NCBI GenBank assembly: GCA_028534125.1 | Contig: CM052816.1 | Span: 60,452,001-60,516,000 of the forward strand | Length of the DNA: 64,000 nucleotides | Direction of reading: 5' to 3' | Source: Lama glama | Taxonomy: Eukaryota | Shown here: piece by piece, positions 1-64,000 of the stretch | Position numbering within the stretch: position 1 is the stretch's first letter | How the letters are laid out: every line of letters begins with the position of its first letter | Position numbers and translations under genes: made by a program | Notes under the pieces: model-generated | Database searches by the model: none | What the model saw: only the letters and a program-made list of their open reading frames with translations | What the model was told of the DNA's origin: nothing

Positions 1-929
1 ATGAAAACACCCAGGTTATTTAGCGCCAGTTTATTTTCTCCCTCACATACTAACCCAGCTTTCATGACATCATCACAAGGATCCTAAGCCAAAGTGAGCT
101 GTCTGGAGCTTGGAGAAGGGGACAGCCCAGGCATTTAATAAATGTAACAAAGGGATATGACGCCTGGAGTCCACTTTCAAATACTTCCACATAAGCAATG
201 AAATCTGATGTACTGAGAATATCCAAATACAGTTAGGAGCCCTGGTCAGAATTTACTCCCCCAGCGTGGTCAACTAGCCTTACGTCAGAGGTATCCAAAT
301 CTCGGTCACACTGGAGGTTTTGCTCACTGGCGTACTGAAATGGGTTTTCAATGCTGAAATCAAAATTAGTGGCCTCCCAGTCAGTATAATGGATGCTAGA
401 AACAGGCTTTCATTGTTGACTCTAGTGGTATTTAAGCAAAGTGAATTGGTAAAAATCATTTTTGAGATATTCTCTGCCCCTGAATGAACAAGGCATAAGA
501 ATTTATGAAGGTCTGTAAGTTAGGCCCTTAAGACTGGCACCCAAGGCGCAAACAAACATTCAGTGGCCTCATGCCCAGTGGCTGGGTCAGAGGTGCCCCC
601 ACTACATAATGCCCACCACAAAAGTGAGAGCAGCCAGCCTCTGGAAAGTAGTCAGGTCATTAACCTTGAGTGGAACTTTCCAAAAAGATTTGGCTGGGGC
701 ACCTACAAAGCCAAAGAGCAGGGACTTCTTTGAGTTTACAGGACAGGCTACAGTTATGCCTTGTGCCTGTTTGCCAGTAAATATCTGTTTAATGAAAGTC
801 TGTGTGCAGCAAGACTGGCCTGCAACTTACGTTAGCTCAAAACCTCAGCCACGTTTCTCTAGACCAGAAGAGTTGCACATGACCAAGTTGGATAAAGATA
901 ATTCTCAATAATGTATCACACATGTAACT

Positions 930-1295
930 CCTATACTGGAGCCCACCCACACCAGCTCAATAAGCTTTCAGGAATTTTATAATCCAGTTGTTAAATACAA
1001 CCCTTATTGCCGATTAAAAAATACCTAAACTTCCAATGAAATATACTGAAAACAAAGGTAAGAGATACTCAAAATTGATTCACTTCCTAATTATTTTGCT
1101 ATACTTTACTAGGATATTTGTCAGTTCTATCTGTACATAATAGAGCTTCACTGGGCATCTCTTCCCGGGTCTGAGGTCACTTTTGCCACACTGGTACTTG
1201 AAACTGGCAGTGGTGGGAGCACTGACACCACAGAAACCAGCAGATGCTACTGATCAGGGTTTTGCTTGTTTCCAAGTCTAGTTGTTCAACACAGG
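930..1295 (+). mobile_element. MER63-like hAT (Blackjack) DNA transposon relic
   Basis: Matches recalled consensus blocks: ttttcaggaatttt..gttgttaaa, aaaacaaaggtaa..atactcaaaa..cacttcctaattatttt, catctcttccc, cttgaaa..ggtgggag..acaccacagaaa..gctac..atcaggg. Confidence 0.75.
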
Positions 1296-1416
1296 AACTC
1301 CCTTGCTACAAGTGATCTTGAATTAACAGAGAAGACTTTGCCACCTCTCAGGCCTTCAAGTATACAAGCATAAGTAATCCCCCACCACCCTATTCTCCGC
1401 AGAGGGACCACACCGC

Positions 1417-1428
1417 CATGCACCATGC
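1417..1428 (-). promoter_or_regulatory. Tandem RBFOX-type splicing elements (GCAUG + UGCAUG) just downstream of the cassette exon donor
   Basis: Minus strand gtgagtgtgtcctgtcGCATGgTGCATGgcgg, 17-28 nt past the 5' splice site. Confidence 0.6.
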
Positions 1429-1444
1429 GACAGGACACACTCAC

Positions 1445-1519
1445 TTTTGAAGCAGCTGGGTCCACTAGTCTCTGGCGATGTCGGGCTGAGTTGAAATGGC
1501 TCTTCGGAGGCTGCCCTTC
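1445..1519 (-). CDS. NTRK2: 75-nt in-frame cassette exon encoding EGQPPKSHFNSARHRQRLVDPAASK; Trk-family kinase activation-loop insert-like exon (host gene inferred to be NTRK2/TrkB)
   Basis: Minus strand reads ...ccccatcttccatcccctgtcag|GAAGGGCAG...GCTTCAAAA|gtgagtgt. Length is 75 nt (25 codons), open in phase 0. It has 10/25 and 11/25 ungapped identities to rat and chicken TrkC 25-aa kinase inserts as recalled from memory. The gene symbol is inferred from paralogy and intron size, not from a flanking exon. Confidence 0.6.
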
Positions 1520-1625
1520 CTGACAGGGGATGGAAGATGGGGATGAACGAGGTGGGAGCAGACAGAGGGGTCATGGGATGATGGGAACATGGTCAGAAAA
1601 GGGAGAGGGACAGTGTTTAACGGCA
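1520..1625 (-). promoter_or_regulatory. Extended polypyrimidine tract / AG-exclusion zone with YCAY (NOVA-type) cluster upstream of the cassette exon
   Basis: No AG on the minus strand from 1522 to 1625; eight YCAY motifs at 1530-1592; candidate distant branch point ttctgac at 1592-1598. Confidence 0.55.
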
Positions 1626-3342
1626 CTGGACTTGTCTGTTTTAGCTAAAATCCAACAATAAAAACACGACACATTTTTTTCCCCACAAAGCACATGCCAC
1701 GTGCAAGTCATTTTGTTAAAAAGAGCCTTGTGTATATGTACATATACATACGCGCATGTGTGATAAACATCTCACGGTATCACATTCCCCTTCAAACCTG
1801 TATTTTTCTCTTACCTGATATTGTCTCTAATTATATTTCAAGGATACTAAGGAAAACTGGAGCATGATTTCCCTGAGTATGAAGTCAATCTTCCTAGAAT
1901 AACAGAAAGTATTAAGGGGCATTCTTAGACTTGCCACCTATTTGGGTATCTCCAAAAAGATATGGAAATCACAGTGTTTCTCAAAACCATGAAAATTCTC
2001 CCGCCTTAGCCTCTCCTCTCTCGGTCATTCTGGCAGAATTCCTGGTGTCGGGCACCCACCAAAAACTCTGCCCCTGAATGTGATTAAATTTTATTGGCTC
2101 AACATTACATTTATAATCTAAATGGTACAAAAGGGTGGGCTTTCTTACACCAGCTGTCGTATACATATAGGACAAATGGATCACATAGAAAGACTGAACA
2201 CCTCTCCATCACTCATTCCATGTCAAACAGACACCAAAAAACCCTAAAGTACTATATTTTAAAGGGAAAGTTTGGAATAGCACCCCCCCCCAAATGGTAC
2301 AGCATTTCACTTCTCCATCTCTCAAAGTTGGGCAAAAGTAAACAAGAATTTAAGAAGCAAGCACTGCCCACTGTCAGCATCAACTTCAGGGTCAGGGAGA
2401 TAAAAGCAACAGAGAGATGGTCTCAGAAAACCCCTGAGTGTAAAGCCCCTGGTCCAAGTGGGCGTCTACACAGGGAGCAAAATATCCCTCAGATGAGCGT
2501 TAGCATTTGCTCACAGAGGAGAGGGAAAAACCTGCTACTTGGGTAAAAATGCGATGTCTGTATTACAATACTTAAGAATTCTTTTCTTTTTTCTCTAAGA
2601 ATAACAGCTCCATTACTTTTAAGACATGGATCAATCACACCCACTTGAATTGCCAACAATCACTGCTTCGGTATCCAAAGTATAACGCTTACCTTTCAAA
2701 AAGGAAATGTCACAAGCAGCAGATTGCAAGTCAGGATTATGTTTTTCCTACTAACTGCCCTGCCAACATGCATACTTTGCCTACCCTCTTCTGAAAAAAA
2801 TGCAAGGAAATAGTTTTAAAGCTCAGTTGACCTAGAAAATGTACCAAAGCTTTCACAGCAAAAATAATGCTCATTAATTCACTGAATATTTGGTGAAACA
2901 AAAACAAACAAAAAACAGAGTAGGACTTTCCATTCAATAGAATCAACAGTTTTTCTATGAGAAATATATATTTTTTAAAGATTTATTTAGCGGTATTTGA
3001 AAAGTAGCCTTTAAATTTAATGGTTTATCAGAAAGTGATTTAAATGCTTTTTTCTCCTTAAAAGAGTTATCAGAGGTAAATAAACAATTATCCTCATTAA
3101 TATATCTGGAGAACTACCTGCCCTTATCAACCTCCCCACGGAATGATTACAACTCATTTAAGAGTTCCAAAGCACAGTGCCAGGCTCCCACTCATCAGGA
3201 AAAAAAAATTAATCTTGGCGTTAAATACACAATTACAGTCAATGTGCAAATTAACTAAATTCTCAGCCTGTGGTTTATTGCTCTTCTTCTGAATCCAAGG
3301 TGAAAATGTTATTTTTTTTAATTAGCTAATTGCACCATGAAC

Positions 3343-3356
3343 TCAGCAGGGGGCAG
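3343..3356 (+). promoter_or_regulatory. CTCF core motif
   Basis: tCAGCAGGGGGCAG matches the CCASYAGRKGGCRS consensus at all but the first base; lies in repeat-free sequence. Confidence 0.4.
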
Positions 3357-5739
3357 ATGTTGATATTAAATCTCAATCTTCAGCTCCCAGTTTGTGAAAG
3401 GCTGGTTTAAAGAGAGCAAGCACATCCTTCAATGGGAATGGAGGGGGCAGGTGGGTTTTTAAAACCTAATCTCCATTTTGTCCCATTTATTACCAAGTAC
3501 AATGACTCTAACAACAGTCTGCTTCAGATGAACAAACAGGTCTGTGAGATAGTCAATATATTTACACAGATTCCAGTAATACATCTTAATAGAAACCAAA
3601 GAACAGCCGGAGGAGGAGGATGAATGTCATTTTAATGAATTGCATATGAAGAAGAAATAAAGGAATTCTGAACAGCTCACAGCAAGTTTTTTGCCATATG
3701 ATTCATGACTTAAACAGATCTTAATTTTCAAAAACAGTCACATTGTATCCTACTGTTGAAAAAAACAGTTGGTAATGGTCTGTGGCTTGCTATTCTAGAC
3801 TTACTGAGGCTTTGTAGAAAGGTGTACTTAACTAGATACTAATTAGGAACTTTTGAGAATTTAAGTCATTAGAAACTGGACATGTCCCCTTCTTCACATC
3901 AGGAAGACCTTAATTTAAAAGCTTTCCTCTTTTATTGCCGGCTGATTCCCTCACACTGCCAGGGAAGGTGCACATAGTGCATTTCTGAGCAGAGTCGGCT
4001 CTATCAGTTCAATTGTGAAATATTTTACATTCTTGAAAAAGCAAAACAGGGCTCTCATAATTGGCATTGCAGGAAACCAATATCCTTTCCATGTTCAAGA
4101 AAAACACTAAATTCTACCACTCGGGCCAACATTAAAGACAAAATTTGTGACTTCATTTTTTTTCCCCCAAATTTTTAGTCCCAAGAATTCATTTCTTCTC
4201 CTAAACAACAGCCTTCAGCAGCTGGTATATGTCTTTCCAGACTGAGACATCAGTCTCCTGGTACCATTTACCTCCAGGCTAATGCCACCAACATCAGCAC
4301 AATAACAGACTGGACCTAGGTGGGCCCCACATGGCTCTCAACTGAATGGCTTATTTACATATGTAAATAGGGCTTCTTCACTGCAAGGGGAGGGGAGGAG
4401 GGCTGGATTCCTCACCTTTAGTTTTGTGCAAACAGAAGCACATTACATTGCTTAGGTCAACTTACCAGAAACATTTTGTTGTGATAACCACCACTAATAA
4501 AAGTAGCAGCCCTCGGTTATGTAAATAACTATTGAAAGATGACAAAAGAAGTGTTGACATGTGCATAATCTGGAAACTTAATGAGACATATTTCATCTCC
4601 ATGCTAAGTGCTTTCATCAAGTCTTCTTTTGTTAAGTAAGTCATTTTAGAAGTTATAAACATCCCTTAACACCGCAGATCATACTTTTTAAAAAAATTAT
4701 TGTTCCCTAAACATTACAGATCTGATAGCGTAGTACTTTAGCCTAATTTGCATTTCATAAACATATTGACAAGGATGCTCTATGGAAAACAGTATATCAG
4801 GTGTGAAATAATGGGTGCCCAATGAATTTTGTGGCTGACATCAGATTATTTAAATATCTAACTCTTTAAATCATGTTTAAGTTACTCTATTTCAAAATTA
4901 GAGCCACAAGGAAAATTTAAAACTAATGCTTGGCATTATTCCCATTATTTTTGGAAAAAAAACCCCAAAAACTACCACTAGATATTTCCAGCCTAGATAT
5001 TTTAATATAAGGGAGAAAAAAAATAGAAAATCACATAATTGTCTCAAGGGCTCCAGAAGGACTTCTTAAAAGTCCATTCAAAACAGGTGTAATTCTAAGA
5101 AGCACATGCATTCTCAGGTAAGAATAAACTTTTTCTCCCAACTCTGAGACATCCCTTCGTATTTGTTAAATATAGTCCTCCCACAACTGAAGCTCTCATT
5201 CAACACTATAATTAAGTATATACAACAAAGCTATTGCAAACAGGCTCTGATAAAGGAACCCCTGCACATCAATAAGGCAATCTAGGACCATGTGAAGTCA
5301 AAAAACTCCATGAAAATAAATCGACTGGAAGAATTCACAAGCTGGGGAGATTTAGCCATTACCAGGTGTATCAAAAAAGGGATCAGAAACCCAAATGAAT
5401 GGGGAAGAAATGTACCATTTAGAAGCTAAACACATATCCAACCATGGCATCATAGGATTCTAAAGCCTGTGGAACTAATCCTACAGTAATTTATGAAAAC
5501 CTCCATAATTCATAACCTTGTAAAGATGAAAGTACATCATTTTTTCTTGTCTCCTTTCAAATCCAGGTTTTTCAACTTGGCTCAAGAGAAGAGTCACCAA
5601 AATGGGGCAGGAGAAGGGACACTCCCACCTGTGAAAGCAAACGCTGCGACAGCGGTCTTCTAACTTCTCACTGTGATGCTCAGTGAGAAGCATGTTTTAC
5701 ATCATGAAACAACACTAGCCAGCACTACAGGCAACGCAC

Positions 5740-5970
5740 CCTATCCCAGCTGGGTCTCTTAACATCATCTTTCCTCTGCCAGTCTCCTTCTGAGTCCAAA
5801 TGTCCCCTTATTTAAAAGGACATCAGTTTTACTGGATTAGGCGCCACCGTAAAAACTTCCTTTCAGTTTGATTACCTCTGGAAGACCTCGCCTCAATAAG
5901 CACGCGTGCCACAGCAGAGGGGCCAGGAGGCCAGCACGCTTGCGGGGAGACACAGTTTAACTGATAACAG
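5740..5970 (-). mobile_element. MaLR LTR fragment (MLT1A/B/C-like, 5' part)
   Basis: ccaaatgtccccttatttaaaaggacatcagttttactggattagg..attacctctg..aagacc..ggggagacacagtttaac..ataaca, typical of a reversed MLT1 5' end. Confidence 0.65.
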
Positions 5971-6049
5971 CCTCAAGTCGCCCAGACTCTAGTGCTGGGC
6001 TCACATCCCTATTCCACTACTTTTGTCCTTCCAGCAGCAGACAAAGCCA

Positions 6050-6535
6050 CCCTAATAGCGTCACTTCTCCAAACTCTCTAGTCCCCTTCCCTTCCACTCC
6101 CCTGAAGTCCTTCCAGGTCCAGCAAAGCCTCAGGCAACCCAGCCCTGCTCCTTTTCTGAGTTCGGACTGCTCCCCCGACTCACTCCAGCCATGCTGGTCT
6201 TCCCGCTGTTCCTGGAGCCCTTCAAGGACTCTCCCAACTCAGAGTCCCTGAGGTTCCCTTCACTAGAAAGAACTCCTTTTTAGTATTTTTGCAAAGTATG
6301 CCTATTCACTCCATTCAGGAAACCTCACGGGTCCCCTCCCCTAAGAGGAACCCCCATCACGCCCTTTCCCCTTTGTCCTCCTTTACTTCCCAAGTTACTA
6401 CTGCCTGACATTACATTGTAGGTGCGTGTGTTTGTCTTTTTTTAAAACTAAGCTCCACAAGGCCAGGAGCTTTGTCTAAGTTGTTCTGGTACTTGATGGA
6501 TGCTGGGTAAATAGTTAACAAACCAATAAATGAAG
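6050..6535 (+). mobile_element. L2 LINE 3' end
   Basis: cactccagccatgctggtcttcccgctgttcctgga..ctaagctccacaaggccaggagctttgtct..aataaatgaa tail. Confidence 0.65.
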
Positions 6536-6577
6536 CAAATGTATTTATATATGATGCCCCAGCTCATCCACACCCCA

Positions 6578-6925
6578 TGTTTCGGTCAGGGTTCCTGCAG
6601 GAATCAGAGAGTACCCTCAGATTGGGTGGTTTGAGAAAACTTTGATAAAGGAATTACTTAGGAGTAGGGCTCCTTCACCACCCTTAGGCCAGAAGGGACA
6701 AAAGGGAGGGAGCTGCTTCCAGAACCCAAAACAGAGCTGGGTGTGCAGAGTCGATGTCAAAAGATCACACAGCCAGCCTGGGCCGGTGCCCCGGGTGGAG
6801 CCAGAGAACAATGGCTTCCATCACCTTCTCCAGTCTCTCTCCTCCCCCGCCTCAGATCACCTGCTCCCCACTGGGCCACACCCAACCAGACACCCAGAAG
6901 CTAGGGATGCAGGTCCCAGTGGAGG
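6578..6925 (-). mobile_element. ERVL solo LTR, LTR33-like
   Basis: Starts tgtttcggtcagggttcctgcaggaatcagagagtaccctcagattgggtggtttgagaaaactttgataaagg, the reverse of the LTR33 3' end; same family as 31697-32157. Confidence 0.6.
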
Positions 6926-7060
6926 AAAGAGAGGGAGAGAGGATGAGAGAAAGGAGGAGGGAGGGTGGGGAGGAAGAGAGAGAGGGGAAAAGAGAGGAAG
7001 AGAAGTGGGGAGAGGAGGGAGGGGTGGGTGGGTGGGGAAGGAGGGCGTGAAGGAAAGGTG
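6920..7060 (+). repeat. GA-rich low-complexity polypurine tract containing GGGGTGGGTGGGTGGGG
   Basis: Almost pure G/A tract, directly visible. Confidence 0.85.
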
Positions 7061-9084
7061 CAAAGTGATTTGGAGGTCAAAGGAATGATAAAAGGTACCC
7101 ACTCCATCACTGAGCAAAAGTTAACAGCAGCAACCATACAGGCTGCTTCCCTTTTTGCTCCGTCTCCTCGCCCAGTCTGAGTTTCTTCAACAGCATGTGC
7201 CGTTCCACCTTCAGAATGGCCCTGGCTGCACTGAATCCGGGATGTGCATCAGCACTGAAGCTCTGTGAACACACCTATGTGTTCAAGGGGAAGAGAGGCA
7301 AACAGTCTGAGCAGAGAAGCCACGTACTACTTTTCCTCCCTGGCTCTCGCTTCCCAGAAATGCTGAAAGGGTGAACTAGATATTATCTGTGAAGTGCTGC
7401 GTATCTAATGACGGGGCTTTTTCTTTTGTCAGGGTTTCACATTAATGTCATTTTGGTAGGTCTGCAGTCTCAAGTCAAAAGAAAACCCTGGGATTGGATT
7501 CTTGATGAAATTCTTACTTTGAATTCAAATTTACTTCCCAACCCTGGCACACTCCAATTTGCCTTTTAAAGTTATTCAACACTGGGAAAGTAGAAAAGCT
7601 AGTCTGCATCTAATCTGTTAGCTGGGGCACTCCCTGGGGCGCAGTGGGAGAAAGCCTGGGGGCCAGTCCCCTCCCTGCCGGCACTGGGTGAGGGAAGCCA
7701 GTCGCAGGCCCTCGGCTTCCTGGACCTCAGCATCCACATCTGTAACTACACATGATCCACCTGATGGTTGGAATTCCACGACATTCCAAGGTCCTCTCCA
7801 AAGGTTAGCTCCACATTATAAAGATCAGAAATATCCACGATACCCTGTTTTAAAAATGAGTGAAGTCAATTACTGGGATCATGCCATAGTTCAGATTTCT
7901 TGTAGGCTTTATACTGTCTGAACTTCAGGAGTCACAGTACTGACTTGCTATTTAGAAAATGTTTACATTTACTGCTGTTCATAGAAAAATGTTTGGGTCT
8001 TAGACTATATTATACCCATCAGTCAATGATGCTTTGTTAGAGCATTTCAGAACCTTACATATTGATTCAAATTAATGAATTTTGTGTCAAAGACCAGTTA
8101 ACATATTTTACCAGAGACAATAAGTTTATGGATGTAATTACTGACTTGAGCTCCAAAAACACAGCACAATTATATGGCAGCACATATGTCAACCCATTTA
8201 AGTCACTTCAATTTAGAAAAAAATTTAATGATATCACATGCCACACTTTTTTTTTTAATGAGAAATATTACAAGATACCTAAATTAAGAGAACCAATTTT
8301 CCACAGGGAAATCTGGGGGGGAAATTTAAAGGTAAACCAATTTTCTGAAGGCAAAATAAAATTTTCAACGTAGCTCTGAGTTGTACCCAAAGCAAATTAT
8401 TGCTGGCAAGTAATATGGCTCTGATAATTAGACTTGATTGGGGTTTAAATTAAGCAGGGGGATGCACTCGACTTCTCAGAGCTGTTTTGATTTGTTTCAT
8501 CTGTTTGAGCAGCCGTGGGGAGACCAGTCAGGGGCCCAGGAAGGGGGAAGCAGCCTGGCTCTGCAGATGTGGGCAGGCTGCTGTCTAAGTGACCTCTCTC
8601 TCATCTTGTAGCTGCTTATCACACAGATTCACATGTGGAGCAGAGTAAGGGCCTACACATACAGCCATTCCTAACTACAACACCAAACACCTGATATAAC
8701 ACTGCCACCCTGTCATACAATGACAACATGAAGGGTTTTTTTTGTTTGTTTTTACCCTAAGAGTGAGTAATTGCCATAAATTCTTGGGTGGGGTATATGG
8801 ATGAAAGGTTGTCTTTTCACTTCCTCTCATTAATAAGGCCTTGGATGCTTAGAGAGCATGAACTTTTTTTTTTTTTCAAGGTACAAGAAAAAGGGACCCT
8901 CCTGTTTAGGTCACACGGCTATAATTCCATTCTCTGCTCTTTAACCAAAGCCCGCTTTATTTGGAGAACATTAAAAAATGCATTCTGATTTTTCCTAGTG
9001 GTTCCACTTGCTAGGCTTTGCCCCATGGGATACACACAGCACGTGTGGAAGGCACTTGATCATGGTGGAAATGGTCCCCAAGAC

Positions 9085-9212
9085 CCACAGATGTCTGCAT
9101 CTGTGAAATGGGGTAACAGCTGCCTCCACAGGGTTGTGAGGTCAAATAATGCATATATCATATTCAGCCCATGTGTGGAATGGGAAAACACGTAATAAAT
9201 GTTGGTTATTAA
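9085..9212 (+). mobile_element. MIR SINE (core and 3' part)
   Basis: catctgtgaaatggggtaac..cacagggttgtgaggtcaaataatg..aataaatgttggttatt. Confidence 0.7.
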
Positions 9213-10224
9213 TGGTACCAAGATGGCTTTGGGAACTACTTATTTATAGTACCTCTAACATTGACCCCCTTCACTTCTAGTTTAAACTCTACGTAATTGA
9301 TTTTGTGAGGGGTTTGTGGTGCATTTTCTACACTGGCGAATGTACACAGCAATAGAGCCTAGACCTGGGATTCTAGGCTTTGTGGGGATCACCAATGATT
9401 CAAATTCCCCATCTGCTCATAAATCACATGCAGCAAAAGCTTCCAATGGGTACCTCCAGTTACTCAATTACAAGGCAAATCCTCGGCTAACCTCTTAGAA
9501 AATAACTGAGCAGTGACTACAGACTGGAAGCAGATGGCTTCATCTCCTGCCTCTGAGTAGACCCAAGCACTGCTTCTCGTCCCCCTACCCCCAGTCGTGT
9601 ATCCTGACTGCATTATAGAAGAGCTGTCCATCCACGGTGACACGGTGACTTTCCCATGCTGTCAGTGCACTTCCACTCTGATTGTCCCAGGCGCCCAGGG
9701 GAATGCAAAATAGGAAGGAAACACACTCAACAATCAATGAACAAAGTTTTTTTTTTTTTTTTAAGTTAGAGGATGGGAAGTGGTGGGAGGAAAGTGCTGA
9801 AGCGCGGGGAATAGAATGAGGGCAGATGACAGAAAGACAGAAGCAGGGGAAGTGTTTGGGAAGAAAAACAAGAAAGGCTGCTGACGAAAAACTACTCCAG
9901 CAAAAAAAAAGGAAACGGTGTTCCTTGCCAAGAAAAATGTGCTAATCTTATGCAGCTGAAACAGATATTTAAAGAAACATTGTAAGACTTTTGTCTTTAA
10001 CTCCTTAATACTTAATCTGGAAGGAATACCTAGTCCTGAAGCACTCCAAGACAAACACGGGTATTTCACGACTCTGAGCTACACCTCTCTAAATGTGAAC
10101 CTCTCTTCTTGTGCAATAGTAAAGACCAGGGTAGCGTATTTTACTGTCTCAATCAAACTTTAAGTTCTTTAGAGGAGACTAAACATTCTTGTGAATATGA
10201 GTTTTTAAATAGTTATCAGTTATA

Positions 10225-10455
10225 TATACACCACTTACTGTGACCAAGCTCTTACTGTGTCTTACATGCATTAACTACTTTAATCATCCTAATGGCTTTA
10301 TGAAACGGGCACTTTTACTCTCCCCATTTTACAGATGAGAAAATAAAGGTATACAGAGGTTTAAAATGTGGCTGATACCACAGAGCAGGTAAGAAGTGGA
10401 ATTGGGATTCAAATCTAGGCAGATTAACCACAGAGTTCCTGCCTTCAACCACTGC
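10225..10455 (-). mobile_element. MIR SINE
   Basis: ccccattttacagatgagaaaataaagg..agaggttt..gggattcaaatctaggcag. Confidence 0.8.
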
Positions 10456-11399
10456 CCCAAAGAACTCTCACTGGTCGTAATTGATCAGTAATGTAATATA
10501 TTCAATCATTTGTTTAAGGTAGCACTGATTTATCCATTTGGCTTTTTAAGTTCAGTGACTTCAAGTACTCTGAGATGTTTTGTAAAGGACATGCAAATAC
10601 ATACTAAAACCAAAACCTTACTGTTCCATTAAAAGCACAATTCTAAGAGAGCCATAAACCAGTGACTTACAGTCTTAGTCATGTCCTGGCTTCCAGGAGA
10701 AAGAGCCCTCATGCAGCACAGCCCTCTTCCTGCCGCCGCTGCTGCCACTCACTCTGAGGAGTGTGAGGTGCTCAAGGGCTGTGTGGTGCCCATTAGACGT
10801 CCTTCTACATGTCCTTAAATCACTCATTTCATGCGACACTGCACTCAGTGACCAGCTTTCACCTGGCTTCCTCAAAACTGGCGGCTGCATTTAATTCATT
10901 CTTTAGTATCACTGCTTTCCAAATATCTTTGAATCTGATAAAAATAGTTAGTAAGATAAAGATACCCCTTGGAAAACTGTTATACAGTCTAAAGATGCCA
11001 ATGCATTTAATAGTTAGCTAAGAGAGAGCTCTCCAATGTGGTCATATTGTTGGTGGAGGAGGAGGGTGTATGGGCAAGGCATGGGCTTTGGGAGACTGGG
11101 GAGGGAAGTAAGGGCAAGAGAGTTGAGGTTGGAGAGAGAACCAAAAATCAATGAAGCTGCTAACCTATATCTTAAATAAAGATATTATACCAATATCAAT
11201 TCCATGATTCTGGTGCTTAAATATAGCACAGTTTTAAGGACTACCAAAATACCAACAAGGAGAAATGTAATTGCCAATATAGAGGGCAGAATAAGAAATT
11301 TTAATGTTTCATATCTAACAGGGTTTACAGAAGGACAGATCAGAGATGATGAGAAAGAAGAATGTAAGTCTCCAGCTGCACAGAAACAAGGTAAGAATT

Positions 11400-13490
11400 G
11401 TTATGATTCTGCCATGATTTGACAATGTCCCAGAAGCCCTCACCAAGGCAGTAAGAAAAGAAAAAGAAGCAGCAAGTAATTGTAAGGCTATTATTGTATT
11501 TGCAGCTGATAGAATGTCTCTACTGAAATAACATGAGATTCTGTAGACATTTTTTGAATGATTAAAAGAGCTCAAAAGGGATTTTATTTTGTTTTTTTTT
11601 TCAAAAGAGAATTTAGATATCAAATCAAAGTACAAAAATAACAGTATTTGTATATACCAGCAACGACCAATTAGAAAACAAAAGGAAAAAAGATACAATT
11701 CACAATAGCTGCAAAAATCATAAGGTATCTGGGAATACAACTGTACAAAGATGAACAAGCATACAGTGGCCAAGAGGTACACGGAAAGGTGCTCAACATC
11801 ACCAGTCATCAGGGAAATGCAAATCAAAACCACAAGATACTATCTTACACTTGCTACAATGGCTATTAACAACAAGACAAGAGATAAAGTTTGTCAGGAT
11901 GTGGGAAAAAGGAAACCCTTTTGTACTGCTGGTGGGAATATATATTGGCACAGCCACCATGGAAAACGGTATGAAGGATTCTCAAAAAACTAAAAATAGA
12001 ACTACTATATCATCAATTCCACTCCTGGGTATATACCCACAGGCCACAAAAATTACTGTCGCATAGAAGTATCTGCACTTCCATGTTCATTGCAGCATTA
12101 TTGTAAACAGCGAAGCCATGGAAACAACCCAAGTGTCCAATGATGGATGAACGAATAAAGAAAATGTAGCATATATCTATGATGGAATACTATTCAACCA
12201 TAAAAAAGAAAGAAATTTTACCATTTGAGACAACATGACTGGACCCTGAAGGCATTATGTTAAGTGAAATAAGTCAGACAGAGAAAGACAAATACTGTAT
12301 AATCTCACTTCTGTGTGGAATCTAAAAAACTGAACTCAGAAATAGAACAGATTGGTGGTTGCCAAAGATGGAAGGTAAAGGGGTGGGCAAAATGGGTAAA
12401 GGTGGTCAGAGGCACAAATTTCCACTTATAAGTCAGTCCAGGGGAAGTAATATACAGCTCTAATGTATAGTTAACAATGCTGTGTTGTATATTTGAAAAT
12501 GGTGAAGACGTTAAATCTTAAAAGTTCCCATCACAGGAAAAAAATTTTTTTAACCATGTGAGGTGAAGAATGTTAACTAAACTTTTTATGATAAATATTT
12601 TACAGTATATACATATATCAAATCATTATGCTGTACAACTTAAACTAATGTAATGTTATAAGTCAATTTTAAATAAGAATAAATGTACAGAAAACACTGT
12701 ATAAAAAAGGATGAACAAGATCTATATAGTGAAAGTTGTAAAATACTTTGATAGGCACAAATGAACACCAGAATTATAGGAGAATATACCATATACAGAT
12801 GGGAAGACTCAAATACACCCCATATTAATTTAGAGAGCCATTGGATTTCTAATCAAAATTCTAAGTATATTTGTTTTGGTGGAGTTAGACAAATGAATTC
12901 TAAAATTCATTTAGAATCCTAAATAGCCAAAAATATACAAATCAATTTTGAATAGAAGAACAGGGGACTTGCCCTACAGAAGTCAAGATTTATTATAAAA
13001 CTGTAGTGATTAAAATCATGCAGTATTACTAGAGAATAAACAGACTGGGGCAATGGGAAAACTCAAAAACAAACCCTTACACAGATGGGAAAATGGTTAA
13101 AAAAAAAAAAAGAGAGAGATAAAATAACAAGCATGAACATACACTAATTCAGTGTGATGAAAATTCACTTTCCACCTGGAAAAATATATTTAATCCACAA
13201 CACATACCACACTAAGGAAAAAAAAAAACCCAGATGAATGAGAAACTTAATGTCAAAACACAAACTTTAAAAATTTTAGAAGAAAAAAAATAAAGAAATT
13301 TCTGTGACCTATGAATAAGAACATATTTCTTAAATACATACGAAAAGCAAAAGTCCTATAAAAAGACTGATAAGCTGGGCTGTATTAAAATTTAAGCCTT
13401 CTCAATGATGTCATAAATATTACAGCAACAAACTGAATTATGATGTTCCTAATATGTAAAATGCAAGAATCAATAGAAAAAGACTCCAAT
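11400..13490 (+). mobile_element. Ancient L1M ORF2 fragment, interrupted by a younger L1 (11760-12709)
   Basis: Degraded ORF2 blocks (attgtatttgcagctgatagaatgtc, ggacttgccctacagaagtcaagatttattataaaactgtagtgattaaa, aaactttaaaaattttagaagaaaa); sequence is collinear across the insertion. Confidence 0.75.
11760..12709 (+). mobile_element. 5'-truncated L1 (L1MA9-like): ORF2 C-terminus plus 3' UTR
   Basis: ORF 11751-11993 contains CSTSPVIREMQIKTTRYYLT (L1 ORF2 C-terminus); L1MA-type 3' UTR; flanking direct repeat gatgaacaag at 11750-11759 and 12710-12719. Confidence 0.9.
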
Positions 13491-13989
13491 TAACCGCTGG
13501 CCATGTAACCATGTAACCACTACTCGTGCCTAGGTCAATGCTTAAAACAAGGACATTCCAATTTCACAAAAAGCACAATCACAAGATTTTCCTACAGTAA
13601 TATGGGCATAGAGTTGTCGTTGTGCAAACATACAGGACTTGATTCAAAACTTGATAAGAAGTAAATCAGACTGAAAATCAGGAAGGCAATCAGTCAGAAT
13701 GTGTCTTCCTGATAAAGACAACGCACAGAACTTCTAATCTTTTCCTCCAGACAGCAGTGACATTGACTGGCACGTTCAAGTGGAAATAGTAAAGTAAAAT
13801 GCATGAATCTTCCACAAACCATTGTACAAGAGCATTCATCCATTTACAGCCCAGGTAGGGATCAAACAGGTCCTTGATCTCCTTCACCTTTGCACTCTGT
13901 CCATGAGGGTGCAAGGCTCCCCCTGAGATCAGGCTGCAGCCCCCTCTGCCAGTGTAGCAGACACCAGGGGTTGTCTCCTTCCCCACGGC

Positions 13990-14412
13990 CCACCCTGGAC
14001 CCCCAGCAACATGAGCCTCAGCTGCAGAGAGGCCCCGGAGCAAGCTCAGACCTGCTGCTACTGCTGCCCCACCTCCAACACACACGGGGCATCTTTCTAC
14101 TTCTGCCCCAGGCACTATCCAGGACCACGGGGGCTGGCCAGGCCCAGAGTGAGAAGGACGTAATTCCTCTGGGACAACCTTCCACCCATGGGGACAGGAG
14201 CAGGTGGTGGATACACTCCAGATTCTGGGAGGAGTCCTTCAAATGGATGATTCCGAGAGGGGCTCTTTCCACTTGTGTCACTGCAGTGACAGCCCAGTGC
14301 CTGTGGCAGTGATCTTATATCGGCTTTCCTTCAACATCACACCTCCGTCCTCATTCCTGCTCCCTGAGACCACCTCTCAAACTCTTTGCCTTTAAATCTG
14401 CATCTCCAGCCC
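13990..14412 (+). mobile_element. ERVL solo LTR, LTR16-like
   Basis: 3' end ctccctgagaccacctctcaaactctttgcctttaaatctgcatctccagccctgctttcaggagaactccaa resembles the LTR16-family terminus; left boundary uncertain. Confidence 0.5.
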
Positions 14413-14750
14413 TGCTTTCAGGAGAACTCCAAAAGATTCCCCAAAAGGTTAAGAGAAGAAATACCACCTTGTCTAGCTCTCAACCCAACTTTTATAATTT
14501 GTGAGTTCCTTTATTTTTGAAATACTTATGTGCCAAACAGCATATGTTCTGTAATCACAAAAATAAACAGGCCAAGGTCTCTGTCATTAAGGAAGTCAAT
14601 CTCGTAAGGGAAAATTCCCACAAGCACACTTGTAGTCACTGTGACCCGAGCCCACAACAAGGTATGTAAAAGGTGCCCACGTTGTTAGGAGGGGTGACTG
14701 CTGCTGCCTGTGGAGGTGCACCCAGGACTCCACCCCCTCCTTCTCCTGGC

Positions 14751-15310
14751 TCTGGTAGGCCCCCAGGATCCTTGGTTCCTGGTATTCATCCCTTTAGTAA
14801 TCTTCTTCCCTTCACTGTGGGGCTCAGTTATTCACTTCAAGAGACTAGCATATGACCCAAGTGATGAGGTATCACTTCCAAGACTAGGTCACAGAAGACT
14901 GTGACTTCTGTCTTGCTCTCACTTGCTCGCTCTGATGAAGGTGAGTCACAACGTTGTGAGCCGCCCTACAGGGAGGCCACCATAAGAAGGAACAGAAGAT
15001 GGTCTCTGGACAACACTCAGTGAGGAACTGAGGCCCTCGGTCCAATGATCTGCAAGGGGCTGCATCTCACCAACAACCACCTGAGTGACCTTTAAAGAAG
15101 CTCTTTCCTCAGTTCAGCCTTAGATGACAGCAGCTCCAGCCAATACCTTAATGCCTTCATTTTAGCCTTCTCAGATTTCAAGAGCCTGATCACCACGCCA
15201 AGCTGTGCCTGGATTCCTGACTCACAAAAACTGACAGAATAAATGTTTGCTGTTTCAAACAGCTATGTTTTGAGATCATTTGTTATGCAGCCATTCCTAA
15301 CCAATGTACA
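14751..15310 (+). mobile_element. MaLR solo LTR, MLT1E/F-like
   Basis: cctggtattcatccctttagtaatc..tcacttccaagactaggtcacagaagactgtgacttc..gaggaactgaggccctcggtcc..ggattcctgactcac..aataaatgtttgctgtttc..tttgttatgcagc. Confidence 0.8.
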
Positions 15311-16899
15311 CACTAATCACAAAGTCACCACCAATATGGAATAGTCTAGACAGAGCATGTCTGATGTCTAACTCCTGTTCTTCTATGTACTCATTCAATA
15401 AGCACTGACTATGGGCTGGGCAGTGTGGACACAAAAGTTAACTTGAAAAAAATACATCACCTCTGCCTTCTTGGAAAATCCAAGCTTGCAAAATTTGTGG
15501 CAAACCTCTTTATGCAACTTCACTAACTTTTTAAACTATGGCTTTTTATAAATGTTTAATTTCTGTTGACTCTATATTTTATTAAATATATAATTAAATG
15601 TCTTTGCCACGTTAATTCACTCTGTGTTCAGTGCAAGATCCCTAAAGGTTTGTTCCATCTGCTCAGAACATAAGTTATATATTTAGAAAATAATTCTGAT
15701 TTTCTTCTGCACAAAAATTCTTACAGGAATTAGGCCTTTTCCTTCCATTCATTCAAAAAAAAAAAAAAAACCATTCCCACAAGCAGAAAACCCATGAAGC
15801 AGTGAGCTGGAAAACTTTATATCCAAACATTCCATAATATTTTCCAAATCACTACTTGGAAGTCTACCTTCTCCTCTTACTCTCTGATGAGACTCAGTAA
15901 CCACTGTGCAAACCCAGGAGAAACATTTAAACGTTATTGAATAATATTCCTTCTGGGAGAATTCCATCTTTTGTGATAGAATTTTTCTTTTTTAATACTA
16001 ACTAGAAAGAACAAACTGAGAAAAAACAGGCATGTTCTCTTGCTTACTCATAAAATATTTCTTTAGTTCTATGTTTATTTTAAAAAATACTGCCAGCTTT
16101 CCCACAGCATCACAAACAGCTCTGAGAATAAACAGAAAAAGATAAGGGGAAATGGTCTTTCAGTAGAGAATTTAAACATACACAGACACACTTGGACCTA
16201 TCAAACACATATGACTAGGATAATTAAGTGGATCCTAGGTAGATCTTTTAGCGTGTTAACTAAATTATCACACTGGTTATGCAGCCTTCACAAACAAGCC
16301 TCTATTCTCTTCCCATTCATACAGCCCACTTTAATCAGCCATGAGTCTCCACCAGTCGTGGCATGAGGCCACGAACCAAGGAATTTCAAAACCAGGAAAG
16401 AGTGGGGGGGAAAGATCATAAAAGAAACTTGAGATTTATTAACCATCCTCTCTCAGACTAGCTTTGGGCTTCAACCAGGGGGTGCTCCCACAATGACATT
16501 CTTAACAAGAGCATGTCATCCAAGTTCGTTTTCCAATTGCAGATGGGACGATAACGGTAATCTCCCTCTTCATCTCATCATAGTTTCCACACACTGCTTT
16601 CCTTACTCACCAAAAGGAATGTGATGGGAAGTCTATTTAGGGGGGGAAAGTAGTTTTCACTTTGTCAGGGTGTCCTTTGAAGAATACTAACCTGAATTTC
16701 TGCACCTTTTATGAAATCATTGCACATATCTGAGCTTCATGAATTTGCAAATTCGCAATGGTATTTTCCATGTAAAAGATTTTCCTGTGTTTCTAATTTG
16801 GGGGTAAAAAGTAACACAAATGAATGGGTTTGGCTATGCAAAATGTCTTTCAGCCCAACCTCTCTCCCTAAATCACTTTGAAGTTAAAAAGGACCAGAC

Positions 16900-17140
16900 C
16901 ACAGTATAGGGAATAAATACAAAAAGTGACGCCAAAGAAACTCAGGTCTGTATCTGCAAAAACAAGCCCTAGGACGTCCCCACAATTTGCTGAGCATCTG
17001 AGCCTCAGTTTCCTCTTCCATAAGACACGGTTAATAATGGCTCTACAGGTTGTTTGGAGGATTACAGCTAATACATATCAAAAGCCCAGCACAGAATCAA
17101 ATACTCAGTAGGCATCCGCTATACTATAGAAGCTTATTAT
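16900..17140 (+). mobile_element. MIR SINE
   Basis: tctgagcctcagtttcctcttccataag..ttgtttggaggattacag.. Confidence 0.7.
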
Positions 17141-18672
17141 TATGTATTTTCAAAATATTTCACCAACATTGGGGCTATTGCTAGAACTCCTAATGGAAAT
17201 TATTGTTGGTTAGAAATAATAGAAGTTTAGCTAGTGTCAGATCTCCTCACTAGGCTACCCACCAAGGAGATCAGACTGGGTGGTTCTCCAGACCCGCTCC
17301 AGCCCTAAAATAAATAATGCCATGAAACAGGGCACCACAAGCAAGTTTGAAAACACTCAAAAGGAAGGGCACAGATAGACACTGTTCTTCCAAAGAATTA
17401 TTCCACAATTCATTAATGCTCACCTTCAGAAGGAAATCTGCCCCAAGATAATGCTAATACAAAGAGACACACTCAACAGAGAGAGAGTGCACACACTGTA
17501 ATAATCCCGTGATATGTGGCATTCATAAAAACAAAAAAGGTTTTAGATACGTAGCACAGGTTTTTAAAACATTAAGAACATGGTGACTCTAAAGAGTCAT
17601 TTCCCAGGGAATGAAAGAGACAGCAAGCTGGAACAGTATCTCACACAGATTAAACTGTCCTTTCAGAGCAACAGCCAGCACAAAAAGAATGCATCTGAGG
17701 CTACTCAGCATCCTTATGGCTCTTGCCGCGGGTGTTAAATTTTGCGTAACAAAAATTTGTAACTAACGAGTTGGTTCAAATTGCCTGGCAGCCACATCAA
17801 TTAAACTGCAGCGCCAGCCCACTCCCCTATTAAACCCTAGTTAAGGCCATGCTTTACTGGAGTCTTCCCTTTGCTTTTCTGCCAACTCTTCACATAGATG
17901 CGTATAAACAGATAGTGAGATAAATAAATAGGCAGATAGATAAGGTTATGGTTCTCACGCGCAGAAGCGCAGGGCCAGGATGGAATATTGTGCTAAAACC
18001 TCATTTGTTTGTAGAATGCTCTGAAATCATTCTAAATTAAAAAAGACTGAGCTTACCATCTATGGGGAAAAGTTTGGCATGCGCTGAGTAAAATTACTGC
18101 CTAAGCAGCCTCTACTGGCAAGAGAAACCCTCTCCCCATTCCAAAAGAAGATTTTTCCCACTTGGATGCAATTTTGTAATGTATTAAAAAAAAAAAAAAC
18201 CACTTAAATTGGGTTCTTTGTAAAATTTTTGGAGGGCCTAAATTTTGATAGAAATTACAAACACAAGGTTCTAGGGTTAGTTCTGGCCCACAGACATCCT
18301 CTGTTTGGGGTTTTTAGTCAAATCGAGTCTGAAAGCCTTAATGCAGGGCCCGTGGTCTACAGTTTGACCACAGGCCCCGCTATTCCCTGCTGTTCCCCAA
18401 GTGGCCTTTGCATGTATATCTTCTGTGTCGAGCCCCTGAGGGCATTTTAGCTTGCCTTCCCTCTCCTAAAATATAAAATTAAACAGTTAAGAAATATATA
18501 CATAGCCCAAGTCTAGAAAATGAGAGTGGCAACAACTTGGGACAGGCTTTTGCTATTAAGTCCAATCAGAAGCCTCATTGCAGGATATTAATAAACTTTC
18601 TGAAATGGGATCATTTTTCTCAGGCAAAAACTAGTTTCTTATTTAACAAGTTATGATTTAGAAGTCCAACAT

Positions 18673-18826
18673 ACACAGGGAACTCTATTCAATACCTTGT
18701 AGAGCCTTATACAAAAAAGAATATGAAAATGAATATATGTGTGTATATGTATGCTGTACACCAGAAATTGACACATTGTAAACTGGCTATATGTCAATAA
18801 AAGATATAAAATAAAATAAAATAAAT
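18673..18826 (+). mobile_element. Short 5'-truncated artiodactyl/camelid-type L1 3' end with (TAAAA)n tail
   Basis: cacagggaactctattcaataccttgta..tgctgtacaccagaaattgacacattgtaaactg..caataaaa plus A-rich tail; degenerate TSD agaagtccaacat / aagagttcaacgt. Confidence 0.85.
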
Positions 18827-21054
18827 AAGAGTTCAACGTGGCTGCACTAAAGAACTTAAGCATCTGCTCTGCACAGGATGGCAGAGTGAACAGATGACAC
18901 ATGGAAACACTTTGATTCCGATATTCATGATTTTGGTAACTTTGATGCACTCACTTTATTTTTCTGAAGCTCAGAATTCTTTGCCAGAAGATGAGGAGAT
19001 TAAGCTAGATTAAATCTAACATTTCTCTTTTGGACTTAAAATTCTATGATCCTCTAATTCTAAGCACCCCAAGGCATTAGCTTTTGAAGAAAAAAGTTTG
19101 TTTTTAAACAGGAAAGCTCTAAACCTGGACCCTGGAAGAGTTAGAGGCAGTGACAGGCAAATTCTTTCCCTGGAATTCTGTAGGGAGTCAGAGGATGTGC
19201 AAGGACAAGACTCTAGAATTTATCATTTTTATTCGGGCTGATGCAACCACCCTCAGTACGCCTGTCCCTGTGAGGTAACAGGCTTTTTGTCCAGGACCCC
19301 ATGAGCATCTGAACTGACTTTGAAAGAGTCTCCTTTATTTCACACATAGCTTTTATAAAATTATAGTTCTTTTTTACACTTTCTGTTCTGATTGTACAAG
19401 TAATAGGTAACACAGATTCATAACAGAATGACTCAAAAACACAAAGAATTAAAATCATGTAACCTAGCCCCTGGAGGGAATCAACTTTACAAATGATTTA
19501 CCATGTCTGCCTATGTATGTGGGATCTAACGAGGGACAAGACAATTTTCATCTCCAGAGGTTTACAGACACCTGGAATGGAGAGAGACAAGGAGAACGGG
19601 GCAGTTATGATGACATCAGACAAGAGCGGAGGTAGGTGATGAGACATGTACTCTGGGCTTGGGGGTTTAGAAAGGAAAGTTGGTGCTCTGGGTTAAAAAA
19701 AAAAGTCTAAATAAACTGGAAAAAAAAAAAAAACGGGGAAAGGGAGAGGTGGCTTAAATGAAAAAAGACAGGGGAAGAGAAAAAGGGAGGTGGGGCAGGG
19801 GCTGGGAGAGGCAGGCTGCTCCTGGTAAAGGGCAGAGGTGTTTCCCTGGTGAAGATCTGATAAGAGATTCTGTTTCTGCTGCTTCCTCAGCCTCCCGCTG
19901 GGGTATCAAGCAGAATGGAGCCAACTGGGCAGTCAGACAGAATCCTTACAGTCTCCATCAACTGCACTTTATGGTCAACCTCTCAGCCACAGAAGCCCAG
20001 TTCGGCTACATCACAAGTCAGATGCCCAAGAGAACCAAAAGGGAACCCAGAACAAGGACACTCCCTATCACTCTCATTACTTTTACTTAGTCAAAGCAGG
20101 TTCTGATTTTGCAGAGGCTACGACCTGCACCAGAACCTCACTACATCAACTGATGATGCAAAAGAAACATGAAGCTGGCTGGGGTGGGCGGTGTGGACTT
20201 CAGCTGCCTCGACTCTCCGTGTCCCATGCATCTTTCTGCTACCAGCACACCAGCCATCCCCGCTGCCGCACCATGTGCATAAATGCTGCAGCTACAGACA
20301 TAATGTGTGGCTTGGCAAGAGCATCTGTGGAACTGGATCTTCCATTGTGAGCACCACAGACCACAAATCTGGGAAAATTTCATAAAGTTGATGCACAGAG
20401 GAGAGGAAAACTGGGAAGAAGAAAAGATGGAAAATAAATGGAGGAAAACAAAAAGTCACTAGCCACAGGATTTCCTGTTCCACATAACCTAATCCTCCCA
20501 TAACTGCATCTAATAGCTGACAGATGTGAACAATTATTTAGAGCAGAAATGATAAAAGGCAATAAAGATACAAAGCTGTAGGTTGACTCGCCACATCAGC
20601 TATTTATCACTGTCAAATCCCTTAGGATAAAAATTACAATAACTGAGGCTAACTGATCATTGGTGAAGTCATGCCTAATCATTCTTTACTTGTTAAACAA
20701 ACACCTGCCTGCTTCTGAGGGGTTATCAGAGTAAGAACACAAACATACTAATCCTTCAAAGAAGAAAATGTTCATTTTTATTGCAAATGTCACTGAAATA
20801 AATTTTCATTTCTTAAGTATCATCTTTTTTGTGCTTCTTCTAATCTCTTTGTAAACAAATTATATATTCAACCACATTTACACTGTAAAATAACAAAAAT
20901 AAGACATGCTTGAAAAAGGGGAAAAAGCAAGATGTTTTAGGGGAGAAACACACTAAATTTACTTTGGCATCAAAATAAAAAATTCTCAATACTGAAAAGG
21001 AAAAATTGCTATCTTAAGCAAATGGTAACTAAATAAATCCACAAAATAATGAGG

Positions 21055-21590
21055 ATGCTTTTTATTCCAAGTAACAAACTGCCCAATTCAAAGCAGCTTA
21101 AACAATATAAAAGACATATCCACTGGTGTGACAGGGAAGTCCAGTGAGAGCTTTTGCTTCAGACAATGTTTGATTAAGCAGCCTGAATCAAACTGCTAAG
21201 GACCTGATTTCTTTGCATGCTTTGACCCTACTTTTCCTGGAGCAGCCAACTTCCTGAAGCAACTTCATACACCCAAAATAGCTTTAAGCTACTCCTGCGA
21301 CTATGTATTTCCTAATTAAGGCCCAGGAAGAAACAGCATCTTTGCTCCAGCATTCCCAATAAAGGGACAGAAGTTCACACTGCTGAACTCAGTTTAGGTC
21401 ACATGCTATCCCTGTAATCATTATGGTCCACATGACAGAATATGCTGATCAGTCCAACCTACATCACGTGCTCCCCCAGATACAGACCCGAGTCAGCTTT
21501 TCCAAAACCCAACACCAGTCAGGGGCAGCTAAGAAGGAGCAAGGGAGGAACGGATGTCAGGGAGGTATTCAGCATCAGGGTACCGTGTCT
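21055..21590 (-). mobile_element. MaLR LTR, MLT1K-like
   Basis: caagtaacaaactgcccaattcaaagcagcttaaacaat..ggaagtccag..ggtcacatgctatccctg..aatatgctgat. Confidence 0.55.
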
Positions 21591-22344
21591 TCTAACTTAG
21601 TAAGATCTCAATTTGGTTAAGTCACGCAAATTTATAGGCTCTAACTGAAAATTATTTTCCATAATAAAATGAGTAACTGCCCCTGGACACCATTTATCTC
21701 CATGAGCTCATTGGATGTCTTTCACCCTATCTTCCAAGAACTAAAATTACCTTACATAGCAACTAAAAATTTTAATCTTCCATCTTTTTGCCTTATTCAT
21801 TTCTCTCTGTTTACCAACAAGCTCTCCATACAATTAGTTTATGAAATCTTTCCAGGCTTCAAAAGAATGTTCCAGGGATTTTAAAATGGAATATACCTTT
21901 CTGATACAATTATATAATTTATAATTATAGATTGGCTCTATTTCCTTTAGGACTCAATTCATTCATCTCTGCCAACAAACCAGCAATATATCCATAGACC
22001 AGGACAGACTGCCTCTTAGCACAGTGCACATATTTCACCCAGCTCCCCATGAATAAAATGCCCAGAACTGCTATCTAAGCCTAAGTTGCGAAATTACAAC
22101 ATAGCGTTAGTCCCTCATCGTCACTGGAGAAGCACGGATAAATGGAACTCATTACTGTTTCTATCCAGCTAAACACCTTAACATGGACGCCTTACCACAT
22201 CCATCTCTGGGCTTCCCTGTCATCCTGGATACAACTTCTACTGAACTTGTCACAATAGATGATAATTATCAGTTAGGCTGCCCTGCCCACCTCAGAGAAG
22301 CAAAAAAATCCTAAAACCATAAAAGTGTAATCCAACCACTTAGA

Positions 22345-22605
22345 CTGAACATAGGCATCTTAGATTTGAATTCAGGCTCTGCCACTTACTAACTCTAAGA
22401 CTCAGCAAGGTTAGTTAACTCCCCAGCTTCACCTCTGAGAATTGATGATAACAATACCTTTCTCAAGGGGTTGTGATCCTCGAAATGACCTGTCAAGGCA
22501 TTATTAACTCTGTCTTACAGAAGAGGAAACTGAGGCCCAGGTGCTCAAGTGAAATGAACTGACACATGCAAAGCACTTAGAATGGTACCTGGCACTCAGA
22601 AGCTG
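22345..22605 (+). mobile_element. MIR SINE containing an inverted MIR core fragment (~22477-22552)
   Basis: Plus-strand MIR (gaattcaggctctgccacttactaactc..ggggttgtga), then minus-strand core (ttacagaagaggaaactgaggcccag), then plus MIR resumes (aatgaactgacacatgcaaagcacttagaatggtacctggcac). Confidence 0.7.
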
Positions 22606-22759
22606 ATACTTACGACAATTAGCATAGCTCTTGTAAGAGCACCCTTGAAGTCCCAGCACAGAGGGGACCCGACAAATACAGCTGACTGAATAAATCTCTG
22701 TCTTTTCTATTAATTAATTTGGTTCTTAAGGTGTTTCTAAAGATTAGTGGCCATAACGG

Positions 22760-23335
22760 GCCAAGGGTGTTTTGTGGATCCTCCTTTTCTCTTCTGCCTC
22801 ATAGTCTCACTGCGTGATTTCATCGATGGCCTCAGTCAGCACCCATATGATAATGCCACACAGATCTTTATCTATCTCCAGGCCACTTTTGTCATTATCT
22901 CTCCAAGCTCATACATGATCTTCTTGTCCACCACATATCTCCCCTTGGATTTCCTGAAACTTAACATAAGAAGAGCAGAAATCAATGGCCAACCTCCTTC
23001 CTTGATGTCACACCTCTGATAACCTCTTCGTGGGGTAAATGTCCTGTTACAAGCTCCCATAGCATCCTATATACACACCCTCTTCATCCATCCATCCACC
23101 CATCCATCCACCCATCCATTCAGCCAGCCAACCAGCCCGCCCTGACTCCATGACAGGCTAACCATAATAACCCTCATCATGCTGCATTTAACTGCCCAGT
23201 TGTAGTCCACTTCTCTACTTCTGGGTCATAAGCTCCCAGAAGATGACACTAATTAGATTGTGTTTGTCCTTGTAGCCCCAGATTTGCACAAATTAAAAAC
23301 ACACAGTAAATATCTGTTGAGTGAGTGGGTGAATG
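22760..23335 (+). mobile_element. L2 LINE fragments with an internal (CCAT/CCAC)n tract at ~23085-23135
   Basis: atatgataatgccacacagatctttatct..; 3' end ataagctcccagaag..tgtagcccca..cacagtaaatatctgttgagtgagtgggtgaatg. Confidence 0.6.
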
Positions 23336-23639
23336 TTCCCATGAGACTGGTCCGATTAGGAAGAGTTAAAAACATTTCCTCAGACTGTAAGTTAATTGCA
23401 GGAAGAGAAGAAGGTGCTAAAAGAATGTCGCCAATCACTGTTTTCAGTGAAGACACAGAAAACCCAAAGATACTTTCTCAAATCAAATCAATATTCTTAT
23501 CCTATGTCCAAGCAATGCTGGTTTTAATAAAGAGGGAAAGAATATTAAGTGTGTGCCTGAAGGTTTAAAAGGTCATAGTCCCTAAATGTGAAAACCCAGG
23601 GAGGAAACTGTGGAAAGCACAAAGCAACAGCCCATAACC

Positions 23640-23640
<1 letters not shown>

Positions 23641-23692
<52 letters not shown>
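23641..23692. repeat. (AC)26 microsatellite
   Basis: Perfect dinucleotide run. Confidence 0.98.
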
Positions 23693-23694
<2 letters not shown>

Positions 23695-25849
23695 GGCTGG
23701 GACCAGTTGTTAAAAATGAATGCCAGACCTCACACCAGTTTTCAGTCTAGAACAACTTAAGGAAAGCATCTGACAATGACGGGAAGGACTATTATAATGA
23801 AAGACACTCTCCTGGTGCAGAGGCAGGAAATGATGCAGCCACTGTTCAACCACCACCACCACCACTCCCCACGCCAGCAGAGCCACTGAAACAAATCTGA
23901 GGGCCTGGGGAGAAAAGGCTGAAAACTGAGAAAACTCATAAAAGAAAGAGTGTCCAACCACAATAATGTGTGTAACTCCTTTCTGCTCTAAGCCTGGGCA
24001 GAGATCTACCGTGGCTCAATTTGGTATCAAAATTCCCCTGAACGTTTGTTATTTTCCCAGAACAACTTACCCTACTTGAGAGTTACAGAACCCTCAAGAG
24101 TGCAAAGGGAACTGATAAAGTCCATTTCATGTGGCTCCCAGAAAATAACAGAAAGCTTAATTCAAACCATCACCAGCATTCCTCTATGAGGACACAGGCT
24201 TAACAAGGGATTGCACTTAAGCCTGTGTTCCTTCCTCCAAATGCAATGCTGAATAGGTAGTCAGCCTCTCATGCACTGAAGGCTTGATCAGAAAAAGTCT
24301 GTGCCAGCACCAAGAGGCACTAGGCAGGAAGCTGGGTGGGCGGGCTCTGGATCTGGCTAGGAAAATCACTCTCCCCTCTGTCATCAGTGAAGTGACCACA
24401 GCCTAGGAAAAAAAGGGATTCTTGAAAATATTAACTGTTCCAGGAAACCTAGGATGTAGTAGAGCAGATCAAATGACACAGTAACCTGCTGACACACAAT
24501 GTTCCTTTAAAGTGCTTGACAACTGAAAAGTAGTGGATGACAGCTTTGAAAATCCAGGTGAAAGGACAGCACAGGAAAGAGTTTCCCGTTTCAGGAGCAC
24601 CAACAGGACAGCTATCAAAGAAAAAGTGCTTTGACATCAATACCGTATCTCATGGAAGCCTTAGAAGCAGCTCATACTAAAGATTTTTCTGGGGCAAAAC
24701 AACACAAGGAGGTTTTGAGTTCTTAACCATGAACATAGAGTAGATTTGAATAAAAACAGCTGTAGATAAGGCAGTGACAGAGGTGTATACATAAATGCAC
24801 AGACACACACACACACAAGAACCCATTTAAGTGTTGAATTTCAAATTTTTTTGATTGGGTAAAGTTGTCTAGGCTAGTGTGGCATTTGAGATGCAAAGTT
24901 TCATTCATGAAATTTTAAATAATTGTGGTAAGATTTATCTAGGCATACAAGCAGAACCTAAATATATAGCACATGAATAATAGAATGTGCATGAATTTTG
25001 AATGCTTATTTTTCAGAAGAAAACAAAGAACTGAATGTGTGAATTCTTAGAGTCTCTAAGTGTAGCCTGTATTTGCATTTCAATCGCTCGCAAGGTAAGC
25101 TCTGTGAAATTGGTCAAATGTATAGACTCTCATCTCTCCTCCACCCCAAATCAGTCAATTAGCTTCTAGAGAAAGGAGTACACAGAAGTTAATACCCAGA
25201 AGCTCAAAACCTATTCCAGCTGATACAGATCAAAATAGATTCAAAGCAAGTACGTTGAGGACACAGGTTTTGTAGGGAACAAGTTCTGGGTAAGAGCATA
25301 CAATGCCAGGAGCTACGTGCTGTCGTGGTCAGGGAACACACACACGGAAGTGAAACAGACAAGGCAGTGCACAGCAAGATCTGTACAGGAGGGAAAAGCA
25401 GGCGAGTATAAGAAGACTGAGAGCTAACACAGAACATTTTTCCAGCGGGCAAAAAATTCAGCAAATTTTGTCCATTTAAGACAAAGGCATTTTAGATGCC
25501 ACCTCTGCTACACTGCTTAATATAGATGTGCTATAAATAAGCACCCCTTGTGAGTCCACACTGCACCCCAACCCATGCACTCTAATGCTGAATCTCTTCA
25601 AAGGAGCATTTTCAATCCTCCAATCAAAAGCTTTTACTGGCTCCACATTAGCTACTCCTTGCCCTTGATCAATTTCTTTATTCCAAAGGAGATACTTTTT
25701 AACAGCCATAAGAGCAAAAGTACAATACACAGCTATGACATACATGAATGTTACTAACACAGCATATGCCTTTCAACTGCAGCAACTTGGTTCCTTCATT
25801 TTCTGAAAAGCTACTTTTACTAAGTACTTACTCACCTAGCCATGCTTAG

Positions 25850-26176
25850 AGCTATGGGCTGATTGCTGGTGTCCTCCCCTACACCCCCCCCAAATTCCTA
25901 TGTTGAATATTGAAGCCTTAATGTGATTGCATCTGGAGGTGGAACCTTTGGGAGGTAATTAGGGTGAGACTAGGTCACAGTGGTGGGGCCCTCATGGTGG
26001 GATTAATCCCCTTATAAAAAGAGGAAGAGACAGGAGATCTCTCCACCAGGATGAGAGCTGTCATCAGATATGGCACCTTGACCTCGGACTCCTAGCCTCC
26101 AGAGCTATGAGATATATACCTCTGCTGTTTAAGCCACCCCATCCATCACTTTGTTAGGGCAGCCTCAACTAAAACA
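25850..26176 (+). mobile_element. MaLR solo LTR, MLT1A-like, inserted into a MIR
   Basis: gctatgggctga..caaattcctatgttgaa..cctttgggaggtaattagg..ggggccctcatggtgggatta..cccttataaaaagagg..cctccagagctatgaga..ctgctgtttaagccaccc. Confidence 0.85.
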
Positions 26177-26379
26177 GAGAGGTACCTACCTTTGTTGTAG
26201 TCCTTATAGTAATCCCGCCAGCTAAGTGTTAGTATCTGCACGTGCTAGGAAAGGAAACCAAGCCTCAGAGAAAATTTAACCTGCTCCAGAGCCCCACAGC
26301 TAGCATGTGGCAGAGCCACATGGTCCAAGGCCAACAGAGGAGGAGGAAGGCTCAACCATCTAGAAACACAGGTAACAAG

Positions 26380-26610
26380 GGCCCAACAACTTACAGTGTC
26401 CTTACTATCTGCTTGGCACTGTTCAGTCACTGACATGCATGCGTCTTATTTTTACAACATTCCTGGGAGGGAAGTGATATTCTCATTTTATTGATGGCAC
26501 AACTGAAATATAGAAGAGTGTGGCATGCCCAGGAGAGTAAACCCAGCAGGTGGGGGATCAACATTCAGAGAGAAGTCTAGAAGGCTTCCAGGCCTCTGCT
26601 CTCCACCACA
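26380..26610 (-). mobile_element. MIR SINE
   Basis: ttactatctgcttggcactgttc..acaacattcctgggagggaagtgatattctcattttattgatgg..aactgaa. Confidence 0.6.
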
Positions 26611-26628
26611 CAACACAAGTCTGCCTTC

Positions 26629-27050
26629 TGTATTAGTCACCACTGCCATCACTGTACTCGGAAACAGCCCACCACACAGCTAGCGGCTAATGACAAGAGC
26701 CATTCACAGGGCTGGAGGCAGACTGCTGTTCTGCTGGGCTTGGCTTCTGGCAGTAGGTTTACATGGGCCAGCTCCACCGGGGTTTATTCTCGGACATGTT
26801 CCTTTCATGGCAGGCCACCCAAGGGCAGGGCAGATGGCGAGTCCAACCACACAACCATATTTCAAGCCTCTGCTTGTGACACAGTCACTCATAGGTTGGT
26901 AAGTCACATAGCTGAGCGCAAAGTTAAGTTGGTGTTGATTGGGGGTGGGGGGGGTGTTTATCTGCCATAGGGCCGTGAGGTCTGGGCAAGAGATTTGTAT
27001 TTCTATTTCAGAGGAGTGAAAAATTAAAGAGTCTAACTGAATCTATCACA
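26629..27050 (-). mobile_element. MaLR solo LTR, MLT1G/H/I-like
   Basis: TG..CA termini (tgtattagtca...atctatcaca); gtccaaccacacaaccatatttcaagcctctgcttgtgacac..aagtcacatagc. Confidence 0.7.
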
Positions 27051-28159
27051 CTATCCAAATTCAATTTGTATTTACCATAATGCCTTTTAGTCTAGATTGC
27101 TCAACACTTAATGGAAAAGGAATCTATGAGCTTAACAATTTATATTTGGAATAAAGTTTTAATGGGAAAGTGTAGAACAGTCAAATCAATGTTATTATTC
27201 CATCTTCACCTTCATGACAATGCTTCATGACAAACTTGAGAAGAGACAATTAGAAAATAGAAAATCATCAATATCTCATCATGAAAAATACCACTATGAT
27301 GAAAAATCTTATAAAATGAAGTATTTCTAGGCCTGGTTGATATCTAACTTTGAGCCCTAAGCTAGAAAAAAAACCATTAAAAAGTAATGTTTCCTACAGT
27401 CATTTCAGCTCATTGTAATCCATTCTATCCCCACCTCCCCACCACTTTCCTGAAGGTTTGCATGTCCTCAACATACTAAATTACGTGGTAGGAACTCATC
27501 AAGCATTGCAGCTAATAAAGTTAAGCTTGTACCTTCATTTGTTGCCCCCCCCCCAAAAAAAGTTCAGGTTTTTAATCAGTATGATTTAATGCCTTTGTGT
27601 ATCCAAACACAAATTGAAAACAGTGTGTCAGAGAATTGATAAAATTGTACATATGCCATGTGTCTTTCTTGTTGAAACCCCCAATCTTCAATTACGGGTA
27701 TTCCATTCAAATGGAACAAAAATCTTGGCTGGAGCTGATGTAATCTCACTCAGGTTTTAAATTCACCCACTGTTTCAAGCAATATGGCAGCAACCTCATC
27801 ATCTTCATTTAAGAATGAATTGCTTTTTCCATTACAGCCTCTACTTTGAGATATTTCATTCTGCCTTTTCAAAATTGTATTGGAATGAGACTTGTAGGCA
27901 AGTTGTCAACGTTGGAAGCAATTTGCAAAAAAAAAAAAATACACATCTTCAAAATTGGATACATTATTTTCAAGGCCTGACACTAAACCATAAAACTACT
28001 TTGCTCTCTATGTAATTTTAACCAGTCCTGCAAAGTAAGTGTTAAAATACACATTATGGTAATTCTTGAGAACCATTCTAACGGAACTCTATTAGCCTGA
28101 GAGAAATTGTGCTCTCTCTTTATTCACAGTCTAGTTCAATTAATTATTTAAAGGGGATG

Positions 28160-28900
28160 AATTGAGAATCTATATCCAGACTTGACTTCTCTTTGGAAGT
28201 CCAAGCCCTTAGGTCCAGCTGCTTACTGAGCATCTCTACCTTAAAAGCTTCCAGAGGTGTTTCAAACTCAAGATGCACAGAACCAACTAACCATCCTCTC
28301 ACCATCCAAAGCATTTTTATTTCTTGCTCCATTTGTTTCTAGTCAAAACTAATGCCTGAAAACCGGGAGTCACCGCCAGCTCCTTCCATTTCTTTTCCCA
28401 ACTATCCCAACAGGTCGTCATGTCCTGTGAATGCTGCCTTCAGTGTGTTCTGGGCTTCCCAGGCATTCTTCATTAATGATTGAGGGTAAAACATTTCTGT
28501 GCTTCGCTTCAAATCTCCCAGTGGCTTCCCACAGTTAGACTAAGGTCCAGATCCCTCAGTACAGCATCCTTCTTGGGACTCGGCTCGTCACTTCCCACCT
28601 CTCACATGCACTATCTGCAGAACTTTGAAAAGGACGCACCCTGTGTGGCCACCACACCTTTGCACACACTGCTCTTTCCCCTCCCTGCAAGGCCCTTGCC
28701 TAATCGGCACCTGTTCATCCTTCATCATCTGGCGCAAGTATCCTCATCTCCACAAAGCCTTCCTGGCCTCCTGCAGCAGAGGCACCAGCCGTCCCCGGTG
28801 CCCAGGCACCATGCCCGACGTGGGTCACAGTACTTGCTGTTACAGAGACTGCTGTCTGTCTCCCCCACCATGTTACAAACCCCCGACAGGTCAGTCCCAT
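28160..28900 (+). mobile_element. L2 LINE 3' portion
   Basis: tatatccagacttgacttctc..tccagctgcttactgagcatctctacc..tttcaaactcaagatg..ctcccagtggcttccc..cctttgcacacactgctc..ctgtctcccccaccatgttac. Confidence 0.75.
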
Positions 28901-30282
28901 ACTCCACTCAGCTCTCTACTGCAAGAGCCCGGGGTAAAAGTGCAGCAGTAGTACACTTAAGACTCAACACTCCATCCTCTGACACAAACCTGTTCAACAT
29001 ATGCTGCTGTTGCTATTCATATTATTATCAAACATTAATTGAAAGTAAGGCAGAGAATGAATTTTTTTCCTTGACTGCCCGAATCAAAAGCATTTGCATG
29101 CAGAGCCTAAGTAACATAGCCAGTGTTTTGAGAACTCAAACATGTACCTTACTGAAGTGTATCATGATAAGGGATCCAAATCACAGGTGTTATCTCTAGC
29201 ATTAGAACACTTCGAGGGGTAAAGCAACTGCCTTACCATGCCCCAGAGGTGGTTTCCTGATGTAAACCACAAGCCGTGTGCCAGCAATTTAAAAAACGTA
29301 AAACTGCACCCAGACACCACCAGTACCCTGGGTCCTAATGATCTACAGCTGCCTCCAGCCACACTGCAGTGAGAACTGACCCCTGTGGTGGACTGGTTGA
29401 TGATCTGAGCTCTCTCATCACTATCTTTGCCATTATTGGAGAAGACAAGAAACAAATACAATGGGTACACCAGCCCCCTTCACCCATCTCTCTATAGAAA
29501 CAAACCCCATCTCACTGGAAGAAGGGAGGCACCTTTCAAAGGCTGTCAAACCATACATTTGGGGACACACAAGTAGTGTGTGCTGTGACGTATGAGTTCT
29601 TTGGACACATGATCCCCGAGGCGCAGTAGGTCTCGACCTTGGCAGCACACCACCAAGAGACACTAATGTAACTGGTGAGGGTCGCGTCTAGGCCTTTGGC
29701 TTCAGAAAGCGCTCCAGGTCGTTCAAAACAGCAACCCCGTGGGACCACTGTCCTAAGGTTTGGAGCAATGCCTCACATGGAACTGATTTACCATTTCTCA
29801 GTTCCAAAGGGATGCAAAGATAACACACAGCCTTTATGAGTCTCCCGTTGATGGTCCTGGGTGGTATAAAGTTTTTCCTTAGACAATGAAACAAAAAAAT
29901 TTAAAAGAGGCCCCCCAAACCCACTTTTTAAACTAATTATAAAAGTCATATATGCTCACTATTGAAGAGTTCAAGGAAAAAATTTTTATGATCCCACCAC
30001 CAAGATATAATAAATTAAAATTCTGGTCCATTTTCTTACTGTTATTTTAGATGATAATGAAGAAAAGGAAAACCGGTTCTTAATGAATGTCACAAATGAT
30101 GGCTATTGTTTCGCCTTTTCATATCTCATTTTAATTCACCCTCAGCAATTCTGCAATTAAGTGCATTTTACTGGTGAGGAATTAACTAGCCTGGCCACCA
30201 CCATACAGCTAAGTGGCACAGATGGCCTTAAATACTCCAAAACCCACACATGCTCTCTCCTTCCCTACCACAGGGCTAACCT

Positions 30283-30284
<2 letters not shown>

Positions 30285-30321
<37 letters not shown>
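30285..30321. repeat. (AC)18 microsatellite
   Basis: Perfect dinucleotide run. Confidence 0.97.
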
Positions 30322-30323
<2 letters not shown>

Positions 30324-31696
30324 CTGCACACTTTCACAGAAGTCTATACACATCATGTATACAGTTTAGTAACCTGTTCTTTTCCTTGACGTTATTGTCA
30401 AGCTTTTGCCCATATTATTAACTACTTGTCAAAAGCATGATTTTAATGGCAATGTTGTCTTCTAATGTGTGTCTCATAAGTCGGTTGCCAATCTCCATGC
30501 TTTTGTTGCTTCCAAGACAAATATACCATTTCTAAGACACTTTAAAAACCTATGGTGACTCATAATTTACTTGAAATGTTAAGTTTCAAGTAAATTCCAA
30601 CACCCTATTTGATTTCCTTAGACTCTGGTGCCAGCATTAAATGACTTGTCCCTGCTTGCATACTGATCTCTGTAAGTTCACGGAATTCTCAATTTTTATA
30701 GTTTATCTAGTTTATTGACTATTTGGTCTTTTAGTTTCCTTTTGTCTTCTTCTAACATTATTCATTATTTGCTATGTTTTAAATGCAACATTATTAACTG
30801 TTTAGGTCCTACCTGCTTTGAGAAATCTTTTCAGGCAACTGAAGATTTTTTAAAAGATATGATAAATAAAACTACACAATTCTTAAAAGAAGGAACTAGA
30901 GCTAAACAGTGAAGAAGTGGTGGCTCATTTTAATCTACAAAATGATCACAACTGAGTATGAAACTCTGTCCTGATTGGCTAAGACACAAATGAAGACGCC
31001 TCCAGCTCTCATTACCTGATTAAAAGAAGCAAACCTAGGGAGGAAGAAATTTTTGAAGAACTGAACTCAGAGCAAATTTATCATGTGGGCCTAATAGAAG
31101 AGACATTGCACAACATAATGGATAAGGCTTCAAGGGGACTTTTACAAAACGTGCAAAGATTCTCTCATAGCCATTTCTCTTAGCAACCCTCAATAAAAGC
31201 CAGGGACATAATGGGAAGTTGTAATTCTGTAAAGGGATTCAGAGAGGAGCAGAGATGGACAGTCTAAGTGTGATAGGATCTGCCGGAGGGCAGAGCTCAG
31301 GGAATCTGGGAGATGAACAGTAAGAGGTCTCTTGGGCAATGGCTGTCACCTGTCACTTCACAGCCAGGATCTGCAGAGCAATTCAAAGTTGAGACTGCTT
31401 GCAGGACTTGGAGGGCAGACACCCTGCATTATGGGCTCAAAGGGGCCCCATGTGCTTTAGATACTAAAGCAGGAGGGAAAGAACTAACATTTTCCTAGGA
31501 GGATTAAGAGCCTGGTTGGAGAGACACCATGACACCAAAGTGGGAAACAGATGCAGGCCATGACTTTTCACAAAAAGCAGCTCTGAATCTCTTCAAATGC
31601 TTGAACTCAGTGCAGGCCCCGAAAATCTGTGCTATGAAACTTGAACACTGGCTGTGGCTGGCAAACGCTAGGAGCATATTTGCTCTTTCTAAACCA

Positions 31697-32157
31697 TGTG
31701 GCATATACCTCAACTGCCCATCCAGATCTACGCTCCACCCTCCCCTGGGTCTTGGAGTTCGTATGCATGGGCCACATCGAGGGGCTCCCAGACCCCTCTG
31801 GCTTCTGTTGGGTTTTGCTAATAAGGAGCACCAGCAAGAGTTCAGCAGGGCAGAGGAAAATAAGGCTGGGAAGTCCCCTTCGTCCTCCCTGCAGAGCCAC
31901 CAGGGGCTGTGACTTCTCTTAAGCACCTGTCACATGTCTTCTCTGTCTCCAGGTTCTGTAAGTGCTCCCTCCCCCCTCCCTCCTTCAGGCCCAGTGAAGG
32001 TAACGGCCTCCTGTTGCTTCCAGCCCCTGGTACTACTGCACTTCAACTTTCTCCATACCCTGCTCATACCTTTTAAACCATCTCTTTTATTTAACTCTCC
32101 TCAGGTTATCCAGTTCATGCTCACCATCTTTTTATTGCCTGAACCTTGCCTGATATC
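31697..32157 (+). mobile_element. ERVL solo LTR, LTR33
   Basis: tccagatctacgctccaccc..ggctcccagacccctctggcttctgttgggttttgctaat..ccttcaggcccagtgaaggtaacggc..accctgctcataccttt..ttaactctcctcaggttatccagtt..ctgata follows the recalled LTR33 consensus. Confidence 0.8.
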
Positions 32158-32224
32158 CATATTTGATTATTTAAAACCATACCATACAAAGCTCCGTGCC
32201 AACACAGAGGGCAGTGAACTAAGG

Positions 32225-32395
32225 TGAACTGAATAAGTACTACAAGCCAGATGCTGGGCTAAAGGTTTACAACCACCTTCCATTGTTAAACACGTATTAT
32301 CTCTGTTTTACAGACATGGACACAGAGATCAGAGAGGTTAAGAAACTTCTCTAAAGTTACAGAGCTAGTCATCGTCACTGGACACGAATCCTCAG
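32225..32395 (-). mobile_element. MIR SINE
   Basis: tattatctctgttttacagacatggacacagagatcagagaggttaagaaacttctctaaagttacagagctagt. Confidence 0.75.
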
Positions 32396-32958
32396 TGGAC
32401 GACACTCATATCATTTTAAATTAATGCATCATGCAATAGGGTCTGGTGTGCAAATAAATGAAACAGACAATGACTATTGTGAAATTCAGGATGGAATTTA
32501 GTGATTATGGAAAACTTCAGGAAAAAAAATTGTAATTTACTTTGGTCCCTAATGAGCAGGAAGAATTTTGGCAAAATAGGGAAAAGATATTGTAGATAAA
32601 GGGGATATATCAAGTCTGGAGAGGGGGCGATGCATCAGGGTTTTGGAAGGCAAGGAGGTAGACTGAGGCTGAGTCAGAGGGAGTCATGTGCACTTATCCT
32701 CTGCCCTGAAGTAGACGATGCAAAGTCAGGATTCCAAACCAAGGATTGATGTGGGAGTCTAGGCTCATTAGCAGAATGAACTGGAGAAGAGCCTGGACAC
32801 AGAGGGGTCCAGACAATTCAGATATTTAGGTGTGCAAGAGGGTAGGCTTGGAGTCTAGACATATTTTTATGGGAGAACTGACAAGGCTTGGTGACAGCAG
32901 GCACGGACGAGACTAAGTCAAAGGTGGCAATCGGGTCCAAATTATAGACTCAGTATTT

Positions 32959-33075
32959 TCTTTTTTTAATTTTTAAAAAACTTTTTTTTCAATAGAGGTA
33001 CTTGGGATTGAACCCAGGAATTTATGTATGCTAAGCATGTGCTCTCCTTCTGATCTATTATCTTCCTCCCCTCCC
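32959..33075 (-). mobile_element. vic-1-type camelid SINE (tRNA-Ala-derived) with 13-bp TSD
   Basis: gaggtacttgggattgaacccagga..tgctaagcatgtgctct; flanks agactcagtattt (32946-32958) and agaatcagtattt (33076-33088). Confidence 0.85.
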
Positions 33076-35099
33076 AGAATCAGTATTTCATTGACAGAAA
33101 TACAGAGATGACAATTTTCTGATTTACTAACAATTATACTAGAGAATGAGAAGGTGTCAAAGAGGAGCTAGTATTTAAATTTGTTTATTTGATGTTGTTT
33201 TGAAAAAAGGGTTTGTTAGGAATATAATTCTTAGAGTACAAAATAGAAATCTAAGTGAACATAAGATTTTTAGGGCACCCCATCCTTACTTCCTGCGGAT
33301 CAGGAAACCAAAACTACAGTATTTTATCTCTATGTCAGAGGCAGAAATTCAGCTCCTTCAATGGGTAAGTAACACCGCTCCACTCGGATATGGTTGCAAC
33401 GAGTCTAACCGATGAGGACTCACCACTACCAGAAGTTCATGGATCATCTTGATCACTTGTCTCAAAGTCATCTCTGTGCCTTCCTGGAACCTCTGAGAAC
33501 AAACGTACTTTATCCCAAAGTGTTATTATTGTATTTCTATTATAATTCTCTAACTAGACCTCTTTCCTATAACCACAGGGAGTCTTCAAGTGAATAAGGA
33601 CAGAGTAATACTCCCAAGCAATGGTAGAGTGTAAACACACCCATTAAAGTTGACACAGAAGAAACACTGAGACACAATGACTTAAATGACCTACACCCCC
33701 GCACTGCCCAACAGAGGTCATTTGATAACCCAGGGAGAATGTGAGAGTCCACCTGCTTCTTCGCTTCCTATGACTGAGTTCCACATCAAGACCAGTGGAA
33801 AATCAGAGCCCAGGTCAAGGTAAGAATGTTAGGTTTTGGTTGTTGTTTCAGATACGGTTAGCGGGTGAGGTGAGGTATAGGGAAAAGAGAAGCAAACAAA
33901 ACAAAAACCTAAATACAAATCTAGAAGTCTAAATTATAAATATTTAGCTGTCAACTGCAACATATAGGAAAAAACATTTTTCTTAACATTCCAGCTGCCT
34001 GTGACAGTGGACTGAAATGGTAATATTTAATTGAGGGGGGAAATCAACAGAAGGTGCTACCAAGCAAAGCAAAGCACAAGAGATGGCAGGAGAGGAATGG
34101 CAGGAGGCTCTCTGGGATGCCCCTCCCTCTCTTGGTGCCTCCTTCCTGCTTTAATGATGCCTGTAGTTCATTTTTCTCCTGCCTTGGGATCTATCCCATT
34201 AGGGATAGGGACACTTTCATTAAAACAAATAAAAGGGAAACACATAATGGAAATCACTGAAACAATTAATTTCTCTGACAGTTAAAAAAATTCGATCCCT
34301 GTATGAGGGATATTAAGCCCGAAAGGAACCAGTTATCCTTTGACGAATTAGGCCTGTCTAGAAATTCAAATTGCCCCGAGTCCAAGGTCTGCTCAAGCCC
34401 ATCCATCCGTCAGCATTTCCCATGTTTTGAGATGCAATCTGAAAAGTTTCCCAGATTCCAAGGCTGGAAGCCACTGGGGCCTCTTTCCCTCATTCTCATT
34501 TCAAAGTCAGTGAGTGAAGAGCTATCAGCAGTACTGGAAATATGAATACAGCCCACAGAAAAGATGGAAAAGTGCCGTCACTTCAGACGAACAACGAAGT
34601 TGTGCCGTCATTTCATGAGGTAGTCATGCCTTGAGAAATTATCTGTTCTGACTAAAAATAATTTCTCAAAGTCCAAATTTTAAGAACACTACTAGGAAGC
34701 CTGTGTTTTAAGAACTGGAGGAATTCTAAAAACAGGTTCTGAACACACACTGCATTATTCTATACTAAACACACTCTGCACTACTGCAAAATTAAAGTTT
34801 AGGGAATTAGAATATCTGTGTGCTCCAGATTCTGGGCACTAGGCTTTAAGTTATTTAAAGAACTGATAGGTTCTAGTTGTAGCATCTGACATTTTCAGTG
34901 TAACAGACCAACAGATTCTTATTATTAGATAATAGCCTATATTCTGTCATAATGATCCTTATAAAGTAATGCTAACTGCCTTTACTGATGATTCTTCCAA
35001 ATTAAAGGTAAATCCAAACAGCAGATATGGAATAAAAACAACTTTCATCTCACTAGTAATGACATAGCATATTATAGAGAAGAGAAATTATCCTCTGCT

Positions 35100-35320
35100 T
35101 TTCCATAGCAATACTTAGGAAGACCTACTGTATGCCAGTGTATTTATAACATGACCTTTAACTTTAAAATTCAGTTACTCCTATCTCCTGTTTAGTACAC
35201 TCTAAAGTCCTATTTTACAGCATGTCTTTTACAGAAGAAAAAGCAGACACCAAGAGGGTATGTGACTTGCTCAAGATTACCAAGCAACACAGGGTCAGAA
35301 TCAGGAATGCAAAAGTGTGT
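35100..35320 (-). mobile_element. MIR SINE
   Basis: acctactgtatgccagtg..tttacagaagaaaaagcagacaccaagagggtatgtgacttgctcaagattac. Confidence 0.65.
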
Positions 35321-35410
35321 ATTTCAGCCTAGCTTTACTACGGGGCGTACCTCATTTGCCTGTCAAAATGTTTCAGAGTATGTATCTGCACATGAACTTA
35401 AATCCTCAAT

Positions 35411-35424
35411 TCACTAGGTGGCGT
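35411..35424 (+). promoter_or_regulatory. CTCF core motif
   Basis: tCACTAGGTGGCGt closely matches CCACTAGGTGGCGC and retains its CpG. Confidence 0.45.
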
Positions 35425-38400
35425 CGCCCTTACAAACTCTACAGTGACATCTTTTGTACTACAAATATGTACTTACGCCTCGTATTTTGTAAGTAGTTTC
35501 CCAATACTGGAATCTCTTAAAACAGCTACTCTTTATATGAAATGTCTTTTAAAAACATATTAGGTATAATGGGAGTTAAAGAATTACAGGCTTTGTTTAA
35601 GCCAAAATAAAGTTGTAACTGTGAGGTGGCAGAAATTTTAAGCACTTTTATATTGCTATTTCTCACAGCGTGGAGACTTTGCTTCATTCATAACAGAAAA
35701 CAGACACTCTTCATCTGTTATAAGTGGAGTAGGACAAGTACAATACAAGTGTGTTAAGTACAATGAAGATCTGACAGACTAAGTGCTATATTAACTAGCA
35801 ATGTCTCCTTTGTTTTGTTGCAAATTTTAAATCAAAAATAGCTCCATTATTTTAAATAGCCACAATAATGTTTATTTCTAAAATTAAAAGTTCTCTGAAA
35901 TTCACATTCCTCAAAAGCACTGTATATCTCAGTCACACCCTCTGAAGTTGTGATGACACATATTATAAAAATATACCACAAAAAGGAGTTTCTTATCAAA
36001 CATACATCTTAAATTATCTAAAATGGGTTAAATGAAAGAGAAAACTCTCAGCAGAACTGCCATCAATTTACTAATAATCTGAACCATTAGGAGTTTAATA
36101 GAGTTTATCATCTTTTTAACAAAGAGCCTTTCCATATTTAACCAGTGACCCCAAAGAGGACGTGGACCCACACAAACAGCTGTGCATTACCAGAACTTTA
36201 TAGATGTGATGAAAACAAAGAAAAGGAAATCCACAGCAGTGACTAACCACACTGTACATTCAAAACAATGACCACACTGAAAATCATTAAAAAGGCAGTC
36301 TGTTTACTCAGGTTTGGAACAATAGATGACATTTAACCCCAACTTTTTTAATCCCTCTTTTGTTTACCTACAAATAATCCTTTAGTTTATCTATAATATT
36401 ATTATAATATTAGAGTAATACAAATAACATTAGTAACTGACATTTAAAATAAAAAGCAGACAGCCAGACCAGCTATGCGTCAAAGACCATCAAGGAATAT
36501 ATGGAAACATTTCTACATGTACCGTATATTCAGTCTTCCCAAGCACGTTTTTTTTTTAATTTCAAAATTAATGAATGAGAGTTTAACAATTACTGATGAT
36601 GAGATTCTTTCACAGAGAAAAACGATCACTTACACCCAGAAAAAAAGAGTTACCAAGGAGTTAAACGTATTCATTTTGAACATACTTATGTTTTGGCTTC
36701 CTGAAACTTACAAACTGCCAAGCAGATGTTTTTTCCACATTTCCGGATTTGCCAAGTTTTAACTTGGAATACATTTGTACACTAAAGTCAGAGTAATCTA
36801 ATTAGAGAAACTTGGGCACAAAGCACAAGGCAGTAAGATAGGGATCTCTCCTTATCTCAACATAAACAAATTACAGGGAACTTGGATTGAGCTGCCCGCA
36901 GAAACTTTCTCTCACTGGCAGGAGGAAAGCCCCCAGCAGCTGCACACATCTGCAAGGTGATCAAACAGACACTGCTGCCCAGGCTGATCCCGGCACAAAA
37001 CTCAGTCCTGTGTTCCCAGAGCTGAACAGAGTGGCTACCCTCGACAGACTTCCCTGACTCTTGACAGAACAAACCGGCTCATCAGCTGTCACTGCCAGCC
37101 ACGATTTAACTACTCTCAAACAACCAGCAGAAAACACAAACAACCCACAAAGTATCAAACTACAAGTCCTATCTATTGTCTCTGACAAAAGAGCCTTTCT
37201 CACTGAACTCTGTGGTGTGTCACTGAACCCTGTAACCAGAGACTTAGCGTATCATGTTGCCAAGTGGATACCAGGAACTGTGCACATATTTGTGCCCAGT
37301 AAAGGAATGAAAAGGAAACTTTGAAATCCTCCACGGCTGGCCGCTGGCAAACGTGTATTTCAAGAATGGAAGGATCTCCTACCTGGAGCCCTCTTCGTCT
37401 TAGAATGCTGGACTCATCCATCTCCCCCTCCGCTTTCTCTGAGCCTCTCACAACAGTCTAGCCATGCTGTACTACCTCGACTTCAGCACGCTAATTCACA
37501 GCCCGGCAGCTGCTAAACACTTACATCACGCTCTAGCTGATTGGAGCCCAGAGTCAGCTGGTCCCGCTTAGTTATTCACTCCAGCAACTTCGGGGATCAC
37601 GGATGCTTGCAGTTCGCTGGGAGAGCGCAGCAAGTGGGCTCGGCCACCTAGTGCGTTTATCCAGGTGGAGGAGGCTCTTGCTAATAGACGGGAAACCGTG
37701 GGATCCCTGTTTTTCCTTCTTCTTCAAAACACTGGCCCTGGCATTCTAGGTGACCAGAAAATGGCTTTCAGCAGTGGCTTTGGGTCAAGCCCCTTCGGAA
37801 GCAATGATAAGGTCAAAGTGGCTAAGTAAATCGGCGGTGACAGACACCTCTGTGAAAGGCAGCTGCAAACTGGGACGGTGAAAAGCTAGGGCACAGCTGG
37901 CCAGCCAAGCAGCACAACCACGCCTGGAGCTCATCTTTCCTGATGCCATCAAAGAAAAGAATGTAGCAGAATACGCACGCCGCCGGAAAACCTGAAGTGG
38001 AGGGCGCTGGGCGGCTGCTCTCCAGCCACTGCAGGGGAACACTTTACACCTCCCAGCGTGAAAGCCAATTCATTTACATAAACACCTCGCCAGTCAATTC
38101 CTAGCCCAGAGATACAACATTTCAGATTTTAATTTCCCTCGTGATAGTAACTTAGTTCTGATGATACCAGACCAAAATGGAAAAAGGGAGAAGAAATTCT
38201 AAGAGCCATCATTAGTTGGAATATTAACCTATTTCTAATCTATCAGCAGCTAAAAAAAAAAAAAAAGATTCCCATCATGTGCAATTTCACAGTCTGTTTC
38301 AGCCTGTTTACTCTGCTCATCCTCATCTTATTTCAATTCAAAGCAACCAAGAGATGAATATTAAGTTTTCATTACTGTCCTGGCACAGGAGTAACAATAT

Positions 38401-41400
38401 ACGATACCACCAATCTATAGAAAATTATTCCCCCTTGATTTCTCGTCTAAAGGTATTTAAATTCAGAAAATAGTAGGATCCTGAGTGGCAAATACTAGGA
38501 CCATCTGTAGTTTGTCTCGGAACCACCTCCTCCTTCACTATATCCCTTAGAGTCTTTTTCTTGAAAGAAAGTCAGGAAGGCAGGCATAATTTTTTTTTAA
38601 AAAAATCAGTAATTTCTGGTTTTTGTCTAATCCAGGTATCTAGTGATTTCTGAACGTGGGGGTGGGCAAGGAAGTGATGAGTGGTCCCTCACTCATTTAC
38701 CTGCTCTTACACTAGCTCTCTGTCTCTCTCTGGCTGTCAGCACACTATTAGGCTTGCTATCAATTGATTAGACTATGTCATTAAACATAGCTCAGGGATT
38801 TATGAATCTAACCACTGAGGAAAATTGATCGCATTTTATGTTCCAGAATAGTCTTTGCATACATCTCCAGACATACAAAGAGAACCATGTCAGGAAATGC
38901 CAGCCCTCGCAGAAGCATCCTTGGAGAAGGGTATCGGGGTGTTCTTCCACCAAGGCGTGCTCATTTGACACCACTTCAAGGCGGAAACCCCAAAGAGGTT
39001 TTAGTTCTTGCTCTTACATGGGGGAGTAATGCCATGTCTAAAAGCAAAGCAACAGCACACAAGCACACACCTGGTCATCGCTCAAACTGAAATGTAGCCC
39101 AAAATTCCAGCACAATTTTTTATACTACGTTTTTCTGTTTGTTTGTTTAAATTGAAGGACAAAAAGGGAAGGAAATAAATGAAAAGAAAAAGTCTAAGGG
39201 GGGGAAGGGAGGGAGGGGCTTGCTATCTGTGGGGAATCTGCAAAGCTGGAGGAAACAGATCCTCATCCGTGACAGGCGACCTGCACTGTAGTCTTTCCCT
39301 GCAAAAGGAAGACCTTTCTCTTCAATGAAAACAAAAAGAATGGCAGTTGTTGCCCTTCTCCCTCAGTTCTCCCTCCTGAGAGAAGAGCATCAACAGCTCC
39401 CTGAAGCTGAAGTGCCGTCTTGGACAAAGTGCCTTGGCAGCAGGTCAGAATATATTTACCAACCTGGATGTCATGGTTATCTGCCCCCAGGGGCATAAGG
39501 AAGTCCTAACTGACTCAAAAACTAAAAAAAAAAAAAAATCATGACCCAAGAAGCTAATCTATTAAAGGAAAAGCTGAGCACGGTGTCCTTATACATACAT
39601 GCTTGTGATCTGAGGACTGTGATCTTTACTGATCCTTCTACAAAATGTGGGTCTGATGGAAGACATCAAGTTCTCACTAGAGAAAAGGAAGAGAAAAGAC
39701 TTTTCCCCCTTGAATAAAGATCATAGGATGCCAGGAGGGAGAGGGAAAAAAAAAACATAGAGCCCAGAAGTATCTTTTCTGTGACCAATCAAGTAAGCTG
39801 GTGGGAAGTGCTATCAGAAGACATTTTGAGGACACACTGTCAAAAGTCAGGTGATGTGTATCCCAGATAAGAGGGATCCGTGCATCCTAGGCACTTGGCA
39901 GCTAGACCTGTTTGGGGGGTAGGAGTGATAAAAAGGAATTGGCTAAGAGTGAAAACTATGTTTCTCAATAAAGGAATATTTTGAGATAAAAATCTAGGTT
40001 ACTATTCAACCATTAACTAAGTCTAAGATAAGGATTATGACCTGCGCCATCAAATCTAGTATGAAAAAATATCGATTACCTGTCAAAATGTATCACTTTG
40101 AGAAGTGATACACATACATGTTAAAGAAATAAAGCCAGCCAGAGGCAAAAACATTTGGGACAAAAATGAAAGGCTGCTGAAAAATAACATCAAGCAATAA
40201 TGGCTCAGCAGAGGGAATAGTAAATGGAAAATTGCTACATTTACCCTTTGCTATGTATTTTCTCATCAAGATAAGCCATGTGTTAAAATGCAATAAAACT
40301 TCAAATGATGACACTATTCATAGGTAATAATTAGGAGCTAGTCTAATTTCCATTAATAAACTCATTTTTTCTGCAATTTTATACCTGCATAGAATATGTT
40401 CACAATATTTTGAGTTAGTTCACAAAGCACCAGCCTCAATATGTTCTGCTTTTCCACATGTATTCAAATAAAATCGGGTCGACTTTGTCATCAGTTATCA
40501 TCTGAAGCGAGGGGCCTCATGATACTTGGTTTTTAAAAAAGTTATTTGTATGGAAACACCTCCTACATGCTGTACCATAGGCATAATTCGCTTCATAGAA
40601 TATTCAAAATCTGTGGACACTGTAATAAGGGCCAAAATTAAGTTTATTAATTATTACAATAAATGACCCACAGAAACAAAAACAAGACCAAATCCCAATT
40701 GAGAAAAATCTGGGGAGGGGTGGGAAGCGTTTGGTTGTCCATATTTTCACAAAGGGATATACTGAGATTTTGTGATCGTTGATGTCCGTGGTAATGCCAC
40801 CTGGTACTGGGATGCAGGTTTGTCCCCTGATTTACACAGTCCCAGATTTCTCACAAATTTAAAAACAAGTTCCTTCTCTTCAGTAGATCCACACTGGTTA
40901 CTCCAAATTAAATGCACCTTCTGGTTTTATTCTTCAGTAACTGAATGTGCATGGAGGAACTGCTGTGAGGAACAGGGTGAGGAATTTTTAAAAACCAAAG
41001 ATGGGGGATATTGGCAAACTTAACCTTACCCAGTCACTCCACTGGCCTGATCCACGCCCTCCCAACAGCTGTCAGCCTTTGGCTCCTGGACCACCTATCC
41101 AGAAGCCAAGAGAGGTGATGTGTGCGGGGACTGAGAGGGCCATTTCCTGGTGGAAGAGAAGGTTCCTCCCTCCACACCAGCCCGAGGGAGGAGAGTCAGA
41201 GAACCAGTCTGGGACCCTATCCTTCACCCCAATGGAGCTCTCAGTGTGCTCAGAATGGGATTTCTAGTACCATCGCCACAACTGTGGTGGGATTTTCCCT
41301 TAATGTTTTCTTGTGCATGTGTGGAAGCAATCACTGCTTCATAGCAAGGTAGACAAACAACCACAAAATGCATTAACCACCATATTCTCTCTGTTACTTT

Positions 41401-41774
41401 TGGACAACAGACGAAGGGTTTGTATGTCTCTGTTCATTCACCAGGTAAACCAATATGGCCAAGTGGGTAAGCCCCTCCACTCATTCACTGACAATTTTTT
41501 TCACTTATAAGATAAATGCCAATAGCCAATGAGTCTGCTGTATTTTAAAAATGCAATATAAAGGTCATAAAAAGTTACAAATGAGAAACATCATTCATGA
41601 GAATGTATATAATTTATCCATTATTGTGAATATAATCATTCCTATGTTAATTTAAGGGGTAAAGAGACCATTGAATGCCAATGTCCAAAGCAGCTATGAG
41701 ATCGATTCAAAATATACATTTTAGTGTTCATATTTAAAATCTTTCTTAATTTAGCACTTCATTTTCCTCCATAT

Positions 41775-42030
41775 TTTACTTCCAAATACTAGCCAACATG
41801 TATGGACCACACAGCATGTGCCCACCACTGCTCTAAGTACTTTCCACAAGTCATCTCATTTAGTTTTTGCAACAGCCCTATGAGTTAAGTGTGTTATCAT
41901 CACCATTATACAAAGAAACTGACATCAGAGAGGTTAAGTAACTTCCTAAGATTGCACAGCCAAGGAAGGGCAGAACTGGGATACCAACTCTGACAGGCTG
42001 ACTCTGAGTTTGGGTTCCTAACCACTCTAC
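41775..42030 (-). mobile_element. MIR SINE (near full length)
   Basis: tgtgcccaccactgctctaagtacttt..atctcattta..aacagccctatgag..gaaactgacatcagagaggttaagtaacttcctaag. Confidence 0.8.
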
Positions 42031-45000
42031 TGCTGCTTAGTGTTTAAACAAAGAAGGAAAAAGTGCTTTCAAGGTGAAATGAACATGTGAAAGGTGTCAG
42101 ATTTTGTGGCTCCAAAGGGAAATTACCACCACATTCTAAGCTGTCGTGATCAGAGCAACCAGAAAGAACACTTGGAATCCTCGATTCCACAGGCCCCGTG
42201 TCTCTAAAGGACAAAAGAGGCAGGGTCTCACTGCTTTAGGGCAGGACCAGGGTGGAGGAAGAGAGCGGCAGGGAAGGCGTGGGGTGTGACCTCTACTTCT
42301 TAAACGTCTCCGGGCCTCTAGAGGCTCCACTCAGTTTGAACAACTCTTCACCCTTCTGGCTTCAAAATTCCACGATTCTAAATATAACACATATTCACTT
42401 ACAATCAAGTGAGTTCCACAAAACCAAGGCTTCCTTTCGACTATGGTGCCTGCATGATACACATCCCCATTAACCTGTGGGCTTTTGACAGCTCTTCAGT
42501 CTGTAGCCTGATACTCTCCAGTTTTCTGGAACTTACCATAGAAGGCACTCCGTAAATCCCTCTCTCCTTTCAGTTGAAATGACTCAGGGCAAGCTGTTCT
42601 GAGTGGAGCTAAGAAGAACAAAGAAAGGGGAAATCCCAACCTGACTTCTCCCTTCATTTTCTGGAAGTCATGACTCTCCACTATCCTTGGAAAAAAGTTC
42701 CCTGGCCTGAGTGCCAGTGCCTGGTCAGGCTCTAGCAACAAGATGTCAGGTAGCTTGGGGAAAGTCCCTTCACTTCCCTTTACTTCAGTTTCTGTAAAAT
42801 GAAGGTATTACTCTCGGCTTAGCAGCAAGAAGCTGGGAAGAGGAGGAGGCCACCTGCTGGGAAATTTGGGAAACTGGTCCCAGCCAGTTTCCTCAAGGTA
42901 GGGGCAGTCCATGCCCCTCAATCTGGACACCTGGTCCCTTCCCTACTGACCCCTCAGCCTTGACTCCAAACTCCCCTTCCTCCTCCACGCTACCATCATC
43001 TCCCTGAGCATCTGTTTCACAGGCCACTCAGCTACCTGCCTGGCTTCACGCCTCCTTTGCCCTGACAAGACACGGAGAGGCTGAGGATGGAGCTGAGCTT
43101 CCCAGCAGTCCCTCCTCCTTACCACTCCCCTACGTGGGAAAGCAGCGCTCAGACGCTGGGGAAACACACGCTGCAGACTTCAGGGTAACGCTGGGAGCAG
43201 ATTCAATACCTGGCTACCGTCCACACTCATCTCCATTCCTGTCTAACACGGTAATGTTACAGTATTAGTCTAATCTTTAGAAACATTTATTGTCTGTTAA
43301 AGTAACCTATGAGTGAGCCAGATACTGAGCACGAGTGTCATCGATGCTCAAAAGCAAAGAGACACCAGAAACAGGCTCCATTCTACTGAAAGTCCCAGGA
43401 AACACGGCACTTAGGAACAGACACTGAAACCACAAATTACCTTGTCCTATATTTTAAAATCATCATTTCAGATTTTACAATCAAGTTCTCATCTCAAAGG
43501 TCAACAGAGGTTAAAAAAAAAAAACCCCAGCAGTTAGTACTGTAGTTCTTTTTCTCCTCAAAGAGAAAAATTTTAAACCTGTCAAGGGGACGAAAACAAA
43601 GGGCAGAATGGCTTCCAGGGAAAGGAGGAAATTTCCCACTCAAAAGAAAAGAAAGGATCTAACCTCTTCCCACTGACAATACACCGAAGTCTGAATTCAT
43701 CCGAAGAGCTGCATTTTCTAAAACACGTTTCATTTAGCACAAACCGCAGGTAGGGTCAGGATCAAGCATATGCCTGTGAAATACGTGCATCCCACGCTTC
43801 CAGCACTCAGCTCCAGCTTGCATCCTGCCTGTAATCCTGAAGACTGTCGGTGATGCCTACAACATAACATGTGTGATTTCGTGTAAGGCTTTTCACAAGA
43901 AAGCTATACTGCCTTGACGTTTGCATCACCTTTTTTTTTAATCTAATTATTTCTGGCATATTAGCCATCAAATCACTACTGACAATATGACAGGAATCAT
44001 GGTATGGAAAAAATTACATCCGAGGAGGAAATAATAAAATATAAATCACATACATAATTTTCTTTTGAACATTTTAACAATGACACCCTCATATACATAT
44101 GAAATATAGCAGACTATCCTCATAAATGCCTTAACATCAATCACAGCAGGAAAATATTCCCTACTTTGCAAACACACGGATCCAACAAAATCTAGCATTT
44201 CTAATAGAACTGGGTAATACAACTTCATTTTTTTCATCAAGAGCATTTATGAAGATCTGACAATGGGAAATAGCTCCAATATTTTTTTTTTCAGTTATGT
44301 CCCTTCATCTCTAAGTGATACACAGCTAACAGTGGGACCATGGACTAATGTTTAGCAAACCCCCATATTTTACATTAATATATAAATGGAGATGGGAGTA
44401 GATGAGTGAAGTGACACAGGCCATATTGCCAGCACAGGAGGCTTATCAACTGTATGAGCTTCAGACATCAGGACGTCAATATGTTTATATGCGTGATAAT
44501 ACTCCTGGCATCAACTACTTATTTTATGAACTTCTGAAACGGAGAGATATTCCTAAAGTTATTCCTAAAGTGATGAGATATACCTAGAGACAAAAGAGGA
44601 AGAATATTTTCAGAGTTTGAACTCTCTTGTCTGTATTCTGAGTACAGCTACTAAATCAGAGATTATAAAAGCACTTCCAGGCTACATATATATTAAACTT
44701 TTTTTTTAAAATCCTACAGTTACAAGAGCTAAATTCTAGGTTAAATATGCTGTTACCTAGCTGAACTTCTCCAAAAAAAAAGTACACACAAACAGGGAAA
44801 AGATTTAGAAAATCTTCTAAGAAAACCAAGCTAGTCATCTCAGAATTGGAAAGCTGACTGACCCAAGACAGCATGCTAAATAAAATTCGGATGGGATTCC
44901 ACGCATGAAGTAATCAAGCATTCTTTCCACATCCGTGTGTTTGCATCAACAAGCACTGTGATCGAGATCCAAAGAAGCTTGTGCAAGCTGACTGTTTTAC

Positions 45001-46304
45001 ACTTGATGATCACATCCAGAGCCTTATTCTACCATGAGGCATCAGGTTAGATTAATTCTGAAGTTTTGCTGGGAACCTCATTAAGATCTTGTTTGCATTA
45101 TGTACGCAGAGCAAGCACCTCGAGTCACTCTTTTGCAAATACTGAGGAGCCAAAAAGGTCTTAGAGGTATATGTAAAAATGGTTTTAAAAATAAGTCGAC
45201 TTCTCCCAGGCAAGCATTTGGCAGTCAGATGTCCCCCCACCCCCAAATCCTATTGGCCATTCCACTGCTCCCCACATCTGGTTTGCCTGCCTTCCCATCA
45301 TCCTGCACTAATGTGCCATCAATTCAGAAGTGACTAGAAATGGGGCTGTGTCTGCAACTCATGTTCAGCTGATGGAGAGTAAGTACTCCTTGGGACTCTG
45401 TCATCTCACACGGTAAGCCATGTGTGTCCTGCTTCTCTCCGATATTAACTCTGTCTTCTAGCTTCCCTTAAACGTACCCTTCAGAGAAACACAAAATGTG
45501 CTCCAGATTCTACCTCATTAATCCTCATCAATTTCTTTCAATGTACAAAGGGAAGAGACCAGTCTAATTTACGAACGAGGAAAGTGAGGTTAAAAGAAGA
45601 GCCCAAGGTCATGGGCACAGTAAAAAGGCAGAGCAAACAAAAGAATTCAGGCTTCTCAGGGTGGATCTCAGCCCCGACAGGGTAGCCATGTTCCAAAATC
45701 CCTCCCCTTCCTCCTTCACCTTAAGTCAAGGGCAAGGGCTGCCCTGTGAAGATTTCACATAGACACAGAAATAAAAAAAACCAAATCTGTGTGTTTCCAC
45801 ACATGCACATGCACTGAGGGGGAATCAGAAGCATTAAGTGAAGGTCAGACTAAGGTTACAAACTTATGGAGAAGTCACATTAAGCACCTGATGATACAGT
45901 ACTTCTCTCTATCCAGTTCAGTAAGAGGATGCTGAAAACAGTGCTTCCATTACAAGCACACAGACCATAAACATGTTTTTTGTTTTTTTTTGTAGCAGCA
46001 AAGTTTCTCTCTACACTACAAGAACATAAAGTCATGCATCAGTACTTAAAATACCATGATTCTTGGGGTCATATTATGCATTTAGTCCATGACTCTCGTC
46101 TAAGACCTTGATGAGCAGCCTCTCTCAGCTTTTCCTTCCTCCGTCTCTTGGTTCAAGGAAAATACAAACTTGCCTAGCTTTCTTAATAATATTTTTAAAT
46201 GATCAATATAATAGGTGTCTATGGCAGAACATCTGGAAGAGACAACACTACAACATCATTGCTAATTTACTGAATAATGATTTATTACCCCACATTAAAA
46301 AAAT

Positions 46305-46441
46305 AATTTTCATTTATTTATTTCTTTTGGGGGAGGGAGGTAATTAGGTTTATTCATTTTAATGAAGATACTGGGGATTGAACCCAGGACCTTGTGCATG
46401 CTAAGCACCCAGTCTACCACTGAGCTATACACCCCCCCCCC
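46305..46441 (-). mobile_element. vic-1-type camelid SINE
   Basis: Minus strand: gggggtgtatagctcagtggtagactgggtgcttagcatgcacaaggtcctgggttcaatccccagt (Pol III A and B boxes, AGC anticodon loop) followed by a non-tRNA tail. Confidence 0.9.
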
Positions 46442-47589
46442 ATTTTTTAAACACTAAGATATATATGCACACTTACACACACAGGAAATTTCTATTAAAA
46501 GTGGTTTTGAAGCAAAACTAACAGGTGGCTTTCACAGACTGAAATCAATATATAACTGTCTTCCTAAAAAATACTTTAAAATTTTGATCCTCCTGGTGAC
46601 TGATTTAATTTCTCTCTAGTCTGTATAAAAATGCAGCCAGGGCTCTGGCACCTTCTCCTTCAAAATCAAGGAAATCAATCTCGAGTTTCACAGACTGATA
46701 TAAAGTCACTGTGTTCTATTTGAAATCCCCAGCTCATTCATTTATATTCATTCATCTTAATGATAGCATTAATGCGCAATGTGTTTCACAGAAACTAATT
46801 GTATTTTGCCAGAATCAACTATTAACAATTACGCCTCCCATTATCACCTAACAGAGTAAAATAAAAATTTTAAAGTCTCAGGCATGTCAGTGAATATTTT
46901 GGCAGGACAACTGATTTGCATTTTTAATGCTACAATAAACTGACCAGATTATCATCAATTAGATAAACTAATATTCTTTGAGAAGGCAGGCAGTAGGGAA
47001 TAATTCCGCTAGAATTCGTCAACACTCTGTTCTCACCTTCTTCAAGCTTTACTGAACACAGGCTTAGTCCTCCTTTGTCCCCTTATCTAAAGCTGGCTTT
47101 TGCGACACAAGGTAATACCACACGAGAAAGCACATTCCTCTTTAATTTTATATACTTATATCGCTTTAAGAAAAGACAAAAGATTAGGGAAATCTAGCCT
47201 CTTCAAGTAAAGGAGAAATATCCACCTGGGCAGTGAAAGCATCCTGAGTCAGAAGTGCATGAATCAACATGTTTAAATCGTTGTATTACGATACATGTAT
47301 GTGCTTTTTTGATTCAAAAACCAATCACTAAGTGCCTGCTATGAGTTAGGCATTAAGATGGATGATGATGAAAATAGAAAAAGGAAAATGTCCCACCAGA
47401 ACAGTCATGGGATCCCAAGACACATGGCAAAAACAAAATACAGGGAGATCAGAGGAGTCACAAGGACATACACTCAAGGTGCTAAGGGTAAGTACGCAGT
47501 GAGGGTAAACTCGGAGGGTGGGTGGAGAATAAGAGGAGAGGAGGTAAACGCTGGTTCCCAAATGTATCTGCCCATCAGACGCACTGGAG

Positions 47590-47725
47590 GACTTTTTATA
47601 ATTTCCCTAAACTAAAGCCACACTCAGACTGATTCAATCTCAAGCTTGGGGTGAGGGGCAGGCATCAACCGTTTCCGAAGTTCCCCAGGTGATGCCACTG
47701 TGCAGACAGGTTTGGTAATCCCTGG
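47590..47725. mobile_element. MER5-like hAT-Charlie DNA transposon relic
   Basis: cagactgattcaatctc..ggggtgaggggcaggcatc..ttccccaggtgatgccactgtgcagacaggtttgg..ccctg. Confidence 0.65.
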
Positions 47726-49153
47726 ACAAAAGGGCAGAGCACTGCTAAGTGGGTAGTAGTGGAGACCTTCACCACTGGGCTCCTGTAATCTCCCCTGTAA
47801 GTGATTTTACAACTTGAGAAAAGGGAGAGGGGTAATGGGAAATATCAAGGGTGAAGGAAGGATTGATTCCTGTAGCCAGAAAAGAATATGACTTTGATCT
47901 CTTCTCACCAAAGACTAGTATTTCCATGTAAAGACAGGGCACTTTTTGTACAATCTTCCTTTAAAATTGAAGTTCAGTGAACTGCCAAGTCCAATCTGTC
48001 TTGGTCTTACTAAACACATCATAATGACTCAATTATTAAAAGCAAACAGGATCCTTCATCTTTTCCTTCTTGAAGTTTCTCCAATGCCACCAGCACTCTG
48101 GTGATGACTTCATACCTCACCTGACAACCTTGAATGCCTGTCACCACTCTCCTCCAAGACAGGAGGAAAAGACACTTGTGAGGAGCCTGTTAATTGTGTT
48201 CTTTAACTGTCCTCTAAAGAAAACTAAAAACAATAGGATGTATGTATCCTGACTGTTTTATCTACAGAAAATGTTAGTAGATTAAATCGGATTCTGTTTG
48301 GTAAAACAATACACAGAGATCCTTCCCTTAAGCCATCAGGGAAGATACAGACTTCATTAGGAAAAAATAGATCATGAAATTCTAGTATCTATTGGAAAAG
48401 CAGCATTTTTAAAAATCCTTATTTGCCTTCTGAAATGCATGCTTTAGAAATATGGTATCAATTTCACTACTCAGTTTCTAGAGGGGACACTTGTAATTAG
48501 GAAGTGAAAATGTTGTTTCCTTTGTATGCTGCCAAATAAACATCTTTAACCATCTTTGAGTACAAAAACCATAACACGTTCTTCATGTGGAGTCGCTGAT
48601 GGAGCATGGTGTTTAACTGCAAGTGCATTAACAATTTCTAACAATGCATTCCAGTAACAGGAAATCTACTCCTTCAAGAATAAGTTACATCTAACAAGTT
48701 GCACTAAAATTTTTTTAAGTTACTGGAAGGAATTTCTCTAGCTCAAGTATTCAACATTTTCTGAGCATAATTTAAATTATACAAACTTAAGATACCAAAA
48801 CATCCACCATACGTTATTCTCTAAAACTCAAAATGCTGTCAAGATTAACAGCGTACTCTTACTTGTAGCAGTAATCTGCAGGCCAAATGTTGTGGAAAAA
48901 ATCTCCGTATGACAAGATAAAACATTTTAATTTTAACCAGACATTAACTTTTTTGAAGCTCTTCTTGACAGTTTTCTTACAATGAGAGAATTAGTTTTAT
49001 ATAGTCCAGATGTTCTTTTTTTTTCCCCCCTAACTGACCTCATGAACCACCCTGCACAAGGGGCATACCTTTCTCTCACATGCATTATGGAAACATCTTT
49101 CTAAAAATCTTCAATGTATTTACTTCTATCAGCTGCAAATGAGATTTGCTGAG

Positions 49154-49167
49154 GCGCCACCTACTGG
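49154..49167 (-). promoter_or_regulatory. CTCF core motif (perfect consensus)
   Basis: Minus strand CCAGTAGGTGGCGC. Confidence 0.55.
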
Positions 49168-50269
49168 ACAAAACACCATTAGCACCTGCACTTCATCTTG
49201 TTCCCTTCTTCCAGTTTTTAAAACTCTTGATTCTGAGTTAATACTGAAGAAAAGTGGAAATATTTTTCAAAGGAAAATGATCTAACAAAAAACACAGAGT
49301 CTGTCCCATCAAGGGTGCTCCGGGTGGTGATGTTTTGAATGATCCCGGTGGGAGTACTGGCTTCTCATCTACCCACGGATGCTCGTCATGCTGGATGTGC
49401 CACATGCGAGGCAACCTAAGGTCCAAAGGTCATGAAAGACCCACTAGAGGACGACGGCTGCTTGAGACCAGGATGAAAGTGATCGCCCTCCTCCCAAGCT
49501 GATGATCCACCTGGAGCTCACCCAGCACGGGCCACATAGAGTAAACGAAGATTCTCAGTTTTTTGCTAACACGTAACCGTCAATGGGTGTGAATCAATAT
49601 TCTGACTTCATAGTTATTAGGTCAGGTAACAACATAAAACTCTGCAAAGTCTCTGGAGACCCTCCTTACCTGAAGTTCCCAAAGGAGAGAGCTCTGAGAT
49701 GCGGAAAGGAATGAGGCAAAGGCCACAGTCTATTCCTGCACAGCTCCCCCTGGGGACCCACCTCTCCTCTTAATCCACAAGGGCCCGGGCTCAGGCAGAG
49801 CACGAGGAGTTTTCAACATCTCTCTCCTAAACTTCATGGGCTGGACAAAGAGGGTGAAGACCTTCTCCAAGTCTACTCTCACAATGCCCTTCAACACTCC
49901 ATTCTGAAAACAAGGGAAGATCACACCTTGCAACTAATTTTGTCTCCCCTTCTATCAGGTTTCTACCTAACATTCCTTCCTTCCCTACTAAATACTGCTT
50001 ATCATGGAATCTTTTTTCAGGTTAAAGCTGTCAGAAATGAAAATCTGAGGTTCAGAAGTAGAATCACCCATTTCTTCTCAGTGGGTGAACTATCTGCCTG
50101 ATGCCATTCAATTAGCACCTTTATGAAGCTCATAAGTCCCTGTCTCCAGCTTTGCCCATTCAGGTCATTTCTAAGTGGAAATACACAGCAGTGTTGCTCA
50201 GACATTTTGTTCAGAAGCAGCCTGGAGGAAACTCCTTCCTGCATCTTTCTTTCCTGGAGGGGGAAGATG

Positions 50270-50410
50270 TGGCCTCCAAAGCACTAGGATGGCAGCTGAA
50301 CCACTGGAATCCACCCCAGGTCCTCCTGCTTAACTCTTGGTTGTCCTTGGGAAAGTCATTTAATAAAGCACTTCCTTTAATTTGCCTTAGTTTCCCTAAG
50401 GGAAGAGGAA
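50270..50410 (+). mobile_element. MIR SINE
   Basis: aaagcactaggatggcag..ttgtccttgggaaagtcatttaa..ttgccttagtttccct. Confidence 0.6.
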
Positions 50411-51188
50411 ACACGCCCATCCATTTTCACTCTCCAATGTTTTACTTTGAATTTTCTCAAGCCTGCAGAAAAGTTGAAAGGATACAACACTTACACACTC
50501 TTCACCTTGAGCCACCAATTGTCAACATGTCCCCCAATAGTTTTGCTATCAATATTTGTGAAAATACAATGAAGACAAAAATGGTTTTTGCAATTTAATA
50601 GGAAAATCTTAAGAGGAATCTTAATCTTATAGGAAATCTAATAGGAAAATCTCCCCGCAAGAAGGTGCTAAGTGGTCAATAACTACATATTGAGCATAAC
50701 TTTCCACAAATAATCTGTATCAGGAATTAGACTTCTTTAAAAACTTAGAAATGCGAAAGAGTTCTCATGAGCATTTCCCAGCAGATGCTTCAATAAGGGC
50801 GGTCAGTCTAAGCTGAACCCCAGAATCATTCCATATCAGAGCTGGAAGTCATCCACTCCAAACCCTTCCTTTTAGAGATGTGAAAACTGAGACCCAGTGA
50901 GGCTACCACCACTCGCCTTTCATCCGTCATGAGCAGTACACTTCACGACAAGAGAGGTGGGGACTTGAGAAGGAAAATGAGAGAACCAGGAAGACAGGGA
51001 CAAAGGCAGTATGAGGAGGTAGCCAGGTGGTCAAGGCAGCAGCTCCCCAAATCCCCCCCTGTCCAACATCCACCCCGCCGACATCCACCCACAGGTGATG
51101 CAGAAAGCAGGAGAACCTTCTACCCCAAACTCTCAGGATCCCCCTCCTTCAAAGGTCTGACCCTGAGCCACATACAGCAAGCATTTCT

Positions 51189-51373
51189 TTTGCTGTTGAA
51201 GTATAGTTGATTTACAATGCTGTTAGCTAAAATGGCACAAATGAACTTATTTATAAAATGGAAACAGACTCACAGACACAGAAAACAAACTTATGGTTAT
51301 CGGGGGGAAAGGGGGGCATGGAAGGATCAACTGGGACTTTGGTTTAGCGGATACAAAGTACCATAGACAGAAT
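51189..51373 (-). mobile_element. Short L1 insertion with 5' inversion (twin-priming structure) and 10-bp TSD
   Basis: 51189-51226 is the antisense L1 3' end (ttgaagtatagttgatttacaatg..gttag); 51227-51373 is a sense upstream 3' UTR piece (acaaatgaacttatttataaaatggaaacagactcacagac..aaacaaacttatggtt); aagcatttct at 51179-51188 and 51374-51383. Confidence 0.85.
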
Positions 51374-53309
51374 AAGCATTTCTACTTTGCTTCTTTGTCG
51401 ATTATGCTGTTAATGTCTCTTCTAACTAATTATTAAACACAGGCTCTACTGGAGCAAGGATGTGATCACAGCAAATGAAGCTCTACTATGTGTGGCTTCG
51501 CAAAATAACCAACCGCCTCCCTGAGCAAACACAGACAGGGGCCTCTGGAGGACACACAACGCAAGTTTTGTGTTTCCTGAGCCTGGTTTCTGGGTTTTGT
51601 GTTATGTTCCCCTGTTATGTTGGTCTTCTGCTCTAGAAGTGCAAACACTTTTGTTTGTGAAATTATCTATGGCCACTTTCAAAATCCCTGAATCAATAAG
51701 AATAATTCAGCAGCAGAATATTAATTTTCAGTAACACATCTTCCATCGATTGTTTCTTGGCATCCTTCCTGGTCTGGTGTGGCGCCACGGTCAGCCCGGC
51801 ACCCACTGGCTGTATTGTAATGATACATATCGACGGGACTCTAATGCAGAAGATCTCACCATTACCCAGCCGGCCCTCTCTGGCCTTTTCTTTTGTTGTT
51901 TGCTGTTCTCTGCCTCCAGCCTCAGACACAGCCCTAGACTGGGGACAGGCAGCAGTTTACGGTCAGCCATCAATTGATTCATTTGTAAAATCAGAGTGCT
52001 CCTGAACTCCTTCTGAAATACTTTGAGGAGCTTTGATAAATTATAGCTCGTGTGCACAATTACGGGATCAATTCCCAAAGTCACCAGGTTTTCTGTCTGT
52101 CCCTGTTGCATTCACAGCTATCTTCTTAATATCTTTTCTCCTTTCTTAGAAAAGTGTTCAAAAACCTGACAGGCACCATTATTTAAGGAGTGTGCAATGC
52201 TTTCATCATTTCAGAGTAACAGGATAGGTCTTTCTATCCCTTTTAACATATCCATTTGACCCCTTTACAAACTACTGCACTAGGACTGAACACGTAACTA
52301 AGTCAAGATGCAGATCAGATTATATTTTCTTGACATGACTGACTATTGAAACACATAAAGTAACAGATGTTAACTGGCCCAGGATGTCCTATATATTCTA
52401 TGAAGACATCAGAAATACTCTGAGGCTTTCCCCAGTTCTGATATGCATCCAACTTACTTGAATAAACACAAGAAAAAATGGCAAAGGAGGGAGACAAAGT
52501 ACCTATTTGCAACATTTCCTGGATCATGTTCTCAGTTATAGTTCAAACATGTTTAGACGAGTCTTATTATTTTTCTCAGTTTGAAAACATACCCATATAC
52601 CAAGAATTTAGCTGTTTCATTTTCCACTCCCATCCTAAAAAACAATAAACAGAAAACCAAAAAAACCAGAGCTGAGGTGACACTGGGATCCTCCGCAGCA
52701 GAGGTGAGGACCACAAAGCATCGCTGGCCTCCCTCTCCAGTGCTCAGGGACCAGCTGTCAGGGAAGCCAGGGGCAGCACAGAGAGGCCACCATGAGTTGC
52801 CTCTGCCCAGCTCCTGTACATGCTCAGGCCTCCTCTATTGCAGAAAGTCGTCACCTGAAGAGCTCCCAGTGATGCTTATCCTGCAAATAGTCATGCTTAG
52901 AAGGACAGACAGAATGGACATATGGTTGTTCTGTAGAGCAATTGGGGCATTTCCGTCTCTTCTGCTTTCACAGAAAAGTTATTTGGGGGGCTCAGCCAAA
53001 ACCTTCCCATCCCACTTTGCTACATCTTCAAGTCCAGTTACACATCTGAAAATTAAGATCTTTGCCAGATTACAGCTAGTAATACCCTATTCACGGTCAT
53101 TCAAGAACTGAGGGAGGTGGAGATAAAAGGCAGAAAGAACTGTAGAGCAGAGGGGAAAGCATTTTTTCCTGGAATTACTGGCCAGTAGACTGAACACCAG
53201 GAACTTCCAGGGAGAAGACAGCCAGATGCACCACTTATGGTGACAACTGATGCTCAGGTAGCATCCATTCCCAAGGTTTTGGCCATGTTTAATAGTCGGG
53301 TTTGACTTA

Positions 53310-53630
53310 TCCGTCAAGCCATCTCCTTTTGTTTCTGCGTATGCAGCTAGAATCCATCTCCCAGCCTCTCTTGCACTCAGCAGTGGCCATAAGACTGAAC
53401 TCCAGACAATGGACGATGCCCCGTGCAGTTCTTGTCCATTACTATCTGGGTGTCAGCACCCAGAAGGACCTTGGCAGAACCTCCGTCAGCCTGAGTCCCT
53501 GAATGACTGCGTGGAACAGAGCCCATCTCTGCCAAGATGGCCTGTAGATGAGGAAGAAAAACTCTTGTTCACAGAAATAAACAAAAACAATAGTAATTAA
53601 ACTTCTAAGCCATTTCTTCAATACAACACA
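53310..53630 (+). mobile_element. MaLR LTR, MLT1J-like
   Basis: cagctagaatccatctcccagcctctcttgcactcagcagtggccataagactga..cctgagtccctgaatgactgcgtggaacagagccc. Confidence 0.7.
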
Positions 53631-53699
53631 ACACACTCTATGTTGCCCTGATTAAACGTTGTGAGAAAACTTACCTCACCAACCACTACCAATCATCTT

Positions 53700-54100
53700 A
53701 CAATTGAAAATCTTACAATGAAAAATGACTGTGTGCAAGCATTCTCACAGCAGACATCGTACAGGTCAGGGCTATGGGGCTTTCCAGCTCAACAGTCCAC
53801 TTCTGAGGGACTAATTGGGTGATTCATATGATACTGGGTCCATGTGATGAAATACTGTGACACCATTAAAAAGGACACAGTGGGACTGTGTGTGCTAACA
53901 TGAGAGAGCTTCACACTAAGTCAAACAGTGAAGCTCAAACACTGTAAAATTCTTTAATTGTATATATTTATGAAGACATATCCAATTTTTTTTTCTGCAA
54001 AAAGTATCAAAAAACTATGAGCAATGGGTTACCTCTGGGGAGACGGAAAGGAGAAGAATCCATTTTCACTTTGTACCTGTTCTAATATTGTTTATGTATT
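53700..54100 (+). mobile_element. Old L1 (L1ME-like) 3' fragment
   Basis: ccatgtgatgaaatactgtgacaccattaaaaagga..gtgctaacatg..ggttacctctggggag. Confidence 0.55.
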
Positions 54101-57100
54101 AATTTCAAGAGGGGTAGCAACAGGAATAGCTATTTATTTTTTCTTTTTCATACATTCTTGTATTAATTAAAAGTGACTATTAAAATGTGAATCAGAGCAC
54201 TGAAGGAAGGATTATATCAATGGAATTGAACGAGCTTTCTTCCCTCCTCCAAGGCAGATTATCCCCCAAATGAGGACACTGTGAGGTTGTTGCCGATTGA
54301 TTGCCTTCCGTAAGGATGCAGTTCTGAATTTGTATTGTTGTCAAAGATGACCGTAAGGCTTTCCTATTTGTTTATTTGGGACTTAGGGCTCCCCTATTTC
54401 CTTATTAGAAAAGTGACATGTGGCAAGAGCTTTTCCGATTAGTGATCATGGAAGAAATGTCTGAAGAACCAGCGCCTTGTAAATTCTCTCCCAGATGCAT
54501 TAATACACCTTTCCCTCTGAGTCCAACACTATTTGTCTAAATGCCACATTCTGTGCAGAGAAAAGGCACTGCAGTTTCAAACTCTAGAGAAAGGCACCAG
54601 GAAAGAAAAACACAGGGTGAGAGGGGCATATGCTAGGACACAAATACTCTCTGGTGGGCCAGAGTTAAGAATGCTCACTCCGAACCGTAGAGGAAATCCT
54701 GGACCTCATTTAAAAAAAAAATATCCTCAGAAGAAGACATCTTCAACCTGCACATTTCCTAGTAAAGTACAAAAATGCAGCTTATGACTCAGGGCTTGTC
54801 TCTTTTGCCTCGGTTGAATTTCCAGAGAACAGGCTGACCAGGGACACAGGCACCACATCCAGTATAATGCAGGCGCTTGCTGAGCTGTCTGATATTTTGT
54901 TTATATCAACTGAACACAATTCCCCCAGAATACAGAAGTTCAGGCAGAGAGAATGTGCATTTAAGTATTCTGAGATAAATGGATTGTGCTACGGTCTCAG
55001 GTACCACGACCAAATGTAGGGCAGAGAGGACGCTGTTAGTGTGAGCAAGGATTCTGGAGCATCCTGTGTGTGCTGGCCCTGATCCAGGACAACAGAGGTC
55101 ACAAAGACACAGGCTTCTAAGAGTCCGAAGTTCACAGGGTGGACATAGGGGGTGGGTAGGGAAAGGAGGACAGACAGGGTCAAAAATAATTACAACCAGC
55201 AAAACATTGCAATATAATACATATTTTTTAAAGAAGATGAACACTCTCTTGAACTTGACTTCAACTCTCCATTATCTTCATCTTTAAAGTATTCTAAACC
55301 AGGAAACATCTTTTATTTGATTTGGGGCTGTATATTCGACAAAATGGTGCTGCTCAAAAATAAATTGAGCTTAGCAAGCCAGAGGGCCTGGCAAGAATGA
55401 GGAGAAGTAGGCCCAGCATTTAGCATTTTCATGCCCGTGTCATTCCTGCAGCCCTGCCCACCAGCCCTCCTGAGCATTTCGTAGAAAAATTACTAATAAA
55501 AAACCTCCAGCTACATTTTGAAGCAAGGCTCCTTACAACAAAATTCCACAGGACAAAACATGACTGAATAATTGGATTTATGTCTCTGGCTTCGTGAGGT
55601 GGAAACCCCGGAAGAGCCCAGGATAAGGATATATCGGATGATCCCACTTCATGGTGGTCTGCAGAGTTTACAACGCACTTGGAAACAGAATAAAGGCCAA
55701 GGGGAGAGAGACGTTGTCTAGACCAGGGTGACACACTGAACATCATCCTTGGGGCTACAGTCAACTGTTCTTTTCTAGTCTAGCCTCAAGGCAGAGGGAG
55801 GCAGATGCTGCCATCTAGAGATGTCTAGGGATATCAGCTTTGATATCAGCACAGCTCCCAGGGCAGGGGAAGTGGAGGACTTCAGTTAAGGAAGCAGCTG
55901 CCTGAGGGACACATTCTTTCAGGGACAGGTGCCCTGCTTGTTTGAGGAGAGGGTATGGGAGGAGGAAATGCCTGACCAGAGTTGCTTCAGCTCCACAATT
56001 CCCAGGAGAATCAGAATGTAAACTCCTCTGTGATGGCGAAAGCGGACACGTGAGGAATTAGAATGAGAGGGAAGGGTCACCTGAATCAAAGATAGGGAGC
56101 CAGGGTCAGACGTGACAGCCAGGACAGGGGGTTAGCACCTTCTGAGACACAGAAACCTTTCGAGTTCCACTGCCAGAATAATCGACTACAGACAAGGAAA
56201 AAGAGCAGACAGAAAGCCGGAGGGAGAAATTAAAATCCGACAGGTAATCAACCCAAATCTGGCATCATGGAAAAAACGAGAGATGTGAGCAATGAAAAGT
56301 ACACAGGTGTTGTTGCAAGTTACTGGGATATACAGAACGAAAAAGAAAATCTACGTTTAGAGAAACGATGTTATAATGGTTACATACTACACACAATTCC
56401 TGTCCCACCTGTTAAGAACATTTGCTAAGTTTCCTATGAGAATTTACCAATGTACGATAGAAAAATCAATTTTTCTTCTTGAAATTAAAGAACACAGAAA
56501 TTACCAAATCCTGAATTTCCCAATTAATTGACTGGACCTAAGATTCCTGGGCTAGAAAGCTAAATAAAGGTACTTGATCAAAGGTGTGGCTTCATTTATC
56601 CTGGTATCAGACTCCCAATCCTTCCCTCTTAATGAAGAGCTTTCTGCACTGACAGGCTCAGATGATGGTCATAATTCAGATGCGAGTTTGTTACATCCTT
56701 CAGTCTTGTGGGACAGGTTATAAGCTTAGGACTTTAGTGAGAACTGTTGCCACCAGCAACTTCAGGGCATCTAGTTAATTTCATATCAATTTCAGATTTG
56801 TTTAAAATGCCAGACGAGTGGGGACCATTCAATCCTGTTCAAGCCTCTCCCTGTTCTGGCAGGACGAAGAACCCAAGAGTTGTCAGGCTTGATGGATGAA
56901 GGAATTATTCCTCGTGTGCTGTCAGCGCCCATCCCCTTTTGAGCACATCCTTCTCATCAGCACAAGAGGCAGAGGATGCTCTCAACAACTCAGAATAAAG
57001 ACAGGACGGGAAAACAGCTCATGCCAGCAAACGGGTAGGGTCATTAACTTCTCACTTTTCCTTTTGTTGACTCTTGTGACAATGCCACCAAAAAAGTTTC

Positions 57101-58244
57101 TATAGCAGAGGACATCTCTACCACTAGTAAGGCAATTGGCGGCATTTATGGTTTCATAACTGCAAGCTATCAGGAAGGTTGGTCACTCCCTTCCTAAAAT
57201 CAAAGAAATAGTGCCTGAGGTTGACAAGGGAGGCAAATCTCCACTTGAGAGAGCACTTGGTCTCACTCCCAACTCCTGTCTCTGAAAACATCCCCAGCCT
57301 GTGGAGACCTGCTATCAGTAGGTTCCAGTTTCTCAGACTGATGGCGGCAGCAATTAGTGACTCCTGCTCCAGGGAGCAGCAAAGTCCAGGGTTATGGGTC
57401 ACACACCCTGTGGGAACAAGCCACATTAAAGCCAGGGTGGATGGTGCCCCAAAGCTGTGCAGTGCACAGACCAGGAGCCTGAGCATGAAAACCAGATGCA
57501 AGAAAAAATGGTTTCTCTCCCCACTGGTGACCCAAAAGAACTATGATTTCATTAAAGTCAAAGACGTTTAATATTTTTACACGGGATGATTTTTTTCTCT
57601 CACTGGTTTTCAAAGAAAATGAGGAAGTTATTTCCAGAGACAGAAAAATGTTAAAATTAGGGGCAGTCTTTTAAATGTAACCCAAAACAAATGTAACTTA
57701 AGAGTTAAGAGGCTCCCCTCCCAGCCCTACTACATGTTAAAAACAGCAGGAAACTATAGGAGTTCGATTATATGATATACATACAGGAAGACAAATCAAA
57801 GGACAGAACAGAGTCAAGGAATAGACCCATAATGTACTTGGGAATTTAATATATGCTAAAAGTGATATTACAGGTTAGGGAGAAAGAGAAGTTGCTTGAT
57901 AACAGTGTTGGACTAACTGGCTAGACACTTAGAGTAAGAGTAATAAGCTGAATGGCTCTCTGACTCCTTAACAAAAGTAAGTTCCAAATAGGTTAGAGAT
58001 TTAAATGTTAAAAATTACCCCATAAAGATAAAAGAAAATGTGAATAATATTGTTAGAATCTGAGAAGAAAAAATACCTTTCTAAGCATGACATGAATCCA
58101 GAAACCACCCAAAATAAATAAAATGGACAAGCCTCTGGCAAAATTAATCAAGGGGGGAAAAAAGAATGAGGAAGAGAAGACACAAGGAAGTAATACTAAG
58201 AATGGGAAAGGAGTCAAAACTGCAGATGCCTCACAAAATTAACA

Positions 58245-58470
58245 AGGGGTCAGGGAGAGAGGGATAAATTAGGAGTTTGGGATTGGCAGATACAAACTTC
58301 TATGTACAGAAAAGATAAACAACAATGTTCTACTGTACAGCACAGGGAACTATTTTCAGTGGCTTGTATTAATCTGTAATGAAAAAGAATATGTATCTAC
58401 TAAATCACTATGCTGCACACCAGAAACTAATACAACATTATAAATCAAATACGCTTCAATTTTTTAAAAA
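58245..58470 (+). mobile_element. Artiodactyl-type L1 3' end nested in older L1
   Basis: gggataaattaggagtttgggattggcagatacaaac..gtacagcacagggaactat..tgctgcacaccagaaactaatacaacattataaatcaa. Confidence 0.85.
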
Positions 58471-58720
58471 AGGGAAAACATTTTCTCAAGTTTAGAATAA
58501 GTAAACAAATTCACACCAAATTACAAAAATACCAAACTGACTCAAGAATAAATAATCTGTATGTTCTTATAATCATTAAAAAATTGGGTCAAAAATGCGC
58601 CCCCCAAAGAAATTCTCAGGTCTAGATGGCTTTACAGGCAGCATTCAGAACAGCCAAGAAAGAGATTCATCCATTCCTACACAAATTCTTCCAGAGACTA
58701 GAAAAGGAAGGAAGTTTCCC

Positions 58721-59152
58721 TGCGGTAGATAAAACTATCGTTTAGCAAATACTCGCTTCCCTCCGACTCTCCGCCTCACTGCTGCCGGGTCTAACCATCC
58801 AGTTTTCGCCAATGGGCCCAAGTGAGACAGGGTCAGTTCCAAGCCTGATCGGTAAGAAACACTTGGTCTTTCTGCTCCCCCTTATAGGAGTTTCCAACCT
58901 CCACCATGGGAAAGCATGCCACAGGTAAGAGCTGCTCTTCACCCTGGGCCCCAGAGTAAGACACAGACAGATGTGACTCAGACCTGCAGTCTGGATGTAA
59001 GCCAAGCCAACTCACAGATCCGTGGCCCTAAGCAGCCACTCCCAGCCAACCCACAGACCCACAGCAAGAAATAAATACCACCAAAGAATGCCACTGAGAA
59101 ACTGTGGCTTACTATGCAGCGTTATTGTAGTACTGAAGTAATGACCGATACA
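58721..59152 (+). mobile_element. MaLR solo LTR (MLT1G/H/I-like) with 5-bp TSD, nested in L1
   Basis: TG...CA termini (tgcggtagat...gaccgataca), flanks ttccc / ttcct, aataaa-like signal at ~59070. Confidence 0.75.
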
Positions 59153-59864
59153 TTCCTAATTCCATTTGCTGAGCCTAACGAAGAGTATAAGAAAGAGAAA
59201 CTACAAGCTAATGCCACTTATAAACATAGATGGCAAAATCCTAACAAAAATACCAGTAAACTGGATGCAAAAATGTATTTTAAATGTTATTTGTCATGAC
59301 AATGGTGCATTTTTCAAAAATGTAAGATTAAAAAACACCAACAAATACAGAAAAAGCATTTTTTTTTGTAAAAATGAAAAAAAAATCTAGGCAAGCATCA
59401 AAAAATTTATTTTTCACCTGCTACAGAACTTCAAAAAAAAAAGGGAACATACCATTCATCACACTTAATATGAAATGTTCAAAATATTCTCTTTATGTTT
59501 AAGAACACCATAAGAATGCATGGTATAACCACTTACATTCAACATAACCCTGGAAACATAATCCTGGAAGTTATGGTAAATGAAGTAAAATTTTTTTAAA
59601 AAGAAAGAAAAGTTATAAAGGTTGGAAAAGAAAGAAATAGAGCTATAATTATTTGCAGATTATCACTGTCTACATTGTCTACAAAAAACTCTCATCCCCA
59701 AAATCTAAAGATGAGTAAGAATTGATAAGAATTAGCAAGGTTGATTCAATCTCCATACATTAGCCAATTGGTATACATATTTATTTTTAAAAGATATTAT
59801 TTTAAATTCCTAAGAATAAGTCTAACAAGTGATATACAAATTCTTCCTGAAGAAAATAGTATAA

Positions 59865-59987
59865 TTTTATTTTGGGGGGTAGGGGGTAGTTTCGTTTACT
59901 TATTTATTTAATGGAGGTACTGGGGATTGAACCTAGGACCTTGTGCATGCTAAGCATTCTCTCTACCACTGAGCTATATCCTCCCCT
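59865..59987 (-). mobile_element. vic-1-type camelid SINE nested in L1
   Basis: atggaggtactggggattgaacctaggaccttgtgcatgctaagcattctctctaccactgagctatatcctcccc. Confidence 0.9.
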
Positions 59988-60394
59988 CTAAAACCTTATT
60001 TTAAAACATTGATGAAGTCCTAAGTAAATGGAGCAATATAGCACGCTATAGAATAATAAACCTCAACATCATAAAAGTGTCACTTTCCCAAAGTGACTTC
60101 TAGATTTAACATAATTCTAATCAAAATCTCAATCAGTTTGTAGAACTTCACAAGTGATTTTACGCAAAAGATAAACATGCCCCAAGTAGCCAACAATTTT
60201 AAAGAACAACAATGACATAAGGGAACTTTCTTGAGCAGTTATTAACAAGACTTGTTATGAAGTTACAGTAATTAAGGAAGTGTGATATTGGCACAGGAAC
60301 AGACAAACTGACCAATTACGGGATAGAGAGCCAAGGCATAGAGAAACACACAAAGAATGCCTAACACTTCGCAGTCACCTCTGATACGCGTTAT

Positions 60395-60560
60395 GGTCTT
60401 TCATTGTTATGACAATGCTGTCGGCATTAACCATTCCCATTTTATTAATGAAGATGCTGGGCTCAACAAGGTTAAGTGACAATTGCCCAAAATTACTGAG
60501 CCAAGAAATTTCAGCACTAGAATTCAGTCCCAAGTTTCCCCACCCCAAACATGAGTCTTT
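60395..60560 (-). mobile_element. MIR SINE
   Basis: attcccattttattaatgaagatgctgggctcaacaaggttaagtgacaattgcccaaa. Confidence 0.7.
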
Positions 60561-63064
60561 TTCATCATCTGCTACATTTTGAAGAATAGTTAGCAAATAG
60601 AGCAAGACAAAGGGCCTGCATGCTAAGGATGATGGAAGCTCAAATGTTGAGCAGAATATCTTAGCAGAAACCTAGGCGGCACACAGCACCTGCCAGCAGA
60701 ATTAAGCAGTGATTGTGGTAAGAGGGGTTAAGAAGAAATGTTCTTCCCTTCTGAGCGCATCACGCTGGAGCCAGACCATGAGTTCACTTAACTAAGAAAG
60801 GTATATTGCAAGTTCTAGAGAATTAAGGTCATGGCACTGGACATGCAGGGCTGATTTATGTGGGTCACAATTGGAAAAAAACCAAAACAACCCACATACT
60901 CAAATTAGAAGACAGGCACTCACTCTCAATAGAAAAAAATATGCTCAAAACTCTAAAAAAACTACAGAGACCCAAACTCCATCTTCAAGTAGATATGGCC
61001 CCCAAATCATCAGACAGAGGCCTGTTTAACGCTCTTACATACATAAGAAGTGATCAGGATTTAAAATCAACAAATAGAAATGCTATTTTTAAAGAACTGT
61101 AACAGAGGGTAAATTAGGAACACCACGTCCCATAAAGTTTGCTTCCAAAGTGCCATAATTTTCTGGTTGGGCTTTCAAATATTTAGTTTAGTTACTCCTA
61201 TTGAAATTCCTATTAAAATATTTTATGTTTTCAGCTCACTTAAAAGCTTGATTTTTCTAGTAGTTTATTTATGCCTAACTTCCACAAACACAGAGAGAAT
61301 CATGCTTTAAATAAAAATGAAATACAAAAATATGGCATTTTGAAGAATAAAAACCAAATTAGAATCTAAATTGCAAATCATCTAACATGTATAAGAAAGC
61401 TGAATTAGAACTCCAAGAGATGCTGAAGGGGAATATATTTTAAGGGTCATAAACCAACTATAATATTAATTGCAATAAGAAGGCTTATTTAAATGAAAAG
61501 CCCAAAACTAAGGATTTTATAAGCAATGTTCCTAATTTATATGCTTAACATGCTATCATTTGTTTCTGCCTTTCCTACAACCAACCAATTACAGCATATT
61601 TCTAAAGAACCAATTTTATTTGCTGGCAATTATTTGTTATCTTAGCCATAATTCTGCAGCTTTTCAAGCAGCAAATAAATGAATGTCTTACATCTGGAGA
61701 AGAAAACACAAAAAGTGATGGTATCATGTTTGAATACATGCATTTATTGGCACGTTACATTCTAATTAACATAATTGACTTGGAAACAGGTCTCACAATA
61801 GTTGTTAACATTTGTGTCAATTTAGTGGCAGTTAATGACAGGAATAGCAAAGATCTGCTATTTCTTCCACTTTTAAGTAAAATACAATAAACCTTTCTGA
61901 AAAAGAAAAGGCAACCTCACAGAATATTCAAAACTCTTTTTAGTCAATAAAGCTCTACCTCAGCAGGCTTACAAAGCAGACCCTGTAGTTTATTCCAGGG
62001 ATCTACGAGCTAGAATATGGGCACCCAGGGGTATACAATATGATCAAATGTGGTTCAGGAAAAAAATTACAATACTAGTTTCCATTTTTTATGTCTCCTT
62101 TTTTTGGTTGGTTTTAGTACATTTCATAAGTTGACGTTCAGGCTGATATTCAGCTGATATGCACCAGCTCTGGTGGCTAAAATACTTCCTTCCAGGTTAC
62201 CAAACAGCCATTGCCTCAAGCACTGCCATCCCCTACCCCAGGACTCCCTGTTCCTCTCCGGGATATGGCAGCTAAATGGTTAACCCTGGCAAAGGGAGCA
62301 GCCTCCAGGCCCCTGCTGAAACCCCACAGTAAATGTCCTCTCTAATAGTTTCCTAGTGGAGATTCACAGCTCTGTTAAGATATTGGTACTACCCCCTCTA
62401 ACTACATGTAAATCATTTGAAAATACATTTACTCATTAGGGAGTACATACTCTGAGTGTTTCACCGATGGGGCGAGGAAGCAAAAATGTGAGAGGCCCAA
62501 CAGGCATCCTCTAACTTTGTTACACCTGGAGAAACAGCAAAATTCAGCAAAGCCAAATAAATGATAGCAATATTAATAATATATTCAGTAAAACAGATGT
62601 CCAAATTCTGAAGGTCCAAATACACAGGCACTGTGATACACGGTACACAAAATGTCGTGTCATCCAAGAGGAAGGAAACTGCGTATCTGATACAAAAAGC
62701 AGGCTCATGAGGTTTCTGTATGATCCAATGAGACGAATGAAAAGAAAGGAATTGGGGTTCTCTTTTCTGGTTGCCTTTTTACTTTTTATTGTTTAATGAC
62801 ATCACACCTAAAAGTTTACTTCATATTGAAAACACCATATTATCGTTTCCCCATAAACTTTCATTGCAAACAAGCTTCACGCCTTACAAGTTATCCTGCA
62901 GAGAACACAGGAGAGACCTGCAGTTTTTTGAAAATAATCAGAGAAATGTATCTTTACAAGGCCAGCTTCATCAATTCCTTCAACCATAATCTTCAGATAT
63001 GCATTTAATAGAACTTAAATTCCCTGGTTTAAGAAATAAATCAGCTTACTACCCTTGGACCAGA

Positions 63065-63295
63065 TGATAATAGTTAATGTTCTCGTGCTCTGCCTGTGTG
63101 TTCCAATTGCCTTAACACGTACCATCTCACTTGATTCCAGCAACAGCCACGTAACATAGGTACGACTAATACTCCCATTTTTCAGAGGCACAGGAACATT
63201 CTGTTCCTTGGTCAAGGTCACCCATGTAGTAAGTGGTAAAGTCCAGATGCCAACCCAGGCACCCTGACTCTGGAGCACATGCTCTGAACTACCTA
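63065..63295 (-). mobile_element. MIR SINE
   Basis: ctcccatttttcagagg..tggtcaaggtcacccatgtagtaagtggtaaagtccagatgccaacccaggc..ctgactctggagc. Confidence 0.75.
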
Positions 63296-63689
63296 CAATA
63301 ATTAAATTATAAATAAAGTGCTTGTAAAAAATCATCACAATTTAGACAAAGGCCACTGAAGTGCAAAATCTCTCCAGGCAAGGGGAGAGGGCTGACCCAA
63401 GGTCTGTTCCATCCATAAAATTCTCCAATTCCAGGCTTCATTTTCAGAAGCAAGGCTCTCAAAGGTCAATTAAAATGTTGAGAGGTTTTATAGGCACGAC
63501 CTAATATAAACCCATGATAGTTCAACTACTGTCACTTCTAAGAGCCCACCCAATTAAATCTTTTTGTCTCACATCCTCATCGGTTATAGATTATTTTCCT
63601 GGGCTCATTAGGCAATCAGACCATTTGGAAATGAGAAGGGGAGGGGGAGAAGGCAAGCAAAGAGATCCTAACAAATTCATGTAGTAAAT

Positions 63690-63900
63690 GTTTTGGTTCA
63701 GATATGCACAATTCAAAGGAGGGTGCATACAATCCAGCTTGGCGTGAGGATGGAGACAGACATCAGAGAAAGCTTCCTGGAAGAGGAAGGGCATGTGCTG
63801 AAGTGCAGAGAGGCACTGGCCAGGCAAAAAGAAGGCAGCTGCACAGAGAGGCGTTTTCTCTCCAGGGCAAGGAAATGCATTAGACTAGGACTCTAACACC
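63690..63900 (-). mobile_element. L2 LINE fragment
   Basis: atcagagaaagcttcctggaagaggaagggcatgtgctga. Confidence 0.55.
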
Positions 63901-64000
63901 CTTTAGGGAATGGTAGGTGGTTCACTACTGCCCACATTATTTTACCAAACTTTAGAAGCACTTAAAGATAAGAAATCCTCCATCTTCCATCACGTGAATC

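What the first reader, a model, noticed from the sequence alone, without database searches (positions are those of the whole stretch)
1445..1519. Hidden 75-nt exon homologous to the TrkC 25-aa kinase insert: candidate kinase-insert isoform of TrkB (NTRK2)
Seen: canonical cag|...|gtgagt boundaries enclose exactly 25 codons, EGQPPKSHFNSARHRQRLVDPAASK in phase 0. Established (recalled, not searched): TrkC isoforms carry a 25-aa insert between ...STDYYR and VGGHTML... in the activation-loop region. The rat insert is EGPYQKGPFSVSWQQQRLAASAAST and the chicken insert is EGPRPKGQLSTAWQRHRLAPPAAAT; such inserts blunt downstream signalling. The peptide here aligns ungapped with identical length: 10/25 to rat, 11/25 to chicken, and 14/25 positions match one or the other (EG..K..F......QRL...AAS). 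Inference: rat and chicken share 14/25, so a camelid NTRK3 ortholog should be much closer to rat than this. NTRK1 is too compact to have >62 kb of exon-free upstream intron. That points to an ohnologous cassette exon in the large equivalent intron of NTRK2. A kinase-insert form is not among the classical TrkB isoforms I know (FL, T1, T-Shc, T-TK), so this may be an under-described BDNF-receptor variant. Caveat: phase 1 is also open (RAASEEPFQLSPTSPETSGPSCFK).
Basis: partly seen in the sequence, partly recalled or inferred. Interest (0 to 1): 0.9.

Follow-up and report, generated by a model that had tools for sequence, protein, structure and literature searches.

The report
MAST4 cassette exon, TrkC-insert relative
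The 75-base exon is real and truly related to the TrkC kinase-insert exon, but it lies in the MAST4 gene rather than TrkB, and is one of four related exons scattered among four unrelated signalling genes.

Summary
Window 1519..1445 (minus strand) is cag|75 nt|gtgagt and reads EGQPPKSHFNSARHRQRLVDPAASK.

The TrkB reading fails. The window is C1:60452001-60516000. The TrkB exons lie on C26 and the TrkC exons on C15. The host gene is MAST4, on the minus strand.

The exon sits in phase between the exon ending ...SAPSLTANL and the micro-exon KELSLPRRGS. Three gene models splice it in: goat, Tupaia and Galeopterus. In 9 unspliced ORFs from other assemblies, 222 of 225 exon residues are identical, against about 50% for the flanking intron translation.

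The likeness to the TrkC insert is real DNA homology. This genome holds exactly four copies of a ~200-nt unit: GTTAAA, a 90-112-nt AG-free pyrimidine tract, the 75-nt exon, then GTGAGT. The copies lie in MAST4, OSBPL6, the NTRK3 kinase intron and SH3KBP1. The SH3KBP1 copy is read in another frame.

The best reading is a regulated MAST4 alternative exon from an ancient dispersed exon unit. A mobile-element origin is inferred and was not tested. No RNA data were available.

The parts
1445..1519 (-). 75-nt, phase 0-0 alternative cassette exon of MAST4, encoding EGQPPKSHFNSARHRQRLVDPAASK
   Evidence: Sequence and translation are. It is in phase with the upstream exon at C1:60526067-60526191 (ends ...SLTANL, phase 0) and the downstream micro-exon KELSLPRRGS near C1:60428096-60428127. 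It is spliced into goat P0031, Tupaia P0033 and Galeopterus P0035. In 9 unspliced ORFs, 222 of 225 residues are identical.
1439..1444 (-). 5' splice site GTGAGT, identical in all four copies of the family
   Evidence: Alignment A2 and the regex extraction.
1520..1625 (-). 106-nt AG-exclusion zone and polypyrimidine tract (80% C+T), ending in the 3' splice site ctgtcag
   Evidence: The same feature is 112, 111 and 90 nt long in the C5, C15 and C37 copies, with 87-91% pyrimidine.
1616..1621 (-). GTTAAA, invariant in all four copies and at or within a few bases of the 5' edge of the AG-free zone; inferred distal branch-point region
   Evidence: Invariant columns in A2 and positions -97 to -118. 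The branch-point role is inferred and was not tested.
1417..1428 (-). GCATGGTGCATG, i.e. GCAUG at +17 and UGCAUG at +23 downstream of the 5' splice site (an Rbfox-type motif)
   Evidence: No such motif lies within 130 nt downstream in the other three copies. In 5 of the 9 unspliced ORFs of other assemblies, residues C-M (codons TGC/TGT + ATG) stand about 12 codons after the exon (P0113, P0117, P0119, P0128, P0130). This is consistent with a conserved (U)GCAUG but is read from the translation only.
1438..1633 (-). The whole homology unit shared with the OSBPL6, NTRK3 and SH3KBP1 copies
   Evidence: Pairwise blastn. C1 aligns to C5 from 114 nt upstream of the exon to 7 nt downstream of it, which is window 1633..1438. 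No other collinear match was found in the compared flanks (about 1.5 kb either side, less for the 801-nt C15 locus).

Best explanation
Window 1445-1519 (minus strand) is a conserved alternative cassette exon of MAST4 (microtubule-associated serine/threonine kinase 4). When included, it inserts 25 basic residues into the N-terminal region, between ...RSQALGQSAPSLTA(N/S)L and KELSLPRRGS(F/L), without changing the reading frame. That this region is disordered is assumed, not tested. Most gene models skip the exon.

Its splicing unit consists of an invariant GTTAAA, a ~100-nt AG-free pyrimidine tract, a ctgtcag 3' splice site, the 75-nt exon and a GTGAGT 5' splice site. The unit is one of four homologous copies in this genome. 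The others are the TrkC (NTRK3) 25-aa kinase-insert exon, a widely annotated 25-aa cassette of OSBPL6, and a cassette of SH3KBP1 read in another frame.

Shown: host gene, phase, homology, cross-species conservation, and inclusion in gene models.

Inferred: (a) inclusion is tissue-regulated, probably in neurons or muscle, through the long CU-rich tract (PTB-type repression) and the downstream UGCAUG (Rbfox-type activation); (b) the four copies descend from one ancient exon-ready element, either a mobile element or a copied exon with its upstream intron, that reached four unrelated genes before or early in amniote evolution.
For: Host gene:
- An exon 97 kb upstream on the same strand is 100% identical to Camelus ferus MAST4. 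It drew 107 hits at E<=0.001, and the source-named ones are mostly MAST4.
- MAST4 exons lie on C1 minus from 60696436 to 60200519.
- tblastn maps the models' exons in order.

Phase:
- The upstream exon ends in phase 0 and the KELSLPRRGS exon starts in phase 0.

Inclusion:
- P0031 reads ...SLTASL-EGQPPKSHFNSARHRQRLVDPAASK-KELSLPRRGSL.
- P0033 and P0035 also splice the exon to the upstream exon.

Constraint:
- 222 of 225 exon residues are identical across 9 unspliced ORFs, against 66 of 126 and 61 of 126 in the flanks.

Family:
- Own-genome DNA searches with each copy as query give only C1, C5, C15 and C37, plus three short hits confined to the CT-rich tract.
- All four exons are 75 nt with no indel, while the upstream tract has many indels.
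- All six pairs align only from about -114 to +7..+12.

Other hosts:
- C5 lies 23 kb upstream of Oxysterol_BP exons on the same strand. Its peptide is spliced into 86 of the 120 listed proteins; the named ones are overwhelmingly called ORP6/OSBPL6, and they span mammals, birds, turtles, squamates and platypus.
- C15 lies inside the TrkC kinase intron.
- C37 lies between SH3KBP1 exons. It is spliced as ...[37 protein letters not shown] in P0227 and P0228.

Frame:
- Summed over the six pairs, identity by codon position in frame 0 is 105, 97 and 76 of 150.

Regulatory motifs:
-.
Against: There is no RNA evidence.

The three including models are automatic predictions (one 'hypothetical protein', two partial) and may be ab initio. 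Of the 12 proteins fetched, 8 skip the exon (SLTASLKELSLPRRGS), 1 includes it and 3 do not span the junction. A search of proteins of 542-2000 aa found no model with the insert, and full-length MAST4 (>2000 aa) could not be searched.

The regulatory reading rests on motif presence only. The mobile-element origin is untested: no repeat library, no other vertebrate genome, and no tRNA-like head, tail or target-site duplication was looked for or seen. Four copies is a very small family. Frame 2 is also open in all four copies, so an open frame alone says little.
Confidence: 0.85

Rival explanations
1. One reading: a cassette exon in the kinase-domain intron of NTRK2, giving a kinase-insert TrkB isoform that is ohnologous to the TrkC insert.
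For: The peptide really is homologous to the TrkC insert. The exon is phase 0, as the DYYR|VGG intron would need.
Against: The DVYSTDYYR pattern is found only at C15:12613758 and C26:5015485. The C26 exons match TrkB best, at 151 against 116 bits, and the C15 exons match TrkC best, at 154 against 115 bits. No kinase motif lies within 100 kb of the window. The flanking exons are MAST4. No copy of the unit was detected on C26.
Confidence: 0.01
2. A conserved pseudo-exon or non-coding element. It would be kept for an RNA- or DNA-level role, such as a splicing decoy, a recursive-splicing site in a ~98-kb intron, or an enhancer. It would rarely or never contribute to MAST4 protein, and the gene models that include it would be prediction artefacts.
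For: Most MAST4 models skip it. There is no RNA evidence. The best-conserved parts among the four paralogous copies are the splice sites and the tract rather than the peptide. Two frames are open in all copies.
Against: Across species the 25 residues are almost invariant (222 of 225) while the adjacent intron translation is about 50% identical. That pattern points to constraint centred on the exon. The protein-level test (synonymous against non-synonymous change) needs the DNA of those species, which was not held. Third codon positions are the least conserved among the copies. The three sister copies are used as coding exons in gene models or, for TrkC, by recalled literature.
Confidence: 0.07
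3. A rival for the origin only. The four copies did not come from a mobile-element family. Instead, the exon and its upstream intron were copied directly from one host gene (OSBPL6 is the most central copy) into introns of the others, by DNA- or RNA-mediated segmental duplication, which is classical exon shuffling.
For: Only four copies exist, and none lies outside a gene. C5 (OSBPL6) is the closest relative of each of the other three. Homology starts at the branch-point region and stops 7-12 nt after the 5' splice site, which is what selection would leave of any copied segment.
Against: No mechanism-specific trace was seen, such as flanking homology or a poly-A. Reviews report that an ancient SINE (LF-SINE) gave 19 coding exons in unrelated tetrapod genes, 16 of them alternative (passage read in PMC9148063), so a mobile-element source has precedent. 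Neither origin could be tested here.
Confidence: 0.3

Closest known systems
TrkC (NTRK3) 25-aa kinase-insert exon (ki25 / K3 isoforms)
   Same: Homologous at the DNA level. It has the same 75-nt length, the same ctgtcag|GAA...|GTGAGT boundaries, the same long AG-free pyrimidine tract and GTTAAA, and the same reading frame and phase. The peptides match at 11 of 25 positions.
   Different: The host and the protein context differ. In TrkC the insert lies in the activation loop after DVYSTDYYR. Its effect of blunting signalling is recalled from the 1993-94 papers; only the title of Garner & Large 1994 was seen, in reference lists. Here it lies in the N-terminal region of a serine/threonine kinase, far from the catalytic domain.
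OSBPL6 (ORP6) 25-aa cassette EGP..KGQFSTTRRRQRLAAAVATT
   Same: This is the closest sister copy, at 69% over 209 nt with E 3.5e-24. It has the same frame and length, and it is an alternative cassette in a linker region.
   Different: It is widely annotated: 86 of the 120 listed proteins splice it to VPFSATMSPVRLHS, across amniotes and including a human model. The MAST4 copy appears in only 3 models.
SH3KBP1 (CIN85) cassette ...[24 protein letters not shown]...
   Same: It has the same homologous unit and is spliced into gene models.
   Different: It sits in a phase-1 intron and is read in the other open frame. The protein products are therefore unrelated, even though the DNA is homologous.
LF-SINE-derived alternative exons (e.g. 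the PCBP2 exon; Bejerano et al. 2006)
   Same: They show the same pattern: one ancient element supplying alternatively spliced coding exons to unrelated genes and kept under strong constraint. This is taken from a passage in the review PMC9148063.
   Different: Membership was not tested. No repeat library was available and the original paper is not held. This family has only four detectable copies, all with identical exon boundaries.
Classical TrkB isoforms (full-length, T1, T-Shc)
   Different: The window is not in NTRK2, and no copy of the unit was found in the NTRK2 kinase intron.

Membership tests
NTRK2 (TrkB) kinase-insert exon | Lies in NTRK2, between the exons encoding ...DVYSTDYYR and VGGHTMLPIRW... 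| tested here: not met
   Those exons are at C26:5015469-5015675 and C26:4961588-4961773 and match TrkB best in the PDB. The window is on C1, and no kinase motif lies within 100 kb of it.
Homologues of the TrkC 25-aa insert exon | Significant sequence homology to the exon inside the NTRK3 kinase intron | tested here: met
   The C15 copy lies between C15:12613748 and C15:12573375. C1 against C15 gives E 6.8e-12 and C5 against C15 gives E 8.5e-31. The C15 exons match TrkC best.
Homologues of the TrkC 25-aa insert exon | Same exon length, splice-site sequences and reading frame | tested here: met
   All four copies are 75 nt with ctgtcag|GAA and |GTGAGT. Phase 0 holds in MAST4 and NTRK3.
MAST4 alternative cassette exon | Inside MAST4, on the sense strand, in phase with both neighbouring exons | tested here: met
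MAST4 alternative cassette exon | Found spliced into MAST4 products | tested here: inconclusive
   Three predicted proteins include it, but these are gene models. RNA runs could not be searched. No protein of 542-2000 aa carried the insert.
MAST4 alternative cassette exon | Purifying selection on the coding sequence | tested here: met
   222 of 225 exon residues are identical, against 127 of 252 flank residues, in 9 unspliced ORFs. No dN/dS could be computed because the DNA of those species was not held.
LF-SINE or other exapted ancient mobile element | Sequence match to the element's consensus | not testable with these tools
   No Dfam or Repbase library was available. Rfam gave no match on window 1000-2200. 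Bejerano 2006 is not held.
LF-SINE or other exapted ancient mobile element | Dispersed copies in unrelated genomic contexts | tested here: met
   There are four copies on four contigs, in MAST4, OSBPL6, NTRK3 and SH3KBP1.
Rbfox/PTB-regulated tissue-specific exon | (U)GCAUG within about 300 nt downstream, and a long CU-rich tract with a distant branch point upstream | tested here: met
   UGCAUG at +23, GCAUG at +17, and a 106-nt AG-free tract that is 80% pyrimidine. This shows motif presence only. Binding and regulatory effect cannot be tested here.

The most novel reading that the evidence does not exclude
A small, possibly undescribed family of 'portable exons'. One ~200-nt ready-made splicing unit (distal branch-point motif, ~100-nt AG-free pyrimidine tract, 75-nt exon, GTGAGT) was dispersed into introns of four unrelated signalling genes: OSBPL6, NTRK3, MAST4 and SH3KBP1. 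The dispersal happened before or early in amniote evolution, and each copy became a conserved alternative cassette. The unit gave TrkC its kinase insert, which by recalled literature attenuates signalling. It is read in two different frames in different hosts, so what was co-opted was the regulated splicing module rather than a peptide.
Probability: 0.3. Interest if true: 0.65.

Novelty: new member of a known kind. Interest (0 to 1): 0.45.

Why it matters
For neurotrophin biology the result is negative. This locus gives no support for a kinase-insert TrkB isoform.

The positive result has two parts. First, MAST4 is a large kinase gene, and here it carries a strongly conserved 25-residue alternative cassette that few gene models include. 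The cassette lies next to the conserved KELSLPRRGS motif, where it could change regulation of the N-terminal region.

Second, the TrkC kinase-insert exon is not a Trk invention. It shares ancestry with cassettes in OSBPL6, MAST4 and SH3KBP1. That provides an origin for a classic signalling-modifying insert. It also offers a compact natural system of four copies in two reading frames for asking how a dispersed splicing unit is co-opted and co-regulated.

Tried and rejected
1. Kinase motifs (DYYR, PIRWM, HRDLA and others) were sought in six frames of 264 kb around the window. None was found in a kinase context.

2. A PF07714 scan of the genome gave no hit near C1:60.45 Mb.

As a genome query it found only itself.

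It was replaced by a codon-usage log-odds scan, using a human codon table recalled from memory, which found the MAST4 and SH3KBP1 exons.

5. The MAST1, MAST2 and MAST3 paralogues were considered as hosts for the sister copies. This was rejected: they lie on C11 and C9, where no copy exists.

6. An origin by whole-genome duplication (ohnology) was rejected, because the four hosts are unrelated genes.

7. Rfam found nothing on window 1000-2200.

8. A search of earlier findings by place and by sequence returned nothing.

9. A search for proteins of 542-2000 aa carrying the MAST4 insert found none.

10. Literature searches found no paper linking these exons:
- TrkC / kinase insert / 25 amino acid: 0 papers.
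- OSBPL6 / NTRK3 / MAST4 / SH3KBP1 with SINE, LF-SINE, LFSINE, exaptation or exonization: only unrelated gene lists.
- MAST4 / cassette exon / Rbfox: none of the 12 listed papers mentions MAST4.

It was not pursued, and read laying was not used.

12. No structure or complex prediction was run.

Full report
**1. The observation**

On the minus strand the window reads ccatcccctgtcag|GAAGGGCAG...GCTTCAAAA|gtgagtgtg. The bounded stretch is 75 nt (1519..1445) and translates to EGQPPKSHFNSARHRQRLVDPAASK. Frame 0 stays open for 94 codons around it. The description is accurate. By itself such a stretch would not be remarkable.

**2. Where the window is**

The own-genome search places the window at C1:60452001-60516000 of a 2.35-Gb assembly.

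I fetched 100 kb on each side. No Trk-type kinase motif appeared in any of the six frames of the 264 kb.

A degenerate pattern for DVYSTDYYR occurs in the whole genome only at C15:12613758 and C26:5015485. The exons there translate as follows:
- C15: ...FGMSRDVYSTDYYR, then VGGHTMLPIRW...SFGVILWEIF...WFQLSNTEV.
- C26: the same motifs, with ...SLGVVLWEIF...WYQLSNNEV.

Against PDB sequences, the C15 exon matches 'NT-3 growth factor receptor' best, at 154 bits against 115 for TrkB. The C26 exon matches 'BDNF/NT-3 growth factors receptor' best, at 151 bits against 116. NTRK3 is therefore on C15 and NTRK2 on C26. The window is in neither.

**3. The host gene**

A codon-usage log-odds scan of the 264 kb picked out two minus-strand exons upstream of the finding. 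Their splice sites and phases were read from the DNA:
- C1:60550582-60550735 encodes LDHILSPPPMPFRKCSNPDV...RRGSLGGALTG and ends in phase 1.
- C1:60526067-60526191 encodes ..RYLLPNPAVGPAWPASAETSNLVRIRSQALGQSAPSLTANL and ends in phase 0.

The first exon is 100% identical to a Camelus ferus protein named MAST4. It drew 107 hits at E<=0.001, and the ones that a source names are mostly called MAST4.

A rodent MAST4 protein maps exon by exon to C1 minus, from 60696436 (residues 1-121) to 60200519.

The next downstream exon is a 32-nt micro-exon, cag|AAGGAGCTGAGTCTTCCCAGAAGAGGAAGTTT|gtaagt. It encodes KELSLPRRGS, lies near C1:60428096-60428127 and starts in phase 0. These coordinates were read by eye from the printed DNA and are approximate. 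The 75-nt exon therefore fits in frame 0 between both neighbours.

**4. Is it used, and is it constrained?**

Twelve MAST4-like proteins were fetched.
- One, goat P0031, reads ...SAPSLTASL-EGQPPKSHFNSARHRQRLVDPAASK-KELSLPRRGSL. All 25 residues are identical to the window.
- Eight skip the exon (SLTASLKELSLPRRGS).
- Three do not span the junction.

A profile search added two more including models. Tupaia P0033 has 24 of 25 residues identical. Galeopterus P0035 has 25 of 25. Both are spliced to ...SLTA(S/P)L.

The same search returned 9 unspliced ORFs from other unnamed assemblies. In these, the exon residues are 222 of 225 identical to the window. The 14 residues of intron translation on each side are 66 of 126 and 61 of 126 identical. 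That is constraint centred on the exon.

The evidence has limits:
- The including proteins are automatic gene models.
- A search restricted to proteins of 542-2000 aa found none with the insert.
- Full-length MAST4 (>2000 aa) could not be searched.

**5. The likeness to the TrkC insert is real, and wider than Trk**

DNA searches of the own genome, using each copy in turn as query, return four loci. All are on the minus strand of their contigs:
- C1, the window.
- C5:44877816-44878010.
- C15:12596040-12596213.
- C37:11122829-11122960.

Three extra short hits were confined to the CT-rich tract.

All four loci read ctgtcag|GAA + 72 nt|GTGAGT with no indel in the exon. The upstream tract has many indels.

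Every one of the six pairs aligns once only, over 177-213 nt, from about 114 nt upstream of the exon to 7-12 nt past it. E values run from 3.6e-10 to 8.5e-31.

The unit begins at or within a few bases of an invariant GTTAAA. It then runs through an AG-free zone of 106, 112, 111 and 90 nt that is 80-91% pyrimidine. This is the anatomy of an exon with a distant branch point and a long polypyrimidine tract.

The hosts of the other three copies were identified as follows.

- **C15 (NTRK3).** The copy lies inside the TrkC intron between the DVYSTDYYR exon (12613748) and the VGGHTML exon (12573375). It encodes EGPCQKGPFSMSWQRQRLAASAAST.
- **C5 (OSBPL6).** The copy lies 23 kb upstream of, and on the same strand as, Oxysterol_BP exons at C5:44845734-44854944. 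Its peptide, EGPSAKGQFSTTRRRQRLAAAVATT, is spliced to VPFS(A/T)TMSPVRLHS in 86 of the 120 proteins listed. The named ones are overwhelmingly called ORP6/OSBPL6, and they come from mammals (including a human model and camelids), birds, turtles, squamates and platypus.
- **C37 (SH3KBP1).** The copy lies between exons that match SH3KBP1 best, at 58 bits against 40 for CD2AP. That intron is phase 1, so the exon is read in the other open frame. Two proteins, P0227 and P0228, carry ...[37 protein letters not shown], spliced to the downstream exon exactly as predicted.

The 120 listed hits break down as follows:

| Type | Count | Splicing state |
|---|---|---|
| OSBPL6-type | 98 | 86 spliced to VPFS(A/T)TM, 12 not |
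| MAST4-type | 12 | 3 spliced, 9 unspliced |
| TrkC-type | 7 | all unspliced |
| SH3KBP1-type | 3 | all unspliced |

A further 29 hits were not shown.

MAST1, MAST2 and MAST3 (C11, C9) and NTRK2 (C26) hold no detectable copy.

**6. Reading frame**

In MAST4, NTRK3 and OSBPL6 the exon is read in frame 0. Summed over the six pairs of copies, identity by codon position in frame 0 is 105, 97 and 76 of 150. This is the pattern expected for coding constraint in that frame. It is, however, the frame that SH3KBP1 uses.

**7. How it most likely works**

Shown: the element is a cassette that adds 25 mostly basic residues to the MAST4 N-terminal region just before KELSLPRRGS, and it preserves the frame.

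Inferred: inclusion is regulated.
- The ~100-nt CU-rich, AG-free tract with a distant branch-point motif is typical of repressible exons of the PTB type.
- The MAST4 copy alone has GCAUG at +17 and UGCAUG at +23 after the 5' splice site. Rbfox proteins bind GCAUG, as stated in the abstract of PMC11874969 (seen in the listing). That a downstream site promotes inclusion is recalled.
- In 5 of the 9 unspliced ORFs, residues C-M appear about 12 codons after the exon. This is consistent with conservation of that motif, but it is read from translations only.
- I therefore expect neuron- or muscle-biased inclusion. That is a prediction, not a result.

**8. Origin**

The four hosts are unrelated genes, so whole-genome duplication cannot explain the family. 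Either an ancient mobile element with strong splice signals was exonised four times, or an exon with its upstream intron was copied between genes.

A review states that LF-SINE supplied 19 coding exons to unrelated tetrapod genes, 16 of them alternative (passage read in PMC9148063). The original paper is not held. No repeat library or other vertebrate genome was available, so membership in LF-SINE or any other repeat family is untested.

The OSBPL6 copy is the nearest relative of each of the others. It is either the slowest-evolving copy or the source.

The four copies must predate the species spread seen for each:
- OSBPL6: amniotes.
- TrkC: birds and mammals, by recalled literature. Only the title of Garner & Large 1994 was seen.

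**9. Novelty and verdict**

The TrkB kinase-insert idea is refuted. The exon already exists in a few automatic MAST4 models, so it is not new as an annotation.

I found nothing in print on the shared ancestry of the TrkC insert exon with the MAST4, OSBPL6 and SH3KBP1 cassettes. The searches were made, and they cover open-access full text only. The supplement of the 2006 LF-SINE paper, which I could not see, may list some of these exons.

I class the finding as a new member of a known kind: a conserved alternative exon belonging to a dispersed, probably exapted, exon family. Its interest is moderate.

Noticed in passing
L013, C1:60516001-60526000: C1:60519155 (would be window 67155; outside the window): This is the only DYYR in the six frames of the 264 kb. 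It lies in a stop-ridden frame and is not a kinase exon. It shows how easily a motif search alone could mislead.
   Followed up: yes
C1:60451188-60451274 (726-812 bases below window position 1; locus L012): The tail of the Tupaia MAST4 model P0033 (residues 191-219, after the cassette) matches weakly here, at 52% identity and E 3.5e-4, about 2.2 kb downstream of the cassette. It may be an alternative terminal exon used together with the cassette.
   Followed up: no
window 6001-8000 and 13800-14200: The first is the window's most GC-rich 2-kb bin (GC 0.494, against 0.35-0.46 in the other bins). Both patches have high codon-usage scores on both strands (for example window 6687-7055 on the plus strand, 7621-7740 on both strands, and 13849-14159). 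It is unclear whether these are repeats, a CpG island or an alternative MAST4 promoter or exon.
   Followed up: no
L018 C1:60561828-60561989 (outside the window): An alternative MAST4 first exon used by the Camelus ferus model P0002 (residues 1-54, 91% identical). MAST4 has several 5' ends in this large intron region.
   Followed up: partly
C1:60420402-60420901 and C37:11130263-11130762: Two runs of 500 N. The C37 run hides part of the SH3KBP1 exon that ends ...DDLGISQDEQLSKS(S).
   Followed up: partly
C5:44718187-44718912 (+): A protein-kinase domain match inside a 2140-codon open frame, 160 kb from the OSBPL6 cassette on the opposite strand. I guessed it was the titin kinase exon, by recalled synteny with OSBPL6. 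That guess led me to OSBPL6, but the locus itself was not checked.
   Followed up: no
all four copies (window 1445-1519; L002, L023, L024): Frames 0 and 2 are open in all four copies. Frame 1 is closed in all four: three share the same CTAG, and the C37 copy has a different stop. Two different frames are actually used, frame 0 in three hosts and frame 2 in SH3KBP1.
   Followed up: partly
P0227 (SH3KBP1-like, 167 aa): A further segment, RPEGLPPASLLPFPAHGAKG, lies between ...QLSKS and the cassette in this model. There may be a second alternative exon just upstream of the SH3KBP1 copy.
   Followed up: no
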